A stretch of 64,000 nucleotides of DNA, taken from positions 36,722 through 100,721 of the IMG/VR virus record IMGVR_UViG_3300028591_000138; one strand, 5' to 3'. A program made the translations under genes and the position numbers. Positions 1-64,000 of this stretch are shown here, piece after piece. The notes beneath the pieces are model-generated. The model saw only the letters and a list, made by a program, of their open reading frames with translations, ran no database searches and was not told the DNA's origin. Origin of the DNA: a virus. Its lineage: Duplodnaviria > Caudoviricetes. Within the stretch, counting starts at the first letter, position 1. Every line of letters begins with the position of its first letter.

Positions 1-2121
1 TATGTAAAGGTTGCCCCTCAGAAAGATACCAACGTTCTGACCGAAGATTTCGACTATATCGGCGGTTTCAACAACCGTAAATCCTACGATTCCTATACCA
101 AGGCTTCTAATGCTTTGAACATGCAGCTTATCTCTGTCAACGAGGCTTGCAATTCAAAGAAAAACGTGTCTCAGTTCAAACTTAACGAAAGTGCCGAGTG
201 GCAGACACCTATGACCAAGGAAGCTCGCGCTGAACTCAACAGATTCTACCAGCTGTGCGAGAACGTGGACAAACTTCTTGACAAAAACATACATTATATT
301 AAAGAAAACAAGGATAACCCTTTCACCGACAAGCCTTCCACTAAGGATGGTGGCGGTTACAACACCACTCCAGGTACGGCGGTTAACCCGAAGATTTCCA
401 ACACCGATTTCGTTGAGGGCGGTGAGAAGAACGTTGAGAAAATGCGTTCACAATATCAGGATGGTAAAGGTGAATTCAGTAACAAGAACTACGGCTTCGG
501 TGACAGCAATGTTGACGAGGACGGTGGTGTTGCTTATCAGGAAAAACCTCACACCCCCGACATGAAGGAAGGTCGTGTTCGCCGCAGTGTTAAACTGTCA
601 GAGGAACAAGCTAAACAGGTTTTAGCTTGGAGAAACGACCGCGCTTTTGTTCACCAATCAAGTGACTCCGAACTCGACCGCTCGCACGGTACCGAGATTG
701 GAGATACCGCGCCTTACACGGACAATGTAAACGAGAATTTCGATACCACCGAGTGGGATGATGGTCTTCCCAACAATGCTGGCGTGGGCGATGCTAAGGA
801 TTACAAAGAGCCCTTCAAGAATCAGGAAGGTGTGCACCAGCCAATGACTGAACAGTATATCTTCGAGGTTGAAATGGATGATAACAGCCCAATGATGGAC
901 GGTGAGTTCAATAACCGCGGTCGTATGAGCGCTGAAATGTTCGGTGATGACCAGGATATAGCCGACTCAGCGAACCGTGTTATGGACGCTGGTATGAGTG
1001 GCAATGATGATGAATTCGATGACGCCATTTATAGTCATCTCGGCAAATATGGCGAGGGTTCTGACGCTCTTGGTGTTAACCTTGAAAACGACCCGACTCT
1101 GGAAGATATTCCTACTGACGAGGACGGTGCACTGAACGAAGGTACTGTGTTGAACGACTTCGGTAAACACCCCGCATACCGTAAACGCCCCATGACTCTG
1201 CCTCCTAACGCAGATGGTTCTAAATGGGGTGAGGACTGGAATGATGAGTCGGCTAAGGGTGAAGAACCTTATGGCAAGCAGATTGGACACAGCGGCGACC
1301 CTTTCACTGAAAAGGTGGATGCTATCACTAACGCTGTTGTTACCGCACTGTCTAAAAAAAAAAGACTGAATGAAAATACTTTCCTAAGTTTAGGAAATAA
1401 TACTCCCGCACCACAGCCTATGGATAACATGGGCGGTGGTGCTCCTGTTATGGGTAGTGACCCTAATATGATGGGTGGCGCTCCTATGGGTAACGACCCC
1501 AATATGATGGGTGGTGACCCAAATGCCATGGGTGGGGCTCCTATGGGCGACGACCCTAACATGATGGGCGGCGACCCGATGGCTGCTGGCAACGAAGGTT
1601 TTGATATGGGAATTGGTATGACTCCCGAGGAAGACCCAAGAAAATGGATTGAGGGCGCTGCCGCTAAACTAGCAAGTGAACTTAGAAAATATCAATCTGA
1701 ACAACCTGCACCAGACATGAGCCTGAATAAAACGGCTGTGAACACTGTTGCGGCGGCAACGAGAGATAATCTGCAGGGTGGTCAGCGTGATGAACTTATG
1801 AAGAGTTATGCAGACACAATGCGAAACGGCGACGAAAACGGTGAAGGCGGTGATAACGCTATGGCTGATAACGGTGGCGATGCTGGCGCTGATATGGGCG
1901 GCGACCCTAACGCCATGGGTAATGACCCGAATGCCATGGGCGGCGACCCTAACGCCATGGGTGGAGAACCTGCGTTAACCGAGGCGCGGGTAAATGCTCT
2001 GGTGAATGAGCTGGTGGGTGATTTGATTAAAACCAGAAAAAAGTCAAAACCAGCTGCAGAAGTTAAGCATCAAGATGACTCTACTTATGTTATGAAGCCT
2101 TATACTCGCAAGAACAAATAG
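1..2121 (+). CDS. Acidic low-complexity head/core (scaffold-like) protein, 5'-truncated by the window edge
   Basis: Frame 1 is open from base 1 (YVKVAPQKD...DFDYIGGF...). It has many L/V-x-E sites, an internal RRSVKLSEEQ motif, MGGDPN repeats and an in-frame A10 run at 1354-1363. Confidence 0.6.
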   Translation, partial: YVKVAPQKDTNVLTEDFDYIGGFNNRKSYDSYTKASNALNMQLISVNEACNSKKNVSQFKLNESAEWQTPMTKEARAELNRFYQLCENVDKLLDKNIHYIKENKDNPFTDKPSTKDGGGYNTTPGTAVNPKISNTDFVEGGEKNVEKMRSQYQDGKGEFSNKNYGFGDSNVDEDGGVAYQEKPHTPDMKEGRVRRSVKLSEEQAKQVLAWRNDRAFVHQSSDSELDRSHGTEIGDTAPYTDNVNENFDTTEWDDGLPNNAGVGDAKDYKEPFKNQEGVHQPMTEQYIFEVEMDDNSPMMDGEFNNRGRMSAEMFGDDQDIADSANRVMDAGMSGNDDEFDDAIYSHLGKYGEGSDALGVNLENDPTLEDIPTDEDGALNEGTVLNDFGKHPAYRKRPMTLPPNADGSKWGEDWNDESAKGEEPYGKQIGHSGDPFTEKVDAITNAVVTALSKKKRLNENTFLSLGNNTPAPQPMDNMGGGAPVMGSDPNMMGGAPMGNDPNMMGGDPNAMGGAPMGDDPNMMGGDPMAAGNEGFDMGIGMTPEEDPRKWIEGAAAKLASELRKYQSEQPAPDMSLNKTAVNTVAAATRDNLQGGQRDELMKSYADTMRNGDENGEGGDNAMADNGGDAGADMGGDPNAMGNDPNAMGGDPNAMGGEPALTEARVNALVNELVGDLIKTRKKSKPAAEVKHQDDSTYVMKPYTRKNK
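1429..1965 (+). repeat. Coding low-complexity repeats (MGGAPMGxDPN / MGGDPNA) in two blocks
   Basis: Repeated ATGGGCGGCGACCC / GACCCTAAC units at about 1430-1580 and 1890-1965. Confidence 0.8.
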
Positions 2122-2138
2122 CTGAGAGTTAACATCTA

Positions 2139-2183
2139 AAAATAAGCGAAGCTTAAACCAAAGGCTTCGCTTATTTGGTTTTT
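2139..2183 (+). terminator. Intrinsic terminator
   Basis: AAATAAGCGAAGC...GCTTCGCTTATTT stem after the stop codon. Confidence 0.7.
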
Positions 2184-2221
2184 GAAACTTAACTAGTTAG
2201 GTTATTTTTACAATTAATTGA

Positions 2222-2229
2222 TATTTATA
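2222..2229 (+). promoter_or_regulatory. Putative late promoter TATTTATA
   Basis: The same 8-mer recurs shortly upstream of many structural genes (5658, 6242, 8327, 11057, 13209, 17687, 19320, 39297, 40958, 55734, 61056). Confidence 0.6.
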
Positions 2230-2246
2230 TAAAAATACATACAACA

Positions 2247-2630
2247 ATGAGACGTGTTAAATTAAGTGAAAGCCAAAGGGACGAGATAGTAAAACGCATC
2301 CAGGAGATGATGAGTGAAAATCTCAACCCCAATAACAATATCACAATCAAAAAGACTGTCGAAACCGAGTCTGATAAAAACAATCCAATAAATACCCTGG
2401 CAAGCGTTGAACGCACAGCACGCGGGCTTGGTATCAACACCAACAATCCTGATATCAAGACCTCTGTGGTAGCAAAGATTGGCGGTCAGGACAAGGAGCT
2501 GACAGCATCATCGGATTCGAACAGTATCAGTGAGTCGGTTCTTATCACCAAACAGCAACTTATGGAAATGAAACTTAGAAACTTGAAAAAAGGTTCCAAA
2601 GTTATAAAAGTAAAAAACATCGTGAAATAA
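2247..2630 (+). CDS. Hypothetical protein with N-terminal RRVKLSESQ tag; putative internal head protein
   Basis: ORF with the shared tag motif and an upstream TATTTATA. Confidence 0.55.
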   Translation: MRRVKLSESQRDEIVKRIQEMMSENLNPNNNITIKKTVETESDKNNPINTLASVERTARGLGINTNNPDIKTSVVAKIGGQDKELTASSDSNSISESVLITKQQLMEMKLRNLKKGSKVIKVKNIVK

Positions 2631-3751
2631 TGCAACTTCCCGATTTCATACAAAAAGCGATAGCCAACAACACAACGTCACTTGGGAATCATCCAGCCTT
2701 CCCACCTGACGAAGAGGAATCTTTCATTTCATCTGTAATTAAACGTAGTTACTCTGAAGTGATGGAGAATCTTGGTGACTGTGCCGTTAATGAAGTCGGT
2801 GATAAGCTGTCCCAATTGGTGAAACAGTGTATGGAGATGGAGGAACCGTCCAGACAGGCTCTCGAAAAGCTTTGTATGGATGTGTGCACGGAGATTTTCG
2901 ATATTCCTGACGACACTGTGTCTATCAATCTACATTTGGTGAATGCCTGTGATATGTCGGCATATCGTATGGTTCCCTCCCCAACCAAGGATTTAACTTT
3001 CGACGATATTGAAGATATGCGGAATCTTTCGGACTGTATATACCAGCGCCGTATGGTCGATGCCTTGATAAGCGGGGCGGCGTTGTCTTTTGCCACTAAT
3101 CTTGAATATTACATCAAACAGGTTTATTCAATCAACCCGAAACTGATACCTTTGTATGAAGAAATCATAAAATACAACAACATTCTCCTTTTTAACCAAA
3201 GGGATAGTATCAGGGGTATGGAAAAGAACAATAGTGGCAAGGTGGATGTCAATGTACCGCCAAGCGGAAACCGTATCAGCATTAACGCTGAGGGTATCAT
3301 ATTCCCTGTATTGTTAGAGTACACCATTCGAGGAATCCTTGAAATGGCTAGCCTCAGAGGTCTGCCAGCTGACACCAAGCGCGCTGAATATATCATGTCA
3401 AAGGCTGATTACCGTTTAGCGGAAAACTGGGATATGCGGTTAGGATTGCCTTTGTGGAGATTGTTGGAAGAGAATTTTCAAGCGGCAGGCTACGATATAC
3501 AGAATGTCGGAGTCAATTTCATCATAATGGAAATCGCTTCATTGAAGCCTGACATATTTAACGTTTATCTCCAAAACTGTTTCAAAAAAACTAAAAAAGG
3601 GGTTGAGATGTCGAATGAACTTTGCAGTGTCATCGAGTACAACAAAGAACAGGACTCGTTCGACAATTTCATCAAGACACAGAACTCCAAAGCCCCAATC
3701 AACGACAACGCGGTATATACATCCGAAGAGTTGTTGTCTGAGGTTGAATAA
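2630..3751 (+). CDS. Hypothetical phage protein
   Basis: 373 aa ORF translationally coupled (TAATG) to the upstream gene and lying just before the terminase. Confidence 0.6.
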   Translation: MQLPDFIQKAIANNTTSLGNHPAFPPDEEESFISSVIKRSYSEVMENLGDCAVNEVGDKLSQLVKQCMEMEEPSRQALEKLCMDVCTEIFDIPDDTVSINLHLVNACDMSAYRMVPSPTKDLTFDDIEDMRNLSDCIYQRRMVDALISGAALSFATNLEYYIKQVYSINPKLIPLYEEIIKYNNILLFNQRDSIRGMEKNNSGKVDVNVPPSGNRISINAEGIIFPVLLEYTIRGILEMASLRGLPADTKRAEYIMSKADYRLAENWDMRLGLPLWRLLEENFQAAGYDIQNVGVNFIIMEIASLKPDIFNVYLQNCFKKTKKGVEMSNELCSVIEYNKEQDSFDNFIKTQNSKAPINDNAVYTSEELLSEVE

Positions 3752-3768
3752 TCCATCAATTCTATTTT

Positions 3769-5652
3769 ATGGCAATAAATTTAGCTGAAGAATACAAGAA
3801 ATGCTATCTAGACAAGACGAGAAAATACTTTATAGAAAACTACCTTTCAACATTTAACGCCGATATTGGAAGGGAGGTACCGTTTAAGGTATTCCCACGC
3901 CAATATGAATTCCTTAAGAGTTTATGTATCAACGATAACACCATTGCAATCAAACACCGTCAGGCTGGTATAACAACCATTTCGGCGGCTTGGGCAACTG
4001 GGCAGTGTGTATTCGCTAAAAAAGACGCACCCGAAACGATTCTGTGTATCGGCAACAAACTCGATATATCCGAACAGTTGCTTGAAAAGCTGGGGTATTT
4101 CATAGCCCAGGTTCCAAGATGGATGTGGGGCAGCGAGTTCTGGTCACCAGACCCGAACAGCGAGAAAAACACCAAAAGTATTTTCAAGTCACGTAACAAG
4201 GATAAAATCGAACTGTTTAACGGGTGTAAGATATATGCCCGTTCATCGGGACCGAATGCCGCTCGTGGTATCTCGGCTGTATCTATACTTATTTTCGACG
4301 AGGCTGCATTCATTGAGAACGGTCCCGCCGTTTATTCACAGGCTGTAGCTGCTACGGCATCGGTAAAGAACGCCAAAATTATAATGGTTTCAACACCGAA
4401 CGGTAAAGACCAACTGTACTATACAACTTACGCCCAGGCTCTCAGCGGTGATAACAACTATCATCCAGTGGAGTTCAAATGGTTCCAGGATTTACGTTAC
4501 CAACGCAACCTTAAATGGAGTAGGAAGAATGAACAGACGGGTGAGATTGAGTGGGATATTGACCCAGTTATAAACGCGGAGGGAGATATTATCTATAACG
4601 AGGAACGCTGGCGCCGTCTTGAAAGGGAAGGGTGGAAGCCTGAAAGCCCGTGGTATATCAAGATGTGCAAGTCGTTCAATAATGACGAGCAGAAAATTGC
4701 ACAGGAGTTGGATGTGTCGTTTCTCGGGTCGGCGGATAACGTTATACCAGTGGATGTCATTGAGGCTCATTTGAAACAGAACGTTATAGATGTAACAGCT
4801 GACGATAAATGGGATTTGTGGGACCCGCTCGTCAAGGAGACTTGGATATGGCAAGACCCGATTCCTGGTCACAGGTATGTGTGCGCCGTGGACGCTTCAT
4901 CTGGTGCCGCTGATGATAGAACTGCGATTGAAATTATCGACGTTGACGCTATTGACGAGTATGGTAAACCTTATTTCAATCAGGTTTTGGAATATTACGG
5001 CAAGCGTACTGGTGACGATATTGGCGAGATTGTTTACCACTACGCCACGGCATATAACAATGCCCTTGTGGTTGTAGAGTGTATCGGCGGCTATGGCGAC
5101 GCTGTAATCCTGACGTTGATGGCTAAGAAATATAAGAATATCTACTACGACGAACCAGGTCTTAAAACTTACACTGTACAGAAAGCATATTCCAAGTTCA
5201 ACCTTAAGGACGGCGACCAGCTTCCTGGTTTCAGAACCAACGCTGTTCGTGTTCAGATGATTGGTAATTTTGTAACCATGTTGAAAGAAAACGGTTTCCG
5301 TGTGAGAAGTAAACGTGTTATCAAGGAAATGGATACATGGATTTGGAAGAACGGTCGCCCAGACCATATGGACGGCTGTCACGATGACTCACTAACATGT
5401 CTGGCTATGGCGTTGTTTATTATTCAGTTCTATGTTATTAAGAATGACAAGGATAAGTCAATGGCTAAAACAATGCTTGTTTCGTTTAGGGTTAATAATA
5501 TGGGCAGAAACAACACCCAACAGAACTATGAATACAACAAACCCGTATCATCTGGAAGACCAATGCCTTTCTACACTAACAACAGTCAGGAAAGACAAAG
5601 ACAGAAAGAAATGAAAGCCCTTCTGATGCTGGCGGGCTTCGGAAAAAAATAG
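3769..5652 (+). CDS. terL: Terminase large subunit (T4 gp17-like)
   Basis: Walker A-like KHRQAGITT, Walker B ILIFDEAAF, coupling motif VSTPNG, RNase H-like AVDASSG and HDDSL. Confidence 0.95.
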   Translation: MAINLAEEYKKCYLDKTRKYFIENYLSTFNADIGREVPFKVFPRQYEFLKSLCINDNTIAIKHRQAGITTISAAWATGQCVFAKKDAPETILCIGNKLDISEQLLEKLGYFIAQVPRWMWGSEFWSPDPNSEKNTKSIFKSRNKDKIELFNGCKIYARSSGPNAARGISAVSILIFDEAAFIENGPAVYSQAVAATASVKNAKIIMVSTPNGKDQLYYTTYAQALSGDNNYHPVEFKWFQDLRYQRNLKWSRKNEQTGEIEWDIDPVINAEGDIIYNEERWRRLEREGWKPESPWYIKMCKSFNNDEQKIAQELDVSFLGSADNVIPVDVIEAHLKQNVIDVTADDKWDLWDPLVKETWIWQDPIPGHRYVCAVDASSGAADDRTAIEIIDVDAIDEYGKPYFNQVLEYYGKRTGDDIGEIVYHYATAYNNALVVVECIGGYGDAVILTLMAKKYKNIYYDEPGLKTYTVQKAYSKFNLKDGDQLPGFRTNAVRVQMIGNFVTMLKENGFRVRSKRVIKEMDTWIWKNGRPDHMDGCHDDSLTCLAMALFIIQFYVIKNDKDKSMAKTMLVSFRVNNMGRNNTQQNYEYNKPVSSGRPMPFYTNNSQERQRQKEMKALLMLAGFGKK

Positions 5653-5695
5653 GCGACTATTTATATAAAATAACAAACAAATCCTCTTTTGAAAA

Positions 5696-6157
5696 ATGAA
5701 GAAAACTATAAGACTCACGGAAAGTGAGCTGAAACAGTTGATTGTGAATGTTATCAACGAAACATATCAAACACCTAAAAGACGTGTCAATGAAGGTCTG
5801 ACCTATCATAAACTCGGTCAACTCTTGACTACTGGCAGTGACGAACATGACCTTGATGAAGGCGTTGAGGCTGTAGCTGGAGACGTGGCTAACAAGGTGG
5901 CGAGCGACGCCACTGGAAATGCATCTGGTAATTTCCTTGGTAGTGTGAGCGGTGACGTTATGCAGGGTGTCCAGTCTGGCGACATAAACATGGAAACAGC
6001 AAAGAAATTCATGAAATATATGAAGAACTACAATTTTATGAATCCCCTCGCCAATATCAAAAACTATGTGGAGTTTTTCAAGAGCTTGAACCCAACCGAG
6101 AGAAAATGTCTTATTGAGATTGCTCTTAAGTACGGTTTGAAGCTCCCTATCAAATAG
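5696..6157 (+). CDS. Hypothetical protein with N-terminal KKTIRLTESEL tag
   Basis: ORF with the tag and TATTTATA at 5658. Confidence 0.6.
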   Translation: MKKTIRLTESELKQLIVNVINETYQTPKRRVNEGLTYHKLGQLLTTGSDEHDLDEGVEAVAGDVANKVASDATGNASGNFLGSVSGDVMQGVQSGDINMETAKKFMKYMKNYNFMNPLANIKNYVEFFKSLNPTERKCLIEIALKYGLKLPIK

Positions 6158-6270
6158 TAACGGAGTTAATTGATTATATTTGAATTGAAAGCAAAGACGT
6201 TGATTCTTTGCTTTTTTTGTTTTTTAATCCGTTGTTAATTATATTTATATTAAATATATATTGCAATACC

Positions 6271-8322
6271 ATGCCAACAATTTTTCAAAGATTAAACAAG
6301 ACTTTCAGCGGCGGTGTCAGCGGGGCTACATCGGCAAGTTACACTCGCAATGTACACAATTACGCTGGATTAGGTCCTAACGACGTTATATACACCACTA
6401 GCAGTAAGGAAGAATACGAACAGAAGCTAACACAGCTGAAGCAACAGCGCATGCTGGCTAAACAATGGAAGCGTGCGAATTACGAAGTTCAGAATAACGC
6501 TCTCGCCAACATGACCGAGGTACAGATGATGTACCGAGAGGCTGACATGATGGACTTGTTTCCCGAAATCGGCGCAGCACTAGACACCTATATGGAAGAA
6601 GCAACTTACTGTAAAACAGATAGTAAGATGATACAAGTCACTTCAAAATCAGAACGTATTAAGTCGATTTTGGAGGATTTGATTTATAACAGACTCTCGT
6701 GCAACGTAGTATTTCCTATGGTAACGAGAAGTACTGTAAAATACGGCAACACCTATATGCTCCTTAACATCACAGGTGACAACGGTATCACTGGCTGGAA
6801 ACAACTGCCAGTGTATGAGATGCAGAGGTTTGAGAATGGCATGGAGAATCCTTATAGCGCTGGATTTGCCAATGTAAGCAATATCGATGTTGATAAGGAG
6901 GATTCAACTAAGTTTGTATGGGTTGGAAAGAACGAATATATCCCCTATAGAAACTGGCAGATTGCCCACTTCCGCCTGCTGTATGATTCATTATATTTGC
7001 CATATGGTGTGTCAGCCCTTAACAAAGCGCGCCGTCACTGGAGAATGCTTTCCATGATGGAAGACATGATGTTGATGTATCGACTGGAACGTTCGGTTGA
7101 GAGACGTGTATTCAAGGTTAATGTTGGTAATATCGATGAACAGGATGTACCTGCTTACATGGATGAGATAGCCAATAATTTCAAGAGAACCCCAGTGGTT
7201 GACCCGCTGACTGGTCAGTTGGATTTGAGGCGCGGCATCATGTCGCAGATGGACGATTTCTTCATCCCTGTCCGCGACCCAAGTGACCCTAACCCTATCG
7301 AGACTCTGCAGGCTGGTGACAATATCAAGGCTTTGGACGATATTAAATTTGTCCAGAATAAACTTTGCACCGCGCTTCGTGTTCCGAAGTCGTTCCTTAA
7401 CTTCGAGGAAGCCGCTGGTGACGGCAAGAATCTTTCAATGCTCGATGTGCGTTTTGCTAGAACTGTGAACAGGGTTCAACAGATGATGTTGATGGAGTTG
7501 AATAAAGTGTGTATCATTCACCTTTATTTACTTGGGTTCAGCGATGAACTCACTAATTTCCAACTGTCAATGAACAATGCTTCATCCCAAGCTGAAATGC
7601 TTGAGCTTGACAACTTGTCCAAAAAGATTGAGATGGCGAAGAGTGCTGTTGCCGACCCAGGCGGCGGACTGCCAATCATGTCTGTCACTAGAGCATGTAA
7701 ACAAATTCTGGGGTGGAGCAACAAGGAAATCAGCGACAATCTGGAGGAACTCAGACTTGAAAAAGCTCTGGCAACGGAACTTGAACAGACGGCTGCCATT
7801 ATTAAGAAAACAGGTTTGTTTGATAAAGTAGACAACCTCTACGGCGAGCCTGGTGCTGACTACGGTAACAATGCTGGTGGGCAGGGTCAAGAGGGTGGCG
7901 ATGCTGGTGGAGCACCTGGTGGTGGAGCACCTCCCATGGGTGACGATATGGAGGGCGGTGATATGAGTGGTGCCGATGGAAGCATGGATATGGGCGATGT
8001 GGCTGCTATGGAAGGCGGTGACGCTGGCGGTGACGCTGGCGGTGACGCGGCGCCTTTAGCCGAGGCTTTGTTCAGAAACCGCTTATTTAAGAAAACGTTG
8101 ACTGAACAACGTAAATACGCACAGGCACTTGCTGAGCATAACAAACGTGAAACTTTGGAGACTGAACATACAGTACCTATCTATGAGAAGAATTTTCTGG
8201 TCAACGAGGAACTGAACTCCATCTCGAACCAACTCCAGAGTATTATCGACAGTGGCGCTGAGGAAATTGGAAAACCTCGGAAGATTGCCTTGACTGAAAT
8301 GACCGAGCCAAAAAACGAGTAA
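6271..8322 (+). CDS. Portal protein (T4 gp20-like)
   Basis: gp20-like motifs (YREADMMD..PEIGAALD; LSMMEDMMLMYRLERSVERRVFKVNVGN; DDFFIPVR; LRVPKSFL). Start placed at ATG 6271 after the promoter at 6242. Confidence 0.93.
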   Translation: MPTIFQRLNKTFSGGVSGATSASYTRNVHNYAGLGPNDVIYTTSSKEEYEQKLTQLKQQRMLAKQWKRANYEVQNNALANMTEVQMMYREADMMDLFPEIGAALDTYMEEATYCKTDSKMIQVTSKSERIKSILEDLIYNRLSCNVVFPMVTRSTVKYGNTYMLLNITGDNGITGWKQLPVYEMQRFENGMENPYSAGFANVSNIDVDKEDSTKFVWVGKNEYIPYRNWQIAHFRLLYDSLYLPYGVSALNKARRHWRMLSMMEDMMLMYRLERSVERRVFKVNVGNIDEQDVPAYMDEIANNFKRTPVVDPLTGQLDLRRGIMSQMDDFFIPVRDPSDPNPIETLQAGDNIKALDDIKFVQNKLCTALRVPKSFLNFEEAAGDGKNLSMLDVRFARTVNRVQQMMLMELNKVCIIHLYLLGFSDELTNFQLSMNNASSQAEMLELDNLSKKIEMAKSAVADPGGGLPIMSVTRACKQILGWSNKEISDNLEELRLEKALATELEQTAAIIKKTGLFDKVDNLYGEPGADYGNNAGGQGQEGGDAGGAPGGGAPPMGDDMEGGDMSGADGSMDMGDVAAMEGGDAGGDAGGDAAPLAEALFRNRLFKKTLTEQRKYAQALAEHNKRETLETEHTVPIYEKNFLVNEELNSISNQLQSIIDSGAEEIGKPRKIALTEMTEPKNE

Positions 8323-8353
8323 CAACTATTTATAATTAAAATACATATATGTC

Positions 8354-9289
8354 ATGAACAATAAGATAAACCAAAACATAGACAAGGGTGTCGAGCTGCT
8401 GAACGAAGCTCTGAACCAATACGAGGCAGGAAATAACACCACAGCGTACAAAATATACCAAGAAGCTGGCAAATACCTGACAGAAGCCGACACAAAACTC
8501 AACAGCGAGGATGGTAAAGTTTCCATGCTCTACGGGGATAACCGTAACTTCGGTGTTGCTTATAAAGTTTTCGAGTCAAACACCAAGAGCCTGTTGAAAA
8601 ACAAGGAAGGTCAGGCGAGGTTAAAGACAATCATGAAACTCATTAAAGAGAATGCTGTTTTGAAAAGTGAGTTCGATATTTACAACGTCTTCACCAACCC
8701 AGTGAACGTGGCAAACGTCCAGGAATATGTAAACGAAGCCGTGGCTCTCATCAAGCAAATTCCCGCTAAGGAACTGCGCGAAAATAATGAAAAACTGGTA
8801 AATCTTTTCAAAGAGTGCGAACTTAATGAGAATATTACCATGACCGAGGATGAGACCGTACTCTATGAGGCGATTGAGTATATGATTCTTAATAAAAAGA
8901 ATTTTCAGAACATTAACAAATACAACAAGATACAAAAACAACTTTGTGAATATGTATCTGAAAACAATAGTCTTGTCACAGAAGGGGTTAACCTTGACAC
9001 CATATACAAGGAAAAGGTCGATGAGATGGTTGATAAACATAGCAAGGAACTGAACGAAGATGAAGTGAAACTCATACGCGATATGAGCGACCCCCAGAAA
9101 GCTAAGAAACTTTTCCACGAATATAAAACCAGTGTCACAGCTCTAGTGAAGGAACAAATTGAAAAGGGTGCCGACACCGAGGCTTGGAACTCCATACTGG
9201 AAAAAATAAACAACAAAGTGTACGAGGAAAAGACAGCCCTTACCGATATAGCCGAACTTATCGAGATTAAAAACGAGATAGAAGATTAA
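8354..9289 (+). CDS. Hypothetical helical head-module protein
   Basis: 311 aa ORF after the portal with its own TATTTATA. Confidence 0.6.
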   Translation: MNNKINQNIDKGVELLNEALNQYEAGNNTTAYKIYQEAGKYLTEADTKLNSEDGKVSMLYGDNRNFGVAYKVFESNTKSLLKNKEGQARLKTIMKLIKENAVLKSEFDIYNVFTNPVNVANVQEYVNEAVALIKQIPAKELRENNEKLVNLFKECELNENITMTEDETVLYEAIEYMILNKKNFQNINKYNKIQKQLCEYVSENNSLVTEGVNLDTIYKEKVDEMVDKHSKELNEDEVKLIRDMSDPQKAKKLFHEYKTSVTALVKEQIEKGADTEAWNSILEKINNKVYEEKTALTDIAELIEIKNEIED

Positions 9290-9389
9290 TGCTATTAGAA
9301 TTCCAAGCGGAAAACATTGGAAACTAGTCAGGTTTCCAGTGTTTTTCTTTTTTCAATATATTTATTATTGTAAAAACATTTTTTGGTGT

Positions 9390-10412
9390 ATGAAAAAACA
9401 AGTAACATTAACTGAATCGGAATTACAATCGATTATATTGGAGGCTATACAGGAGAACTGGTGGCAGCGTAATATGCGTGGCACGGTGGGTAGAACCAAC
9501 GCACAAATACAGGATGCTTTGAAACGTCTGCAGCAATCTGACCAACTCATCATGCAGTTCAGACAGGAAATGCAGCAAGCCCAGTCTCAGCCAAACGCAA
9601 TAGAACAACATAACCAAGGTGTCGCTCAGAGACAACAGCAGATGTTCGGACAGCAACAGGGGCAACAGCAAGGTCAACAGGGACAACCTCAGACTCAACA
9701 GCCACAGCAGATATACCAGCAACCTCAACCACAACAGCAAACTTACAAACAGGGTATGAATGAGGATGCTAACACCACTGCCAGGACATTGGGCGGCGCA
9801 GCGATTGGCACCGCGATATTACCTGGCGTGGGTACGGCTATTGGTGCTGGCATTGGCGCTGGTAGCGCTCTAATAAAGAATTGTCTTATGATGAAGGGTC
9901 CTTTTGCTACCTTGTCGAAAGCTTTTCAATTAAGAGCCCAGGCTTATAATTTCTTGGCACGCGCGGCTTCCAACGGTCAGGATGTTTCAGCTGTCAAAGA
10001 TACGCTTCTAAACTTTGATGCACAGAAAGCTGTGGGACAGCGGCAAAACCAAAATGGGCAGCAGCAAGGACAACAACAGGGTCAACAGCAAGGTCAGCAA
10101 GGGAACAACAGTCAAGCGACGGCAACCAACTGGAAGCAGGCTGAGGCTGAGATAAACCAGGTTGTTAAGGGCAACTTTGCCAACTGGCCTCAGAAATGTA
10201 AACAGGCTGGCTGGTCAGACCAAAAAATAGCAGCTTACAGACAAATGGCAAATAACCCCCAGCAAAATGCCGCTGGCGTGAACTCGATGAAAAACTATCG
10301 TCAACAGCAGGGTCAAAAACAACAAACCCAAGCTCAGCCGCAGCAGGGACAGCCACAACAGCAACAGGTACAGGAATCCTTCAGTCGCATCCTTAAGAAG
10401 CTGACAAACTAA
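9390..10412 (+). CDS. Gln-rich protein with KKQVTLTESEL tag and glycine zipper
   Basis: Start at ATG 9390. PolyQ tracts flank LGGAAIGTAILPGVGTAIGAGIGAGSALI. Confidence 0.65.
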   Translation: MKKQVTLTESELQSIILEAIQENWWQRNMRGTVGRTNAQIQDALKRLQQSDQLIMQFRQEMQQAQSQPNAIEQHNQGVAQRQQQMFGQQQGQQQGQQGQPQTQQPQQIYQQPQPQQQTYKQGMNEDANTTARTLGGAAIGTAILPGVGTAIGAGIGAGSALIKNCLMMKGPFATLSKAFQLRAQAYNFLARAASNGQDVSAVKDTLLNFDAQKAVGQRQNQNGQQQGQQQGQQQGQQGNNSQATATNWKQAEAEINQVVKGNFANWPQKCKQAGWSDQKIAAYRQMANNPQQNAAGVNSMKNYRQQQGQKQQTQAQPQQGQPQQQQVQESFSRILKKLTN

Positions 10413-10435
10413 ATAAACTGACTTTACGCAATCCA

Positions 10436-10475
10436 AGCGAATCTGAAAAAATTTTTTCAGGTTCGCTTATTTTTT
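10436..10475 (+). terminator. Intrinsic terminator
   Basis: AAGCGAATCTGAAAAA/TTTTTCAGGTTCGCTT stem followed by a T run. Confidence 0.65.
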
Positions 10476-10551
10476 GAATATAACATAACAAAATTTTCGT
10501 ATATTAATAGTGTGCGCGTGCACGTGAATAATATATTATACACCATGATTT

Positions 10552-10989
10552 GTGAACAGCAAGGTATTAACCAACGAATACAGTACCACTTTGGGTGACG
10601 GTACTGTAATGTACTACGGCACCCCCAATGAGACAAAGAGCGATGTAATAACCATCACAGTTAAAGGTAAATTCCAACCAACACAGGAAAAGACGGATTA
10701 TCAAAAGGATATAGGCGGAGTGAAGTCTGCATTTATGAAATATGGGACGGATGTGCTCGACAAGGTCGACTGGGTGAGCGACTATTATATATTGACCAGT
10801 GATTTTACCGAACGTGGAATATCTTCCACCAAGGCATGTAAGATGAAATACCAGATGTATATTTCACCTAAACAGACTGGACGTTTCAGTGGCTTTAAGA
10901 GTAAGGTTATCCGTCTCGGCAAGGCTATGAACCATTTACTGAAAAGATGTCTGTCCGATAAAGGATTCAAAATGGTGAACAAAGCTTAA
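10552..10989 (+). CDS. Hypothetical protein
   Basis: 145 aa ORF preceded by a TTTTCGTATATTAATA motif. Confidence 0.55.
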   Translation: MNSKVLTNEYSTTLGDGTVMYYGTPNETKSDVITITVKGKFQPTQEKTDYQKDIGGVKSAFMKYGTDVLDKVDWVSDYYILTSDFTERGISSTKACKMKYQMYISPKQTGRFSGFKSKVIRLGKAMNHLLKRCLSDKGFKMVNKA

Positions 10990-11095
10990 ACCGTAAAACT
11001 CGAGTAACAATTCACGCGAACTTTCTAAGGAATGTTCGCTTTTTCGCTGTTGCTACTATTTATATATAAATTATATAGATAGAAATTTGAATACC

Positions 11096-11842
11096 ATGTA
11101 TATTGGACAAGATTTACTGAAACATAACATACACACTGGTTCCCAGCTGACAGAAGTCAAGAAAGGTGAAACTGGTACTGGTCTACTTATCGAACGCGAC
11201 GGTCACATTGCTGGCAACCGCGACATGGTGCAGCAGATTAAAGAGGATATCGCCCATCACGACCAGTTTGTCATCCCCGACAAGTTTATTGTCAACGCCG
11301 TCTTCCAGAAGTTCGGTATCAAAAACGCGAACGGGAGAATCTATCCAGAGAAAGTATTGAAACGCGAGGTTGAAAAATATATCAACGAACGTGTTAATAC
11401 ACGCAGTGCTGTCGGAGCTTTGGACCATCCTGAGTCTAGCACTCTGTCTGGTCACGATGTCAGCCACATCATCACAAACCTCCAGTGGCAGGGTCGCACA
11501 CTTATCGGTGAGATGGAATTGCAACTCACACCTGGTTATAGACGCTACGGCATCCCAGGGACAAGCGGTGACTTGGTGGCAAACCTGATTCTAAATGATA
11601 TTCTTGTCGGAGTTTCTTCCAGAGCGGTCGGTTCTGTTGAGGAAGGACTTGGTGGAATTCTGATGGTAGGTGATGATTTAGATTTAATTGGTTGGGACGT
11701 GGTCCTCGAAAATTCTACCCCAGGTGCTAAAATTGCTAGAAATATGGCTGAACTACAACAATATATCGAATCCGATGAACGACGTAAAAATGAAGACTTG
11801 GTTAATGAAAAAATTCAGCGTATAAACAGTATTTTAATTTAA
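11096..11842 (+). CDS. Prohead core protease (T4 gp21-like)
   Basis: KNANGRIYP, GALDHP, VSHII, GVSSRAVGSV and WDVV..STPGA motifs. Confidence 0.92.
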   Translation: MYIGQDLLKHNIHTGSQLTEVKKGETGTGLLIERDGHIAGNRDMVQQIKEDIAHHDQFVIPDKFIVNAVFQKFGIKNANGRIYPEKVLKREVEKYINERVNTRSAVGALDHPESSTLSGHDVSHIITNLQWQGRTLIGEMELQLTPGYRRYGIPGTSGDLVANLILNDILVGVSSRAVGSVEEGLGGILMVGDDLDLIGWDVVLENSTPGAKIARNMAELQQYIESDERRKNEDLVNEKIQRINSILI

Positions 11843-11957
11843 AAGAAATAATTTTGGATGTATCTTTTAAATATCCCGACTATTTAATAATAGGTTGGGA
11901 TATTTTTTATTTGTGCTTGTGATGGAAAAACGTTATATTATTATAAAGTGTTAATTT

Positions 11958-13136
11958 ATGACAAAAGAAGAATTTATTGAAAAAGCTAATGCTGTTCACG
12001 GAGACACCTATGACTATTCATTAGTTGAATACAAAAACAACAAAACTAAGGTGGCGATTAAATGCAAGGAATGTGGAACCATATTCTATCAGAAGCCTAA
12101 CAATCATTTGCAAGGTTCTGGGTGTCCAAATTGTGCAAGAAAAAAAAGGTCGGAACGTTTGAGTGACACCAGGGAAGATTTTATAAGGAAAGCCATAGAA
12201 AAACACGGTGACAAATATGACTACTCGTTGGTTGAGTATGTTAGCAGTCGAGAAAAAGTGAAAATCAGATGCAAAAAATGCGGCAGTATTTTCGAACAGG
12301 CGCCAGCCATGCACTTGACAGGCAACGGTTGTTCAGTATGTAATCCCCCACATCAAAAGCTTACCCATGAAGAGTTTGTTGAACGACTAGCTCAAACTCA
12401 CCCAAATCTGGAGGTTCTCAGTGAATATCAGGGAAAAGACCGCAAAATAACTGTTAGATGCAAAATACATGATTATACTTATCAAACGACGCCACACCGT
12501 CTAGTGCAAGGGGCAAATTGTAAATATTGCTATTATGAAAGAGAAAAGAAAAACAAAACTAATAAATTGGATAAGGTTTTATCTGAAATTAAACGGATAC
12601 ACGGTGATAAATACGAATACCCTAATATTGAGTCTGAATATGTGACATCTAAGTCCAAACTCACAATCATTTGTCCGATACACGGTGAGTTTCACCAATC
12701 CTACAATAAACACGTTAGTCATCACCACGGTTGTCCTCTTTGCGATGAAAGTTATTATGAAAAGCAAACAGCTCAAACATTAGATGACTTGAATATTAAA
12801 TATGAACGCGAGAAACAGTTTAACTGGCTTGGTTTGCAGACACTGGATTTTTATTTACCTGAACACAAAATGGCTCTCGAAATCCAAGGAGAATTTCATT
12901 TCCAAAGTTTTACTATCAAAAACACAGTGGTCAACCATATGAACCAAGTAAGGCGTGACGAAAGAAAACACAAGCTGTGTGAGGAAAATGGTGTTAAACT
13001 AATATACATAATACCACACAAACTGATGAAAATGTCCAAAGTAAGTGATATTTATTCCAAAAGCAGTGTGGTTGAGATTGATAAAAACGGTGAATTGGTC
13101 GGCACTGCTATCAAGGAGTTAATCGAGAATTGCTAA
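11958..13136 (+). CDS. Free-standing homing endonuclease-like protein (zinc-finger repeats plus C-terminal PD-(D/E)xK/Vsr-like nuclease)
   Basis: Repeated HGDKYDYS..Y..KV.I.C..CG..F.Q....HL.G.GC..C units; C-terminal LDFYLPE..ALEIQGEFH...DERK; AT-rich. Confidence 0.8.
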   Translation: MTKEEFIEKANAVHGDTYDYSLVEYKNNKTKVAIKCKECGTIFYQKPNNHLQGSGCPNCARKKRSERLSDTREDFIRKAIEKHGDKYDYSLVEYVSSREKVKIRCKKCGSIFEQAPAMHLTGNGCSVCNPPHQKLTHEEFVERLAQTHPNLEVLSEYQGKDRKITVRCKIHDYTYQTTPHRLVQGANCKYCYYEREKKNKTNKLDKVLSEIKRIHGDKYEYPNIESEYVTSKSKLTIICPIHGEFHQSYNKHVSHHHGCPLCDESYYEKQTAQTLDDLNIKYEREKQFNWLGLQTLDFYLPEHKMALEIQGEFHFQSFTIKNTVVNHMNQVRRDERKHKLCEENGVKLIYIIPHKLMKMSKVSDIYSKSSVVEIDKNGELVGTAIKELIENC

Positions 13137-13236
13137 ATATCTAACAAAAACCCGATAATTTAAGATTATCGAGTTTTTTCTTTTTGGTTCCGATTGTTAG
13201 AAATGTTATATTTATAATATATTAAACAATTGGTAA

Positions 13237-14397
13237 ATGTCAACTTCAATACAACTACAATTACGAAAAAAAGATTATAATTCAAATACGGATACTGGAA
13301 ACGGTGTTGTTGTTTTCGACAACATAACCAATGAGATTTACGTCGGAGGGCAGAGTTTTAGTTCCAAAGTCAAAAACGGTGTCTGGGATGCAACAAATAA
13401 AGTGCTGACATTAACAAAAACTGACGGCACTATTATCACAATTAACTTGAAAGATGCAACATCTTCACAGCAGCCCACCAGTTTGCTTGGCAGCTTGCGT
13501 GATGATGTTGAGGCTAACAAGACGGCTTTGTCTACTTTGAACGGAAGCGGTAGCGGGTCTGTAAACCAGAAAATAAGTACAGCGGTTTCCAATCTCAGTG
13601 GTGGTATTTCCATTGCTGATAAAACCAATGACATTGTCACCATATATACAGACGTTGATGAAACTGACGGCGTTATTGATAACACTGGCAGCGCAACGAT
13701 TGTTTTAGCTAAAGTTGCTTCGACTGGTAGTTCGTCTGATGTAAGCGTTACATATAACAGTTCGACCAGTGACATGCAGACCGCCATCAACGATATAGAT
13801 TCCCGTATAGTCTCTTTGTCGTCGAATCAACTGCAGTATATAATCCCCTCAAGCAATGCGACAACACCAAATGGATACTATCACTATTATAACGGAAACA
13901 ACCGTTATACTGGTACTTTGACAGCATCTGCCTCGACAATGAACCAGATATATGTATGCCGTACAACCAGAGACGGGGATTATCACCAGATTATGACTGT
14001 TAAGAGCGCGACTGGAAGTACATATTCCTGGATTGACCTCAGTACACAATCCATTGACTTGAGCGGATATATCAAAAGTGTAACGGTAAACGGTCAAACA
14101 TATACAACCACTTCTTCAGGCACTGACGTCACTTTGGGTGATGTTATCACAGCAATAAACGGCGAGACCAACATCGCCAGCGGTAATTCGGACTATGTCA
14201 GTGTCGTTGCCACAACTGACACGGCTTCTAGTGGCAGTAAAACGACCACATTGTCTTCTAAATTGAAAACGCAAGCGGTTTCCACGGCAACCGCATCAGC
14301 GGATGGTGTGGCATTGGCTAAGGATGTAAAAGATTATGTCAACGACAATTTAACCACAATCAGAACGTGGACTGATAGTGATATTCCTAACAGTTAA
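13237..14397 (+). CDS. Thr/Ser-rich fibre-like virion protein, paralogue of 43627..45981
   Basis: Shared segments with 43627 (AKVASTGS, KSVTVNG, GNSDYV) and TATTTATA at 13209. Confidence 0.6.
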   Translation: MSTSIQLQLRKKDYNSNTDTGNGVVVFDNITNEIYVGGQSFSSKVKNGVWDATNKVLTLTKTDGTIITINLKDATSSQQPTSLLGSLRDDVEANKTALSTLNGSGSGSVNQKISTAVSNLSGGISIADKTNDIVTIYTDVDETDGVIDNTGSATIVLAKVASTGSSSDVSVTYNSSTSDMQTAINDIDSRIVSLSSNQLQYIIPSSNATTPNGYYHYYNGNNRYTGTLTASASTMNQIYVCRTTRDGDYHQIMTVKSATGSTYSWIDLSTQSIDLSGYIKSVTVNGQTYTTTSSGTDVTLGDVITAINGETNIASGNSDYVSVVATTDTASSGSKTTTLSSKLKTQAVSTATASADGVALAKDVKDYVNDNLTTIRTWTDSDIPNS

Positions 14398-14408
14398 AAT
14401 TTTGAGTT

Positions 14409-14723
14409 ATGAGTTTATATTTGGGAAATACAAAAATCAAACAGGTAAACGTTGTCTTCAATGACGGTGTTGATACCAATGTTACGGAACAGAATATCAA
14501 AACTGGCATCCGAATTCTCGGTGTTGACGGTACGTTTACTGAGGACGGTACCCAGACTACTGGATATAGTTTGGCTGGGGCTGGCGATATTGTAGATGGG
14601 AAGTCTGCTTGGGCTGACGGCGTTGAGGTTTTAGGTACGCTGGTTGTTAACCACTACTACACAGGCACGACAGCACCAGCCAGTTCACTTGGAATAAACG
14701 GAGATATTTACTTACAGCGATAA
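14409..14723 (+). CDS. Small fibre-associated protein
   Basis: NIKTGIRILGVDGTF and YTGTTAPASSLGINGDIYLQ are typical fibre motifs. Confidence 0.5.
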   Translation: MSLYLGNTKIKQVNVVFNDGVDTNVTEQNIKTGIRILGVDGTFTEDGTQTTGYSLAGAGDIVDGKSAWADGVEVLGTLVVNHYYTGTTAPASSLGINGDIYLQR

Positions 14724-14726
14724 GTT

Positions 14727-15449
14727 ATGGAAAAGAATATTGAATTAGCAATACAGAAAGAGGAGGAATATATACAGCATAAAGTGATTGAGGGGGACAA
14801 TAGTAAAACCCTGCTTGACTATCTAGCCGAGGCGGGTTATTTTGATTTGGAGGATTTTAAACAAGATAGGTTTTTTTATGTAATGAAAACCGCTGGCATT
14901 ATTCCTGTTTCGGATTCGGCGACCGTTCTACAACCTCTTGCTTACGAACATTATCAACAGGGTGCTCCCTTTTGTTATTTTGTGGAGTATAATAAATATT
15001 TTGCTTTGGTTCCGCTATCCTTTTCTCCTGAAGATGAACAACGGTTTAATGAATATGGTTTCGATTGTTTTAAGTGTGGATATAACAATGGTGGTATAAT
15101 TTTAACCGACCCGTTGGATTTCAGGATGTGTATTGCAATTCCAAATGAAAGCTTTAATCGCATTAAACCTTACATACTTAATAAATTACATAATTTCTTG
15201 TTAAGGTATTATCCAGATATTATAATTGATAACAACGATTTTATGTATAACGGTAAAAAGGTGGCTGGTAGTGTTGATTTCGGTACTTCCCAACTATATA
15301 TTTTTGCCATAAGTGTATCGTTTGTTGATATGTATGAGTATGCGGAAGAATTAGGCATTATCAAGGATAAAATTCCTGGCTGTTTACCTGATTCTGGAAA
15401 TCTAAAAGATTTATTAAAAACTGAGGTTACACAATGGCTAAGACAGTAA
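14727..15449 (+). CDS. Lipoate/biotin-protein ligase family (BPL/LplA/LipB-like) protein
   Basis: NNGGIILTDPLD and NNDFMYNGKKVAGS resemble the GGG..D and ND...GKKI.G motifs of the family. Confidence 0.55.
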   Translation: MEKNIELAIQKEEEYIQHKVIEGDNSKTLLDYLAEAGYFDLEDFKQDRFFYVMKTAGIIPVSDSATVLQPLAYEHYQQGAPFCYFVEYNKYFALVPLSFSPEDEQRFNEYGFDCFKCGYNNGGIILTDPLDFRMCIAIPNESFNRIKPYILNKLHNFLLRYYPDIIIDNNDFMYNGKKVAGSVDFGTSQLYIFAISVSFVDMYEYAEELGIIKDKIPGCLPDSGNLKDLLKTEVTQWLRQ

Positions 15450-16609
15450 TATTATATCCATCGGCGGATGTCAGTCTGCAGCACTCCTTATACCCAACCA
15501 GCGCAAGTGTCGGGTATTCGCTTATTAATGATGTATCGCCTGACGATGATACCAGTTATATTTCCCAAGAAGTTACCAATACGGGTAGTCAGAGTGTAAC
15601 ATCCACATTTCGATGTGATACTGAAACACAAGGTAAAATCTATATCACTGGTGTTGCAACTACACTGCGGAGCGGTGTTTCTAGCGGTCGTCATTCTAGT
15701 GGTGTAACTAAAACAACCATCCCAATCACATCGTCTTTCAGGTTGGGTGTTGCTATTCATGCAGGCGGCACAACATATGGAACCGCCCATTCCATGACAA
15801 GTTCTAGTTCTAGCTATAACTCTTTTACTTGGGATAATTTTAATGATACTATAACAGGTGTAGCTGGATTAAATACTATATACCAATCTTTTACTGACGC
15901 AGATATCATATTATCAGTTAATCAAACTTCCCAAATCCAAGATACCGCTAATAATGAGACTGCAATAGCAGCCGTTACACAAGCCAATGTTACAATTACA
16001 TACCTGGACGTCTTTGATTGTGCGGCAGCATACGTCCCTGGCTCAGGTATCGCTAGTGTCACTTGTTCGGATGCCGAGGTGGTTGATGGTAATACCTGTA
16101 CTTTTACAGCAAACTTGGAAAGTGGAGCTGGGTTCCAGGGGTGGTATAGTGATGCCGCTTGCACCAACAGGGTGTCGACAAGTCGTGTCTATACAGCAAC
16201 CATAACCGACAATACAACCTTGTATGCTAAGGGCGATATTCTATATAATATTAACGTCTACGCCGACAGCAACTGTACGGTTGCAACGTCTAAACAGCAG
16301 GCAACGGCTGGTGAGAGTGTGACTGTGACAGCAACCCCGTCCAGCGCCCGTTATTCGATTGTTGGTTGGTATTCGAATCCAGAACGCACAACATTGGTTA
16401 CAACGGACAATCCATATACGTTTACAGTTTCAGGCAACACGAACTTGTACGCGAAGTCGAAACTGAATGAAGTTATGTATGTCAAAATCAACGGTAGCTG
16501 GGTGACGTGCTCACACATCTATAAAAAGATTGACGGTGCATGGGTTGAACAGGATGTGTTGGATGGATTGTTCGATACGACAAAAAATTATAAAATAAAT
16601 GAAATATAA
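15434..16609 (+). CDS. Virion adhesin-like protein with two InlB B-repeat-type (Ig-like) domains
   Basis: F.GWYSD...YTATITDNTTLYAK and VGWYSN...NPYTFTVSGNTNLYAK repeats; C-terminal YVKINGSW/YKKIDGAW. Confidence 0.6.
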   Translation: MAKTVILYPSADVSLQHSLYPTSASVGYSLINDVSPDDDTSYISQEVTNTGSQSVTSTFRCDTETQGKIYITGVATTLRSGVSSGRHSSGVTKTTIPITSSFRLGVAIHAGGTTYGTAHSMTSSSSSYNSFTWDNFNDTITGVAGLNTIYQSFTDADIILSVNQTSQIQDTANNETAIAAVTQANVTITYLDVFDCAAAYVPGSGIASVTCSDAEVVDGNTCTFTANLESGAGFQGWYSDAACTNRVSTSRVYTATITDNTTLYAKGDILYNINVYADSNCTVATSKQQATAGESVTVTATPSSARYSIVGWYSNPERTTLVTTDNPYTFTVSGNTNLYAKSKLNEVMYVKINGSWVTCSHIYKKIDGAWVEQDVLDGLFDTTKNYKINEI

Positions 16610-16621
16610 AGATAATATATA

Positions 16622-17626
16622 ATGGATGAAGTTAAAGTACCTTTGGTTATAAACAAACTGCAAAGCAAGGATATATACGACTATCTCGCTTCGCAAGGTC
16701 GAATTGGTTTAAATGAATTGTATGTAATTCAAAACGATAACGACACCACTGTCAGCTCTATTACTTATGATGATAGTGTGAAGAAGTTCTACTACACAGA
16801 CTCGGATGGCAATAACCATGACATCGTCACATTAGCTGTGTTGAAAACCAATATGAATTTAAGCGCTGTTGCCACGAATGGCTCTTATAACTCGTTGGAT
16901 AACCAGCCTAAGATAAACAATGTCACCCTGACAGGTAACAAAACTACCAGCGAATTGAACATTAGTTATAACGACTTGACCAATCAACCGTCAATACCGC
17001 AGCTGACACAACAATACAACGCTACCGATACTTCAATGGCGATGACAGGTAAGGCTACGGCGACAGCATTGACCAGTTATACTCTAAATACCAGAAGTAT
17101 TACAGGAACAGGTGCACTGAGCGGGGGCGGTAACCTTACCCAGGATAGAACTATCACCCATAATTCCGCACCGACAGGCTTAACCACGGCTGCGGTGAAG
17201 GTTGGCGTCGATTCTTATGGACATACCCAGGTTGGCGCGCCAATTACGGCGGTTGATGTCGATGCGGTGCCTATTACATATAACGTTATAACTTCATGCC
17301 AAAACATCAACGCAGCCGACTACGGTACGATTATGATTTTGGGCACCCAAAACGAAACGGTATCCTTTACAACGGTACCGCCTTTTGGCAGACGTCTGCG
17401 TCTATATTATGTGAACGTTACCAGCAATAACATAACAATAACAATAGACCCAGCGAATTTCAGCCACATGGACTATTTCTTTTTCAACGGGTCGGTATTG
17501 ACCAGCGCCACTACGTACACAGTGCCAGCAAACAGTAATTTAACAATGATTATCACGCTGATGCAAGGAACTGTTGAGGGTCAGACTAGGGTATTCTGTT
17601 TCGCGGATGTGCAGCAGACCCCTTAA
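16622..17626 (+). CDS. Tail fibre-like protein
   Basis: SYNDLTNQP repeats, INNVTLTGNKT, GTGALSGGGNLTQDRTITH and VGVDSYGH fibre motifs. Confidence 0.65.
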   Translation: MDEVKVPLVINKLQSKDIYDYLASQGRIGLNELYVIQNDNDTTVSSITYDDSVKKFYYTDSDGNNHDIVTLAVLKTNMNLSAVATNGSYNSLDNQPKINNVTLTGNKTTSELNISYNDLTNQPSIPQLTQQYNATDTSMAMTGKATATALTSYTLNTRSITGTGALSGGGNLTQDRTITHNSAPTGLTTAAVKVGVDSYGHTQVGAPITAVDVDAVPITYNVITSCQNINAADYGTIMILGTQNETVSFTTVPPFGRRLRLYYVNVTSNNITITIDPANFSHMDYFFFNGSVLTSATTYTVPANSNLTMIITLMQGTVEGQTRVFCFADVQQTP

Positions 17627-17724
17627 TTTTCTGCATATACTTTAATAAAAATCACGTTTTTTTTGGAATAATTTCAAAATATCAAGTATTTATAATTAAA
17701 TAATGATTTTATAGTTTAATCAAA

Positions 17725-19290
17725 ATGGCTAAAAAACAGATTAGAACTAAGTATATTAAATCTTTGATGGAAGACAAAGCCAATTTAGCAAACACTTTGG
17801 AGGAATCTACCAAGGAGACTTTGAGCGCTATGCTTGACGAATCCGTCAACAAGAGCCTCAGACAGATGCTTGCTGAATCTGACGACGATTCTTACGAAGA
17901 AGAGGTTGACCCAACCGAGACTCAGTTCAACAACGAACCAGAAGACGACAATACGGAAGACACCGTAGATGTCGACCTTGAAAGCGGTGACGCCAATGTC
18001 TGCAAGGACGGTGAATGCAGCACCGAGGGTGACGATGTCTGGACGGGACTTGAAGACTGCAGGGACGAGGATGGTGAATACGACCTGAGAGGAAAAGATA
18101 TCGACACAGTTCTCGAAATCCTCAACACAATGGAACCCGACGAGGATATCCGCATTATCAAGAATGACGATGATACCGCAACGGTTGTGCCAAGTGGCGA
18201 CGAAAACGAGTTTGTTATCGATATAAACGACGGCGACGAGACTGAACCCAACAAGTTTGAAGCCGACGGTTTCGAGGGAGCTAAGGGTGACCTTGGAAAC
18301 GGAGACGACAACGAAGGGGGTGACGACCTGGGCGACGCCGAGAACAACGGCACCGACGATGAAGATGAGACTGAGTTCGAGTTGACAATCGACGATGACG
18401 ACAATGATGAAGAAAACAACGACACAGACATGTTAAGCGAAGGTAACGTGAACTTAGGTTACACGGACAACTACCAGAACAAGACAGCCATGACCATGCC
18501 TAGTGACAAGGGCGAGGGTGAGGGCGACAGCAGATTCGACGGCGGCGCACCTAAGGGTGGCAAGAACAACGTTAAACGTTGGGTCGGCACTGACGGAGCT
18601 AACGGCGGCAACCCATACAGCCAAAAAACTAAACAACCAATGACCGAGGAATTCGAGGACGGTGGCGACGGTCAACAGGCTATCTTCGAGGTTGAGCTTG
18701 ACGGCGAGGCTGGTGCTGACATGGACAACATGCCAGTCGACGAGACTCACACCAGAGGTATGGCTCGCAAACACAACAGCGTCGGCAGAACTGAGGTTCC
18801 CGACACCAATGTGCAGGCTGATGAGGAAGACACAAGAAACGTCTACGTCAACGCTGACCAGCGCAGAAACTGCTCGCGTGCAACCAATGAGAGTATCGAG
18901 GCTAAACTCAACGCTATCATGAACGAAAATGCACAGCTCCGCAGTATCATGGCTCAGTTCAAGGAAAAACTTGACGAAGCGGTCGTTATCAACAGCTGTC
19001 TTGCAAAGGCAACGAAACTCTTCACCGAAAATTCCACTACCAGGGAGGAAAAAATCAACATCCTGAACCGCTTCAACAAGGTTCACACAATCAACGAGAG
19101 CAAGGCTCTCTACAACCAGATTTCTGGTGAACTCAAAAACGCTCACAGCGTAAATAACAACTTGCTTAACAATCAGTTGACTGAGGCTAAAGGTAGTAAC
19201 AAGAATATGATTGTCGAGACTAACATGCTCGGTGCTTCCGAGGAGTTGAGACGCATTCTTGACCTCCAAGACCGTATGGCAAATAAATAA
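17725..19290 (+). CDS. Prohead scaffold/core protein (gp22 analogue)
   Basis: Highly acidic with a C-terminal coiled coil, located immediately upstream of the major capsid gene. Confidence 0.75.
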   Translation: MAKKQIRTKYIKSLMEDKANLANTLEESTKETLSAMLDESVNKSLRQMLAESDDDSYEEEVDPTETQFNNEPEDDNTEDTVDVDLESGDANVCKDGECSTEGDDVWTGLEDCRDEDGEYDLRGKDIDTVLEILNTMEPDEDIRIIKNDDDTATVVPSGDENEFVIDINDGDETEPNKFEADGFEGAKGDLGNGDDNEGGDDLGDAENNGTDDEDETEFELTIDDDDNDEENNDTDMLSEGNVNLGYTDNYQNKTAMTMPSDKGEGEGDSRFDGGAPKGGKNNVKRWVGTDGANGGNPYSQKTKQPMTEEFEDGGDGQQAIFEVELDGEAGADMDNMPVDETHTRGMARKHNSVGRTEVPDTNVQADEEDTRNVYVNADQRRNCSRATNESIEAKLNAIMNENAQLRSIMAQFKEKLDEAVVINSCLAKATKLFTENSTTREEKINILNRFNKVHTINESKALYNQISGELKNAHSVNNNLLNNQLTEAKGSNKNMIVETNMLGASEELRRILDLQDRMANK

Positions 19291-19357
19291 GTTTTCGGTA
19301 ACTTTTTGATTTAGCGAGATATTTATAATTAATAACAAAAATTAAAACAAAAATAAA

Positions 19358-21379
19358 ATGGCAGCTATAAGAGAATTACTCACAAGCGGTGCGGTAGGTA
19401 ATGTTGAACTTAACGCACAGAAGAAAATCCGCCAGGATATTCAAGAACGTTGGGAACGCCTCGGTCTCGTTAAGGGTCTTGAGGGTAACGTTAAGGATAC
19501 CGTAGCCACTCTTTATGAGAACCAGGCTAAACACCTTCTGAAAGAAGCTACGGCAGCCGACAACAGCGGTGCTTTTGAAACCGTTGTGTTCCCGCTCATC
19601 CGTCGTGTATTCAGCAAGCTCCTTGCTAACGACATCGTTTCGGTTCAAGCTATGAACCTCCCTATCGGAAAACTGTTCTTCATCAAGCCCGTCACCAGCG
19701 AGCGCGAATGGACTCTTGATGCAAACGTTTACGATGCACAGGGTAACCAAGTTAACCTTGGTGGTGTGAACACTGGTCGTCACCGTGGTCTCATGGGCTA
19801 TCAGCGCACTGATATGCACAACAACGGTTATGAAGGCGGTGCTCAGAACAACCGTTACTACCTCCCCGATGAGAGCGTAACCGTTCAGGGTGCTCCTATC
19901 ACCAAAGTTGAGCAGTTTGTTGACGAAGCTGGTGTTAAGTACTACAATGACGGTACTAACAACGTTAAGGTTAATGACGCAAGTCATACTGCTTATACCC
20001 CTGTTGGAACCTCAACTTCCATTGGTTATGGCGTTGTTGAACCTATCGTTACCCAATACATGAAGAAAACTTTGTACGACCTGTTCTACAATGACTTCCT
20101 GTATGACAACTCGAAGGGTAAAATCACCATCAACACTGGTAGTGCCACTCCTGTTCAGATTGCAGCTGACGGTTCTTATGTGCCTCTGACAGTTCTTCCT
20201 GTTAACGCTCAGGATGGTTCTGTACGTAGCGTACTTATCGAGCTCACTGGTTTCCACAGCTACAACGCTGGTCACCTGACTGGTCCTGACGGTAACGAGA
20301 TGGACACTGAGACCTTCCTGGCTTCATTGAAGGTTATTGCTAAGCAAGCTATTGCTGGTACCAACACTTTCACTGGTTTTGCAACTAACGAAAATATCCA
20401 ATTCCGCGTTGTGACTCAGAAATACGGTGACCAGATGGTTAACTACAAGAATGACGTCGCTGACGGTCAGGGTCGTATGTATATCGAACTCGACCTTACC
20501 AAACCTTGCAAGATGCAGGGCTTGACCACTGATGGTTATATTGGTGTTGACCCAAATGCTATTAACCCAGCTCAAATTAACAACTACTTCCAGATTGCTT
20601 GGTGTTCTTATGACAGCCTCGAACTGGAGACTGAGATGGGTGAGGTTAGCTTCCAGCTTACTGCTGTTGACGTTGCAGTTACCGAGCGTAAACTTCGTGC
20701 TACCTGGTCTCCAGAGCTTGCACAGGACGTCAGCGCTTTCCACAACATCGACGCTGAGGCAGAATTGACTGCAATCCTCGCTGAGCAGATTGCCGCTGAA
20801 ATCGACCGCGAAATCCTCCGTGACATCCGTAAGGCTGCTCCTTGGACTGAGCGTTGGGACTACAACGGCTGGCAGAGACTTGGTACCACTTCAACTGTGT
20901 ACACACAGAAAGACTGGAACCAGACTCTTATGACCAAAATCAACCAAATCAGCGCACAGATTCAGAAGGCTACCCTCCGTGGCGGTGCTAACTGGATTAT
21001 CGTGTCGGCTGAAATCAGCGCTGTGCTGAACGACCTCGAATACTTCCACGTAACTGACGCTTCTGCAGAAAGCGACACTTACAACATGGGTATCGAGAAG
21101 GTTGGTGCTCTCCAAGGACGTTACAACGTCACCGTTGACCCATACGCACCTCACTGGTCGCTCATTATGGGACACCACGGTACGAGCTTGCTCGACACTG
21201 GTTACATCTACGCACCTTATGTGCCGATGGCATTAACCCCAACAATGTACAACCCATTCAACTTCGCACCTATCAAGGGTATCTGCACCAGGTACGCTAA
21301 GAAACTGGTTAACAACCGTTACTTCGGTTCAATCAAGTGTGATGGTCTGATGCACTGGGATATCAACGAGATGAGATAG
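19358..21379 (+). CDS. Major capsid protein (T4 gp23-like)
   Basis: LYENQA, PLIRRVFSKLLANDIVSVQAMNLPIG, RKLRATWSPELAQD...HNIDAEAELT and GYIYAPYVP motifs; strongly biased codon usage. Confidence 0.97.
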   Translation: MAAIRELLTSGAVGNVELNAQKKIRQDIQERWERLGLVKGLEGNVKDTVATLYENQAKHLLKEATAADNSGAFETVVFPLIRRVFSKLLANDIVSVQAMNLPIGKLFFIKPVTSEREWTLDANVYDAQGNQVNLGGVNTGRHRGLMGYQRTDMHNNGYEGGAQNNRYYLPDESVTVQGAPITKVEQFVDEAGVKYYNDGTNNVKVNDASHTAYTPVGTSTSIGYGVVEPIVTQYMKKTLYDLFYNDFLYDNSKGKITINTGSATPVQIAADGSYVPLTVLPVNAQDGSVRSVLIELTGFHSYNAGHLTGPDGNEMDTETFLASLKVIAKQAIAGTNTFTGFATNENIQFRVVTQKYGDQMVNYKNDVADGQGRMYIELDLTKPCKMQGLTTDGYIGVDPNAINPAQINNYFQIAWCSYDSLELETEMGEVSFQLTAVDVAVTERKLRATWSPELAQDVSAFHNIDAEAELTAILAEQIAAEIDREILRDIRKAAPWTERWDYNGWQRLGTTSTVYTQKDWNQTLMTKINQISAQIQKATLRGGANWIIVSAEISAVLNDLEYFHVTDASAESDTYNMGIEKVGALQGRYNVTVDPYAPHWSLIMGHHGTSLLDTGYIYAPYVPMALTPTMYNPFNFAPIKGICTRYAKKLVNNRYFGSIKCDGLMHWDINEMR

Positions 21380-21402
21380 TTCAAGCTCAATCGTTTGAGA
21401 AG

Positions 21403-21432
21403 AAAAGCGTGGCTTCGGTCACGCTTTTTTTT
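21403..21432 (+). terminator. Intrinsic terminator after the capsid gene
   Basis: AAAAGCGTGGC-TTCG-GTCACGCTTTTTTT. Confidence 0.85.
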
Positions 21433-21559
21433 GTTATTTACACAATCCATTCAATTTTGTTCTTTGTAAAGGTTTTTTTTGAAACTATAATAGAATTTTT
21501 GTATATTAGTAATATGGAAGTGAACTACACCGAAACTAAAGATTTCGGTGCTTCTGACT

Positions 21560-22725
21560 TCACTGACAACCGCATTCCGAAAAATGTCTTACGTCGTCTC
21601 CATCAGTGTAATCGACAGTCCCTGCCGATATGTTTCCCAATCCTTCCTTGAGGATGTTCTTCGCGGCGTTGATGTCCCTGTCGTGGTCTGCGCCGCAATT
21701 CGGGCATCGCCACTCCCTCACGGACAAATCCTTGACACCGCTATATACGTAACCGCATTCGCTACACGTCTGACTTGAGGGATAGAATCTCCCTATCCTT
21801 ACGACCCGCTTGTCGTTCATGTCCGCCTTGTATTGGAGATACGAAACGAACGTCCCCCACGCGCGCAGTCCTGTATATGCTTGGCGAGAGTATGGTTGCG
21901 TATCATCCCCTTGACGTTCAAGTCCTCCAAGCATATTATGTCATACTTTCGGATTAAGTCGAGCGATACTTTATGTAAATTATCATTACGGCTGTTCGCA
22001 ATCTTTTCTTGAATCTTGGCAACCTTGAGTCTTTGTCTTTCGTACCCGTTGCTGCCATGTTGTTTCCTTGAAAGATGCCTTTGCGCAATCGCCAACTTCC
22101 GTTGGTATTTCCTTGTGTATCTGTTGTTTTTGTATAGTTTACCATCTGATGTAATGACAAAATCCTTGATACCCAAGTCAATGCCTGCATTCTTGCCGCT
22201 CTTCGCCATTGGCTCGTACATTTGTTCGGTCAGCAGACTGACATAATACTTGCCTGTGGTCGTCAGCGATATTGTCGCCGAATTGATTTTGCCGAGCAAT
22301 TCCCTGTGCTGCCTCACCTTGATGCCTTCCTTGAATTTCGGGAAGTACACTTTTCCGTCTTTCAGTTCCACGAACTGCGGAACGCTGAAACTGTTCCTCG
22401 CTTTCTTTGACTTGAAATTCGGGAACTTCGCGTTGCCCCTGAAAAAGTTCACATAAGCGGTTTCCAAATGACGCAAGGCGTGCTGGAGCGTCTGACTGTT
22501 TATTTCCTTCAGCCAAAGATGCTCGCCGTCCTTTTTGAGTTCGGTCAGTTTCCTTGCCTGTTCGTAATAATTTTCCGACTTGCGGGTTTCGTCATATTGG
22601 CGCTTGCGCTCGGAGAGGAAATGGTTGTACACAAAACGCACCGAGCCGAAATGCTTGGCAAGTAAAACTCTCTGCTCGGTGTTCGGTTCAAGTCTGAATT
22701 TGTATGTTTTGTATATGACCTTCAT
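21560..22725 (-). pseudogene. tnpB: TnpB split by a +2 frameshift near 21860
   Basis: HTH and GIDLGIK/CLEDL lie in ORF 21817..22725; the zinc finger and DRDINAA lie in ORF 21560..21934. The junction reads TGCGCGCGTGG instead of TGCGCGTGG. Confidence 0.88.
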
Positions 22726-22803
22726 ATATGATAAGTATCACTAATTTACAAAAAATTGCAAGTTTTTGTAAATATTTTTTACTAACTATTGCAAATATAC
22801 AAA

Positions 22804-22869
22804 TTTGCTTGTTCTATTGGGGAAGCATCGCCAGAAACAATCAGAAACTACATCGAAAACCAAGGTTAG
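22804..22869 (+). pseudogene. tnpA: C-terminal remnant of an IS200 Y1 transposase
   Basis: Translates to FACSIGEASPETIRNYIENQG*, the helix carrying the catalytic Tyr; the N-terminal part is missing. Confidence 0.75.
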
Positions 22870-22922
22870 TTTCAATTCATCCCCGAAACTGAAGATTTCG
22901 GGGTTTTCTTGAAACCTTTTAT

Positions 22923-23135
22923 AAAATCGAACCACCCGACTACCGTTACTACAACAGTAAGGTTGACCGTTACAAGAGGTTCCATAAATTCAACTTTCGC
23001 AAACAGCTCTTACATAAAAGATACGGTCTGCCGCTATCTATGACGGAACTTGAGATGGCAAGAGAACTTGGTTATGACAGGATATGGGATTGCGGGCTTG
23101 TAAAATATGTATACAAAAATCCGAATAATTGTTGA
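22923..23135 (+). pseudogene. C-terminal remnant of a homing endonuclease-like gene
   Basis: KIEPPDYRYY...RFHKFNFRKQLL...MTELEMARELGYDRIWDCGLVKY parallels the C-terminus of 49866..51350 (PSYWY...RYNLRK...RIYDCG). Confidence 0.75.
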
Positions 23136-23172
23136 TTGGCAACTATTTATTGTATATTAAATATTGATGTTT

Positions 23173-23613
23173 ATGGATAAAAAGAAAATAGCTGACGTGG
23201 TAATGAAACTGTTCCTTTATGGAGATGTGTGCAAGATGATACATTATTCCACTCCGAAGATGCACTGCCACAAGCTGTGCGACGAAGTGAGGGATAGTAT
23301 CACGACATTTGCTGACGATTTGGCTGAAAAGGGGTTTGGTATCACTGGCAAACCTGAGTTCGGCGATTTCTCGCTGAAACTTAACATCACAGTTTCCAAT
23401 GATATTGCAGTGGTTTGTCAGAATGTTGTTCATCTTGTCGATGAGTTGAGAAAGGACATTGCGGATGATGATAACTGGAGCGGTATTGTTTCAATTATAG
23501 ACGATTTCAAGGCGGAAATGTCCCAGAAGATTTATCTGGCAAACTTTGACGACGTGTCAACCAAAAGACTGGAGGAGGTTATAAGACGTGTAATAAAGAA
23601 GGTTTTAAAATAA
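23173..23613 (+). CDS. Ferritin/Dps-like four-helix protein (tentative)
   Basis: KMIHY....HCHKLCDE......DDLAE spacing resembles the Dps/ferritin-like helices A-B. Confidence 0.5.
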   Translation: MDKKKIADVVMKLFLYGDVCKMIHYSTPKMHCHKLCDEVRDSITTFADDLAEKGFGITGKPEFGDFSLKLNITVSNDIAVVCQNVVHLVDELRKDIADDDNWSGIVSIIDDFKAEMSQKIYLANFDDVSTKRLEEVIRRVIKKVLK

Positions 23614-23622
23614 GCTAATATT

Positions 23623-23724
23623 ATGAAAAGAGTTCTAAAACTCACTGAGAGTGATGTCAGAACCCGCTGGCGAATAATATCTGAAATAGAACGTTATTAT
23701 GGACAAGAAAAAGAAACATTTTGA
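23623..23724 (+). pseudogene. 33-codon relic carrying only the KRVLKLTESDV tag
   Basis: Manual translation: MKRVLKLTESDVRTRWRIISEIERYYGQEKETF*. Confidence 0.4.
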
Positions 23725-24175
23725 CTATACACCATATCTCAAAAGTCTGGCTGAATATTTCAACAAGGAATACAAAGTCAAACCGTTCCCAAAGGTGAAA
23801 CTGTCCAACCGCAACCAAGGGGATGACAAGGTTCTTATACGTACTGGCTACTATGACCCCAGCCAGAAGCTCATTATGTTGTTTATTAGAAATAGGGCAG
23901 TCAAAGATGTGTTACGCAGTTTTGCTCACGAGCTTGTGCACCATTATCAAAACCTGGAAGGACGTCTGAGTCCTGGTATGTATTCTGGTGAAAAAATCAT
24001 CGAGGATGACCGACTCATGAAACTAGAGGAAGAAGCTTATTTGAAAGGCAATATCATATTCAGGAGCTGGACTGAGAAGATTGAGAAAGAACTTGAAAGT
24101 GAGCCTACCGAACACATGCACAAATTGATAAAACTGAACGAAGAACAGGTTGCTCAGATAATTAAATTGAAATAG
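23699..24175 (+). CDS. Zinc metallopeptidase-like protein (HExxH)
   Basis: DVLRSFAHELVHHYQ with downstream LEEEAY; C-terminal KLIKLNEEQV tag. Confidence 0.7.
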   Translation: MDKKKKHFDYTPYLKSLAEYFNKEYKVKPFPKVKLSNRNQGDDKVLIRTGYYDPSQKLIMLFIRNRAVKDVLRSFAHELVHHYQNLEGRLSPGMYSGEKIIEDDRLMKLEEEAYLKGNIIFRSWTEKIEKELESEPTEHMHKLIKLNEEQVAQIIKLK

Positions 24176-24198
24176 AAAAGTGATTATGAACGGAAATT

Positions 24199-24232
24199 AA
24201 AAAAAGCGAACAATCAACGGTTCGCTTTTTTT
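24199..24232. terminator. Bidirectional terminator
   Basis: A7-GCGAAC...GTTCGC-T7 between convergent genes. Confidence 0.75.
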
Positions 24233-24243
24233 GCGATATCCTA

Positions 24244-25626
24244 TTAAACTTCCAAGTTTTTTGGTTTGTCTAATATATTGAAATCGCACAGTTCCTTGTG
24301 CACTGTCTGTTCCATATTACGGGTGAGACGGATGTCAATGTAATACCTGCCTGGCACTAGTTCGCTTGTATTCAAAAGGAAGTAATTTTCGTTATATCCG
24401 CGTTCGACTGGTTGCCACTTGATGATGTCAATCTCAGTGTTGCCCGCTTTTGTATACAGTCTGTATTCAAGACCGTCAACATGCACTTCCTGGCGTGATG
24501 TGTAAGCAACCTTACAGCTAACGTTGACTTTGCGAATGTCACCCTGTTCTAGCTGTTGTTTATTGTTGATGCCGAAAATAGCTGGTATAAACTGTTCCTG
24601 TTTTTGTGTTTCATACGGTAATCCAAATACAAAATAACCATCAGGGTCTTTCGTTGTGAAATAAAGTTCCTGTTTAGGTAAGCGGCGCCCGCGATATACC
24701 AGGTTATCCCAAACATCATAGAACATCGTCTCAGGCTTAGTGTTTTCACTTGACATCATAATGTCGATATAATACACACCCTTGGTAGCTTGTTTTACCT
24801 CCTTTTCCTGCCCGTTTATACTACATGTGGGTATTCTGTCCAGGTTTACCATTTGACCACCCACAGAGGCATAAAAATACAGTTTATTCTCTTTGTCTAG
24901 GAAGAAATTCGTCCTATCGTCCTGTATGGTATCGTTGTAGGTTGTTTCAAGATATGGGTGGAAGAATGTATGTGTGTGGTCAGTGAAAAAGCCGACATAT
25001 CTCAAATTCTCGAGCGATGTAGCTTCCAGCTCTGGCGCAAATGCTATGCCTATACCGTAATTTTCGAGTCTTCCCATTATCATGTCGTTGACTACATCGG
25101 TTAAATCAACTTCAATAGATTCGTTTCCAACGTCGAAATGCTGGGTTGCAATCACGTGTGGTAATATGTCATCCGCCGAATACACACCATTGTTATCCCA
25201 AGCTTCAGTGTTGGTTGCCATATACCAGTTGGAGCCTTGTGTTGAATAAATCCTGTTGATGATGTCATACCCATCCATAAGATAGTCAAAACCGCGACCC
25301 ATATCCCAGTCTTTGTTGATGAGGAAGAATATCAAATCAAAAGACGATGCGCGCTCGGCGTTGTTGTAGCGGTTGTATATCGTTTGGTAGTTAGTTCTTA
25401 ATCCAGCAACGTTCTGCATTTTCAATACGTGGTGCATTTTCTTAATGTCAGGGTATGTACGGTCGGTCAAGAGATTTCTAAGTTTAGTGACATCAAAATG
25501 TATCAAACCTCTCGTGACGGGCATGCCGTAATAGAGTTCCAGTATTGGATTAAGTCCGATGTTGACACTGTCACCTTCAATGATAGTGTTTGATTTATCG
25601 AGAAAGGTATGGGTTACAATAGCCAT
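24244..25626 (-). CDS. Putative virion structural (baseplate-region) protein
   Basis: 460 aa beta-rich ORF with TATTTATT upstream, adjacent to the hub-like gene. Confidence 0.5.
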   Translation of the reverse strand: MAIVTHTFLDKSNTIIEGDSVNIGLNPILELYYGMPVTRGLIHFDVTKLRNLLTDRTYPDIKKMHHVLKMQNVAGLRTNYQTIYNRYNNAERASSFDLIFFLINKDWDMGRGFDYLMDGYDIINRIYSTQGSNWYMATNTEAWDNNGVYSADDILPHVIATQHFDVGNESIEVDLTDVVNDMIMGRLENYGIGIAFAPELEATSLENLRYVGFFTDHTHTFFHPYLETTYNDTIQDDRTNFFLDKENKLYFYASVGGQMVNLDRIPTCSINGQEKEVKQATKGVYYIDIMMSSENTKPETMFYDVWDNLVYRGRRLPKQELYFTTKDPDGYFVFGLPYETQKQEQFIPAIFGINNKQQLEQGDIRKVNVSCKVAYTSRQEVHVDGLEYRLYTKAGNTEIDIIKWQPVERGYNENYFLLNTSELVPGRYYIDIRLTRNMEQTVHKELCDFNILDKPKNLEV

Positions 25627-25668
25627 AATTAAATAACATTAGATATATAATAAATATCTTAATGTTAA

Positions 25669-26556
25669 TTAATTGACATGAATAGCTTTCGACAACATTT
25701 CATCCAGGTTTGTATCCAGGAGATTGTTGTCCTGTTCGCTTAAATCGGGCGGCTCGTAAGCAAATGCGTGGTCATGTGTCCTGAACAGTTCGATGAACTT
25801 TTTCAAGAAGTTAACCAATTCATCACCATAGATAACTGGGTGGGCGCTGGACAAGATTTTTATCAGTTCTTGTTCAGCTCCGCTATTATCACCGTCTTTC
25901 TTGTCAGCCAGGAGTTTATCATAAAGATTGTAAACCTCTTTAGAATCACGGGACAGGAGGTTTATTCTGTCCGCAACAATATTGATGACGGAGTTTAATT
26001 CCTTACCGTCATTATCCTTCATCTTCTGGTATTTCAACTGTATGTAAGCTGGGTCAACGCTGTTAAAATGGAGACATTGGCTTTTGGCACCGTCAGGGTT
26101 TTGTTTTATACCACATCTAATATCTAACTCATGGTCTTTCAGAATTATATCCGAGTTGCTACGTCCTAATATAGCAATATCTTTTTGTTCAGGTAGCGTC
26201 CCTTCGTTCTCGGGGTCGGTGTCTGGTTTTGGAAAAGGTTTAGACAAGCGGTCTTTGAACATGTTTGACGCACTGATGTCCATTGAGTCTTTGCTGAGTA
26301 AATTGAACTGGGATATAATAGGACCGATATAGAAGCGGTTGGACTTGGCAGCTCCTTTTTGTTGGAGTACAATCAGAACCATTTCTCCAACTTGTGGATA
26401 AACATGCACCAGTTTGGGAAGTAATGGAAAACAGTACGGCAGCTCTTCGTCTGGTATATTACCGTCCAGTCCGTTGAGACGTACCTTTATCCTACGTCCT
26501 TCGTTTTCGTCAATTGTGCTTATAACTCTCCCCTCTTTGAGTGTAAATTCATCCAT
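25669..26556 (-). CDS. Baseplate hub/spike protein with gp5-like N-terminal OB fold
   Basis: GRVISTIDENEGRRIKVR...PYCFPLLP...PQVGEMVLIV; C-terminal HDH. Confidence 0.65.
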   Translation of the reverse strand: MDEFTLKEGRVISTIDENEGRRIKVRLNGLDGNIPDEELPYCFPLLPKLVHVYPQVGEMVLIVLQQKGAAKSNRFYIGPIISQFNLLSKDSMDISASNMFKDRLSKPFPKPDTDPENEGTLPEQKDIAILGRSNSDIILKDHELDIRCGIKQNPDGAKSQCLHFNSVDPAYIQLKYQKMKDNDGKELNSVINIVADRINLLSRDSKEVYNLYDKLLADKKDGDNSGAEQELIKILSSAHPVIYGDELVNFLKKFIELFRTHDHAFAYEPPDLSEQDNNLLDTNLDEMLSKAIHVN

Positions 26557-26722
26557 TGTTGCGTTTGTCCAGTATTTTCTTTATTTTGTCATATTCTTCC
26601 CCGAGAGATATCATATTCGTAAGAGCCTCGTTGTAAATTTTCTGATATTCCAGAAATTGAATGTTCAGTGCATTCATTTTCTGTTCAAGTTGTTCGTTTG
26701 TCAAATTCTCATAATTTTCCAT
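26549..26722 (-). CDS. Small coiled-coil protein (57 aa, missing from the ORF track)
   Basis: MENYENLTNEQLEQKMNALN...KRNNG*; fills the gap in the operon. Confidence 0.6.
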   Translation of the reverse strand: MENYENLTNEQLEQKMNALNIQFLEYQKIYNEALTNMISLGEEYDKIKKILDKRNNG

Positions 26723-26728
26723 ATACCA

Positions 26729-27175
26729 CTATCGTATAAGTCCATTTATTTCTGGCATGTTAATATTCTGTCCTGTAATTACAACAGGACCACCCGCATT
26801 GCCGCCCTGACCTGTTATGGTTATCTGCCCTATGTCAATAGAACCTTGGACGACCGCGTTGTCGTGGATTTCCTTAATCAATTCCTCGCTTACAATCTTA
26901 ACAAACTGGTTTACCATGTTTTCTTTACCGTCCTTACCAGTGCCTGTATAAATGCCAGCTTCAGGCAATCGGGCTATAATAGCAGAAGTTAACGAGATTG
27001 CTGATAAGCCTGGGCGGTTCATGATTTCACAAAGAAGCAGGATTGACGGTATCTTGTTAAGTTTTGACAGAGGTTGACGAACCTTTTCCATGACACCGTT
27101 TATTGTGTCGGCGATTTTACTTATCCAAGTACTTGAACCACCTTGCATGTTATTTTCTATTTCACTGAAATCCAT
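26729..27175 (-). CDS. Hypothetical protein
   Basis: 148 aa ORF in a tightly packed operon. Confidence 0.6.
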   Translation of the reverse strand: MDFSEIENNMQGGSSTWISKIADTINGVMEKVRQPLSKLNKIPSILLLCEIMNRPGLSAISLTSAIIARLPEAGIYTGTGKDGKENMVNQFVKIVSEELIKEIHDNAVVQGSIDIGQITITGQGGNAGGPVVITGQNINMPEINGLIR

Positions 27176-27181
27176 ATTCGT

Positions 27182-29344
27182 TTAACATTCTTGGTTTATT
27201 GCTTCGCTAGCTTCCGTTATATCAGCATAAGTAACGTCATCCTGTTTCCAGTCACGCTCGTTGCGGCGTAGTTTGATACACTGAACGCATTTCAAGAGTA
27301 AACTGATGTAATACTGATATTGTTCAATTGTCATCTTGATAGCCAGCTGTGATGCCAGTTCCTTAATTATTGTCAGAACTTCGTTTCTAAAGAACTCCAT
27401 GATTTCATCCCTTACACCCCTGATGAGTGAATTGATTAGGTCACGGAACTGTTGCATGAATTTGTTCATGTCGAAACTGGGACTTTGTCCGACAACCTTA
27501 AGGTTCATCATGAGTAGTATGTACACTTTCGGTGACATAATCACCATTACGATGATATAAACCAACTTGGACAACAATTGGTCTACAATGCTAAGATTGG
27601 CGTTAGCTGTAACGTCAAATCCCAAGGCTGTGTTAAGGTTGAGGGAATAGTTAACTGTTCCTGGGTCATGTGGGTTCATCGACGACATAGCCTGAAATAC
27701 CGACCCTTTAATTACAGACTGTAGTTCTTCCTTGGATGCATTGCTGCTGAGTTCGTTCAGTGAAGACATGATGCTTGCAGGAGAGGGTATTTCACTTGCG
27801 TTAATACCATCAAATGTCTGCAATCCCGCACGGTTCATGTCAACTTCCTGTAGTAGGGCGTTGTATGTATCGTTGGTAAAAGAGAAGAAACAGTCGCTAA
27901 TGACAGATTCATCGGTCTCTATTATCTTGGTTACCAATTCTCTCAGTTGAGCTTGAACAAACTGTTGTTGGATGGATATGTTTATATTGCCATTTAAACT
28001 AGCACCAACATTACCAGTTGCATCTATACCACTTCCATCGGTCGGACTGAACTTTAAACAGTTGGTAATAGCATCTAAAAGTTGTGCTGTTACAACCTTT
28101 TCGTCAAATAATTTCATCGACATCACAAAATCTGTGTTGAATTCAACCATCGGATGTAGATAATAATAGTTTGACTCTGGTGAAGGCCATCCACTTTCAG
28201 AAAACTCATCTATTGCCTGGATTGCTCTTATTTTTTTGTTCTCTTCAATTGGTAAACTTGTTTCGAACAGTTGCGGTGGTATGACAATATCGCGGTCAAT
28301 GTTTGCAAAATGGTGGACGGCTACGTTATTCAACGCATGGGATATATCTTGACCGTCAGCGCCGTATATAGCATCCTTGATTTGGTTGAGACGTCCTTTG
28401 TCAGCTTCAGCATCGGCAATGAAAGAATTTAACAGTTCTGGATTGGAAATACCATTTTCAATAGCCTCCGTCTGTGACACTTTCAGCCAGTTATCAGTTT
28501 CGTTGTAATACTGGTCAACGGTCTTTAATAGATTGTTTAATGACTTAATATTTGCTGTAGCTTGAGCGACGTCTTGCATTAATAAATCTTTGTTATTGAT
28601 GGGCGCGGTGCTGCCAAAGAAAACATGAATGCAATTTTCCATGGGTTCCTGCACATAATACGGCAAATGTTCACAGTCCCATAAACTAGACGAACGGTTA
28701 CTGTACTCCAATGTTACAATACCGTTACTCTTTGCCTGTTTCGTCCATTTAATATGTTCACCGATATGCCGTTCCTGTACATTGTATGGCGGGTCGCTTT
28801 CACGGTCTTTTTTGCGGCGCCACACAACTCGTTCCGCGGGAGAGTTTTTACAATACCACAAAACAGCATTGAAGTCCTCAGAATATTTGACGTCATCTAG
28901 AATTTCAAAATCTGGTGCATCACACCCAAAATAATAGTATCGTCCTGGGTTGTTTTGGTTTCTGTCTAACGGCGAATATGCGAATATGTTGAACAAATCA
29001 ATTCTGTTCATATCAAACACCACACCTTCGCGAATCATCTCTTTGGATATGATGGGTTTGATGGAACACGAAAGCATTGCCTGTATGTTTGACAACAATA
29101 TTCCCTTGACCGCCACTTCCAGTACAGGCAATTGTGTTGCAATGAATTTCGACAAAATGTCCACTAAAGTATCATACCCCTTGGTGGACTTGAAAAAATC
29201 AACAAGCAAGTCAATGGGATTTGCCGCAATGTTAGCCGACAATAAAGTATTAGTCTCAGAGGTTTCAGGATACATGTCCAATGCAGTCATGAGTCCTGTT
29301 ACCTTCGACATTGCTTCCTCTTTGATTTGCTTCGATGATGCCAT
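27182..29344 (-). CDS. Large hypothetical protein, possibly structural
   Basis: 720 aa ORF coupled to its upstream neighbour. Confidence 0.6.
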   Translation of the reverse strand: MASSKQIKEEAMSKVTGLMTALDMYPETSETNTLLSANIAANPIDLLVDFFKSTKGYDTLVDILSKFIATQLPVLEVAVKGILLSNIQAMLSCSIKPIISKEMIREGVVFDMNRIDLFNIFAYSPLDRNQNNPGRYYYFGCDAPDFEILDDVKYSEDFNAVLWYCKNSPAERVVWRRKKDRESDPPYNVQERHIGEHIKWTKQAKSNGIVTLEYSNRSSSLWDCEHLPYYVQEPMENCIHVFFGSTAPINNKDLLMQDVAQATANIKSLNNLLKTVDQYYNETDNWLKVSQTEAIENGISNPELLNSFIADAEADKGRLNQIKDAIYGADGQDISHALNNVAVHHFANIDRDIVIPPQLFETSLPIEENKKIRAIQAIDEFSESGWPSPESNYYYLHPMVEFNTDFVMSMKLFDEKVVTAQLLDAITNCLKFSPTDGSGIDATGNVGASLNGNINISIQQQFVQAQLRELVTKIIETDESVISDCFFSFTNDTYNALLQEVDMNRAGLQTFDGINASEIPSPASIMSSLNELSSNASKEELQSVIKGSVFQAMSSMNPHDPGTVNYSLNLNTALGFDVTANANLSIVDQLLSKLVYIIVMVIMSPKVYILLMMNLKVVGQSPSFDMNKFMQQFRDLINSLIRGVRDEIMEFFRNEVLTIIKELASQLAIKMTIEQYQYYISLLLKCVQCIKLRRNERDWKQDDVTYADITEASEAINQEC

Positions 29345-29733
29345 TATTTAAGTGTGTATTCAAGTGGTTTATTTTCTTCGATGGAGGTAGGGATGTCAGC
29401 CACCACGTCCTCCCAGTTGTCTGGAACAGCGCCTTCAGTGAAACCTTGCTGTCCGTTACCGCTGCGCTTCAATACTTCAGCCATAGCTTTAGCAACCTCG
29501 AGTTTGCGACCGATAGCTTTGTCTTTTGTTGAGATAAAGTCGTTGATTGCTTTGGCGTATTTGCTTTTGCCGTCAATAACTTCCTCGTTCAGGTTGGTTG
29601 ACATTTCGATTTTGTTAATGAGACGCTGGGCTTCCTCAACGTTTTTACACGCCTCGTTGTAGATTTCCTGGAGCAGTTCCTGTAAGTTATCTTGATTGTC
29701 TAGCTTTATTTTAAATTGTTTCGGAGCTTTCAT
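29344..29733 (-). CDS. Hypothetical coiled-coil protein
   Basis: 129 aa ORF. Confidence 0.6.
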   Translation of the reverse strand: MKAPKQFKIKLDNQDNLQELLQEIYNEACKNVEEAQRLINKIEMSTNLNEEVIDGKSKYAKAINDFISTKDKAIGRKLEVAKAMAEVLKRSGNGQQGFTEGAVPDNWEDVVADIPTSIEENKPLEYTLK

Positions 29734-29771
29734 GTTCTAATTTTTTTAGTTAACTATTTGTACTATAATAA

Positions 29772-30575
29772 TTAGTCCTGATTTAATATTTGGTCTTTCA
29801 TTTTGAAGTATGCTATTGCAAACTTTTTCTTTGCATCGCGTATTTGTTTAGTTGACAGGAAGGTTGTCTCCTTGATATATGCATCAATACTGCTCTTGGC
29901 ATATTTTTTGGTATTCAGTTCACTGAAAATGTCATCCCAATTAGTAAGAACATTATACAATGCTTGACCGACTTTAACATCAGATTCGTTGAGTTTGTAT
30001 TTGTTCGGCTCATCCAACATTTTCACAATTTCTTCAGCCGCGTTGCTGACCATGATTTGCGGAAAAGTCGGTTCCAATAGTTTTTCGTTAGCAATACGCA
30101 TGTCTGGATGGATTTCATTATACATGGTATCATATGAAATGTTCTTCTGGAGACTTTCCTGGGCTTTCTGTCTTTTGTGAAGCACATAGTTCTTACAGAT
30201 GGTGCCACAGTATGAGTAAGCCTTTTTGTTTTTAGTTGGGTCGAATCTGTTGACTTTGGATATAAGATGTGACATCGCATCATTGAACGTATCATCAAAT
30301 TCCTCACCAGGTGTAAAAAGTGTGTATCGCCTGATAATGGATTCTACCATTTTAGTGAAAGCAGGATACAGCGTCTCGTTAAAGACACGGTTCCTGAACA
30401 CCTCGTCATCACTCTGGCAGTATTGTTTGAATAACTCCTCTTCGGTTTCTGAGAAGTACATCTTCTTTTTGTTGGGATTGGGTTTCCGTCCCCTTTTTTT
30501 AGGCGTTTGACCCTCGGGAACAGGTGACGGCTGAACCGCCACCTCTGGTTCCTGGGTTGTTTTTTTCTTTGCCAT
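29772..30575 (-). CDS. Phage sigma-factor-like protein (late sigma candidate)
   Basis: Sigma region 2-like segment LYPAFTKMVESII...DAMSHLISKVNRFDPTKNKKAYSYCGTICKNY. Confidence 0.65.
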   Translation of the reverse strand: MAKKKTTQEPEVAVQPSPVPEGQTPKKRGRKPNPNKKKMYFSETEEELFKQYCQSDDEVFRNRVFNETLYPAFTKMVESIIRRYTLFTPGEEFDDTFNDAMSHLISKVNRFDPTKNKKAYSYCGTICKNYVLHKRQKAQESLQKNISYDTMYNEIHPDMRIANEKLLEPTFPQIMVSNAAEEIVKMLDEPNKYKLNESDVKVGQALYNVLTNWDDIFSELNTKKYAKSSIDAYIKETTFLSTKQIRDAKKKFAIAYFKMKDQILNQD

Positions 30576-31375
30576 TACTTTAATTCGTCATCCTTTACAT
30601 TTATTATGTCTTTGTGGCGGTCTTCGTCAAACATACATTCACGCTTTGCTAACTCAAACCACTTCTGACTATCGTCTGCAGTAATTTCCTCTGCATAGTG
30701 TGCTATCAAACTACCGTCACGGAAAATGGTGTGGTAGTAGCCTTCCTTGGGTACCACATAGATGATTTGCTTTTTGCTACGAGTTGCTCTGAGCAAATAT
30801 TCGTAGTTAAATGCCACCTTAATCGACGGTTTGTATCCAAGCCAGTCGCTGGTCTTGAATATACCGCCCGTCAAGTTGAATGCAGCGGTGTTTTCAAGAC
30901 AGTCGCCGTCAACAATCCCAACTTCATTGGAGAACGACGACGCCCAGATGATATCGTTCATGAACTCGCGTTCATTAGTCTTGGGGTTGTGAACAACATT
31001 GATTGGAAGGAAAACACTGACATCCTCATGAGTATTGTAGTATTCATCAAACATCTTAAACCATTTCAAACTGTAGTGGTCGTCAACCTCGAATATTGAG
31101 AAAAATTCAGTTTGAACCTGCTTGGCTCCGAAATTTACCTGCGAACAATAATCCGTCTCACCTGGGTTGCGGACAATACAGTCTGTGTCGGGATTTAACC
31201 AACATGATATATCATCACTGTTGGTGTAGAGGCTGTTTGGTATAACAACCATAATCCTGATACTGACATCTTCGGGTTTTTCCATTGAATTGATGTTTGA
31301 TATCGCTTTCTGCAACATCTCTTTCATTTCCACGGTTTCCTCGTGGACTGGTATCATAACTGTAATGTCTTTCAT
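30575..31375 (-). CDS. GT-A (family 2-like) glycosyltransferase
   Basis: DITVMIPVH start, then NPGETDYCSQVNFGAKQVQTEFFSIFEVDD. Confidence 0.75.
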   Translation of the reverse strand: MKDITVMIPVHEETVEMKEMLQKAISNINSMEKPEDVSIRIMVVIPNSLYTNSDDISCWLNPDTDCIVRNPGETDYCSQVNFGAKQVQTEFFSIFEVDDHYSLKWFKMFDEYYNTHEDVSVFLPINVVHNPKTNEREFMNDIIWASSFSNEVGIVDGDCLENTAAFNLTGGIFKTSDWLGYKPSIKVAFNYEYLLRATRSKKQIIYVVPKEGYYHTIFRDGSLIAHYAEEITADDSQKWFELAKRECMFDEDRHKDIINVKDDELK

Positions 31376-32562
31376 TATTTTTCTTCAGTGTTATCTTCTT
31401 TATTGTTTATGTTTTGCTGAGTCAGGTGGTATATCTCGTCAAATTCACGGATTCTTGTCAGAACCAAATTGTCAGCCAGTTTTTCCACGTTTTTATTCCA
31501 CTCTTCCTGAGTGTATTTAAGGTTAGTTTTTGCCATGTTGTCGTACAATACCTGTGGAACCTCATCCTGCATCCATGATGCTATTACATCTGCGAGAATA
31601 TCGGGAAGTTGGTCGAAACTGTCAAACCAGATTGCGTTGTCGATGATTTCACCTTCATCGTTGAGCATCCATTCCTGAATATGCTCTGGCAGTTTGCCGA
31701 TGACTATGTTGTTACAACGCATAGCTTCCAGCGCACCGTAGCCAAACGGCGTGTCAGTGTCAACCCAAACGGTGATAGCACCCTCTTTCAATGTCTCGGC
31801 ATAGTGCTCACGATTCATACCGCGCAGGTCTTTGAATGAGATGAATTTGTAAATCGGATATTTCCAATAAAAAGTTTTCATCAACTTGTTAACATCGCTC
31901 TGTTTCTTTGAAATAACATTGACCACGAGTTTTTTCGGTGCGACGGGCTTACGGAAATATTCGGGGATGTGCGGGTTGAGTACCTTGGTACGAACATACG
32001 GCATCACATCCTTAATCAGGTTGGCTTGCAGTTCGGTTGTGGCAATACAGTCACGAATACCGAAGTTAAGCCACTGGCTTCCGATTGGAATGAAGTCGGT
32101 TACATAGTCGAAGTTTTGCAACAAAACATATCTCTGGCAAGGTATCTTGTGAAGATATGTCTGAACCATAAGGCTGGAGAAAGCTTCGGGGATGAACAGG
32201 AAATCAGACGGCGATACCTGCCAGCTTCCCTGGTGACTGATGTTAATGTGGGGGAGATTGGCATATTCTTCACCCATCCAGTCTTTAACCCCGCAGAATA
32301 TTTGTTCACCCATCGGGTCGTAAGTACCCTTGGCTTGGCGTTTCTTTATTTCACGAGGGCTGAGTTCGTTGTCAAGCTGATATAACATGGTTACCTTGTA
32401 GCCCAATTTGTGCATCGACAGTGCCAGGTCGTAGGTGTATACCAAGCTACCGTTAGGGACATTCTTACTGTCGATTGTGAAGAAAAACATAGTAAAATCT
32501 TTGTTTTTCAGTTTGTTTATTTCATTTTCAATTCTTTCTAATGGTGTTGTTGTGTTTCCCAT
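31375..32562 (-). CDS. GT-B-like glycosyltransferase
   Basis: LALSMHKLGYKVTML and the PFGYGALEAMRCNNIVIG sugar-nucleotide motif. Confidence 0.75.
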   Translation of the reverse strand: MGNTTTPLERIENEINKLKNKDFTMFFFTIDSKNVPNGSLVYTYDLALSMHKLGYKVTMLYQLDNELSPREIKKRQAKGTYDPMGEQIFCGVKDWMGEEYANLPHINISHQGSWQVSPSDFLFIPEAFSSLMVQTYLHKIPCQRYVLLQNFDYVTDFIPIGSQWLNFGIRDCIATTELQANLIKDVMPYVRTKVLNPHIPEYFRKPVAPKKLVVNVISKKQSDVNKLMKTFYWKYPIYKFISFKDLRGMNREHYAETLKEGAITVWVDTDTPFGYGALEAMRCNNIVIGKLPEHIQEWMLNDEGEIIDNAIWFDSFDQLPDILADVIASWMQDEVPQVLYDNMAKTNLKYTQEEWNKNVEKLADNLVLTRIREFDEIYHLTQQNINNKEDNTEEK

Positions 32563-32563
32563 A

Positions 32564-32959
32564 TTAGTCTTCCTGTTCTATTTCATATATTATTCCCATC
32601 TCATACAGCGTGTTAAATGACAGGCGCTGTCCGAGATGCATTGATGAGGAGTCGTTAATCATAATGACACCCTCTCCGTCCGAAATTGGCATGAGTACAA
32701 GGTTGAGTATATTGGAGATGATGTTATACCTCAAGGTTGACTGAACTTCACTGCTATTGTTCTTGGTTTCTGAAACTTCCTTGCTTAACAACTGAATGTC
32801 ACCGAGAGTTGTTATGTTTTCCTCGTCTTGTGTCATCGGCACCCCATATGACTGGTTGATTGTCTGTATCACATCCTGGGGTTTAGTGATGAACTCCATA
32901 ACTTTTTCCAAGTCGATTGCATACAACTTATTGTTGATGCTTAGGTAATTGTTATCCAT
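32564..32959 (-). CDS. Hypothetical protein
   Basis: 131 aa ORF in the operon. Confidence 0.6.
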   Translation of the reverse strand: MDNNYLSINNKLYAIDLEKVMEFITKPQDVIQTINQSYGVPMTQDEENITTLGDIQLLSKEVSETKNNSSEVQSTLRYNIISNILNLVLMPISDGEGVIMINDSSSMHLGQRLSFNTLYEMGIIYEIEQED

Positions 32960-33563
32960 TAATGCGGTTTTCTAAGATTTTTATTACAGTTTCATTTTCA
33001 TCATTGATTAAATCCATTAACGAGTTGAATGAATATTTTGTTTCAATGTCTTTATTGAAAGGCTTGTTAATCTTGATAACATATTTTCCTTCTGGGCAGT
33101 TCTCAATCAAACTAGGCTGTGCTGTTATCACAATGTCGGCACGGTCGAAGATTGTCATTGAATCTTTCGGAAAATATACTTCGCGCGGTCTTAGGGTTTT
33201 ACCTGAAAGAAATGCGAACGTCGCCTGAATGGACAACCCCATCTCAAACGGGGAGAAGAACATAACCTCGGGCACGTTTTCCTCATCAAGGTCGCGCAGG
33301 GTTTTTTCGAGATAGTCATTCAATGCGTAAGGAAGCATTTTGTCAGTGGCTTCAGCACGGGCAAATAGTTCGAACGGATAGTCAACGTATTTAAACTGGA
33401 ACAGTTCTTGCTTGCTGGCAAACGGATAAACCTCTTCTTCATTGAACGAAGTTATTTCATCGAGTTCAATCTCAAACGACGGGTCAATATGTCGCTGAAA
33501 CATTTCCCTAAACTGGTACATGTTGTCACGGATAACGTTGTTAATGTCAATTGCAATTCTCAT
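32952..33563 (-). CDS. HAD-fold 5'(3')-deoxyribonucleotidase-like protein with degenerate motif
   Basis: MRIAIDINNVIRD (DxN in place of DxD) and IKINKPFN C-terminal motif. Confidence 0.55.
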   Translation of the reverse strand: MRIAIDINNVIRDNMYQFREMFQRHIDPSFEIELDEITSFNEEEVYPFASKQELFQFKYVDYPFELFARAEATDKMLPYALNDYLEKTLRDLDEENVPEVMFFSPFEMGLSIQATFAFLSGKTLRPREVYFPKDSMTIFDRADIVITAQPSLIENCPEGKYVIKINKPFNKDIETKYSFNSLMDLINDENETVIKILENRING

Positions 33564-33564
33564 C

Positions 33565-34053
33565 TTATTTTGCGTAAGCTTCAATTTCATTATTATCCTC
33601 AGTTAGAAACACAACTCTCGGGTATGCGTATTCCAGGTTGGCTGTCCAACCACATTCGCAGTCGTAACGGTTGATTTTGTCCATTGTGAAGGGGTTGAAC
33701 ATGGTTGGTGTTTTGTTAATAATCTCTCTGTGACAATTGGGACAGAAAGCATGCTTAATCATCGGTGTCACTTTCTGAGTGGCAATTGTAAGGTCGTTTT
33801 CACTCACTCTAGGGTATTTTTCTTCAAATCGTTCCATCATCTGTTGCTGCTGGTTGGAATGGTCGATTTCAACTGGGATTTCCGTCGGATTGGCATCCTC
33901 TTTGGCGATATCCTCACGCATTTTTTTTAATGCGGTTCTGTATGCTTCAGTGTCCTCAACACTCATAGGGGTACCATCGGTAGGAAGGTCGTCGTTCAGT
34001 CTAGCCTGGTCTTCGGCATAAGCTTTTTTGAAATCTTCTAAAATACTGTTCAT
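33565..34053 (-). CDS. Zinc-ribbon protein
   Basis: CPNC...CECG. Confidence 0.6.
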   Translation of the reverse strand: MNSILEDFKKAYAEDQARLNDDLPTDGTPMSVEDTEAYRTALKKMREDIAKEDANPTEIPVEIDHSNQQQQMMERFEEKYPRVSENDLTIATQKVTPMIKHAFCPNCHREIINKTPTMFNPFTMDKINRYDCECGWTANLEYAYPRVVFLTEDNNEIEAYAK

Positions 34054-34192
34054 GTTTCTGGATTTTTATCGTTTATTTATTGATAATATATCAACAATGT
34101 ATTAAAAAACCAAAAACTTTGAATATTTAGTAGAAAAAAAAGAGAGCCTCTAAAAGGCTCTCCTTTTGTTGCAGATATGTTTAAAAATGTAG

Positions 34193-35299
34193 CTAGTTAT
34201 TCTTGTCAACCCACTCATTATACAGTTTCTGCATTGCTTTTGTAACACAGTCCTTGCATAACATCCTGCCAAATTCATGTTCCGACATTTCGTAGTCGAG
34301 ATATTCCGTTGTTACACCGTCGCTAGCTTCATCACTAGCTTCCATTGCATCCAATGCCCTGGCGTCATAAGTAACCTCTTTTCCACAGTCAGCACATTTA
34401 TATGTACGTATGATAGCCTCGGGGTCGAAATTAATTGTCATCTCCTTTGGCGTATGATTTTCATATTTCTTTGCCATTTGTTCACTATAGAATTCCTTGG
34501 TAAGGTCGGTGCCGCCATCAATGATGTTGGTGATGTAACGAATAACATAATCGCCATCGAACTCGAATATACGTTCCAGTTGCAAGTTTCCGAACTCAAA
34601 ACGCAGCATATCATCGAGTTTATATGCGTGGAATGTTTCGAAACTGATGGTATCCAGTTCCAGAATATCTGAACGCACACCAGAGTCGATTATACGTTCA
34701 AGTTCACGGATGAATGGTTTGGATATTATAATCTTGTCATCTGGGTATTTTGAGACGTAGATGTCAAGGATAGCACTCCACTCATCATCCCCGCGTTTCA
34801 CCACAACTTTCTTGGTAAAATCCTCAAGTCTGAATCTCGGAAAGTTATGACGCGTCATTGTAATGTTATATTCGCGTTCGCGGTCAACGTACTTGCCATC
34901 CTCACCGATACGGCTCAACGCTTCGGTTACATTCTCCACCGCCAGTTTGTTCTCCTGTATAGTTACTATGTCTCGGTTATCCTCGTTTTCAACATAAACA
35001 AACTTACTGTCACTGGGCTTTTTCTTGGTAGCCAGTGTTGGCGAAAAGTAATTGTAATGTTCAGATTCCCTGGCAACAGCATAAGTTCTATACCTCAAGT
35101 CTATAACCTCCTGAGTCAGTTCCCCGCGTAATAATGCCTTGGCGACGCTGTGGTCTGACACCTGCTGGTTGATAGTTGAACCTTCATCCAATGAACCGCT
35201 GTTTTGGTGAAAGTTTTCATCCTCAGTCTTTTTCATACCGAGGATTAAGCCAATCCATAGGTCACGAAATATCTGTTTGATTTTTTTAAACATAATCAA
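34193..35299 (-). CDS. Hypothetical protein with C-terminal CxxC pairs
   Basis: 368 aa ORF; CADC...CKDC. Confidence 0.6.
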   Translation of the reverse strand: MIMFKKIKQIFRDLWIGLILGMKKTEDENFHQNSGSLDEGSTINQQVSDHSVAKALLRGELTQEVIDLRYRTYAVARESEHYNYFSPTLATKKKPSDSKFVYVENEDNRDIVTIQENKLAVENVTEALSRIGEDGKYVDREREYNITMTRHNFPRFRLEDFTKKVVVKRGDDEWSAILDIYVSKYPDDKIIISKPFIRELERIIDSGVRSDILELDTISFETFHAYKLDDMLRFEFGNLQLERIFEFDGDYVIRYITNIIDGGTDLTKEFYSEQMAKKYENHTPKEMTINFDPEAIIRTYKCADCGKEVTYDARALDAMEASDEASDGVTTEYLDYEMSEHEFGRMLCKDCVTKAMQKLYNEWVDKNN

Positions 35300-35548
35300 T
35301 TAACTGGTAAACTGAGTCATCAAGTCTTCTTGGAGTTCGATATAATGGGCGATAACTTTATCTCTTTTTGTTTTGATTTCCTCGATAGCAGCATCGATTG
35401 CTGCACGTTCTTCATCTGTTTTAGCCTGTCCTTTGAGTTCCAGATTGTCGTGAACTTCAGCGTCCAGTGTATGGAGTACGGTTCTCGCAAGTTGGTCGGC
35501 TGCAGCGTAGTCGCTAGCTGTGGTTACTGTAATGCTACCAATGTTCAT
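35300..35548 (-). CDS. Small hypothetical protein
   Basis: 82 aa ORF. Confidence 0.55.
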   Translation of the reverse strand: MNIGSITVTTASDYAAADQLARTVLHTLDAEVHDNLELKGQAKTDEERAAIDAAIEEIKTKRDKVIAHYIELQEDLMTQFTS

Positions 35549-35614
35549 GTTGTAATGATGTTTAATATATTATTATTGAAACCAATATATATCCTAGATT
35601 AAGAAAAAACAAAA

Positions 35615-36232
35615 TTATTTTTCCTCGGTTTCAGTTTTAAGCGAAGCTAAGTATTTCTGTCTCAATTCAACCAGGGTAAACATCTTGGCTGCTTTAACTA
35701 CCGTGTACAATGGGGATTGAAACCGTTCACCGCTGTCATCCTCTTTGTCTATGGTGAGGAATGCCTCGAATTCTTCCTCCTCTAGTTTGATGCCATATTT
35801 CTGACACAGGTAAAGGCTTCGTTCGCCGAGTTTCAGTTTTGTCTTTGTGTCAACAAAAGTGTACGGCATTCCATGGTTGACATGCCAGGCATCGGCATTC
35901 TCGTACATTTCCGCCTTTGCTATGTTGAGTAATAGCAGGACGCGCATAAGCATGTCGTTATTAACCCATAGGTTAGGGTGGAGAACTTTTTCCCCACCAT
36001 TGGTGCCGAGGGTGTTGTTATTTATCTGGGCACCAATGCGACAGAGGGTGTTAAGTGTAACATCGATTAACGTACCCGCCTCGGCAGCGCCGTGATTGGT
36101 GTTCATTGAATACGGGGCGATTTTAATTTTATCACCAATTTCGTTCATCATCTCCTCTGAATAACAGTGATACTTCTCGAGGTATTTGATGAAATTAAGA
36201 TAATTTGAATTAATTTTAGTTTCAGACAACAT
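35615..36232 (-). CDS. Degenerate HD-domain (YhaM-like) protein
   Basis: IAPYS...HGAAEAGTLIDVT; LLLLNIAK replaces LLHDIGK; LGERSLYLCQKYGIKLEEEEFEAF. Confidence 0.5.
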   Translation of the reverse strand: MLSETKINSNYLNFIKYLEKYHCYSEEMMNEIGDKIKIAPYSMNTNHGAAEAGTLIDVTLNTLCRIGAQINNNTLGTNGGEKVLHPNLWVNNDMLMRVLLLLNIAKAEMYENADAWHVNHGMPYTFVDTKTKLKLGERSLYLCQKYGIKLEEEEFEAFLTIDKEDDSGERFQSPLYTVVKAAKMFTLVELRQKYLASLKTETEEK

Positions 36233-36334
36233 AATGTATACTATTATATAATATTAATATACGAAAATTTTCGCAAACAAAAATAGGTACGTTGAAAAAA
36301 CGCACCTATATTTTCAGACTATGGCGTTTGGAAA

Positions 36335-37036
36335 CTATTTCTTTTTCATTTTGCCTTGACCAACGTATTTCATTTGGCATTCGTATATTGCACCGTTCTT
36401 ATCCATTAGTCTGAACTTGTCACCAATAGTCATCAGACCTAACGCGGGTGTTGCAGATTTTTTAGACTCGGTGAGAAGTGCGGATGAATACTGTCTGAGT
36501 TTCTTGTCAACAATCGACTCGATAAGCTGCGCCAGCTGTTGCATGTCCACGTTAGTACCAGCTCCGCTAGCTTCATAGACGGGTTGCTGACGTTTACTGT
36601 TGTCGCGTTCCTCTAATTTTCCTATGATATCGAGACTGCGAGCCTGTATGTCCTCAGTCATTAGTTCGCCTGTTGCATCCTCTGTTGGTTGAATGATTAA
36701 GGGGTTTCGCATCATTTCCTCCAAGATGGCGTTGGGGAGATGGACGTTAGGGTTGTTGAAACTCATCTGTCCGTTTTTGATTTCTTCCAACTCCCTGTTG
36801 GGGTCGTATATTTCACGTTTCTGCCCATTCGGATAATATTCGTATTGTATACCGTTGTCGTTGGGGTCTGGTGCTCCAAAGACCATATCGTCAAGCGATG
36901 CGAGGTCAGCCTCCCTGAATGTGGGTGCCTGTGGCTCGCGACGCGGCATTTGCTGTTGTTGTGGGGCGGGGCTGTTACCTGTTGCTTTTGCTTTCTGTGC
37001 CGCCGCCAGTTTGTCTTGTAAACTTCCCATTGTCAA
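36335..37036 (-). CDS. Hypothetical protein
   Basis: 233 aa ORF. Confidence 0.6.
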   Translation of the reverse strand: MTMGSLQDKLAAAQKAKATGNSPAPQQQQMPRREPQAPTFREADLASLDDMVFGAPDPNDNGIQYEYYPNGQKREIYDPNRELEEIKNGQMSFNNPNVHLPNAILEEMMRNPLIIQPTEDATGELMTEDIQARSLDIIGKLEERDNSKRQQPVYEASGAGTNVDMQQLAQLIESIVDKKLRQYSSALLTESKKSATPALGLMTIGDKFRLMDKNGAIYECQMKYVGQGKMKKK

Positions 37037-37081
37037 TGAATTTTTACATATAATCTAATTTATATGGAATAAAAAAACAAA

Positions 37082-38053
37082 TTAAATTTCATCGTCTTCG
37101 TGTTCCATGTTGTAGAGGATTCTGTTTCCCGAGTCTTTTCTGTTCAGGAAACTGTTATCAGCCCTACCTTGCCAAGCGTTCTGACGTTCGAACTTGCGTC
37201 GGCTGGTTGACAGGTTTTTGTTCTGCCAATTCTCTCGGTTCATTACCGCTCGGTCGAAATCAGCCTGTGAAATCTCCTTGTCGGTATAATCGTGGCTGTA
37301 GTTTGTCCACAGGTCATCGTTGTTGAGTATGTCGGAACGGTCTGAATTGTTGCCGTAAACCTGTTCTCTTGCGCGCTCCAATTCCTGCGGGTCAATATCA
37401 CCGTCCTTAGCGGAGCCTGAAACATTGTTTGGTTTGTAACTCTGGTCGGGCTGTCTTGGGCCTTCTGCAGTTTGAGAGTCTTTAGTGTACATATTGAACC
37501 CGTTGTTGACCTTTTTGTTATTGTCAAGGTCAATGTAAATTGGAGATTCTTGGTTCTTAATATTCCTGGCACCAAGCTGCACCTGTTTATCACCACTTGT
37601 CTGGGCGTATATTTTCTGTTTGGTTTTCGGACCGTTGTTAACCACACTCGGAGCTGGGGTGTCTTTTGTCGAATTGAATGTCTTTATTACAACAGACATG
37701 CTGTCGTCACCGTCGAGATTTGCTTCGCCATAACTAGCGTCGGGTAGTTCGTTGAAATGGCGGTTTGTTTCTTCCCAATAAGAAATTCTATCCAATCTGA
37801 AAAACTTCCAACCAGGGGTGACTGTTGTTGTATCCCCGAATGGCTGGAAAGCTCTTATTACAGGATTGCCAGCTTTTGTCAATCCGTAAGCTATCGGTTC
37901 GATTACACGGCTTCCAGTGTTGTTGTCCTTTCCATCCGAATGGTAGTTGATTATTACCATGGCGTGATTATCCATAGCCTTGGTTACATTTTCAACCGAG
38001 GCTGACTCCTGTAAAAGTATTTTTTCCAATAATCCGCCGAACATAATAATCAA
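37082..38053 (-). CDS. WYL-domain protein with long disordered tail
   Basis: IINY.....GSRVIEPIAYG.....VIRAF.......GWKFFRLDRI. Confidence 0.75.
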   Translation of the reverse strand: MIIMFGGLLEKILLQESASVENVTKAMDNHAMVIINYHSDGKDNNTGSRVIEPIAYGLTKAGNPVIRAFQPFGDTTTVTPGWKFFRLDRISYWEETNRHFNELPDASYGEANLDGDDSMSVVIKTFNSTKDTPAPSVVNNGPKTKQKIYAQTSGDKQVQLGARNIKNQESPIYIDLDNNKKVNNGFNMYTKDSQTAEGPRQPDQSYKPNNVSGSAKDGDIDPQELERAREQVYGNNSDRSDILNNDDLWTNYSHDYTDKEISQADFDRAVMNRENWQNKNLSTSRRKFERQNAWQGRADNSFLNRKDSGNRILYNMEHEDDEI

Positions 38054-38065
38054 AGAGTTAACTCA

Positions 38066-38431
38066 TTAACTTACCACATATTGACCCTCAGCGACATTCA
38101 TGCTGGTATCCACGTATTCTGGACCGTAGGGGTTTTCAGGACCGTACATACTGCGGACGATTGACTCGTTACGCATTTCGTTATCGGCTTTGTTACCAGC
38201 GCCGCTACTCAACGCGGTATCGAAGTTTGAATAATTGAACACATTTATCTGTGAGTTGCAGTCTGGGAGCCAGTGACTGTGACCGCCGTGACCCGTACCT
38301 TTACCCTGGGCGTCGCCAGTTGCAAGTGCATCGGGGTGCGTGCCTGAATATTGATTAGTTCTCTGATAATCACTGCGAACCTCTTGTTCGTGGCGAGCGT
38401 CCATAGAACGTTTTTCTAGACAAGTTCTCAT
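38066..38431 (-). CDS. Hypothetical protein
   Basis: 121 aa ORF; HPDALATGDAQGKGTG. Confidence 0.6.
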   Translation of the reverse strand: MRTCLEKRSMDARHEQEVRSDYQRTNQYSGTHPDALATGDAQGKGTGHGGHSHWLPDCNSQINVFNYSNFDTALSSGAGNKADNEMRNESIVRSMYGPENPYGPEYVDTSMNVAEGQYVVS

Positions 38432-38454
38432 AATTGAAACTATATTATTTTTAA

Positions 38455-39030
38455 TTATTTCTTTAATAAATACTCCTGAATTTCTTTTATTTGCCCCTCA
38501 CTCAATATCACCACCTTTGTTTCATGCAAAGCTGACAATTCTTTAAGCCGCTTTTGTTTATTACCCGTCATTGGATTATATGTCGGTGTCTTGGTGTCAA
38601 CTTTTGTTACAGTCGTACCATTTTCAACAGTATGCTCTTTTTTGAAAGCGTTGGTTTTTCCAGCTGCACGCTCAGCTTCCTTTCTCTGTCGTTCTGTCCG
38701 TCTTGCGCTGGCTAGCTGATTGTTCACCCAGGTTGCCATGGCTTCGCCACCATACAATTCGTACTGCTTTGTTTCAGTTGCATTGGTATGTTTGTCGAAC
38801 CAATGTTTTATTCTTTTCATTTCTTTCACGTCAATACCTTTTTCAGCGTCCATTTTCAGGATGTCGTTCAAGTGGTCCCAAGCTTCCTTTGTGTCATGGT
38901 TGGAGCCTAGGTCTTCATCTTTATTGTTCTCCTTGGTTTGGAGGAGAATTTTCTTAATCCCGTCTGGAAGTCTCCAGGGGATATGTTTTGTGATGTTGGT
39001 GTTGGTATCTTCGTTGATGAAATGTATCAT
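38455..39030 (-). CDS. Hypothetical protein with C-terminal KVVILSEGQI tag
   Basis: 191 aa ORF. Confidence 0.6.
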   Translation of the reverse strand: MIHFINEDTNTNITKHIPWRLPDGIKKILLQTKENNKDEDLGSNHDTKEAWDHLNDILKMDAEKGIDVKEMKRIKHWFDKHTNATETKQYELYGGEAMATWVNNQLASARRTERQRKEAERAAGKTNAFKKEHTVENGTTVTKVDTKTPTYNPMTGNKQKRLKELSALHETKVVILSEGQIKEIQEYLLKK

Positions 39031-39275
39031 TAGACACAGTATCCGTTAAATCCATAATGCCTGTTCCACCAGGAGTTGTTCGACAGGGTGTGGCTCACAT
39101 CGTCGCCCGTGGTATTCTCTGGGTCTACGTTGGGTGAATCAAACGGTGCGTTGACAAAAACTTGGCTGTTGTGGTTGTGGGGAGCATTGGAATCGTCAGG
39201 AAAATTGAAGGGGAAATCCTCGGCAATTATCTGACGAACCTGTTCTTCACTTAATTTTATAGTTCTCTTTTTCAT
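39030..39275 (-). CDS. Small protein with N-terminal KKRTIKLSEEQV tag
   Basis: 81 aa ORF downstream of the palindromic promoter. Confidence 0.6.
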   Translation of the reverse strand: MKKRTIKLSEEQVRQIIAEDFPFNFPDDSNAPHNHNSQVFVNAPFDSPNVDPENTTGDDVSHTLSNNSWWNRHYGFNGYCV

Positions 39276-39296
39276 TACAAAAATGGTTTCATTATA

Positions 39297-39308
39297 TATT
39301 TATAAATA
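39297..39308. promoter_or_regulatory. Palindromic bidirectional late promoter TATTTATAAATA
   Basis: Two overlapping TATTTATA copies, one per strand, in the 50 bp gap between divergent genes. Confidence 0.6.
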
Positions 39309-39325
39309 TATTAGAAACAAGAATA

Positions 39326-40990
39326 ATGAGTAATATTTTAAACCATAACAGACCAGTCTTCGAATTGAACGTAACAAACAGTGATTATTGGGACACCCAT
39401 TTGTACCCTTCACAGTGCGGCGGAATCAAACAGGGACTTCAGGAAGACTGTCTGGCGGCATATATAGACACAACGGAGCCTGAGTGTATTTTGAATAACG
39501 ATGAAATGGCTTCGATGGAGAAATATGTCTGGGATAGGGCTGTCAATAAAGGTGTTACACTGAATAATATCGGGTTGACTGGCGTTGACTGTGGTTTAAT
39601 AAAATATATCAAGGGCAGTATCACTGTTGAGGAATTCATGGAATTGTTCACCAACTCGACAATGGAAATTGATGCTGACGACTTAAGATTGCATGTTAAT
39701 AAGGTTGACGGCAATAACCAGATTTATTCATACCCGAACACTTTTGTCACAGAGGATAACATGAACGTGGCAAAGCTTAACGGTGGCTTCTTCCAGGGTT
39801 TTTTCAAAACAGACAATGACTGTCAATATCAAGTACTTCCTACTGAGCTTGACAGTGGGTGGATGGTTGAATTTACGCTTAAACCTGAGAATTTCAAATC
39901 AAACTATTATATCACGAAAGAAAAATATTCGGTTATTGACTATAACGCCGACGGCTGGGACGGAAACACTGACAAACATAAGGATGAATATTCAAGCGCT
40001 TATGTGAATGATGACTACACGGAAGATAATCCACTGCCGACATTGAATGACGTCTATCCAGAAAACAGCGGAATATTTTTCTACATGGGTACTAGGGCTG
40101 AAAACAAGTGGTGGAGATATTATACAGACCCAGAGGATAATACGGAATTGACAACCGAGGACGATATATCACTTAACGAGCAGATTGAAACCATTGAGAC
40201 TGACAATAAGTTTATTACATACAACAGAACTCCAGACGGTCTGAAAGCTTACATGAAAGACCGACGCGATGAAAGCAAAATCTTACAAATGTACAAGAAT
40301 CTTGTCACTGACAACTATTTCATTATTATGCACCGAGGAAAGGGCGGGTATACTGCCAGAACGATTAAAGAACTTCAACAGGAATCGGGCGCTGATTATG
40401 ATATTCTGGCAGACCTTTATCGTAACGCACTGGCTTTCCAGATAAGAGAGGATGGTTCGGTTGGTTATAAATATATGGTAAAGGACTGTGAAGCTGAAAG
40501 GGGTTATAAGATTGAACAGGAATGGAGTTATCCAGGGATGGTTAAAACAGATGAATGGAATACGATAAGCGTCAGGTTTATGCCTGTTGTCAAGTTCGGT
40601 ACTTACGCTTATGGATACGACCGACGTCTTGACTATATGAGGCTTATGTTCTATGTTAACGGTAAGTTGGTTTTGATGAGTAGGGAGATGCCGATGCTGG
40701 ATTTGAGATTGCTGAATGATGTTTATTCTAAACAGGAGGGTGTTCCGTATAACATTTCACTCGGAGGTGGTACGCAGGGTTTGTGTGATGTAATATATGA
40801 GGATTTTGACAATATTCCTGAGTATGTCCTGTTTTTGGAAAGGGAGTTTGGTGGCAGTTTCAAAGGCTATTTCAAGTCGTTCAAGTTCTATGCCTGTAGT
40901 CAGCATTTCGGAAACATTCAAGCGAATTTTAATTATGAACAATCGGTAATTTCGGACTATTTATATAATAAAATAAGAATAAAACATTAA
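39326..40990 (+). CDS. Virion protein, possibly LamG/concanavalin-like
   Basis: GWMVEFTL, GIFFYMG, DEWNTISV and LMFYVNGKL motifs. Confidence 0.5.
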   Translation: MSNILNHNRPVFELNVTNSDYWDTHLYPSQCGGIKQGLQEDCLAAYIDTTEPECILNNDEMASMEKYVWDRAVNKGVTLNNIGLTGVDCGLIKYIKGSITVEEFMELFTNSTMEIDADDLRLHVNKVDGNNQIYSYPNTFVTEDNMNVAKLNGGFFQGFFKTDNDCQYQVLPTELDSGWMVEFTLKPENFKSNYYITKEKYSVIDYNADGWDGNTDKHKDEYSSAYVNDDYTEDNPLPTLNDVYPENSGIFFYMGTRAENKWWRYYTDPEDNTELTTEDDISLNEQIETIETDNKFITYNRTPDGLKAYMKDRRDESKILQMYKNLVTDNYFIIMHRGKGGYTARTIKELQQESGADYDILADLYRNALAFQIREDGSVGYKYMVKDCEAERGYKIEQEWSYPGMVKTDEWNTISVRFMPVVKFGTYAYGYDRRLDYMRLMFYVNGKLVLMSREMPMLDLRLLNDVYSKQEGVPYNISLGGGTQGLCDVIYEDFDNIPEYVLFLEREFGGSFKGYFKSFKFYACSQHFGNIQANFNYEQSVISDYLYNKIRIKH

Positions 40991-41005
40991 TACATTTGTT
41001 GTACA

Positions 41006-42880
41006 ATGAATGAGAGAATAACATATTACAGCAACCCCGATGTCATCTACGACGAAGAAGTGGATGTGGTTAAAGGGGCAAGCCTGTTGGGTACTGAGGT
41101 TGACAAGAATTTCAATACCTTGGAAGGACGCGGTATTAAGAACGTGGAAATCAACAAGGATGAGAAATCGCTTATTATAACCCTTTTGAACGGGAAGAAA
41201 TATACTTGCGAAACTCCCTACGAGGAAGGTATAACTTCAATTGACTTTGACTATGACAAGGATTTCGGCGTACTGAGCGTTTATATCAACAAATCGGAAA
41301 AGCCTATCGAGATTGACGGTTTTATCACCAAGGGTGACGTTGAGGAAATCGCTAGCGAAAACACGGTGTTCAGTGACACCACCCTCTCGGGCGACGGTAC
41401 AGCCACTTCTCCGTTGTCACTGTCCAGAACCCAGCGTACTGGCATGTTCAAGCCAGTTATTGACGCTGTTGAGGAACTTCCTACGGAGGGAATGATTGTG
41501 GGCGACCGTTATGTTACCATAGAACCAGTTGACGTTTACGGTGCCCTCTACACCTACAGAGGTGTCAAGAACATAATGAGGAATATCCGTTGCGGAAAAT
41601 GGCGTGTTGCCAGAAAATGGGACTGGGACGACATGTTGAACGCCCTCGAGCCGAACAGGATTAACAAGAGCCACCACAGAAAGGACTGCAATGTATATCT
41701 CGGTCACGACGCTAACACATACCTGGCACAAGAGGTTTACAACTTTAATCCAGTTTTGTGCGGCTATGCTTACGAAGAAGAAAATCCGCACGTCGTTTAC
41801 AACGGCATGAGGACTGCTTGGTGGACTGGTTCTAACGAAGATGGCAGAAACGCTTACTACAAGAGAATTGACGATGGTGTAAACGGTGTATACCAGGATA
41901 TTGTGGACGGAAAGAATTATTATTCGGTTCGTCTGGTTCGCGACTATGAGGATAACGAGGTTTTGAGTGCCGAGGAAATCATGGGCACCACATACCCCGT
42001 GACCCTTATGCCATCGGAAACCAAGGGTCTCCGTGTTTGGCTGGCTGTTAACTTCAGTTCCGAACTTGTTCCTGTAACCGACGATTTCAGCCATACTAAT
42101 TGTTACATTAACTGCGACGAGGTACCCCCACAGACTGAAACTGAAACTATCACCGATACTATAATAGTTGACGATATGCAGGGTGCTAGGTTCCGTCCAG
42201 GTCCCGAGGAATGGCCCAATGCCGTTGCTATGGCTTACATTAACGAGTGGGACGGTGAGAAGTGGCTGAAAATGGCTCTCGGTGAATACGATACTTTCTA
42301 CATGATTGAAAAGGGCGACTATTACCGTCTCGAGAACGGCGAGGTTGTTCCAGTGCATGGTGCCGATGAAAAGACGCTTGCCGACAACACCAACATGATT
42401 AAGGCTCTTATGACACTCCACAGTACCGATGAGGTAACCCAGGGTATGCTGACGGTCGCTTATGAAAATCAGGGTGATTACACACCTCGTTATACACCGA
42501 CAATCAACGGTAATCAGATTACTTATGACAACATTCCCGCGAGCGAGATACCGCAAGGCTACCTGATGAACGACCTAGCTCGTTTCGTGGGTGCAATCTA
42601 CGGAACCTACGGTCTTGACCCAGCTGTATACCCGAGCAACACCGACGGTCGTGAATATGCTTGGGATGAGAGACTTGGTTTGAAGGGTAGCAACTATGTC
42701 CGCCACACTGCCGACGGTGAAATTGAGTGGATTAACGAGGAAGAACATCTCGCCTACACCCTGGTTCACGACATAGTTGAAGATTTCACCGCTGCAATGC
42801 CAGCCTCAAGTTTTTCGTTCAGTGTTAATCTCGGCGGCAGGGAAATTAATGTTCAAATAACAGTTGATTTACAACACTAA
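41006..42880 (+). CDS. Virion protein with Fibrobacter major paralogous (FISUMP/FGE-like lectin) domain
   Basis: YGALYTY...KWRVA...DWDDML...AWWTGS...YYSVRLVRD. Confidence 0.6.
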   Translation: MNERITYYSNPDVIYDEEVDVVKGASLLGTEVDKNFNTLEGRGIKNVEINKDEKSLIITLLNGKKYTCETPYEEGITSIDFDYDKDFGVLSVYINKSEKPIEIDGFITKGDVEEIASENTVFSDTTLSGDGTATSPLSLSRTQRTGMFKPVIDAVEELPTEGMIVGDRYVTIEPVDVYGALYTYRGVKNIMRNIRCGKWRVARKWDWDDMLNALEPNRINKSHHRKDCNVYLGHDANTYLAQEVYNFNPVLCGYAYEEENPHVVYNGMRTAWWTGSNEDGRNAYYKRIDDGVNGVYQDIVDGKNYYSVRLVRDYEDNEVLSAEEIMGTTYPVTLMPSETKGLRVWLAVNFSSELVPVTDDFSHTNCYINCDEVPPQTETETITDTIIVDDMQGARFRPGPEEWPNAVAMAYINEWDGEKWLKMALGEYDTFYMIEKGDYYRLENGEVVPVHGADEKTLADNTNMIKALMTLHSTDEVTQGMLTVAYENQGDYTPRYTPTINGNQITYDNIPASEIPQGYLMNDLARFVGAIYGTYGLDPAVYPSNTDGREYAWDERLGLKGSNYVRHTADGEIEWINEEEHLAYTLVHDIVEDFTAAMPASSFSFSVNLGGREINVQITVDLQH

Positions 42881-42889
42881 TCATATAAA

Positions 42890-43588
42890 ATGAAGAAGAC
42901 TGATTATAGGATTATCAAAAGACCAGTAAAAAAGGAAGACCCAGCTCCAATTGTCTACAATCTGGACGACGTCACTATTCCACCTGATTATCCTCAGCCT
43001 CCTAAACCACACCCAGGTCCAAAACCTCCCGTGCCACCTGTGCCACCACACCCAGGTCCAAAACCGCCAGTGCCTCCGCTGCCGCCTGTTCCGCCACCAC
43101 AACCCGTACCCGTGGGCGAGGTTGTGTTTGCAAACGGTCTCGAGGAACATCACAGAATAGTTAATGTACGAGTGAGTCCTGATTCGATGCAGTACATGGC
43201 GGCAACTCCAAACGGGGTAACTATTAGGAAACTTCTGGATAGGGTTGAACGTCAAAACAGGGAAATCGCTGAGATGGCTTCCATTATAGTAGACATGAAA
43301 AGCCAAATTAACCAGCTTACAGGCAGTGTTAAACCGAGCGCGATTATGAAGAATATCGCCGATAACTCCGAACTCTTCGGTCTCGACGAGAACGGGGAAC
43401 TGATTGTCAATCTGGGCGGCGGTCTGGTTGCCGACGACGGAAAGGTTGTGGTCGACTTCGATGAAAGCCTGGCTCTCGACGATGACGGGAAAATCGGTCT
43501 CGATTTCGACGATACAATGTCAGTCAACGACGGAAAGGTCGGTGTTACTGGCGTGTGGGGGGAATTTAACAGTGATAGAAACGATTAA
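42890..43588 (+). CDS. Proline-rich fibre-like protein
   Basis: PHPGPKPPVPP repeats, a coiled coil, and L..DDDGKI repeats. Confidence 0.55.
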   Translation: MKKTDYRIIKRPVKKEDPAPIVYNLDDVTIPPDYPQPPKPHPGPKPPVPPVPPHPGPKPPVPPLPPVPPPQPVPVGEVVFANGLEEHHRIVNVRVSPDSMQYMAATPNGVTIRKLLDRVERQNREIAEMASIIVDMKSQINQLTGSVKPSAIMKNIADNSELFGLDENGELIVNLGGGLVADDGKVVVDFDESLALDDDGKIGLDFDDTMSVNDGKVGVTGVWGEFNSDRND

Positions 43589-43626
43589 AATAAGATTAAT
43601 AAATAAGTAAAATAAACTAAAATAAA

Positions 43627-45981
43627 ATGGCAAGTAATACGTCACTAAAATTTTACAAATTTAATACTAGCACTGGAGACTACGCTTCGAGAGTTAGTAA
43701 TGCAAAAGCTGTAGAAGGTGCTATTATCTACCTTGTTGATGTACACGAATTGTGGGTCGGTGGTTCAACACCTCAGTTGGCTTTGAAAGGTGCTAACAAT
43801 GTCAGTTTTGAGAATAATATGTTGACAGTTACAACATATAATCAAACTGGTACACCAACTACCCAAACACTTGACTTCTCGGATACAGCATCCGCCAGCG
43901 CCACACTGAATGTGTTTAAACACATCACCTATGATTTAATTGGCGCAGTACAAACAGGTAATCCAGCAACCACCACACTTGACTATGGAACAACCACCTA
44001 TCTTCAGGGTGTTCAAACTTTGGTTGCTGCTGATAAGGCTCTTGATACTGAAATTAAAACCGTTTGGGATGCTGTACAGACAGCAGGCAAGGTTGATGAC
44101 GTGAAAATCGGCAATCAGAGTATTGTAACTAATAAAGTTGCTGTGTTTGAGACTGATGAGCTCTATGATGCGTCCACTAATAAGATTGCCACCGTTCAGA
44201 CGGTTACCGATGCAATAAATGCTTTGGATGTAACCGACAGTATGGGTGATGCAAGCATTAGCGGTTCGACTATTACCATTCAAGGTGTCAAGCAAACTGA
44301 CGGTAAAATTATAGATGGTGATGTGACCACTATTAACCTTGAGGGTACATATAATGAATCAGCCAACAAGATTGCAACCCAAAGTACAGTTACCAATGCT
44401 ATTAATGATTTAGATGTCAGCGGTTTTGCTATGGCTGCCGTTGATGGTAATAAAATCCAGATTAAAGGTTTGAAGGAAGAAGATGGTAAAGTTGAATCAA
44501 TAAGTACAACTGGAAATAACGGTGCTGTTGAAATCTTGCTTGATGGTAACTATAATGCAACTTCTGGTTCCCAGAACCTTATTGCTACACAGAGCACTGT
44601 AAGTACTGCTGTTGCTAACGCTGTTGAAGCTCTGGATACTCAGAATGATGTTCACGATGTTGTTTATACAGCAGCTAGTGGTAATAACGGTGCAAAACTG
44701 ACGTTTAAAGGCGTTAGTGAAACTGATGGTATAATTGCTCAAGGTGGTGGTACAACTGAGCTGCAGTTTGCTAAAGTTGCTACAACTGGTTCAGCTGACG
44801 ATGTGAACGTAACTTATCAATCCGCAACGCAAACGGTTTCACAAGCAGTTACTGGAATTGATAATCGTATTACAGCTTTAGAACAACTACCAAAGTATGA
44901 TGTTGTTGTGCTTGGTGTAAGTGAAAACTTACCAACAGCGGACGCTACCACGATGCATAAGATTTACCTGAAGCCTTTAAGTGGTTCTCAACCAACTGAT
45001 GATATCTACGAAGAATGGATTACGGTTAAAACTGGTAGTTCTGAGCCTTATTCATATTCTTGGGAAAAACTCGGAACCACAGCAGCTTCTCTTGAAGGTT
45101 ATGCAAAATCAGTAACCGTTAACGGTCGAACCTATACCGTGCCTAGTAACAGTACCGATATTAATATCGGCAACGCTATAACTGGAGTGTCGGGCGAGAC
45201 TGTTATTAGTGGTGGTAATAGTGACTTTGTTGCCGTTACAGCAACTACTTCTGCTGCAGAAAGTGGCGCTCAAGGAGTAACTCTTGCTTCGAGTGTTAAA
45301 ATACAAGCTGTTACTACTGCCAGCTCCAACGCTCAGGGTCTTGCTGAGGCTAGCGACGTTAAAAACTATGTTGATAGTCAGATTGGCAATTTGAATAAAA
45401 CTTCCACAACGAAAGATGGTACCAATGTACATGTTACATATTCTGAAACCGACGGTATTGTAAGTCTCGATACTATCACTGAAGATTATGCCACAATCAC
45501 AAGAACGGCTAAAGCAAGTGGTGTTACACCAAACTTGGTTGTTACTAGTGGTGATGAAAACAAACTTGTAAAAGCTTCCAATATCGCTGATGTCAAAGCT
45601 TATGCTGACGACAAGGTAGCTGATGAAATTGAAAAGCTTGATGCTGACATAACATCTGACGATGCTGCTGTTGCAAACGTCAAGGTTGTTGAAACGGATG
45701 GTAAAATCACCGATGTTGTTGTAACTAACATATCTGCTGGTGTACAATATACCGCAGCTGGTAGTGGTACACCCGCTAACCTTGCCGCTTCAACTAGCAC
45801 AGGTGCTGTTACTGGTGCTGATATTGCTGCAATTAAAAATTATGTTGACGCACAAAATTCAAGTGTTAGTGACGGTGCTCAGACCCTTACAGTCAATGAT
45901 GCAAACATGTCAACCCTTGCAACCGTCGACGGTACTCCAATCACAGCAAAAGTCGCCCTGGTTTGGGAGGAATATGTATAA
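43627..45981 (+). CDS. Long Thr/Ala-rich fibre protein
   Basis: Repeats Y...NKIATQSTV..AI..LD / ETDGKI; paralogous to 13237..14397. Confidence 0.65.
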   Translation: MASNTSLKFYKFNTSTGDYASRVSNAKAVEGAIIYLVDVHELWVGGSTPQLALKGANNVSFENNMLTVTTYNQTGTPTTQTLDFSDTASASATLNVFKHITYDLIGAVQTGNPATTTLDYGTTTYLQGVQTLVAADKALDTEIKTVWDAVQTAGKVDDVKIGNQSIVTNKVAVFETDELYDASTNKIATVQTVTDAINALDVTDSMGDASISGSTITIQGVKQTDGKIIDGDVTTINLEGTYNESANKIATQSTVTNAINDLDVSGFAMAAVDGNKIQIKGLKEEDGKVESISTTGNNGAVEILLDGNYNATSGSQNLIATQSTVSTAVANAVEALDTQNDVHDVVYTAASGNNGAKLTFKGVSETDGIIAQGGGTTELQFAKVATTGSADDVNVTYQSATQTVSQAVTGIDNRITALEQLPKYDVVVLGVSENLPTADATTMHKIYLKPLSGSQPTDDIYEEWITVKTGSSEPYSYSWEKLGTTAASLEGYAKSVTVNGRTYTVPSNSTDINIGNAITGVSGETVISGGNSDFVAVTATTSAAESGAQGVTLASSVKIQAVTTASSNAQGLAEASDVKNYVDSQIGNLNKTSTTKDGTNVHVTYSETDGIVSLDTITEDYATITRTAKASGVTPNLVVTSGDENKLVKASNIADVKAYADDKVADEIEKLDADITSDDAAVANVKVVETDGKITDVVVTNISAGVQYTAAGSGTPANLAASTSTGAVTGADIAAIKNYVDAQNSSVSDGAQTLTVNDANMSTLATVDGTPITAKVALVWEEYV

Positions 45982-46059
45982 AAACCAACACGAGATATGG
46001 GTGGGTAACCAATCCCACCCATGTTTTAAGAATAAAATATAAAACACAAGACAAATAAC

Positions 46060-47163
46060 ATGGCTACAAAAATTCAATTTAAGTACGGTCAATGGTCACA
46101 CGAAGCTGGTTGTCAAATGTCTATCGATAATCCAGGTCTAGTGGTATTCAACGGTGCGTTGCAGGAAATCTATGTTGACGGTAAAACTTTCGGTTTCTCC
46201 GAAGCTGGTCTTGAGGAACTTCTTGAAAGGGTTGAAACTCTTGAAGAGTTCCGCGAGGCGATGCGTGTCGAAGAATATGCGCAGGCTACCGTAACCACGG
46301 ATAGTGAGGCTGGTACATCAGACCTTTTGATTGCGAAGATTGGACAAGGTACTGGTGCCGAGGGTGAAAACGACGGCAAGATTTATACCAGTGGTAACAG
46401 TCTCGCTATCAAACTCGACGGTTTGTATAACGACAACGAGGAAGCTGGTGACATCAATCTTGTTGCAACACAGTCGACGGTTAAGACCGCTTGCGACAAC
46501 CTGAGAGCTGAGATTCTCGGAACAATCGACCCTGAGGAACTGGAGAAAACTCTTGACACAATCAAGGAAATCCAGGACGTTCTCTTGAACGGTTCGTACA
46601 CAATCGACCATCAGACTGGTGTCGACCCTGAGACTGGCGAACCAATCTATTCCACAATTCACACCGAAAAGGTTGAGGTTATAGACCCTGAAACACAACA
46701 GGTCACTGGTTATGAATACACCAACGGCGCTGACGGTGAGGACAAGCAAGTCTATGCTACCGAGGATTTGAACGGTAACATCACCTATGAAGAAGGTTAC
46801 GCCAATATTAAGGCTGTTGCTTCCATCGACAGTCTGGTTGCTAGTGTCGAAGTAACTGAAAATATCAACAAGGGACATGTCACGGCAACCCGTGAGGATG
46901 CTAATGTTCTTATCGGTGTCAACTACGGTACGTTCAAGACTGGTCACGGTAACGTGATGGACGAGACCTCGACGGCTTTTGTCGACGGTATCGCAACGGT
47001 TGCTGATGTACAGAGGTATATCGAGGAAAGACTGACCTGGGTGTCTTACGAAACCGACGCCAGCGCACTGGCAACAGACTTGACACAGCAGGCTCAGAGT
47101 GGCGACCCTGTCAACATCTCGAACAATGCTGACATCAACCAGTCAATGATTATCGGTCAATAA
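46060..47163 (+). CDS. Fibre-family virion protein
   Basis: Shares the N-terminal G.V.F....EIYV.G motif and LVATQSTV; has LDTIKEIQD. Confidence 0.55.
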   Translation: MATKIQFKYGQWSHEAGCQMSIDNPGLVVFNGALQEIYVDGKTFGFSEAGLEELLERVETLEEFREAMRVEEYAQATVTTDSEAGTSDLLIAKIGQGTGAEGENDGKIYTSGNSLAIKLDGLYNDNEEAGDINLVATQSTVKTACDNLRAEILGTIDPEELEKTLDTIKEIQDVLLNGSYTIDHQTGVDPETGEPIYSTIHTEKVEVIDPETQQVTGYEYTNGADGEDKQVYATEDLNGNITYEEGYANIKAVASIDSLVASVEVTENINKGHVTATREDANVLIGVNYGTFKTGHGNVMDETSTAFVDGIATVADVQRYIEERLTWVSYETDASALATDLTQQAQSGDPVNISNNADINQSMIIGQ

Positions 47164-47188
47164 AGGATAAAATAGGAGAAATATAATT

Positions 47189-47881
47189 ATGGCAAGAATA
47201 TTAACAAACAATATTGAAATCAACTTCGGTGACAAAGTCTGGTCGACAGATGAAATCATCAACGCATATCCTTGGGCTCTGGTCGGTGTTGAAACCGAGG
47301 CTACCTTCAACGGTACCACTGGCGGTGTCGACACTTACACCAACCTTAACAAAGACCAGTTCTATTCACCTACCGATTACTCACAGGCTATAACCGTCGG
47401 CAGAATGGGTGACGCTAACCCAGCTGGTAAACTGACCATCAACGGTGGTTTTTATGCTTCCCCCGCATCTGCAGTCTATGTAGCCAAGGGTGTTTGCATC
47501 ATCAACGGCGGTACTTTCATGGGTCAGCCTGACCACTCGACAACCCCGCAGCCTGGTCACGAGGCTGAAAAATACCCCTACGGAAGAAGCTTCCTCCTGA
47601 ACCTTTTCGACGCTGAGCGTACCAAAGGCAGGGCTGCTCTGTATGTGACTGGCGGTTCCTTTATTGGATTCGACCCAGCCGACAACTTTGCCGAAGGCAA
47701 CAACACCAACTTTGTTTGTGTTGGATATAAATCAGTCGAGGATGGTGAGTACACCTATACCGTTAAAGATAGATTCAGCGGCGAGAACGGTACACTGAGA
47801 ACCGTTAAGGTTTATACAGTTGTTCCTGAGAGCGACCAGCGTGAAGGCATCAGCGGTACACAGACTCTTCCTAACGAATAA
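47189..47881 (+). CDS. Beta-helix-like surface/virion protein
   Basis: LTINGGF / CIINGGTF / VTGGSFIGFDPA repeats. Confidence 0.5.
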   Translation: MARILTNNIEINFGDKVWSTDEIINAYPWALVGVETEATFNGTTGGVDTYTNLNKDQFYSPTDYSQAITVGRMGDANPAGKLTINGGFYASPASAVYVAKGVCIINGGTFMGQPDHSTTPQPGHEAEKYPYGRSFLLNLFDAERTKGRAALYVTGGSFIGFDPADNFAEGNNTNFVCVGYKSVEDGEYTYTVKDRFSGENGTLRTVKVYTVVPESDQREGISGTQTLPNE

Positions 47882-47907
47882 TCGAACTTCGATTTATCCG
47901 AACATAC

Positions 47908-47941
47908 GAAAAGCCCTCTCGAAACAAGAGGGCTTTTTTTT
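47908..47941. terminator. Intrinsic terminator
   Basis: AAAAGCCCTCT-cgaaaca-AGAGGGCTTTTTTTT. Confidence 0.8.
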
Positions 47942-47956
47942 GTTGCCGTTTACTTT

Positions 47957-48066
47957 TGGAAAAAGTGGTCTTTTTTAGCCTGTATTTATTGGAAAAAGTG
48001 GCAAAAAATGGTCAAAACTCCCTGGAAAAAGTGGCAAAAAATGGTCAAAACTCCCTGGAAAAAGTG
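47957..48066. repeat. Four TGGAAAAAGTG direct repeats with exact 33-bp period
   Basis: Copies start at 47957, 47990, 48023 and 48056; the last two spacers are identical. Confidence 0.9.
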
Positions 48067-48084
48067 TAGGGCATGACCGATAAC

Positions 48085-49632
48085 TTATTGTAAAACACTT
48101 ACATCCTGAGGTTGTGTTTTAAAGAGGGAAGTTACATCATTTTCCTCACTGTCATCAACCTCATTTTCCTCACCATAGTCACGGTCAATGATGTCGTAGA
48201 TGTCACCCAATTTAACGCCCCATTTGGTTGAAATAAGAGCACCAGTGTTCGGGTCAAACTCACACAGACCGAGAATCTTGTCAGGAATTTCACCGTCGGT
48301 CAGCAGGGCGTCGACCTCCGAGTCGGTGAGCTTGGATATATAGGACTTGTAAAGCTCATGTTCCTGTTTGATGCCGTCCCGCTCAAGAATAGCCATGCGT
48401 TCAAAGTAGTCTTTCTTGATAGCTTCCCAGTCCATTCCACATTCCTTAATGTAGACAGGGGTTTTGTCGACCGAAATCCAGAACCTGATTTCCTTGTCCT
48501 CCATAGTCATAAGCTGCTCGTAGGTGTCTTGGTCTGACGGTCTGTATGGTTGTCCCGATACAAGCTTGGTTTCCTCCCTTGTGAACTGTTTTCTGTCCTT
48601 GGGGTTGGTGATGAGGATGTTGTTTTCCTCTACCAGTTCGCCTTTCTTATTGAGTACTTGTTTCATCCTTATTTTTTTATCAAAACATACCAGCTGAGGT
48701 TTGATTCGGTTATTGAACATCTCAATGTACTTGGCGACATTGTACTCAAAATCGTCGTTGCAAAAATGGTCTTCTTCATCCTCGATAATGTTAGTCGGCA
48801 CCATGACACAGTTGAATATGATTTCATCCTCGTCCCAGACGTTCGGATAGTTCTCCTTGATGAATTTCTCGAGATTCAAGGTGACTGTACCCTGGTTGCG
48901 GCACACTTTGTTTCGAGCCTCCTGGTCGCCCAGTTTCGCCGCTTTCTTTAAGGCGTTCCACTCTTTCTCATATTTCTTAGTCACATCGGTCTTGACACCG
49001 TCAATGTGTTCGTAGTAGTGGGTAATGCGCTTTACGTCCGAGTCGCCTTTCTTAGTACCTGTGTTAATGTAGTATATTGAATCACCCATGTGGACGTCGA
49101 GATTATTCTTGATTGCCAGTTCATACCACGCCTGCCGAGCTTTCTTGCTACCCGACTTGGTTCTCTGTTCGCACGCTTTTTTATACTCGTCAAGACTCAT
49201 TTTGATTTTGCCGACGCTGGCGATATCCTTCAAAGGTATCTGGAGATTGTAGATTTCCTCAATTTTGTCATAGTATTTTTCCAGAAATTCATATCCCCTG
49301 TCGTTGAGAAGGTCGCGGACGGTGTTGTCGATGAATTTTTCAATATAAGTTGAGAGTTTTTTTGACTTAATTGTATTGCCAACAAGTTTGACTTCCTGTT
49401 TTTCAACGTCCAATAAGTCCATATAATTCTTACGGGCAATGTAACAGGAGCTTGGCACAAACTCGTCAATGTCCAGACCGTTCTTACCTCTCATGAACAA
49501 GTCATTGAATTCCGCCAGGTCACCGTAAGGACCAATATAAGCCTTTCCTTTTTCAGTGTTTCGGTTCATACCCGTCGAAATGTATGGGTTTTCCTCTGTA
49601 TAGCGGAATGACGGGGGTTGTTTGAAATTCAT
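48085..49632 (-). CDS. polB: DNA polymerase B, C-terminal part (begins right after the DTDG motif)
   Basis: MNF..., LDIDE, IARKNY, VKLVGNTIKSKK and YNVAKYIEMFNNRIKP motifs. Confidence 0.85.
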   Translation of the reverse strand: MNFKQPPSFRYTEENPYISTGMNRNTEKGKAYIGPYGDLAEFNDLFMRGKNGLDIDEFVPSSCYIARKNYMDLLDVEKQEVKLVGNTIKSKKLSTYIEKFIDNTVRDLLNDRGYEFLEKYYDKIEEIYNLQIPLKDIASVGKIKMSLDEYKKACEQRTKSGSKKARQAWYELAIKNNLDVHMGDSIYYINTGTKKGDSDVKRITHYYEHIDGVKTDVTKKYEKEWNALKKAAKLGDQEARNKVCRNQGTVTLNLEKFIKENYPNVWDEDEIIFNCVMVPTNIIEDEEDHFCNDDFEYNVAKYIEMFNNRIKPQLVCFDKKIRMKQVLNKKGELVEENNILITNPKDRKQFTREETKLVSGQPYRPSDQDTYEQLMTMEDKEIRFWISVDKTPVYIKECGMDWEAIKKDYFERMAILERDGIKQEHELYKSYISKLTDSEVDALLTDGEIPDKILGLCEFDPNTGALISTKWGVKLGDIYDIIDRDYGEENEVDDSEENDVTSLFKTQPQDVSVLQ

Positions 49633-49637
49633 ACCAT

Positions 49638-49748
49638 TTAACCGTCCGTATTGTGCAGGATGTTCATACCCAAAGCGTTTACAAACGTTGAGTCTAACGA
49701 AACATCGTACACAACACGGACCTTTTTGTCAAGTTTTTGTGTTTTCAT
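49638..49748 (-). CDS. Split-intein C-fragment plus 3-aa extein (TDG), missing from the ORF track
   Basis: MKTQKLDKKVRVVYDVSLDSTFVNALGMNILHN|TDG*: block F (VYDVS...TF) and block G (LHN|T). Confidence 0.85.
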   Translation of the reverse strand: MKTQKLDKKVRVVYDVSLDSTFVNALGMNILHNTDG

Positions 49749-49865
49749 GTTAATTTAATTTTGTTAATTATTTCTGTTAGTTAAGTTAGGATGAGACCTA
49801 GCATCATAACAGTGTTTCTAGTTACTAATATACAAAAAATATTAAAATCGTTTTACAGATTTTTT

Positions 49866-51350
49866 TTACCCAGGAAAATCTCGTTTATAACAAAGGCAGC
49901 CACAATCGTAAATCCTATACCATTCTTTTGAGAGACAGAATTCATGTTCAGACATTTCATTAGGGCACCCGTATTTTGAAACAAGTACATCCTTGCGAAG
50001 ATTGTATCGGTTTACGCGTTTCTTGTTGATAACATACCAATAGCTTGGCTTGGATATGTTATACTGTGTGAACCCTAGTATATTGTATAGGTTTCCATCA
50101 CTCCAACAGCGGTCGGCATATGAAATAATGGTTTTAGGATTGTGCTTCTGTATAAAGGCGTTGAAAAGTTTACTAGCCCCGCCTATAACATTATAATTAA
50201 CTTTATTACAAAACCTTGTTAGTTCGAAAACATCCACCCCTGATTGTCCACGGACGTTTTTACGCGGTTTACTAAAAGTCATTAATGAAACTAATTCACC
50301 ATTATAGTACAAACCGTACCTATATTTTGAAATACAGTTTCCTTGCAGGTGGTTGAGATTTAGAAACATTTCACTATCATAATAAGGAACCTCTTTAATC
50401 TCACAGTTTCGGGCATAAATTTTTTCTGTGAGTAAACCTAGTAGATTTCTGATACGACTTTTCACTATATGTTGTTTACCATACCAATCGTCTTCAAAAA
50501 TATTAATAAGGCGGATTGATTTTTCTTCAGCCATATTAAGTTTGGTTACCATATCCTTCGGATTAGTCCCAAATTTTTCACTGTGCCATATCAACCCATT
50601 TACTTCAAATCCAATATTATGATTAGGTAGAAAAATATCAATTTCCTTACCATTAAGGGTTTTTCTATCATTTGGAATAATATTTGTTTTACCTACGAGT
50701 TCGGTTATAAATTCCAAAACCTCTCTTTCAACATTAGATTTTTCCCTAAAACACAATGGACAACCAGCACCCATTAAATGATTCCTGGCTATTTGTGAGA
50801 ATTTTCCGTGTTTCGGGCAGATTATATCAACTTCATTTTTTCCAATTGTATAATTAACTAATGAATAATCATATTTGCCTTCATGAACCATTGTAGCTTT
50901 TTCAATGAACTCATCGTTTGTTAAACGACTATGTTCAGTACATTTTTGACGTCCACATATAGGACAACCTTGTTTACCGTTATAATGGTTATTATAACTT
51001 TGATAAAAAACTCCGTGTTTTCTACATATTATTGGTAGATTTTCATTAGTATTTTTATATTCAGTTATCAATGAATAATCATATTCATCTCCATGAACCT
51101 CTTTAAATTTACTGATAATTGTTTCAATTGGTCTGCGAAGAGCGGCACTAGATTTGACATAACGGCACTTCGGACAGCCTTGTCCCATTAAGTGTTTTGA
51201 TATTCCTATTTGAAAATCCCCATGTTCTGGACAAGTGACTGTTATTTTATTCTTATAACCAGTATAAACGGTTTTGTCATAACAGTATTTTCCGTGGTGT
51301 ATTTTCAGGAATTTTTCCTTTAAGTTTTCAGTTGTGTATTTTTGATTCAT
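49866..51350 (-). CDS. Free-standing homing endonuclease-like protein (zinc-finger repeats, PD-(D/E)xK core, Hef-like C-terminus)
   Basis: H.GKYDYS/C.KHG.F repeats, EIDIFLP..IGFEVNGLIWH, KIYARNC, SYADRCWS and RIYDCG; AT-rich; likely start MNQKY. Confidence 0.8.
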   Translation of the reverse strand: MNQKYTTENLKEKFLKIHHGKYCYDKTVYTGYKNKITVTCPEHGDFQIGISKHLMGQGCPKCRYVKSSAALRRPIETIISKFKEVHGDEYDYSLITEYKNTNENLPIICRKHGVFYQSYNNHYNGKQGCPICGRQKCTEHSRLTNDEFIEKATMVHEGKYDYSLVNYTIGKNEVDIICPKHGKFSQIARNHLMGAGCPLCFREKSNVEREVLEFITELVGKTNIIPNDRKTLNGKEIDIFLPNHNIGFEVNGLIWHSEKFGTNPKDMVTKLNMAEEKSIRLINIFEDDWYGKQHIVKSRIRNLLGLLTEKIYARNCEIKEVPYYDSEMFLNLNHLQGNCISKYRYGLYYNGELVSLMTFSKPRKNVRGQSGVDVFELTRFCNKVNYNVIGGASKLFNAFIQKHNPKTIISYADRCWSDGNLYNILGFTQYNISKPSYWYVINKKRVNRYNLRKDVLVSKYGCPNEMSEHEFCLSKEWYRIYDCGCLCYKRDFPG

Positions 51351-51406
51351 ATGCTTTGTATTTTTATCTATTATAATATAAATATACAAAAATTCCAAAA
51401 CATACG

Positions 51407-53884
51407 TTATAGTAATACACAATTTTTCAAAAATTGTATTCCAGCGACCAAAGTTTTAGAACAATCGTTAAGATTGAAATCAACGTCGGATACTAAATTC
51501 AGAAACGTTTTTTTACATTCCAAAGTGGCATTCAATAACTCAACAGGCAGACGATTAGGCTTGCGCTTTTTAAGCATTGTAGCCCATGCTTGTAAACCTT
51601 TATCTGAAATATCAACTGTATTGAATTTATCAAAAATTGATTCTCCGTTGTAATATTCCAGTTTAGTGTCTTGTGTAATCTGTTCGGGTTTAATTTCCTC
51701 ACGCTTGTCGTTGAACAGACTATGGTCTTTGGTTACATCTACACACGATTTATTGTCATCAACCCGATAAACATCCTTGTCACTTTCGTGACGGTAGAAA
51801 TATGATGGAGACATCCAACCGCTTCTACAGAGTACCTGGTAGTCCTTTGTAAGTAAATCGTATTGTCTGTTGTCGTTTCTTGTTATACTATGTGTAGTGT
51901 CAAACAGTTCCTCTATCGGCTTAATGTCAATTAAACCCGAGTTTCCGTTATATCTAATAAACAACGGTGTGTCACCAGTAACACTGTCACACACAATGCC
52001 TTCATAGCCTAAATCCTGGAACCACTTTAACATCAGGCGTAGCATCTGACGGCCACAGCAAGTGGTTTCTTCGGCACAGTCGATATCCGACCAAGGAAAG
52101 ACACCGCCACCAGAACCAAATGACCCAAAATACGCATTTCCTGTAATTTTCAGGGGTAACTGCATTTTATCGTTCCTTGTTGACAATGCGGATGCCTCGT
52201 CCTGTTTCACCTTTAATGATTCTATCATAAGGTGGTCGGCGCCCTGGTTTAACAGTTCAGCAATCTGTTTTCCGTAACCCTTTGCTTCCTTGCCGTACTT
52301 TCCTTTGAGCCCCTTGAAATATTCTCGCTGGGTTAGGATGTATTCCAACATGGCAGGCATTGCGTCGGAAATGTCGATAGGCGACTTAATTCCGAACGAA
52401 AGTATAATCGACGGATAAAGTGAATTATAGTCAAGTTTCTGTACATTGGGAATATAACCTACCGTTAACAAACGCGACAGACCGCCAGTGAATGAACGGG
52501 AACTTGTTTCCAGTGGGATTGCCAGGTCGTGTTCATATGACCATGCCATCATAATGTATTTCCATATGGTTGCGGTTCCCATCGTGCACATGCGTTCGAA
52601 GTTCACGGGGAGCATTTTTCCCACGAGGAAATTCGACTCGTTGTAACGGAGCTCGACCTTGTCGGTTTCCCAGAGGTCGTCCAGGAGGTATCTTTCTACA
52701 ATGTATTGACCCGTTACAATCTCGTATCCCTCTTTCAGGGGTTTCGAGTCAGTTATCATGTACCAGTCGCCGTTGGCATCGTTGAAGGCATATTCGTTGT
52801 CCTTGTCAGCCCATGTGGTGTTGATAATCTTACCAGGGACATAGACACGGTTTTTCTTGTTGATTTTGGAATATTTGGTCACATATTTCAGGGTGGCTTT
52901 CTTCATGTTGCTGTCGAGAGCCTGGGCACGGCGTACCGAAAATAGACAGTCTGTGACATGTTTACCCCAAATGACAGTCGGGTAATAGTATTCCATCTCA
53001 CCACCAAGCTTGAGCACGGCCTGCTGTTTCTTTTTGTAAATACCCCTCTCAAGACCTTCAACCTTAGACATTTCAGCCATTGGTGTGTTGAACAGGGTGG
53101 CACCTCTCTTGTCATAGAAATTCCAGTCGAAGTTCTCACTATTGTAACCAGCTACAACATCTGGGTCTATTTCGGCAAGATAGCTGTAGAACTCCAACAT
53201 CGCCTTGTGTTCGTTCTCATGTTTTTCCTCACCTTCTCCAGTTACCGTGATGATTTTCTCGAATCCCTTGTTGGTTCTGATACCAATCTGGTCGATGGTG
53301 TCGGTCAACGGATTGAGTCCGCTGGTCTCGATATCGAACTGGAACCTGAGAATATCGTCGTATGATTCGTAGCCCTTGAAAAGGCGTTTGCCTGTCGCAA
53401 TCATGAACTGCTCGTTGGGAGCGACCGTCTTGTAGAGGTTCTTTCCATAGGTTTTGTCACGCTCCTTGGGGCGGAGTGGTACTTTTGCATCGTCGAAGAA
53501 CTTTGAGAACTCCTGGTTGGACATTGGTTTCGTAGCATACCACAGGTTGCGGTATCCGTTCTCCATGCGTTCGGGAATGTTTCCGTCGGCGTTAGCCACT
53601 ATTAAGTTCTTTACGCCGATACCGAACTCCTGCATTTTGAATTTCAATAGAGTCCTGTCTCCCCCGAACATAAGCCGACCAGCCTCCTGTTTAGCCCAAC
53701 AGAAGGGGTAGAATGGTTCTCTGTCGTAATGTTTGATGAAATTGTCGTCGCGCCAGATTACGGTTGCATATCTATCGTCGTATCCGCATTCGACCTTGAT
53801 GATGTGTTCTTGTGGGTTTGACCCTTTCAGGAAGGCATCAACTTCCTCATGTGTGGCTTTTTGAGCCCGTCTGATTTCTTGCAT
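51407..53884 (-). CDS. polB: DNA polymerase B N-terminal part (exonuclease, motifs A and B) fused to a split-intein N-fragment (51985..51410)
   Basis: FDIETSG, GYNSENFD, YLLDD, LDYNSLYPS and KITGNAYFG; then GIVCD|SVTGDTP (intein block A) and VTKDHSL (block B); no C-terminal HN. Confidence 0.92.
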   Translation of the reverse strand: MQEIRRAQKATHEEVDAFLKGSNPQEHIIKVECGYDDRYATVIWRDDNFIKHYDREPFYPFCWAKQEAGRLMFGGDRTLLKFKMQEFGIGVKNLIVANADGNIPERMENGYRNLWYATKPMSNQEFSKFFDDAKVPLRPKERDKTYGKNLYKTVAPNEQFMIATGKRLFKGYESYDDILRFQFDIETSGLNPLTDTIDQIGIRTNKGFEKIITVTGEGEEKHENEHKAMLEFYSYLAEIDPDVVAGYNSENFDWNFYDKRGATLFNTPMAEMSKVEGLERGIYKKKQQAVLKLGGEMEYYYPTVIWGKHVTDCLFSVRRAQALDSNMKKATLKYVTKYSKINKKNRVYVPGKIINTTWADKDNEYAFNDANGDWYMITDSKPLKEGYEIVTGQYIVERYLLDDLWETDKVELRYNESNFLVGKMLPVNFERMCTMGTATIWKYIMMAWSYEHDLAIPLETSSRSFTGGLSRLLTVGYIPNVQKLDYNSLYPSIILSFGIKSPIDISDAMPAMLEYILTQREYFKGLKGKYGKEAKGYGKQIAELLNQGADHLMIESLKVKQDEASALSTRNDKMQLPLKITGNAYFGSFGSGGGVFPWSDIDCAEETTCCGRQMLRLMLKWFQDLGYEGIVCDSVTGDTPLFIRYNGNSGLIDIKPIEELFDTTHSITRNDNRQYDLLTKDYQVLCRSGWMSPSYFYRHESDKDVYRVDDNKSCVDVTKDHSLFNDKREEIKPEQITQDTKLEYYNGESIFDKFNTVDISDKGLQAWATMLKKRKPNRLPVELLNATLECKKTFLNLVSDVDFNLNDCSKTLVAGIQFLKNCVLL

Positions 53885-54046
53885 GTTGTATGTTTTTAAT
53901 TTATTATTAACAGGCAGTTAAGACAAACGGATTGCCATCATGCCTGATATGTTCCAATTATAAATATACGAAATTTTAGGCAATAAAAAGGGGATTTGGA
54001 AAAATATTTTCTCAAATCCCCCTGATTACAGTGCGTAAAAATTCTT

Positions 54047-55249
54047 TTAGATAAGTTGGTTTGCTTTAAGAATTTTTGCAATAGTTTCGTTAATAATCTG
54101 TGCAAGTCTGCGCTGTCTGCGGCGTTTAGCCTCGTTCATCTCGTCGTACATTTTTGCCCTGTATTCAGGAAGAATGTAGTTTTTAATGGTTTGGATTGTA
54201 CGGCGATAGCTATCGTAGTAAGACTGTTCATTGACTGGTTCCGTAACCGAACTAGCGTAAATCTTGTAAGCTATCTGCATCATAACCATCTGGAGTTGTT
54301 TGTCTGTAATGTTAGCGGGAATGTTAAGTTTATCCCTGTTGTTTTCCAGACGTTTGTAGGCTTGCATCATGCTGTACAGAACTTTACCGTTGAATCTAAC
54401 ACCCTGCGGAAGTTTCAATGTATGGTTCTTATAGTCGTTCATGATGCGTTCAAGTATACCGCCTATTGTAGGTTCGTTTATTTTTTCATCTGGACGGTCG
54501 ACGTCAATTCTCGGGTTACCATTGATTGCTGTGTTAAGGGCTCCGTTGGTAGCGGAAGCACCACCCTGAATCTGAGCGGCGTAGTCATAATGACAATATG
54601 TTGTGAAACGTCTGTTGATTTCAGACCAGAACCCTGTCATTCCGCCGTTGTGATATGCGGAAGCGAGCTCGAGTTTGAGGTCGTCCTGTGCTATGCTGAT
54701 TTGCGGGGCACCACCGTCGTTACCGCCACGGCCAGATTTTGACATAACTTCCGTGTGGTCGGTAAGCATGAACATATTGAACATGCTTTGAGCGTCGCCG
54801 TCTTCAATCTGACGGAGTTTTCTGTCTTTATTGCGTTTGGCGTCAACTGCGTTGGAACGTTTGGCTATAAAGTTAATGCGTTTATCCTCGCCAACCTTAA
54901 CAACCATATTAGCGAAAGCCTGCTTTTCCTGTGCCTCAGCCTTTTTGTCTTCTGGGTGTTCCTGCAGGTGCATGTAAGCCTGATACCAATCGGATACAAA
55001 TTTCTCAACCGACACGGGATTTCTTGGAGATTTTTTCTTAGGCAGGGGTTTGGTGATATCATCATCAAACTCAAAATTATCCTCATCGGTAGGTTCGAAT
55101 GAACTTTCATCGTAATTCGTGTCGTCATCATCGTCGTAGTCGGTGTATTGAGTATGAAACTCATCGTCATCGTTTTCGCGAAGATTCATGATAGCTTCGG
55201 AAATCAGTCTGCGGATGTCGCTTTCAGTTAATGTTATAATTTTCTTCAT
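54047..55249 (-). CDS. Hypothetical protein with N-terminal KKIITLTESDI tag
   Basis: 400 aa ORF; TATTTATA upstream on the minus strand (55271-55278). Confidence 0.6.
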   Translation of the reverse strand: MKKIITLTESDIRRLISEAIMNLRENDDDEFHTQYTDYDDDDDTNYDESSFEPTDEDNFEFDDDITKPLPKKKSPRNPVSVEKFVSDWYQAYMHLQEHPEDKKAEAQEKQAFANMVVKVGEDKRINFIAKRSNAVDAKRNKDRKLRQIEDGDAQSMFNMFMLTDHTEVMSKSGRGGNDGGAPQISIAQDDLKLELASAYHNGGMTGFWSEINRRFTTYCHYDYAAQIQGGASATNGALNTAINGNPRIDVDRPDEKINEPTIGGILERIMNDYKNHTLKLPQGVRFNGKVLYSMMQAYKRLENNRDKLNIPANITDKQLQMVMMQIAYKIYASSVTEPVNEQSYYDSYRRTIQTIKNYILPEYRAKMYDEMNEAKRRRQRRLAQIINETIAKILKANQLI

Positions 55250-55294
55250 GATATATATGTCTTATTTTTATATAAATATCAGTATTTTGATTAA

Positions 55295-55705
55295 TTATCT
55301 CGTTTTTTTAATGCAGCTGTCGTTAACTGTAATTATTAAATCTTCCTGTATAGGGGTGATTAATTCACCCGACGGAAACGATAGACCGTCAACGACAATT
55401 TTGTCATTGAAGTCAATATGAAAGTGTCCTACAAAAACACCTGGTTCGTTAGTGTCGCGTTTCTTCCATGAATATTGGAGGAAGTAACGTTCCTCACACC
55501 CGCTTTCCTCGTCATATACAACCTCGGCGGGGGCGTTAGCTATCTTCTTGATTCCAGTCTCCAGGTTTTCCATTGAAAAAGTGAGCGCGTTTGTATTCTG
55601 TATCGCCAGATAGAACTTACGAAAGTCGCGCTTGCCGTCGTTGATGAGCTCGCAGCGTAGTTTCGGCAGTTCTGAATTTTTATTGATGGTAAAATATTGG
55701 CTCAT
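55295..55705 (-). CDS. BppU-like Ig-fold virion protein
   Basis: FTINKNSELPKL...LQYSWKKRDT..PG.FVGHF.I.F. Confidence 0.55.
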   Translation of the reverse strand: MSQYFTINKNSELPKLRCELINDGKRDFRKFYLAIQNTNALTFSMENLETGIKKIANAPAEVVYDEESGCEERYFLQYSWKKRDTNEPGVFVGHFHIDFNDKIVVDGLSFPSGELITPIQEDLIITVNDSCIKKTR

Positions 55706-55764
55706 AATGTTGTCAATTTATTATATGAATAAATATTTATAATAAGTAAAAATAGACTTGTTTT

Positions 55765-56919
55765 ATGACAATAGATAACGAAAAAAACCAATTGTTTAAA
55801 CTGGTGCGAAGCAAACTAGGGGCTCCTGTTAGAAAGGTTGAACTTACCGACGACCAGCTTTGTGACTTGTTGAGTATTGCAGTGAGCGACTACGGAGAGA
55901 AAATACAGAATTTCATCATTGAAAGCAACTGGGCGGCGTTTTACGGCAAGACTGGTTTACGTTCCATGACCAATCAGGACTGGGCGTGGGCTTTAGCAGT
56001 CAGAAGTCTTGATATGTCAAAGGAATATTCATATTATTTTTCCAAAGAGGTAGGCTTACAACAGAGAGGACCGTGGGAGTTAAAGAAAGACTTTTTCGAG
56101 ATTGAGCCTGGAAAACAGGTATATGTGATACCAGCTGGGCGTGAGATAAACAAGGTATTGTACATAACCAACCCGACAACCGACCCAGCTTTGTTCGCAA
56201 ACTACGGTGGTATTACCGCGGGTTTCGGCGGCGGTGTCGTGGGTCAGTTAGGTCTGGGCGGCGGCGCTGCGTTCGCTGGAATGGCTGGCGCTGGTTTCGG
56301 TGGGTTGTATGCAATGCCTCTGTACGACGTGGCGTTGGTTGCTGCTGATATGAAGGAAAAAAATAAATTCCTCGGTTGTGATTTAGTATATAAGGTGACT
56401 GCTGGACCTGATGGCACACATTTAATTCACCTTGAATCTGTACCAGGTGGCAGGTTTGAGAAAATGGGTGGTTTTGGCAGACGACATCCTCTGTTTGTGT
56501 GGTATACTTATTATGATACCAGTAAGGCTAGTGCCGATGAGTGTGACGAACTCTTGAAAAATAACGGTGACACATTGCTTTCTCCAGACCAGGTTCCTTT
56601 AGCTGAAATGGATTATGCTTATCTGAATGCCCCGTCTAAAACTATCGTTCGTCAACTCCTTGTCGGCGAGGCGGCAGAGACATTAGGTCTTATCAGGGGT
56701 AAGTTTTCTGGTAATATCAATATGATTAATTCACCATTGACTATGGATTACAATATGTTGATAACCATGGGTCAAAACGAGAAGAAAAACGCTATGGAGG
56801 CTTTGGTTGAGAGATTGAAGAGAATGTGCCCGTGGGAGATGATGAAATACCAAGCTGATTTAGTTGAAAGTCTATTGAAGATAAAAAAGGCGGTTCCGCT
56901 TGGAATATACTTGAAGTAA
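55765..56919 (+). CDS. Neck/head-completion protein (gp13-like)
   Basis: KLGAPVRKVELTDDQL..L..A N-terminus; LGLIRGKFSG. Confidence 0.65.
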   Translation: MTIDNEKNQLFKLVRSKLGAPVRKVELTDDQLCDLLSIAVSDYGEKIQNFIIESNWAAFYGKTGLRSMTNQDWAWALAVRSLDMSKEYSYYFSKEVGLQQRGPWELKKDFFEIEPGKQVYVIPAGREINKVLYITNPTTDPALFANYGGITAGFGGGVVGQLGLGGGAAFAGMAGAGFGGLYAMPLYDVALVAADMKEKNKFLGCDLVYKVTAGPDGTHLIHLESVPGGRFEKMGGFGRRHPLFVWYTYYDTSKASADECDELLKNNGDTLLSPDQVPLAEMDYAYLNAPSKTIVRQLLVGEAAETLGLIRGKFSGNINMINSPLTMDYNMLITMGQNEKKNAMEALVERLKRMCPWEMMKYQADLVESLLKIKKAVPLGIYLK

Positions 56920-56923
56920 ATTG

Positions 56924-56952
56924 AAAAAGGAGGATTTTAGTCCTCCTTTTTT
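56924..56952. terminator. Bidirectional terminator
   Basis: AAAAAGGAGGA-tttta g-TCCTCCTTTTT between convergent genes. Confidence 0.8.
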
Positions 56953-56993
56953 GTTAGCATTATGATTTATAGAGCTTCCTCCACACGGTCTTG

Positions 56994-57455
56994 TTAAGTT
57001 AGTTTGTCTTTCAACAGAGTCATCATATCACTCATCTCTTTTTTTAAATCCGAAATCTCATCCTTAAGTTGTGAAATTTCCTCGCTGGACTGATTATTGG
57101 AAGTTTCTTTGGGTAGACCTGGATAAAATCCCTTTTTCATTCTATCTTCAAGTAAAGTAAGGCGTAGCGCGTTCTGGTCAGCGTTTCTTGACTGTTCAAT
57201 ATTAATCATAGCCTCGTTAACTTTTGACATTCTACCCGTATCAAGACGGGACATGTATCCCATTATAGCGGAAACATCAGTATCCTCGTAATATTCACTT
57301 ATTTTTCTATCAACTTGTGCGCGTTCCACTGGACTCATTTGTTCGTATGGAACATACCCACTGACATTGTTAAGTCCTTCGGTTATACTGTTATTGACTG
57401 TTTGTTGAGCCTTACTTTGTTCAACATCGTTTTTATAATCGTCTAATATACCCAT
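56994..57455 (-). CDS. Hypothetical protein
   Basis: 153 aa ORF with a C-terminal coiled coil. Confidence 0.55.
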   Translation of the reverse strand: MGILDDYKNDVEQSKAQQTVNNSITEGLNNVSGYVPYEQMSPVERAQVDRKISEYYEDTDVSAIMGYMSRLDTGRMSKVNEAMINIEQSRNADQNALRLTLLEDRMKKGFYPGLPKETSNNQSSEEISQLKDEISDLKKEMSDMMTLLKDKLT

Positions 57456-57482
57456 AATTAAAAATTGTATTTAATATAATAA

Positions 57483-58052
57483 TTATGCCTTACCAACAAA
57501 ATCTTCCACGAAAATCTTATTTTTGTTTAAAATAAATTTCAACCTATTATTATCCATGTTTTCATACACTTTAGTTGTATTGAAATCTATTTCATTTTCA
57601 ATGTCATCAAATTGAACTGCGTTTAAATTATCCTCGTCATTCTCATTATCGTAAAACTTACACATTAACGGCAAAGTTTTGTTAAGCTGCGGCATGCACT
57701 TGTACATGTCATCTAAATCCGTAAAAACAGCAATCTGATGGCTGTCATCGCACAGTGTTATGGTATAATCATCAAAATTTACCATAGCTATATATTGTAT
57801 AACACTTCCGTCTTGTTCGTACCATAACATAAATTGGTTATATATAGCTTTAACCTCGCCGTCATTTATCTGAAACTGCGGTAAAATATCCCAACCACGA
57901 TTTAGCATGGCTGCTATCATTAACAACTCTTTATATGTTAAGTCTTTAATAGTTGTGCCAAATAATCTGGGTAATATGTTCATACCCACAATTGCTAATG
58001 GGTAATACAACTGATGATATAGTGTGTTATTAAGAATAAAACTATTGTTCAT
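57483..58052 (-). CDS. Hypothetical protein
   Basis: AT-rich ORF; start placed at MNNSF after a TTTTGTATATTAGTA motif. Confidence 0.55.
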   Translation of the reverse strand: MNNSFILNNTLYHQLYYPLAIVGMNILPRLFGTTIKDLTYKELLMIAAMLNRGWDILPQFQINDGEVKAIYNQFMLWYEQDGSVIQYIAMVNFDDYTITLCDDSHQIAVFTDLDDMYKCMPQLNKTLPLMCKFYDNENDEDNLNAVQFDDIENEIDFNTTKVYENMDNNRLKFILNKNKIFVEDFVGKA

Positions 58053-58075
58053 AATACTAATATACAAAATTTTAG

Positions 58076-58522
58076 TTAAACGTATCTGAGTTTTAAATCT
58101 CTTTTTGCAAACATCTTTTCAATTTTTTCAACCTCATCGCCAAACTGGATGATGATTCTTGGCTCGGGGTATTCCTCGACACCGTCAAGGTTTTCATATG
58201 CCAGGGCAATGATATGGTCGCGGGCGTCCTGCATGGAAAAACAACAGCAGTCCTGGGCAAGGTCGAGAGTTATGTTTGTTTTCAGCTCCAGGATATATTC
58301 ATACATATCCTCGTCGAGGTCTATAAGGTTTCTGGGAACATTGCATGCTGGCACCTCACCCCAACCCTCAGCAAACACTTCCTCTGGTTTTGATGAAAGA
58401 TAGAAACGGTAAATCTTTGTACCGTCCATGTCGGTTCCGAGATATTTTACAAACACAACCGAAAGCTGCGGGTCTAGATTTTCCCCAGTTTCATCTATAT
58501 AGTCGTAATCATCGATAGCCAT
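58076..58522 (-). CDS. Hypothetical acidic protein
   Basis: 148 aa ORF. Confidence 0.6.
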   Translation of the reverse strand: MAIDDYDYIDETGENLDPQLSVVFVKYLGTDMDGTKIYRFYLSSKPEEVFAEGWGEVPACNVPRNLIDLDEDMYEYILELKTNITLDLAQDCCCFSMQDARDHIIALAYENLDGVEEYPEPRIIIQFGDEVEKIEKMFAKRDLKLRYV

Positions 58523-59082
58523 TATTTTAAAATTTCAAAGTGTTTTATTTTTTTTAAATCCTCTATAGGGACTAAGACTATTATATCTTGTCTGTTCTGT
58601 CGTTGATACGGGATGTATGTTTTTTTAGGGTTTTTGTGAACGGGTTTTGCTATATCACAATTGTTTTTAATCAGTTCAAGTAGTTTACAGCGCTGGAGGA
58701 ATAAATACCTATCATCCGTCTCCTGCATGATATAGTCATGAGTTTCTGTTATATTGAATCCAAACTTTTTTAATTCGTTTACCATCGGCACCGCACTGCC
58801 GTTGCCGCCGTTCACGTTCTGTATTTCAAACCATTCACTGTTTTTACTTAACACACTGTCACCGCGTGAGATTTTCTTCTGAGCCTTTTTATCGATTGAA
58901 CATGTATAACCTTTCGGCGACTCCCATATAATGTCTGTGTGACATTTAATGTTAACCTCGGGCGTGGTATTGTAACACTTTCCGCCAAGTGTGGACTCTA
59001 TAAGTCGGGCTGCGTTGTTTTCATCAATTTCTCCCTCAATAAGATATTTTTCATATTTTTCTCTAAATTCGTTAATTTGCAT
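58522..59082 (-). CDS. Possible PD-(D/E)xK-fold nuclease
   Basis: HTDIIW....SIDKKAQK...WFEIQNVNG pattern. Confidence 0.4.
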   Translation of the reverse strand: MQINEFREKYEKYLIEGEIDENNAARLIESTLGGKCYNTTPEVNIKCHTDIIWESPKGYTCSIDKKAQKKISRGDSVLSKNSEWFEIQNVNGGNGSAVPMVNELKKFGFNITETHDYIMQETDDRYLFLQRCKLLELIKNNCDIAKPVHKNPKKTYIPYQRQNRQDIIVLVPIEDLKKIKHFEILK

Positions 59083-59105
59083 TAAAATTTCTTACCATAT
59101 ACTCT

Positions 59106-61010
59106 TTATTTTATTTCAGATTTTTGTTTTTCGGATTTAACTAAAGTATCCATTATATACCCTTTATATAAAACCTTATCAAACATATCCTGTGAAATAC
59201 TATCATTAAACAGCATATAAATACATTCAACATCCTGTGTTTGTGTGAGACGATATATCCTATCTTCAGCCTGTCTATTTGATGCTTCACTCCAACTATA
59301 TGAATTAAAAATCATAGTTTTTGAAACTGGAAGGCTAAGTCCCACACCACATGCTTCAATTTGACCTACAAACACTTTCACTTTCGGATTATTCATAAAT
59401 TCATCCTGAGCCTTGTCTTTCTGTTTCGGGAGCATCTTGCCGTTGTATACGACACATGATTTTCCAAAATGCTGGCTGAGAATATCCATTTCATCCTGGA
59501 AACATGTAATAATAACAACTTTTTCACCATCCTCAATATAATCTTCAGCCAGTTTAATTGTATGCTTTGTCATCTCCTTTGCAAGATACTGTCTTACAAG
59601 CATACCCTCAACCAACTGGCGGTATTGTTCACTGTCATAGTTGCCGATATTTTCCTGAACCTCCTGGTATTCATTCCATAGTCTATCGTATTCAACCTTT
59701 TCCTTATCGGTAAGGTCGTAATATCTTCTGATAACGTTTTTCTGCACCATTTCGCCAGTCTCGGACGCAAGTCGACGGATATACACATCCTTGATACGTT
59801 CACGCAGTTCATCCAGATTGGTACCTTTTCCCATTTTCAAGATAGTGCGTCCGTCTTTTAAGTGCATTTCCTGACCGTCGCAGTAGCGTTTGACATAATA
59901 CTGATAGTCTCTCGTCACGTCGGCGTCAATAAGCCTCAGAATATGGTAGAGGTTTATCGGACGGTTAGTCAACGGGGTGCCAGTCAATAGAAAAATAGCT
60001 TTTGGGTTGGCTTTTTTCAGAAAATCATAGATTGTTTTGTACCTTATCGAAGTGTTGTTGGAAAGTTTCTGTGCCTCGTCAATGATTACACAGTCATATT
60101 CCTGTAGAAACAGTGGTGATTCAGCTAAACTTTTCTGAATATCAGCTTTTTTTCGCGATTTCTGCATCTTCTGAACCATCTGACCTGTCTTTTTATCTTT
60201 TACCATGACAGGTACACGCAGGGTATCCACAACATTACCGTCTTTATCGGTAATTTCTTCAATCTCATAGACGGGTTCCTCGGCAATTTTGTAAAAATTG
60301 TCGACTATATCGTAGTTTATTACCGTGAACTTACTGCCAGGTTGCCAGGTTGAACCGCTGACTATGTTTATGTCCTCTTTCGGAACATAGTATATCAAGT
60401 CCTTGTACCAAGTGGTCTTTAGGGAAGCTGTTGTTATAACCAGAATGTTTTTGTATCCACCCGCTAATGAAGAAACTATAGCGGTAGTGGTTTTTCCTAA
60501 ACCCATGGAATCTGCCAAGATGCACTTCTTGTTTGCAACCAGAAATTTTACACCCAGTTTTTGGTGTTCTTTCAGTTTTCTACCCTGAGCCGACGGCATA
60601 TTATCATAGGCATCAAAGTCAATATCAAGCGATTTATAGTCAATGTTAACCAGTTTGTCAAGTATATATTTCTTTTTAAGATAAAGTAGTTGTGAACCGT
60701 TCTTTGATTTAACATAACCGTGGTAACTGCCACCCATTTCACCGATTATCTTGGTGATATGAATTTTTTCAGGTGTAAAATTCAGATTAAACTTTTCTTT
60801 TATAGTCTTACCAAGTTCGGGTGCGATTTTAACATTCTTATTCACTTCAATGGGTTCGTAATCATAGTTACGCAGAATATAGTCACGCCCGAAATCCTCT
60901 AACACAAGCCTGCCATTTTTATATAACGACTTGAAATAGAGAATTTGATTATTTTTTCCCTGATAGTTCTTTAAAATCTCGTATGCTTTTGCTATATTAC
61001 TGTTTGCCAT
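59106..61010 (-). CDS. SNF2-family helicase/annealase
   Basis: ILADSMGLGKT, IIDEAQ, LTGTPLTN, GVGLSL and QAEDRIYR motifs. Confidence 0.92.
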   Translation of the reverse strand: MANSNIAKAYEILKNYQGKNNQILYFKSLYKNGRLVLEDFGRDYILRNYDYEPIEVNKNVKIAPELGKTIKEKFNLNFTPEKIHITKIIGEMGGSYHGYVKSKNGSQLLYLKKKYILDKLVNIDYKSLDIDFDAYDNMPSAQGRKLKEHQKLGVKFLVANKKCILADSMGLGKTTTAIVSSLAGGYKNILVITTASLKTTWYKDLIYYVPKEDINIVSGSTWQPGSKFTVINYDIVDNFYKIAEEPVYEIEEITDKDGNVVDTLRVPVMVKDKKTGQMVQKMQKSRKKADIQKSLAESPLFLQEYDCVIIDEAQKLSNNTSIRYKTIYDFLKKANPKAIFLLTGTPLTNRPINLYHILRLIDADVTRDYQYYVKRYCDGQEMHLKDGRTILKMGKGTNLDELRERIKDVYIRRLASETGEMVQKNVIRRYYDLTDKEKVEYDRLWNEYQEVQENIGNYDSEQYRQLVEGMLVRQYLAKEMTKHTIKLAEDYIEDGEKVVIITCFQDEMDILSQHFGKSCVVYNGKMLPKQKDKAQDEFMNNPKVKVFVGQIEACGVGLSLPVSKTMIFNSYSWSEASNRQAEDRIYRLTQTQDVECIYMLFNDSISQDMFDKVLYKGYIMDTLVKSEKQKSEIK

Positions 61011-61080
61011 CTAAAATAATATATGCCTTCATATAGTAATATACAACTTTTTTGATATTTATATAAAAATAATTCATTAT

Positions 61081-61602
61081 ATGGCGAATAATACAACCAC
61101 ACCAATATCGCGCAACAATATGTTCTATTCCAAAGAGGATTTTGATTTGGAAATGGATATTGCATTGGGCTATATGGAAGAGGATACTAACCAGACTATT
61201 GTTGTGTATCAGGTTGACCGCATATCGACGCAAACTAACGACATATACAAAGAATCCAATACGACAGTTCATTTCAAGACCCCTGTGGAGGTTCCGTGTC
61301 TGTATGAAATTGATGAAACTCAGTTGAAAGCGTATGATAACAAAACACAGAATGGTGCATATGCGCTTCATGGCGGTTTGAAAGCTTATATTTCACTATA
61401 TGCCTTTGATAAATATGAATTTGATATCAAGAGGGGTGATTATATCGGCGTTATGATTGAGGAGGGACGTATGTATTACTGGGTTGTTACCAACGACGGA
61501 AAGGTGAATACAGCTAACCGTATGGTTGTGGGTGCATATAAAACTGGATTCCGTGTTATAGAGGCTGCACCTGTTGCTGACGACGAATTTAAAGCTATTT
61601 AA
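61081..61602 (+). CDS. Head-tail joining protein (gp14-like, tentative)
   Basis: DIYKES...FKTPVEV...DIKRGDYI; late promoter at 61056. Confidence 0.5.
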   Translation: MANNTTTPISRNNMFYSKEDFDLEMDIALGYMEEDTNQTIVVYQVDRISTQTNDIYKESNTTVHFKTPVEVPCLYEIDETQLKAYDNKTQNGAYALHGGLKAYISLYAFDKYEFDIKRGDYIGVMIEEGRMYYWVVTNDGKVNTANRMVVGAYKTGFRVIEAAPVADDEFKAI

Positions 61603-61604
61603 CC

Positions 61605-62627
61605 ATGAGAAACTTGAAGATGGATAATAAAAAGGAGTTCGGCTTCGGTCGGAGACTATCGTTTCAAGAACATGTTCTGAACAATACCCCTATTGTACCT
61701 CAACCTGTCGAATATGAAGATATTGACCGTGAGATTATAGACTTCTTTGATAAAAATTTGGAGATGACCGACATTGAGGGGAATAAAATCCCAATGTTTA
61801 CTTTATTCAGCAACCAGCGTTTCTCTGAATATTCACAAACTTGGGAACATACTGACAAAGACGGAAACCTCTTAATGAATTTTAAGACATTAAACAGGGA
61901 AAATGCTCCGCAGTGGGGTAAGTTGTACAGTGGTGGTTATAGTATTCCTGGCGATAATAGATTTACATTATGCATGAGGGAAATTATCGATGATACTGGT
62001 ATTGAGTGCTACGAGGTAACTTCAATGAGCCAGCCGTTACAGATTGACTTGAAATACACTCTCAGTATAATCACGTCTAGATACGAGGCTTTGAACGAGT
62101 TCAATACAAGGGTTAACAAGCTGTTCTCATCAAGACAATGTTATGTTAGACCGAATGGACATTATATGCCTATGTTGTTGGATAGCATATCGGATAATAG
62201 CGACTATACGATTAATGAACGTAAATTCTTTATCCAGTCGGCGGTAATAACTCTCATGGCATATGTTATTCCGAAAGACGATATTAAAATCCAAATCGTT
62301 CCAAAAAGGAAATATGCAACACTTCATTTGGATAAAACGAACAAGACATACGTTTCCATGGATTACGATGATGATAATAATGACATTGAACTTAAAATTG
62401 ATTTTGACCTAGGGGTTAGAAAGGTTAACTTTGGTATCGAGGACAATATGATAATTCGCTTGGATAAAAAAACTAACGCCAATAGAATTATAATGAAAAT
62501 CAATGATGATGAAGTTGATATTAGCGGAAAAATTAGGGTACATGAAGGTGATGATGTGAAAATTTCAATAGTGCAACCGAAAGCTACTAGAAAATCTCAA
62601 TTGATTTTTTCTGGTATGCTAGTTTAG
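61605..62627 (+). CDS. Tail completion/terminator-like protein (gp15-like, tentative)
   Basis: EDIDREIIDF...QPLQIDLKYTLSIIT...ALNEF pattern. Confidence 0.45.
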   Translation: MRNLKMDNKKEFGFGRRLSFQEHVLNNTPIVPQPVEYEDIDREIIDFFDKNLEMTDIEGNKIPMFTLFSNQRFSEYSQTWEHTDKDGNLLMNFKTLNRENAPQWGKLYSGGYSIPGDNRFTLCMREIIDDTGIECYEVTSMSQPLQIDLKYTLSIITSRYEALNEFNTRVNKLFSSRQCYVRPNGHYMPMLLDSISDNSDYTINERKFFIQSAVITLMAYVIPKDDIKIQIVPKRKYATLHLDKTNKTYVSMDYDDDNNDIELKIDFDLGVRKVNFGIEDNMIIRLDKKTNANRIIMKINDDEVDISGKIRVHEGDDVKISIVQPKATRKSQLIFSGMLV

Positions 62628-62671
62628 TGTGTATTTTTTTTGGTATAGTTCACAAAAAATTTTACGTCCGA

Positions 62672-62733
62672 CACTTATAGCTATAAGTGACTTATAATAT
62701 AAGTGTGAAAAGTAAATTTATAGATATAAATTT
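62672..62733. repeat. Three consecutive TTATA/TATAA palindromes
   Basis: CACTTATAGCTATAAGTG, ACTTATA-a-TATAAGT and AAATTTATA-ga-TATAAATTT. Confidence 0.75.
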
Positions 62734-62848
62734 CTTTTCACCCATTAGCTATAGGTCCTTTATATTATAAGTGTTGATATATTCATATATAAAAAAGTCA
62801 TTTTTTTTGTTTTTGAGCTGAAATTAATCCTATATTATTTTCACTATG

Positions 62849-64000
62849 GTAAACTACCGCTGAACTGAAGATTCAGCGGCTTTTGAAAGGCGAGAGCCTT
62901 AGGCACGGCACGTTTACAAGTGCTCTTACACTCTCCTGGAAAGCCCAGTCAAGCTTGCGTTCTTTGAAATATTTCCTTAAGATGTTCACGCTTCCGTTCA
63001 CATCCGCGTTGAGTAACAAGCCCTCTGACGACTTGTACAGCCCTCTATGCACCCGCTTGCCACTGAAGACATGTTCGGTGTCATCGCCGTACACGGGAAT
63101 GTCGTCCAAGTCAAGGCAACTCGCCTTGCTTGTGTAACTCTCCTCCTGACTGATGTACTCTATGCCGTGCATCGCGCATTTGCCCATTAGTTTCTGTCGG
63201 AACTTGTAGTGCGGGATGTAGCACAGGTTTTGATTATTGCCCTTCCCTATGTTCACCTCTTGCTTCTGCTCCTTGTTGTAACCGATGACAAGGTGTGTCA
63301 CACCTCTCTCAACGCATTCGTCCACAAGCATCTTCGCCACCTTGTTGAAATAGTCGTTGATACGGTTCTCACGACCGTTCATCAGATGCAGCATACGTTT
63401 TGTGTTAGGTGACTTGATGCTGGCGTTCTTACTGTATTCAGACTTCAACTTCCCGACGGTCTTGTTGTAATAGTGGTTTATGTTCTTTAGCCGTCTCCCG
63501 TCGATGATAAACTGACAGGAGCCACCGTTAGAAAAGACCGTGCAGGTTGCCAAGTTCTCAACACCAAGGTCAACTGACATGTAGCCGTCACCCTGAGCCT
63601 GTTTCGGCAACTGTTTCTGCTCGTAGATGTATTCTATCTTGAACTGTTTTCCGCCATATTGCGGGATAATCCTTATCTCCTTGAATTCCTCCACCCCGAG
63701 CAGGTTTTTGGGAATTGTGAACTTGATGTACCGTTTGTCAACATTGTATTTTTCGCGGAACTCGGTTGTGAGACCGATGTTGACCGTGCCGTCCTTCTGA
63801 ATCCTGCAGCTGCGGCCGAGAACGGGGCAGACCATCAGACCCTCCTTATCCTTGTATCGGGGCAATCTGACCTGAGCGGAGTATTTGTTGCTTTTTTTGA
63901 GGACAAGGAGTTTGAAGAACGACTGCATGTCGCGGTCGACAAGGCGCATGATTTGCTGGGAGATGTCCGACATGAGGAGTTGGTAGTCTTCCGAGTCCTT
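62849..64000 (-). mobile_element. IS200/IS605-family element, right end (continues beyond the window)
   Basis: Right-end hairpin CCGCTGAACTGAAGATTCAGCGG; the end reads ...GTAGTTTAC, similar to the first IS; GC higher than the flanks. Confidence 0.85.
62873..64000 (-). CDS. tnpB: TnpB RNA-guided nuclease, 5'-truncated by the window
   Basis: SVDLGVENLA, QEESYTSKAS and NADVNGSVNILRK motifs. Confidence 0.88.
   Translation of the reverse strand, partial: KDSEDYQLLMSDISQQIMRLVDRDMQSFFKLLVLKKSNKYSAQVRLPRYKDKEGLMVCPVLGRSCRIQKDGTVNIGLTTEFREKYNVDKRYIKFTIPKNLLGVEEFKEIRIIPQYGGKQFKIEYIYEQKQLPKQAQGDGYMSVDLGVENLATCTVFSNGGSCQFIIDGRRLKNINHYYNKTVGKLKSEYSKNASIKSPNTKRMLHLMNGRENRINDYFNKVAKMLVDECVERGVTHLVIGYNKEQKQEVNIGKGNNQNLCYIPHYKFRQKLMGKCAMHGIEYISQEESYTSKASCLDLDDIPVYGDDTEHVFSGKRVHRGLYKSSEGLLLNADVNGSVNILRKYFKERKLDWAFQESVRALVNVPCLRLSPFKSR

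Follow-up and report, generated by a model that had tools for sequence, protein, structure and literature searches.

A conserved Gly-stop-Gly interruption behind a co-varying RNA helix in the split-intein DNA polymerase gene of giant gut and rumen phages, a candidate for natural short-range stop-hopping

To our knowledge, translational bypassing has been known for decades from one bacterial-virus example, T4 gene 60 with its homologues, and from the byp elements of yeast mitochondria; those of Magnusiomyces capitatus are reportedly 27-55 nt long. The T4 bypass belongs to the gene 39/mobA/gene 60 cassette (Manning & Atkins, bioRxiv 10.1101/2022.08.31.505936; review PMC5009743). Short hops have been engineered in E. 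coli, where synthetic constructs gave, as summarized in PMC5009743, hops of +5 and +6 nt, and of 9 nt encoding one amino acid (Weiss et al. 1987). According to the same review no natural, utilised in-frame stop-hopping is known, and the 2016 recoding review states that shorter natural counterparts were long presumed and had not been found. 'Fractured genes', in which a free-standing endonuclease gene lies between the halves of a split intein, have been described separately (Dassa et al. 2009, PMC2677866).

Here we analyse the family-B DNA polymerase (PolB) gene in a 64,000-nucleotide stretch of phage DNA (the window). The phage is a giant rumen phage, and the INPHARED phage collection holds no match to it at the DNA or protein level. 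Within motif C of the polymerase the gene is interrupted by a stop codon between matched glycine codons, and comparison with relatives suggests that it is probably decoded by a programmed Gly-to-Gly stop-hop followed by intein trans-splicing. No publication describing this Gly-stop-Gly motif was found.

Split-intein organization of the polymerase locus

All elements of the locus lie on the minus strand. The PolB N-extein (633 codons, 51986..53884) comprises the exonuclease and polymerase domains (Pfam DNA_pol_B_exo1 and DNA_pol_B) up to motif C and ends in ...GYEGIVCD, a boundary fixed by alignment with the intein-less relative L002 (...GYQGIVCD|TDGMNFKQ). It is followed by the N-terminal half of a split intein (IntN, 192 codons, 51410..51985), which begins with SVTGDTPLF, contains block B (...TKDH...) and has its ORF closed by a stop at 51407-51409. 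By tblastn, IntN has homology with the N-terminal portions of inteins, both split and contiguous, that occupy this site in relatives; contiguous relatives carry a LAGLIDADG domain, and the contiguous form in L096 matches Pfam LAGLIDADG_3 and Intein_splicing. The C-terminal half (IntC, 33 codons, 49650..49748, MKTQKLDKKVRVVYDVSLDSTFVNALGMNILHN) contains blocks F/G (VYDVS...LHN), followed by Thr+1, and has an A/T-rich leader typical for gene starts of this phage. The first three C-extein codons, ACG GAC GGT (49641..49649), encode Thr-Asp-Gly of motif C, and the C half of PolB (515 codons, 48085..49632) resumes as MNFKQPP... at the ATG at 49630-49632. The latter is an open frame with hundreds of homologues, and it is continuous with motif C in 117 intein-less loci. 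The intein halves are found on separate ORFs where homologues are continuous, with junctions IVCD|SVTGDT...TKDH... and ...ILHN|TDG, the intein-less L002 reading IVCDTDGMNFKQ. The locus has the make-up of a split intein in separate ORFs at the conserved motif C site, and its splicing is predicted.

Between the intein halves lies a free-standing homing-endonuclease-like gene (494 codons from the first ATG, 49866..51350; the ORF extends mechanically to a TTG at 51422). Its product matches PHROG 559 'HNH endonuclease' (E=2e-116) and PHROG 3339 'homing endonuclease' (E=6e-96) and contains Pfam DUF723 zinc-finger repeats, and a PDB sequence search with the protein gave no useful match. In most split relatives a homologue is found immediately 5' of IntC. 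The gene order (host-gene N half with IntN, endonuclease ORF, IntC with host-gene C half) is that of the fractured genes, which likewise include phage DNA-replication genes from metagenomes (PMC2677866). That paper reports neither a stop nor a broken frame downstream of the C-terminal splice junction (PMC2677866). The endonuclease here, with its matches to PHROG 'HNH/homing endonuclease' families, may differ from the Vsr-like family of fractured genes. T4 gene 60 resembles the present locus in that a free-standing homing endonuclease gene splits an essential replication gene, with the gap ~40-46 codons into its downstream half. However, the T4 host gene is a topoisomerase gene rather than PolB, its halves carry added tails where a split intein rejoins them here, and there is no sequence homology between the two systems. 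A group I intron is also present in the phage polymerase gene in some relatives.

The junction and its natural variants

On the minus strand, the junction reads CAC (49655-49653) AAT (49652-49650) ACG (49649-49647) GAC (49646-49644) GGT (49643-49641) TAA (49640-49638) AT (49637-49636) GGT (49635-49633) ATG (49632-49630), then AAT TTC. The IntC ORF (49638-49748, 36 codons) ends in ...NILHNTDG-stop, while the ORF of the PolB C half (48085-49632, 515 aa) lies in the +2 frame relative to it. The coding gap (49636..49640) consists of the stop TAA (49638-49640) and AT, flanked by a proposed take-off codon GGT (49641..49643) and a proposed landing codon GGT (49633..49635). The preliminary description had stated that GGT-TAA-AT-GGT interrupts motif C and that removal of 8 nt restores HN|TDG-MNFKQ; the letters, the ORF list and the relatives all agree with this, since in silico deletion of the 8 nt yields the same continuous ...HN|TDG-MNFKQ... 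that is encoded without a break in fused IntC forms (P0005/P0007, L084) and in L002.

The allele data are metagenome assemblies, and the junction was compared on contigs, not on raw reads. The 8 nt are also present in a ~2% diverged contig of 14.6 kb that another study obtained from a bovine metagenome (run X3) and that differs from window positions 49202-50100 by 21 substitutions and two intergenic indels, with no indel at the junction. Because this independent contig has the same 8 nt, the insert of the window does not stem from misassembly. Runs X2 and X7 yielded no contig across the junction. An inverted match of 18 nt (49756-49773 / 49973-49990) seen in the contig comparison is not a repeat.

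Uniform continuity of relatives through TDG-MNF, which the preliminary description had named as counting against it, is not what is seen: the Gly-stop-Gly layout recurs in 15 further distinct contigs, and is therefore more than chance. Alignment of the junction across related phages, which had been proposed as a check, gives 16 distinct contigs (19 loci) with 11 take-off/stop/gap/landing variants, all at the same codon. These share the rule Gly(GGY)-stop-(0-3 nt)-GGY-resume codon, and nothing else is invariant. The inserts are 5 nt (GGT TAG GT), 6 nt (GGT TAA GGT, L180), 7 nt (GGC TGA A GGC), 8 nt (six forms, including those of the window and L213, which have an identical TAAAT gap) or 9 nt long (GGC TAG CTA GGT and GGC TAA ATT GGT), so that all three frame relations are represented. 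The stop immediately follows the take-off codon in 19/19 interrupted loci (TGA in 10, TAG in 5, TAA in 4), and the bases of the gap after it differ in number and identity. All 19 loci have GGC or GGT for take-off, while all four Gly codons occur here among uninterrupted alleles; GGY stands directly before the resume codon in all 11 variants, irrespective of insert length.

Coding capacity is retained on both sides of the interruption. The three codons right after landing show synonymous variation only (TTC/TTT, AAC/AAT, TTC/TTT), and the frames downstream of landing are open over 475-515 codons. Two complete relatives, of 409.5 kb (100% complete) and 334.7 kb (96% complete), have no PolB other than the interrupted gene; neither PolA nor Pol III alpha was found in them, leaving the interrupted gene as the only recognisable replicative polymerase. 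Start codons (ATG, GTG or TTG) are missing at and around the resume position in 15 of the 16 interrupted contigs, where TTC or TTT is the resume codon instead; among them is L213, with the same TAAAT gap as the window. Pattern scans of IMG/VR returned no further interrupted alleles of the MNF type. L166 proved to be a chance match. Logan proteins called from 'MNFKQP' or 'MPKEFRYT' were dropped as a sign of interruption, and such truncated gene calls are not counted as evidence, because L204 encodes a P0002-like protein yet is continuous and intein-less.

Several of these features are shared with known bypassing systems. The stop directly follows the take-off codon in T4 gene 60 as well, and its homologues have matched codons with U/C wobble and a stop or hungry codon in the A site. 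However, the T4 codons are GGA rather than GGY, and the T4 gap is 50 nt compared with the 5-9-nt inserts of the phage family. The synthetic stop-hops, as summarized in PMC5009743, also have matched codons on either side of a stop, and the natural 6-nt form in L180 has the same design; those constructs were engineered and of low efficiency in that summary, whereas the present layout is natural, conserved and located in an essential gene. The byp elements of M. capitatus, as outlined in PMC5009743, are likewise numerous natural short bypassed inserts with matched or near-matched take-off and landing codons, but they are eukaryotic-mitochondrial, longer, and without a link to inteins or endonuclease genes.

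The interruption is scattered over the PolB tree like a mobile cassette, with the endonuclease gene directly upstream, a distribution resembling that of the T4 element over its host-gene phylogeny. The hop cassette seems to travel with the mobile element of split intein and endonuclease. By analogy with T4, its benefit might be protection against the endonuclease; alternatively, it might serve dosage control. The idea that the insert goes with one endonuclease lineage was rejected: the endonucleases of L163 (interrupted) and L129 (continuous) are 81% identical, and those of L098 (interrupted) and L095 (continuous) 71%. As alleles with and without the interruption are not told apart by endonuclease lineage, the T4-style immunity rationale is without support here.

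The upstream RNA helix

Extension of the structure search upstream beyond -45 revealed a long-range helix whose 3' arm (AUCCUGCACAAUACGGAC, 49644..49661, minus strand) lies directly 5' of the take-off codon and forms 16 pairs with a 5' arm (GGUCCGUGUUGUGUACGAU, 49704..49722, minus strand; pairing with 49644-49661). In the window, the duplex has a dG of -23.4 kcal/mol and the whole hairpin -38.3 kcal/mol (z=-3.97). The hairpin is missing from the preliminary description. Every junction variant is preceded by such a helix with its 3' arm abutting the take-off codon. Across the 16 interrupted alleles, 94% of cells are paired, compared with 23-56% when the partners are slid. Compensatory changes occur at 3 pairs, with 14 compensatory cells against 3.9+-2.6 in shuffles (0/500 shuffles as high).

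The duplex dG is -17 to -25 kcal/mol in 16/16 interrupted alleles, -1.3 to -7.8 kcal/mol in 18/20 uninterrupted split alleles, and -2.2 to -6.7 kcal/mol in 6 contiguous inteins (Mann-Whitney p=8e-7). As the interrupted alleles are related to one another, these counts and the p-value overstate independence. The helix is retained in 2/20 uninterrupted split alleles (L084 and L095), and there is no consensus structure among the uninterrupted alleles. Between -45 and +70 around take-off, no conserved structure was found (alifold -1.9 kcal/mol; window z=-0.01).

The arrangement differs from that of T4 gene 60. Neither the take-off codon nor the sequence 3' of it carries a hairpin, and the take-off stem-loop of T4 has no equivalent in the A site or gap, a gap of 5-9 nt being too short to hold one. 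Conversely, the conserved, co-varying helix of the phage family ends just 5' of take-off, while the 5' stem-loop of T4 is reported not to be conserved. The upstream helix is a putative stimulator of hopping.

Decoding of the interrupted gene

In the proposed mechanism, the ribosome would initiate at the IntC ATG (49748), read 33 intein codons and Thr-Asp-Gly, and pause with peptidyl-tRNA-Gly on GGU (49643-49641) while UAA occupies the A site. The chain would not be terminated: the peptidyl-tRNA would detach, the mRNA would slide by 8 nt, and the same tRNA would re-pair at GGU (49635-49633). Decoding would restart at AUG-AAU-UUC, giving IntC-TDG-MNFKQ..., which would trans-splice with PolB-N-IntN to form a full-length polymerase in which motif C is intact (...IVCD-TDG-MNFKQ...). 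The hairpin, with the Asp codon before take-off at the end of its 3' arm, would be part of the signal: melted by the ribosome at take-off, it may re-zip behind the ribosome and so favour the forward slide. With the strong UAA-A terminator in the A site, the hop might be inefficient. The window contains no tRNA gene that could be the source of a special tRNA-Gly.

The insert is real, and its layout, stop, matched Gly codons and hairpin are conserved and co-vary in diverged relatives. That ribosomes hop, how efficiently they do so and what the hairpin contributes are inferences. The hop is the most likely explanation because related contigs share the Gly-stop-Gly break behind a co-varying hairpin, and purifying selection after the landing codon together with the lack of start codons in relatives lends indirect support to a single continuous polypeptide lacking the gap residues. 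The joining of IntC-TDG to the C half by a stop-hop, put forward in the preliminary description, is well supported by comparison (11 variants of 5-9 nt, invariant stop and landing codon, co-varying hairpin) and is judged likely.

Termination at the TAA with reinitiation at the ATG 5 nt downstream, the other reading offered in the preliminary description, would leave a 36-aa IntC-TDG that trans-splices only Thr-Asp-Gly onto PolB-N, with PolB-C joining non-covalently as the third piece of the enzyme. Precedents exist for family-B polymerases in two pieces, some with inteins and some lacking them (M. thermoautotrophicum, N. equitans, T4-like gp43; cited in PMC2677866), and in the window the TAA-ATG-GTA-TGA sequence overlaps the ATG in the ATGA pattern typical of translational coupling. 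The resume codon there being ATG, reinitiation could also yield the C half in this window, as a possible side path. As an explanation for the family it is unlikely: 15 of the 16 contigs resume at TTC or TTT with no start nearby, and the invariant landing codon, the GGY restriction and the hairpin would be left unexplained. The Met of MNF is ancestral rather than acquired as a start, since it occurs in the intein-less L002, L204 and others, and the leader of the ATG does not resemble gene starts of this phage, with 60% A+T over 20 nt, against a mean of 75% for gene starts and 85-90% for PolB-N and IntC.

A programmed -1 (or +2) frameshift near the stop is the least probable of the alternatives, although the -1 frame is open through the junction in the window (R-L-N-G-M) and in the other 8-nt variants and would add three residues, giving TDG-LNG-MNFKQ. 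The family is not accounted for by any single frameshift, because the 6- and 9-nt inserts are in frame and the 7-nt insert requires the opposite shift. The features of -1 frameshifting (slippery heptamer, downstream stimulator, constant frame relation) are absent: there is no X XXY YYZ site, tRNA-Gly is unable to re-pair in the -1 frame (CGG or UGG), and the conserved structure lies upstream, while -1 frameshift signals have it downstream. It is also improbable, though less so, that the interruption is a tolerated defect or artefact, whether the allele is dead or decaying, the assembly is wrong, or the insert is lost from some of the DNA or RNA molecules (e.g. by deletion between the GGT repeats). 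The evidence comes from contigs rather than reads, a precise deletion between the 3-nt repeats would bring the halves back into frame, and intein-less and uninterrupted alleles share habitats with interrupted ones (X1 record 2; pair L164/L091). However, the identical 8 nt in the ~2% diverged contig of the second study, the intact flanking frames with synonymous-only variation after landing, and the status of the interrupted gene as the only polymerase gene of two complete genomes contradict the fallback of an assembly error or dead allele entertained in the preliminary description, and a co-varying hairpin is not expected with a defect.

The stop-hop reading would extend to the family as a whole. 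We lean towards a family of natural, heritable and mobile micro-bypass cassettes in giant gut and rumen phages, each consisting of hairpin, Gly, stop, 0-3 nt and Gly, and riding a split-intein/homing-endonuclease element in the catalytic motif of the only replicase. If true, these cassettes would provide the first natural example of a short-range stop-hop in use, a decoding mode hardly known in nature, with a signal architecture (exit-side helix, no take-off hairpin) unlike that of T4 gene 60. The signal is compact (<90 nt), and its eleven natural variants, which differ in gap length and frame, form a ready mutational series for the slide of peptidyl-tRNA and ribosome over a stop and for the contribution of the upstream helix. 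Annotation is affected too, as gene callers break up or shorten the sole replicase of these giant phages at the junction; the search logic, matched codons flanking a stop beside an endonuclease cassette, is transferable. For the phages themselves, selfish elements (intein, free-standing endonuclease, hop cassette and, in some relatives, group I intron) would be stacked in one essential gene, and expression of the replicase would depend on two exotic serial steps, a 5-9-nt hop and protein trans-splicing.

Organization of the interrupted polymerase locus

The polymerase region of the window consists of four ORFs, all on the minus strand. The N-terminal part of the family-B DNA polymerase (PolB-N), fused to the N half of a split intein, is encoded at 51407-53884 (-), with the extein ending in ...GYEGIVCD and the intein starting with SVTGDTPLF. 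The other three are an endonuclease-like ORF at 49866-51350/51422 (-) (PHROG 559 and 3339 'HNH/homing endonuclease', E=2e-116), a 36-codon ORF at 49638-49748 (-) for the intein C half (IntC; ...VYDVSLDSTFVNALGMNILHN, then Thr-Asp-Gly (TDG) and TAA), and a 515-codon ORF at 48085-49632 (-) for the remaining polymerase (PolB-C), which lies in a different frame with MNFKQPP as its first residues. The layout is that of a 'fractured gene' (Dassa et al. 2009, PMC2677866), to which the window adds a frame break three codons past the C-terminal splice junction. In its N half the endonuclease ORF (49866-51422, -) carries several copies of a DUF723-type zinc-finger unit, and its C half weakly matches PHROG 1384 'Mom-like DNA modification protein' (E=4e-8). 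In three relatives (L092, L100 and L108) homology to this ORF is confined to the zinc-finger half, so the nuclease module seems exchangeable.

The junction reads CAC AAT ACG GAC GGT TAA AT GGT ATG AAT TTC at 49655-49624 (-), as given in the preliminary description. Relatives with IntC fused in frame (P0005, P0007, others, and L084) read ...HNTDGMNFKQP... unbroken, and the nearest relative, the intein-less L002 (76% aa identity), reads ...GYQGIVCDTDGMNFKQ; the window therefore has 8 extra nucleotides, whose removal restores continuity as proposed. A 14.6-kb bovine metagenome contig from a different study (run X3) spans 49202-50100 with 21 substitutions and two intergenic indels, while the junction itself is free of indels; the comparison is between assembled contigs, in which a minority of molecules lacking the insert would go unseen. 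The insert is therefore genuine and persists in a strain ~2% diverged, contrary to the earlier suggestion of an assembly error. The suggestion of a dead allele is likewise not borne out: the interrupted gene is the only PolB in two relatives, one of 409.5 kb (100% complete, with terminal repeats) and one of 334.7 kb (96% complete), and must work there, since no PolA or Pol III alpha can be detected in either genome.

The parent IMG/VR viral contig is 100.7 kb with a completeness estimate of 29%, indicating a giant phage of ~350 kb, and the window's DNA is matched in sequencing runs from sheep and cattle gut. Related giant-phage contigs, one of 286.6 kb, occur inside MAGs among GTDB genome bins (L204-L216) labelled Bacteroidales, Prevotella, Paludibacteraceae, Mycoplasmatota, Bacilli and even Methanobacterium, probably through mis-binning. 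A weak pointer to Bacteroidota hosts comes from the Bacteroidales labels combined with gene starts that are A-rich and poor in Shine-Dalgarno motifs.

Recurrence and mobility of the insert

Among 161 loci retrieved from public metagenomes and IMG/VR, the junction is continuous and lacks an intein in 117, follows an in-frame IntC fusion in about two dozen, and is broken after IntC...N-TDG in six in addition to the window. Further cases came from scans with degenerate patterns and from GTDB genome bins, giving 19 interrupted loci on 16 distinct contigs (window included) with 11 distinct junction variants, a count that is inflated by the targeted scans and represents mutually related alleles rather than independent events. 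A continuous TDG-MNF is therefore not universal among relatives. The inserts comprise 5 nt (GGT TAG GT, L147), 6 nt (GGT TAA GGT, L180), 7 nt (GGC TGA A GGC, L202), 8 nt (GGT TAAAT GGT in the window; GGC TAAAT GGT, L213; GGC TGAAT GGT, L092, L093, L108 and L165; GGC TGAAT GGC, L164; GGC TGACA GGT, L098; GGC TGAAA GGT, L099) or 9 nt (GGC TAG CTA GGT, L171, L173 and L181; GGC TAA ATT GGT, L216). Each of the three stop codons occurs, as does each of the three frame relations. Conservation thus extends to the order, namely a Gly codon, a stop directly 3' and then, adjoining the next polymerase codon, another Gly codon, but not to the exact GGT-stop-N2-GGT, as gap length, stop and choice of GGC or GGT vary.

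The insert is restricted to split-intein alleles, and none is found among the 117 intein-less and six contiguous-intein alleles. On a PolB-C tree, built by a quick method rather than a careful search, both the intein and the interruption have a scattered distribution, with 8 changes for 9 rows, and shuffled labels do as well; the polymerases of L164 (interrupted) and L091 (no intein) are almost identical. The 'MEDSQN' IntC type, insert included, is found in two polymerase clades, so the insert behaves as part of a mobile intein/endonuclease cassette. In run X1, a sheep-gut sample that is the window's probable source, record 2 (aligned to window 49457-49637) is a diverged intein-less allele with a loose end ...GYQGIVCDT. 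One community thus contains both insert-bearing and empty targets, as an active homing element would lead one to expect. In T4, the gap makes the genome resistant to the endonuclease that the cassette itself encodes; such protection here would be by analogy only, and endonuclease lineage fails to separate interrupted from uninterrupted alleles. Two interrupted relatives, L165 (6256-6499) and L202 (2709-3041, -), have a further insert, about 250-315 nt long and at the same site in both, ~70-76 codons into PolB-C. The L165 copy is strongly structured (z=-3.5) and gives a full-length match to the group I intron model RF00028 (41.7 bits, below the gathering score of 50; E=2e-9), and the polymerase gene of these phages thus stacks intein, endonuclease gene, hop cassette and intron.

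A predicted hairpin upstream of the proposed take-off codon

No conserved RNA structure was found from -45 to +70 around the junction. Extending the RNAalifold search over the IntC ORF predicts a long-range helix, whose 5' arm (~18 nt) has its 3' end at the Asp codon of the intein 'VYD' motif and whose 3' arm is formed by the 18 nt directly 5' of the take-off codon. Over the 16 interrupted alleles 94% of helix cells are paired (23-56% with partners slid), and 14 cells are compensatory, including G-C<->A-U and G-C<->C-G switches, vs 3.9+-2.6 in shuffles (0/500 with as many). L202 forms the helix from arms differing at many positions. The arm-to-arm duplex energy is -17.0 to -25.1 kcal/mol in 16/16 interrupted alleles (window -23.4), -1.3 to -7.8 in 18/20 alleles that are split but uninterrupted, and -2.2 to -6.7 in six contiguous inteins (Mann-Whitney p=8e-7, relatedness ignored), and sixteen uninterrupted split alleles yield no consensus structure. 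In the window, the whole IntC region folds as a hairpin (-38.3 kcal/mol, z=-3.97; matched by 0/200 shuffles), and the stem of this hairpin extends to GAC, immediately before GGU-UAA.

Two uninterrupted split alleles, L084 and L095, retain the hairpin (-16.5 and -19.6 kcal/mol). These are the nearest relatives of interrupted alleles, and may have lost the insert recently through a precise deletion between the Gly repeats, or may be precursors that gained the hairpin before the insert. The split allele L100 (3990-4010) has one extra T after TDG (GAT GGA T TTC AAC), no stop and no second Gly codon, and keeps the hairpin (duplex -17.5 kcal/mol); the T could reflect a sequencing error in a homopolymer, the decay of a hop cassette or a site of +1 shifting.

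About a dozen nucleotides on the 5' side of the P site are enclosed by the ribosome. Take-off would therefore require the 3' arm to be unwound, and re-zipping of the helix at the mRNA exit would favour a forward slide. A similar role has been proposed for the T4 5' stem-loop, which is reported as non-conserved in gene 60 homologues, whereas the PolB helix is conserved in interrupted alleles; the T4 take-off hairpin has no counterpart at these junctions.

Decoding of the junction

The comparison of metagenome assemblies suggests that the interrupted gene is probably decoded by a programmed stop-hop from Gly to Gly codon, followed by intein trans-splicing. [quoted passage not shown] This restriction matches the codon rule described for T4 gene 60 homologues, whose 'poor A-site decoding' feature has its parallel in the invariant stop (Manning & Atkins, bioRxiv 10.1101/2022.08.31.505936; PMC5009743). 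The hop suggested in the preliminary description from the window alone thereby gains matched codons and an invariant stop across 11 variants. A single programmed frameshift near the stop is highly improbable, as inserts of 5, 6, 7, 8 and 9 nt fit no single shift direction, the junction has no slippery heptamer, and tRNA-Gly could not re-pair in the -1 frame.

Coupled termination-reinitiation, the other proposal of the preliminary description, has in its favour the window's ATG resume codon, 5 nt past the stop, and some coupled reinitiation is therefore possible there. As the main route to PolB-C in the window it is unlikely, and for the family it fails: the resume codon is TTC or TTT with no start codon nearby in 15/16 interrupted contigs, several of which have their first in-frame Met 5 to about 47 codons downstream. 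The first three post-landing codons nevertheless change only synonymously (TTC/TTT, AAC/AAT, TTC/TTT) and the frames beyond stay open for 475-515 codons, indicating that these codons are translated. The window's Met is ancestral within its subclade, intein-less alleles included, and L213 has the same TAAAT gap followed by GGT TTC. Gene starts of the window phage rarely carry Shine-Dalgarno motifs (4/52) and have A/T-rich leaders (75% A+T; IntC and PolB-N are typical with 85-90%), whereas the 20 nt upstream of the MNF ATG are only 60% A+T.

Short natural counterparts of gene 60 have long been presumed, and natural in-frame stop-hops were not known (PMC5009743); no report of a short PolB Gly-stop-Gly hop was found among about 8.4 million papers and preprints. 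Inefficient hopping would leave a free IntC-TDG peptide, which could cap PolB-N with just three residues as in the preliminary description; such capping could be a by-product of the hop rather than the main route to the polymerase.
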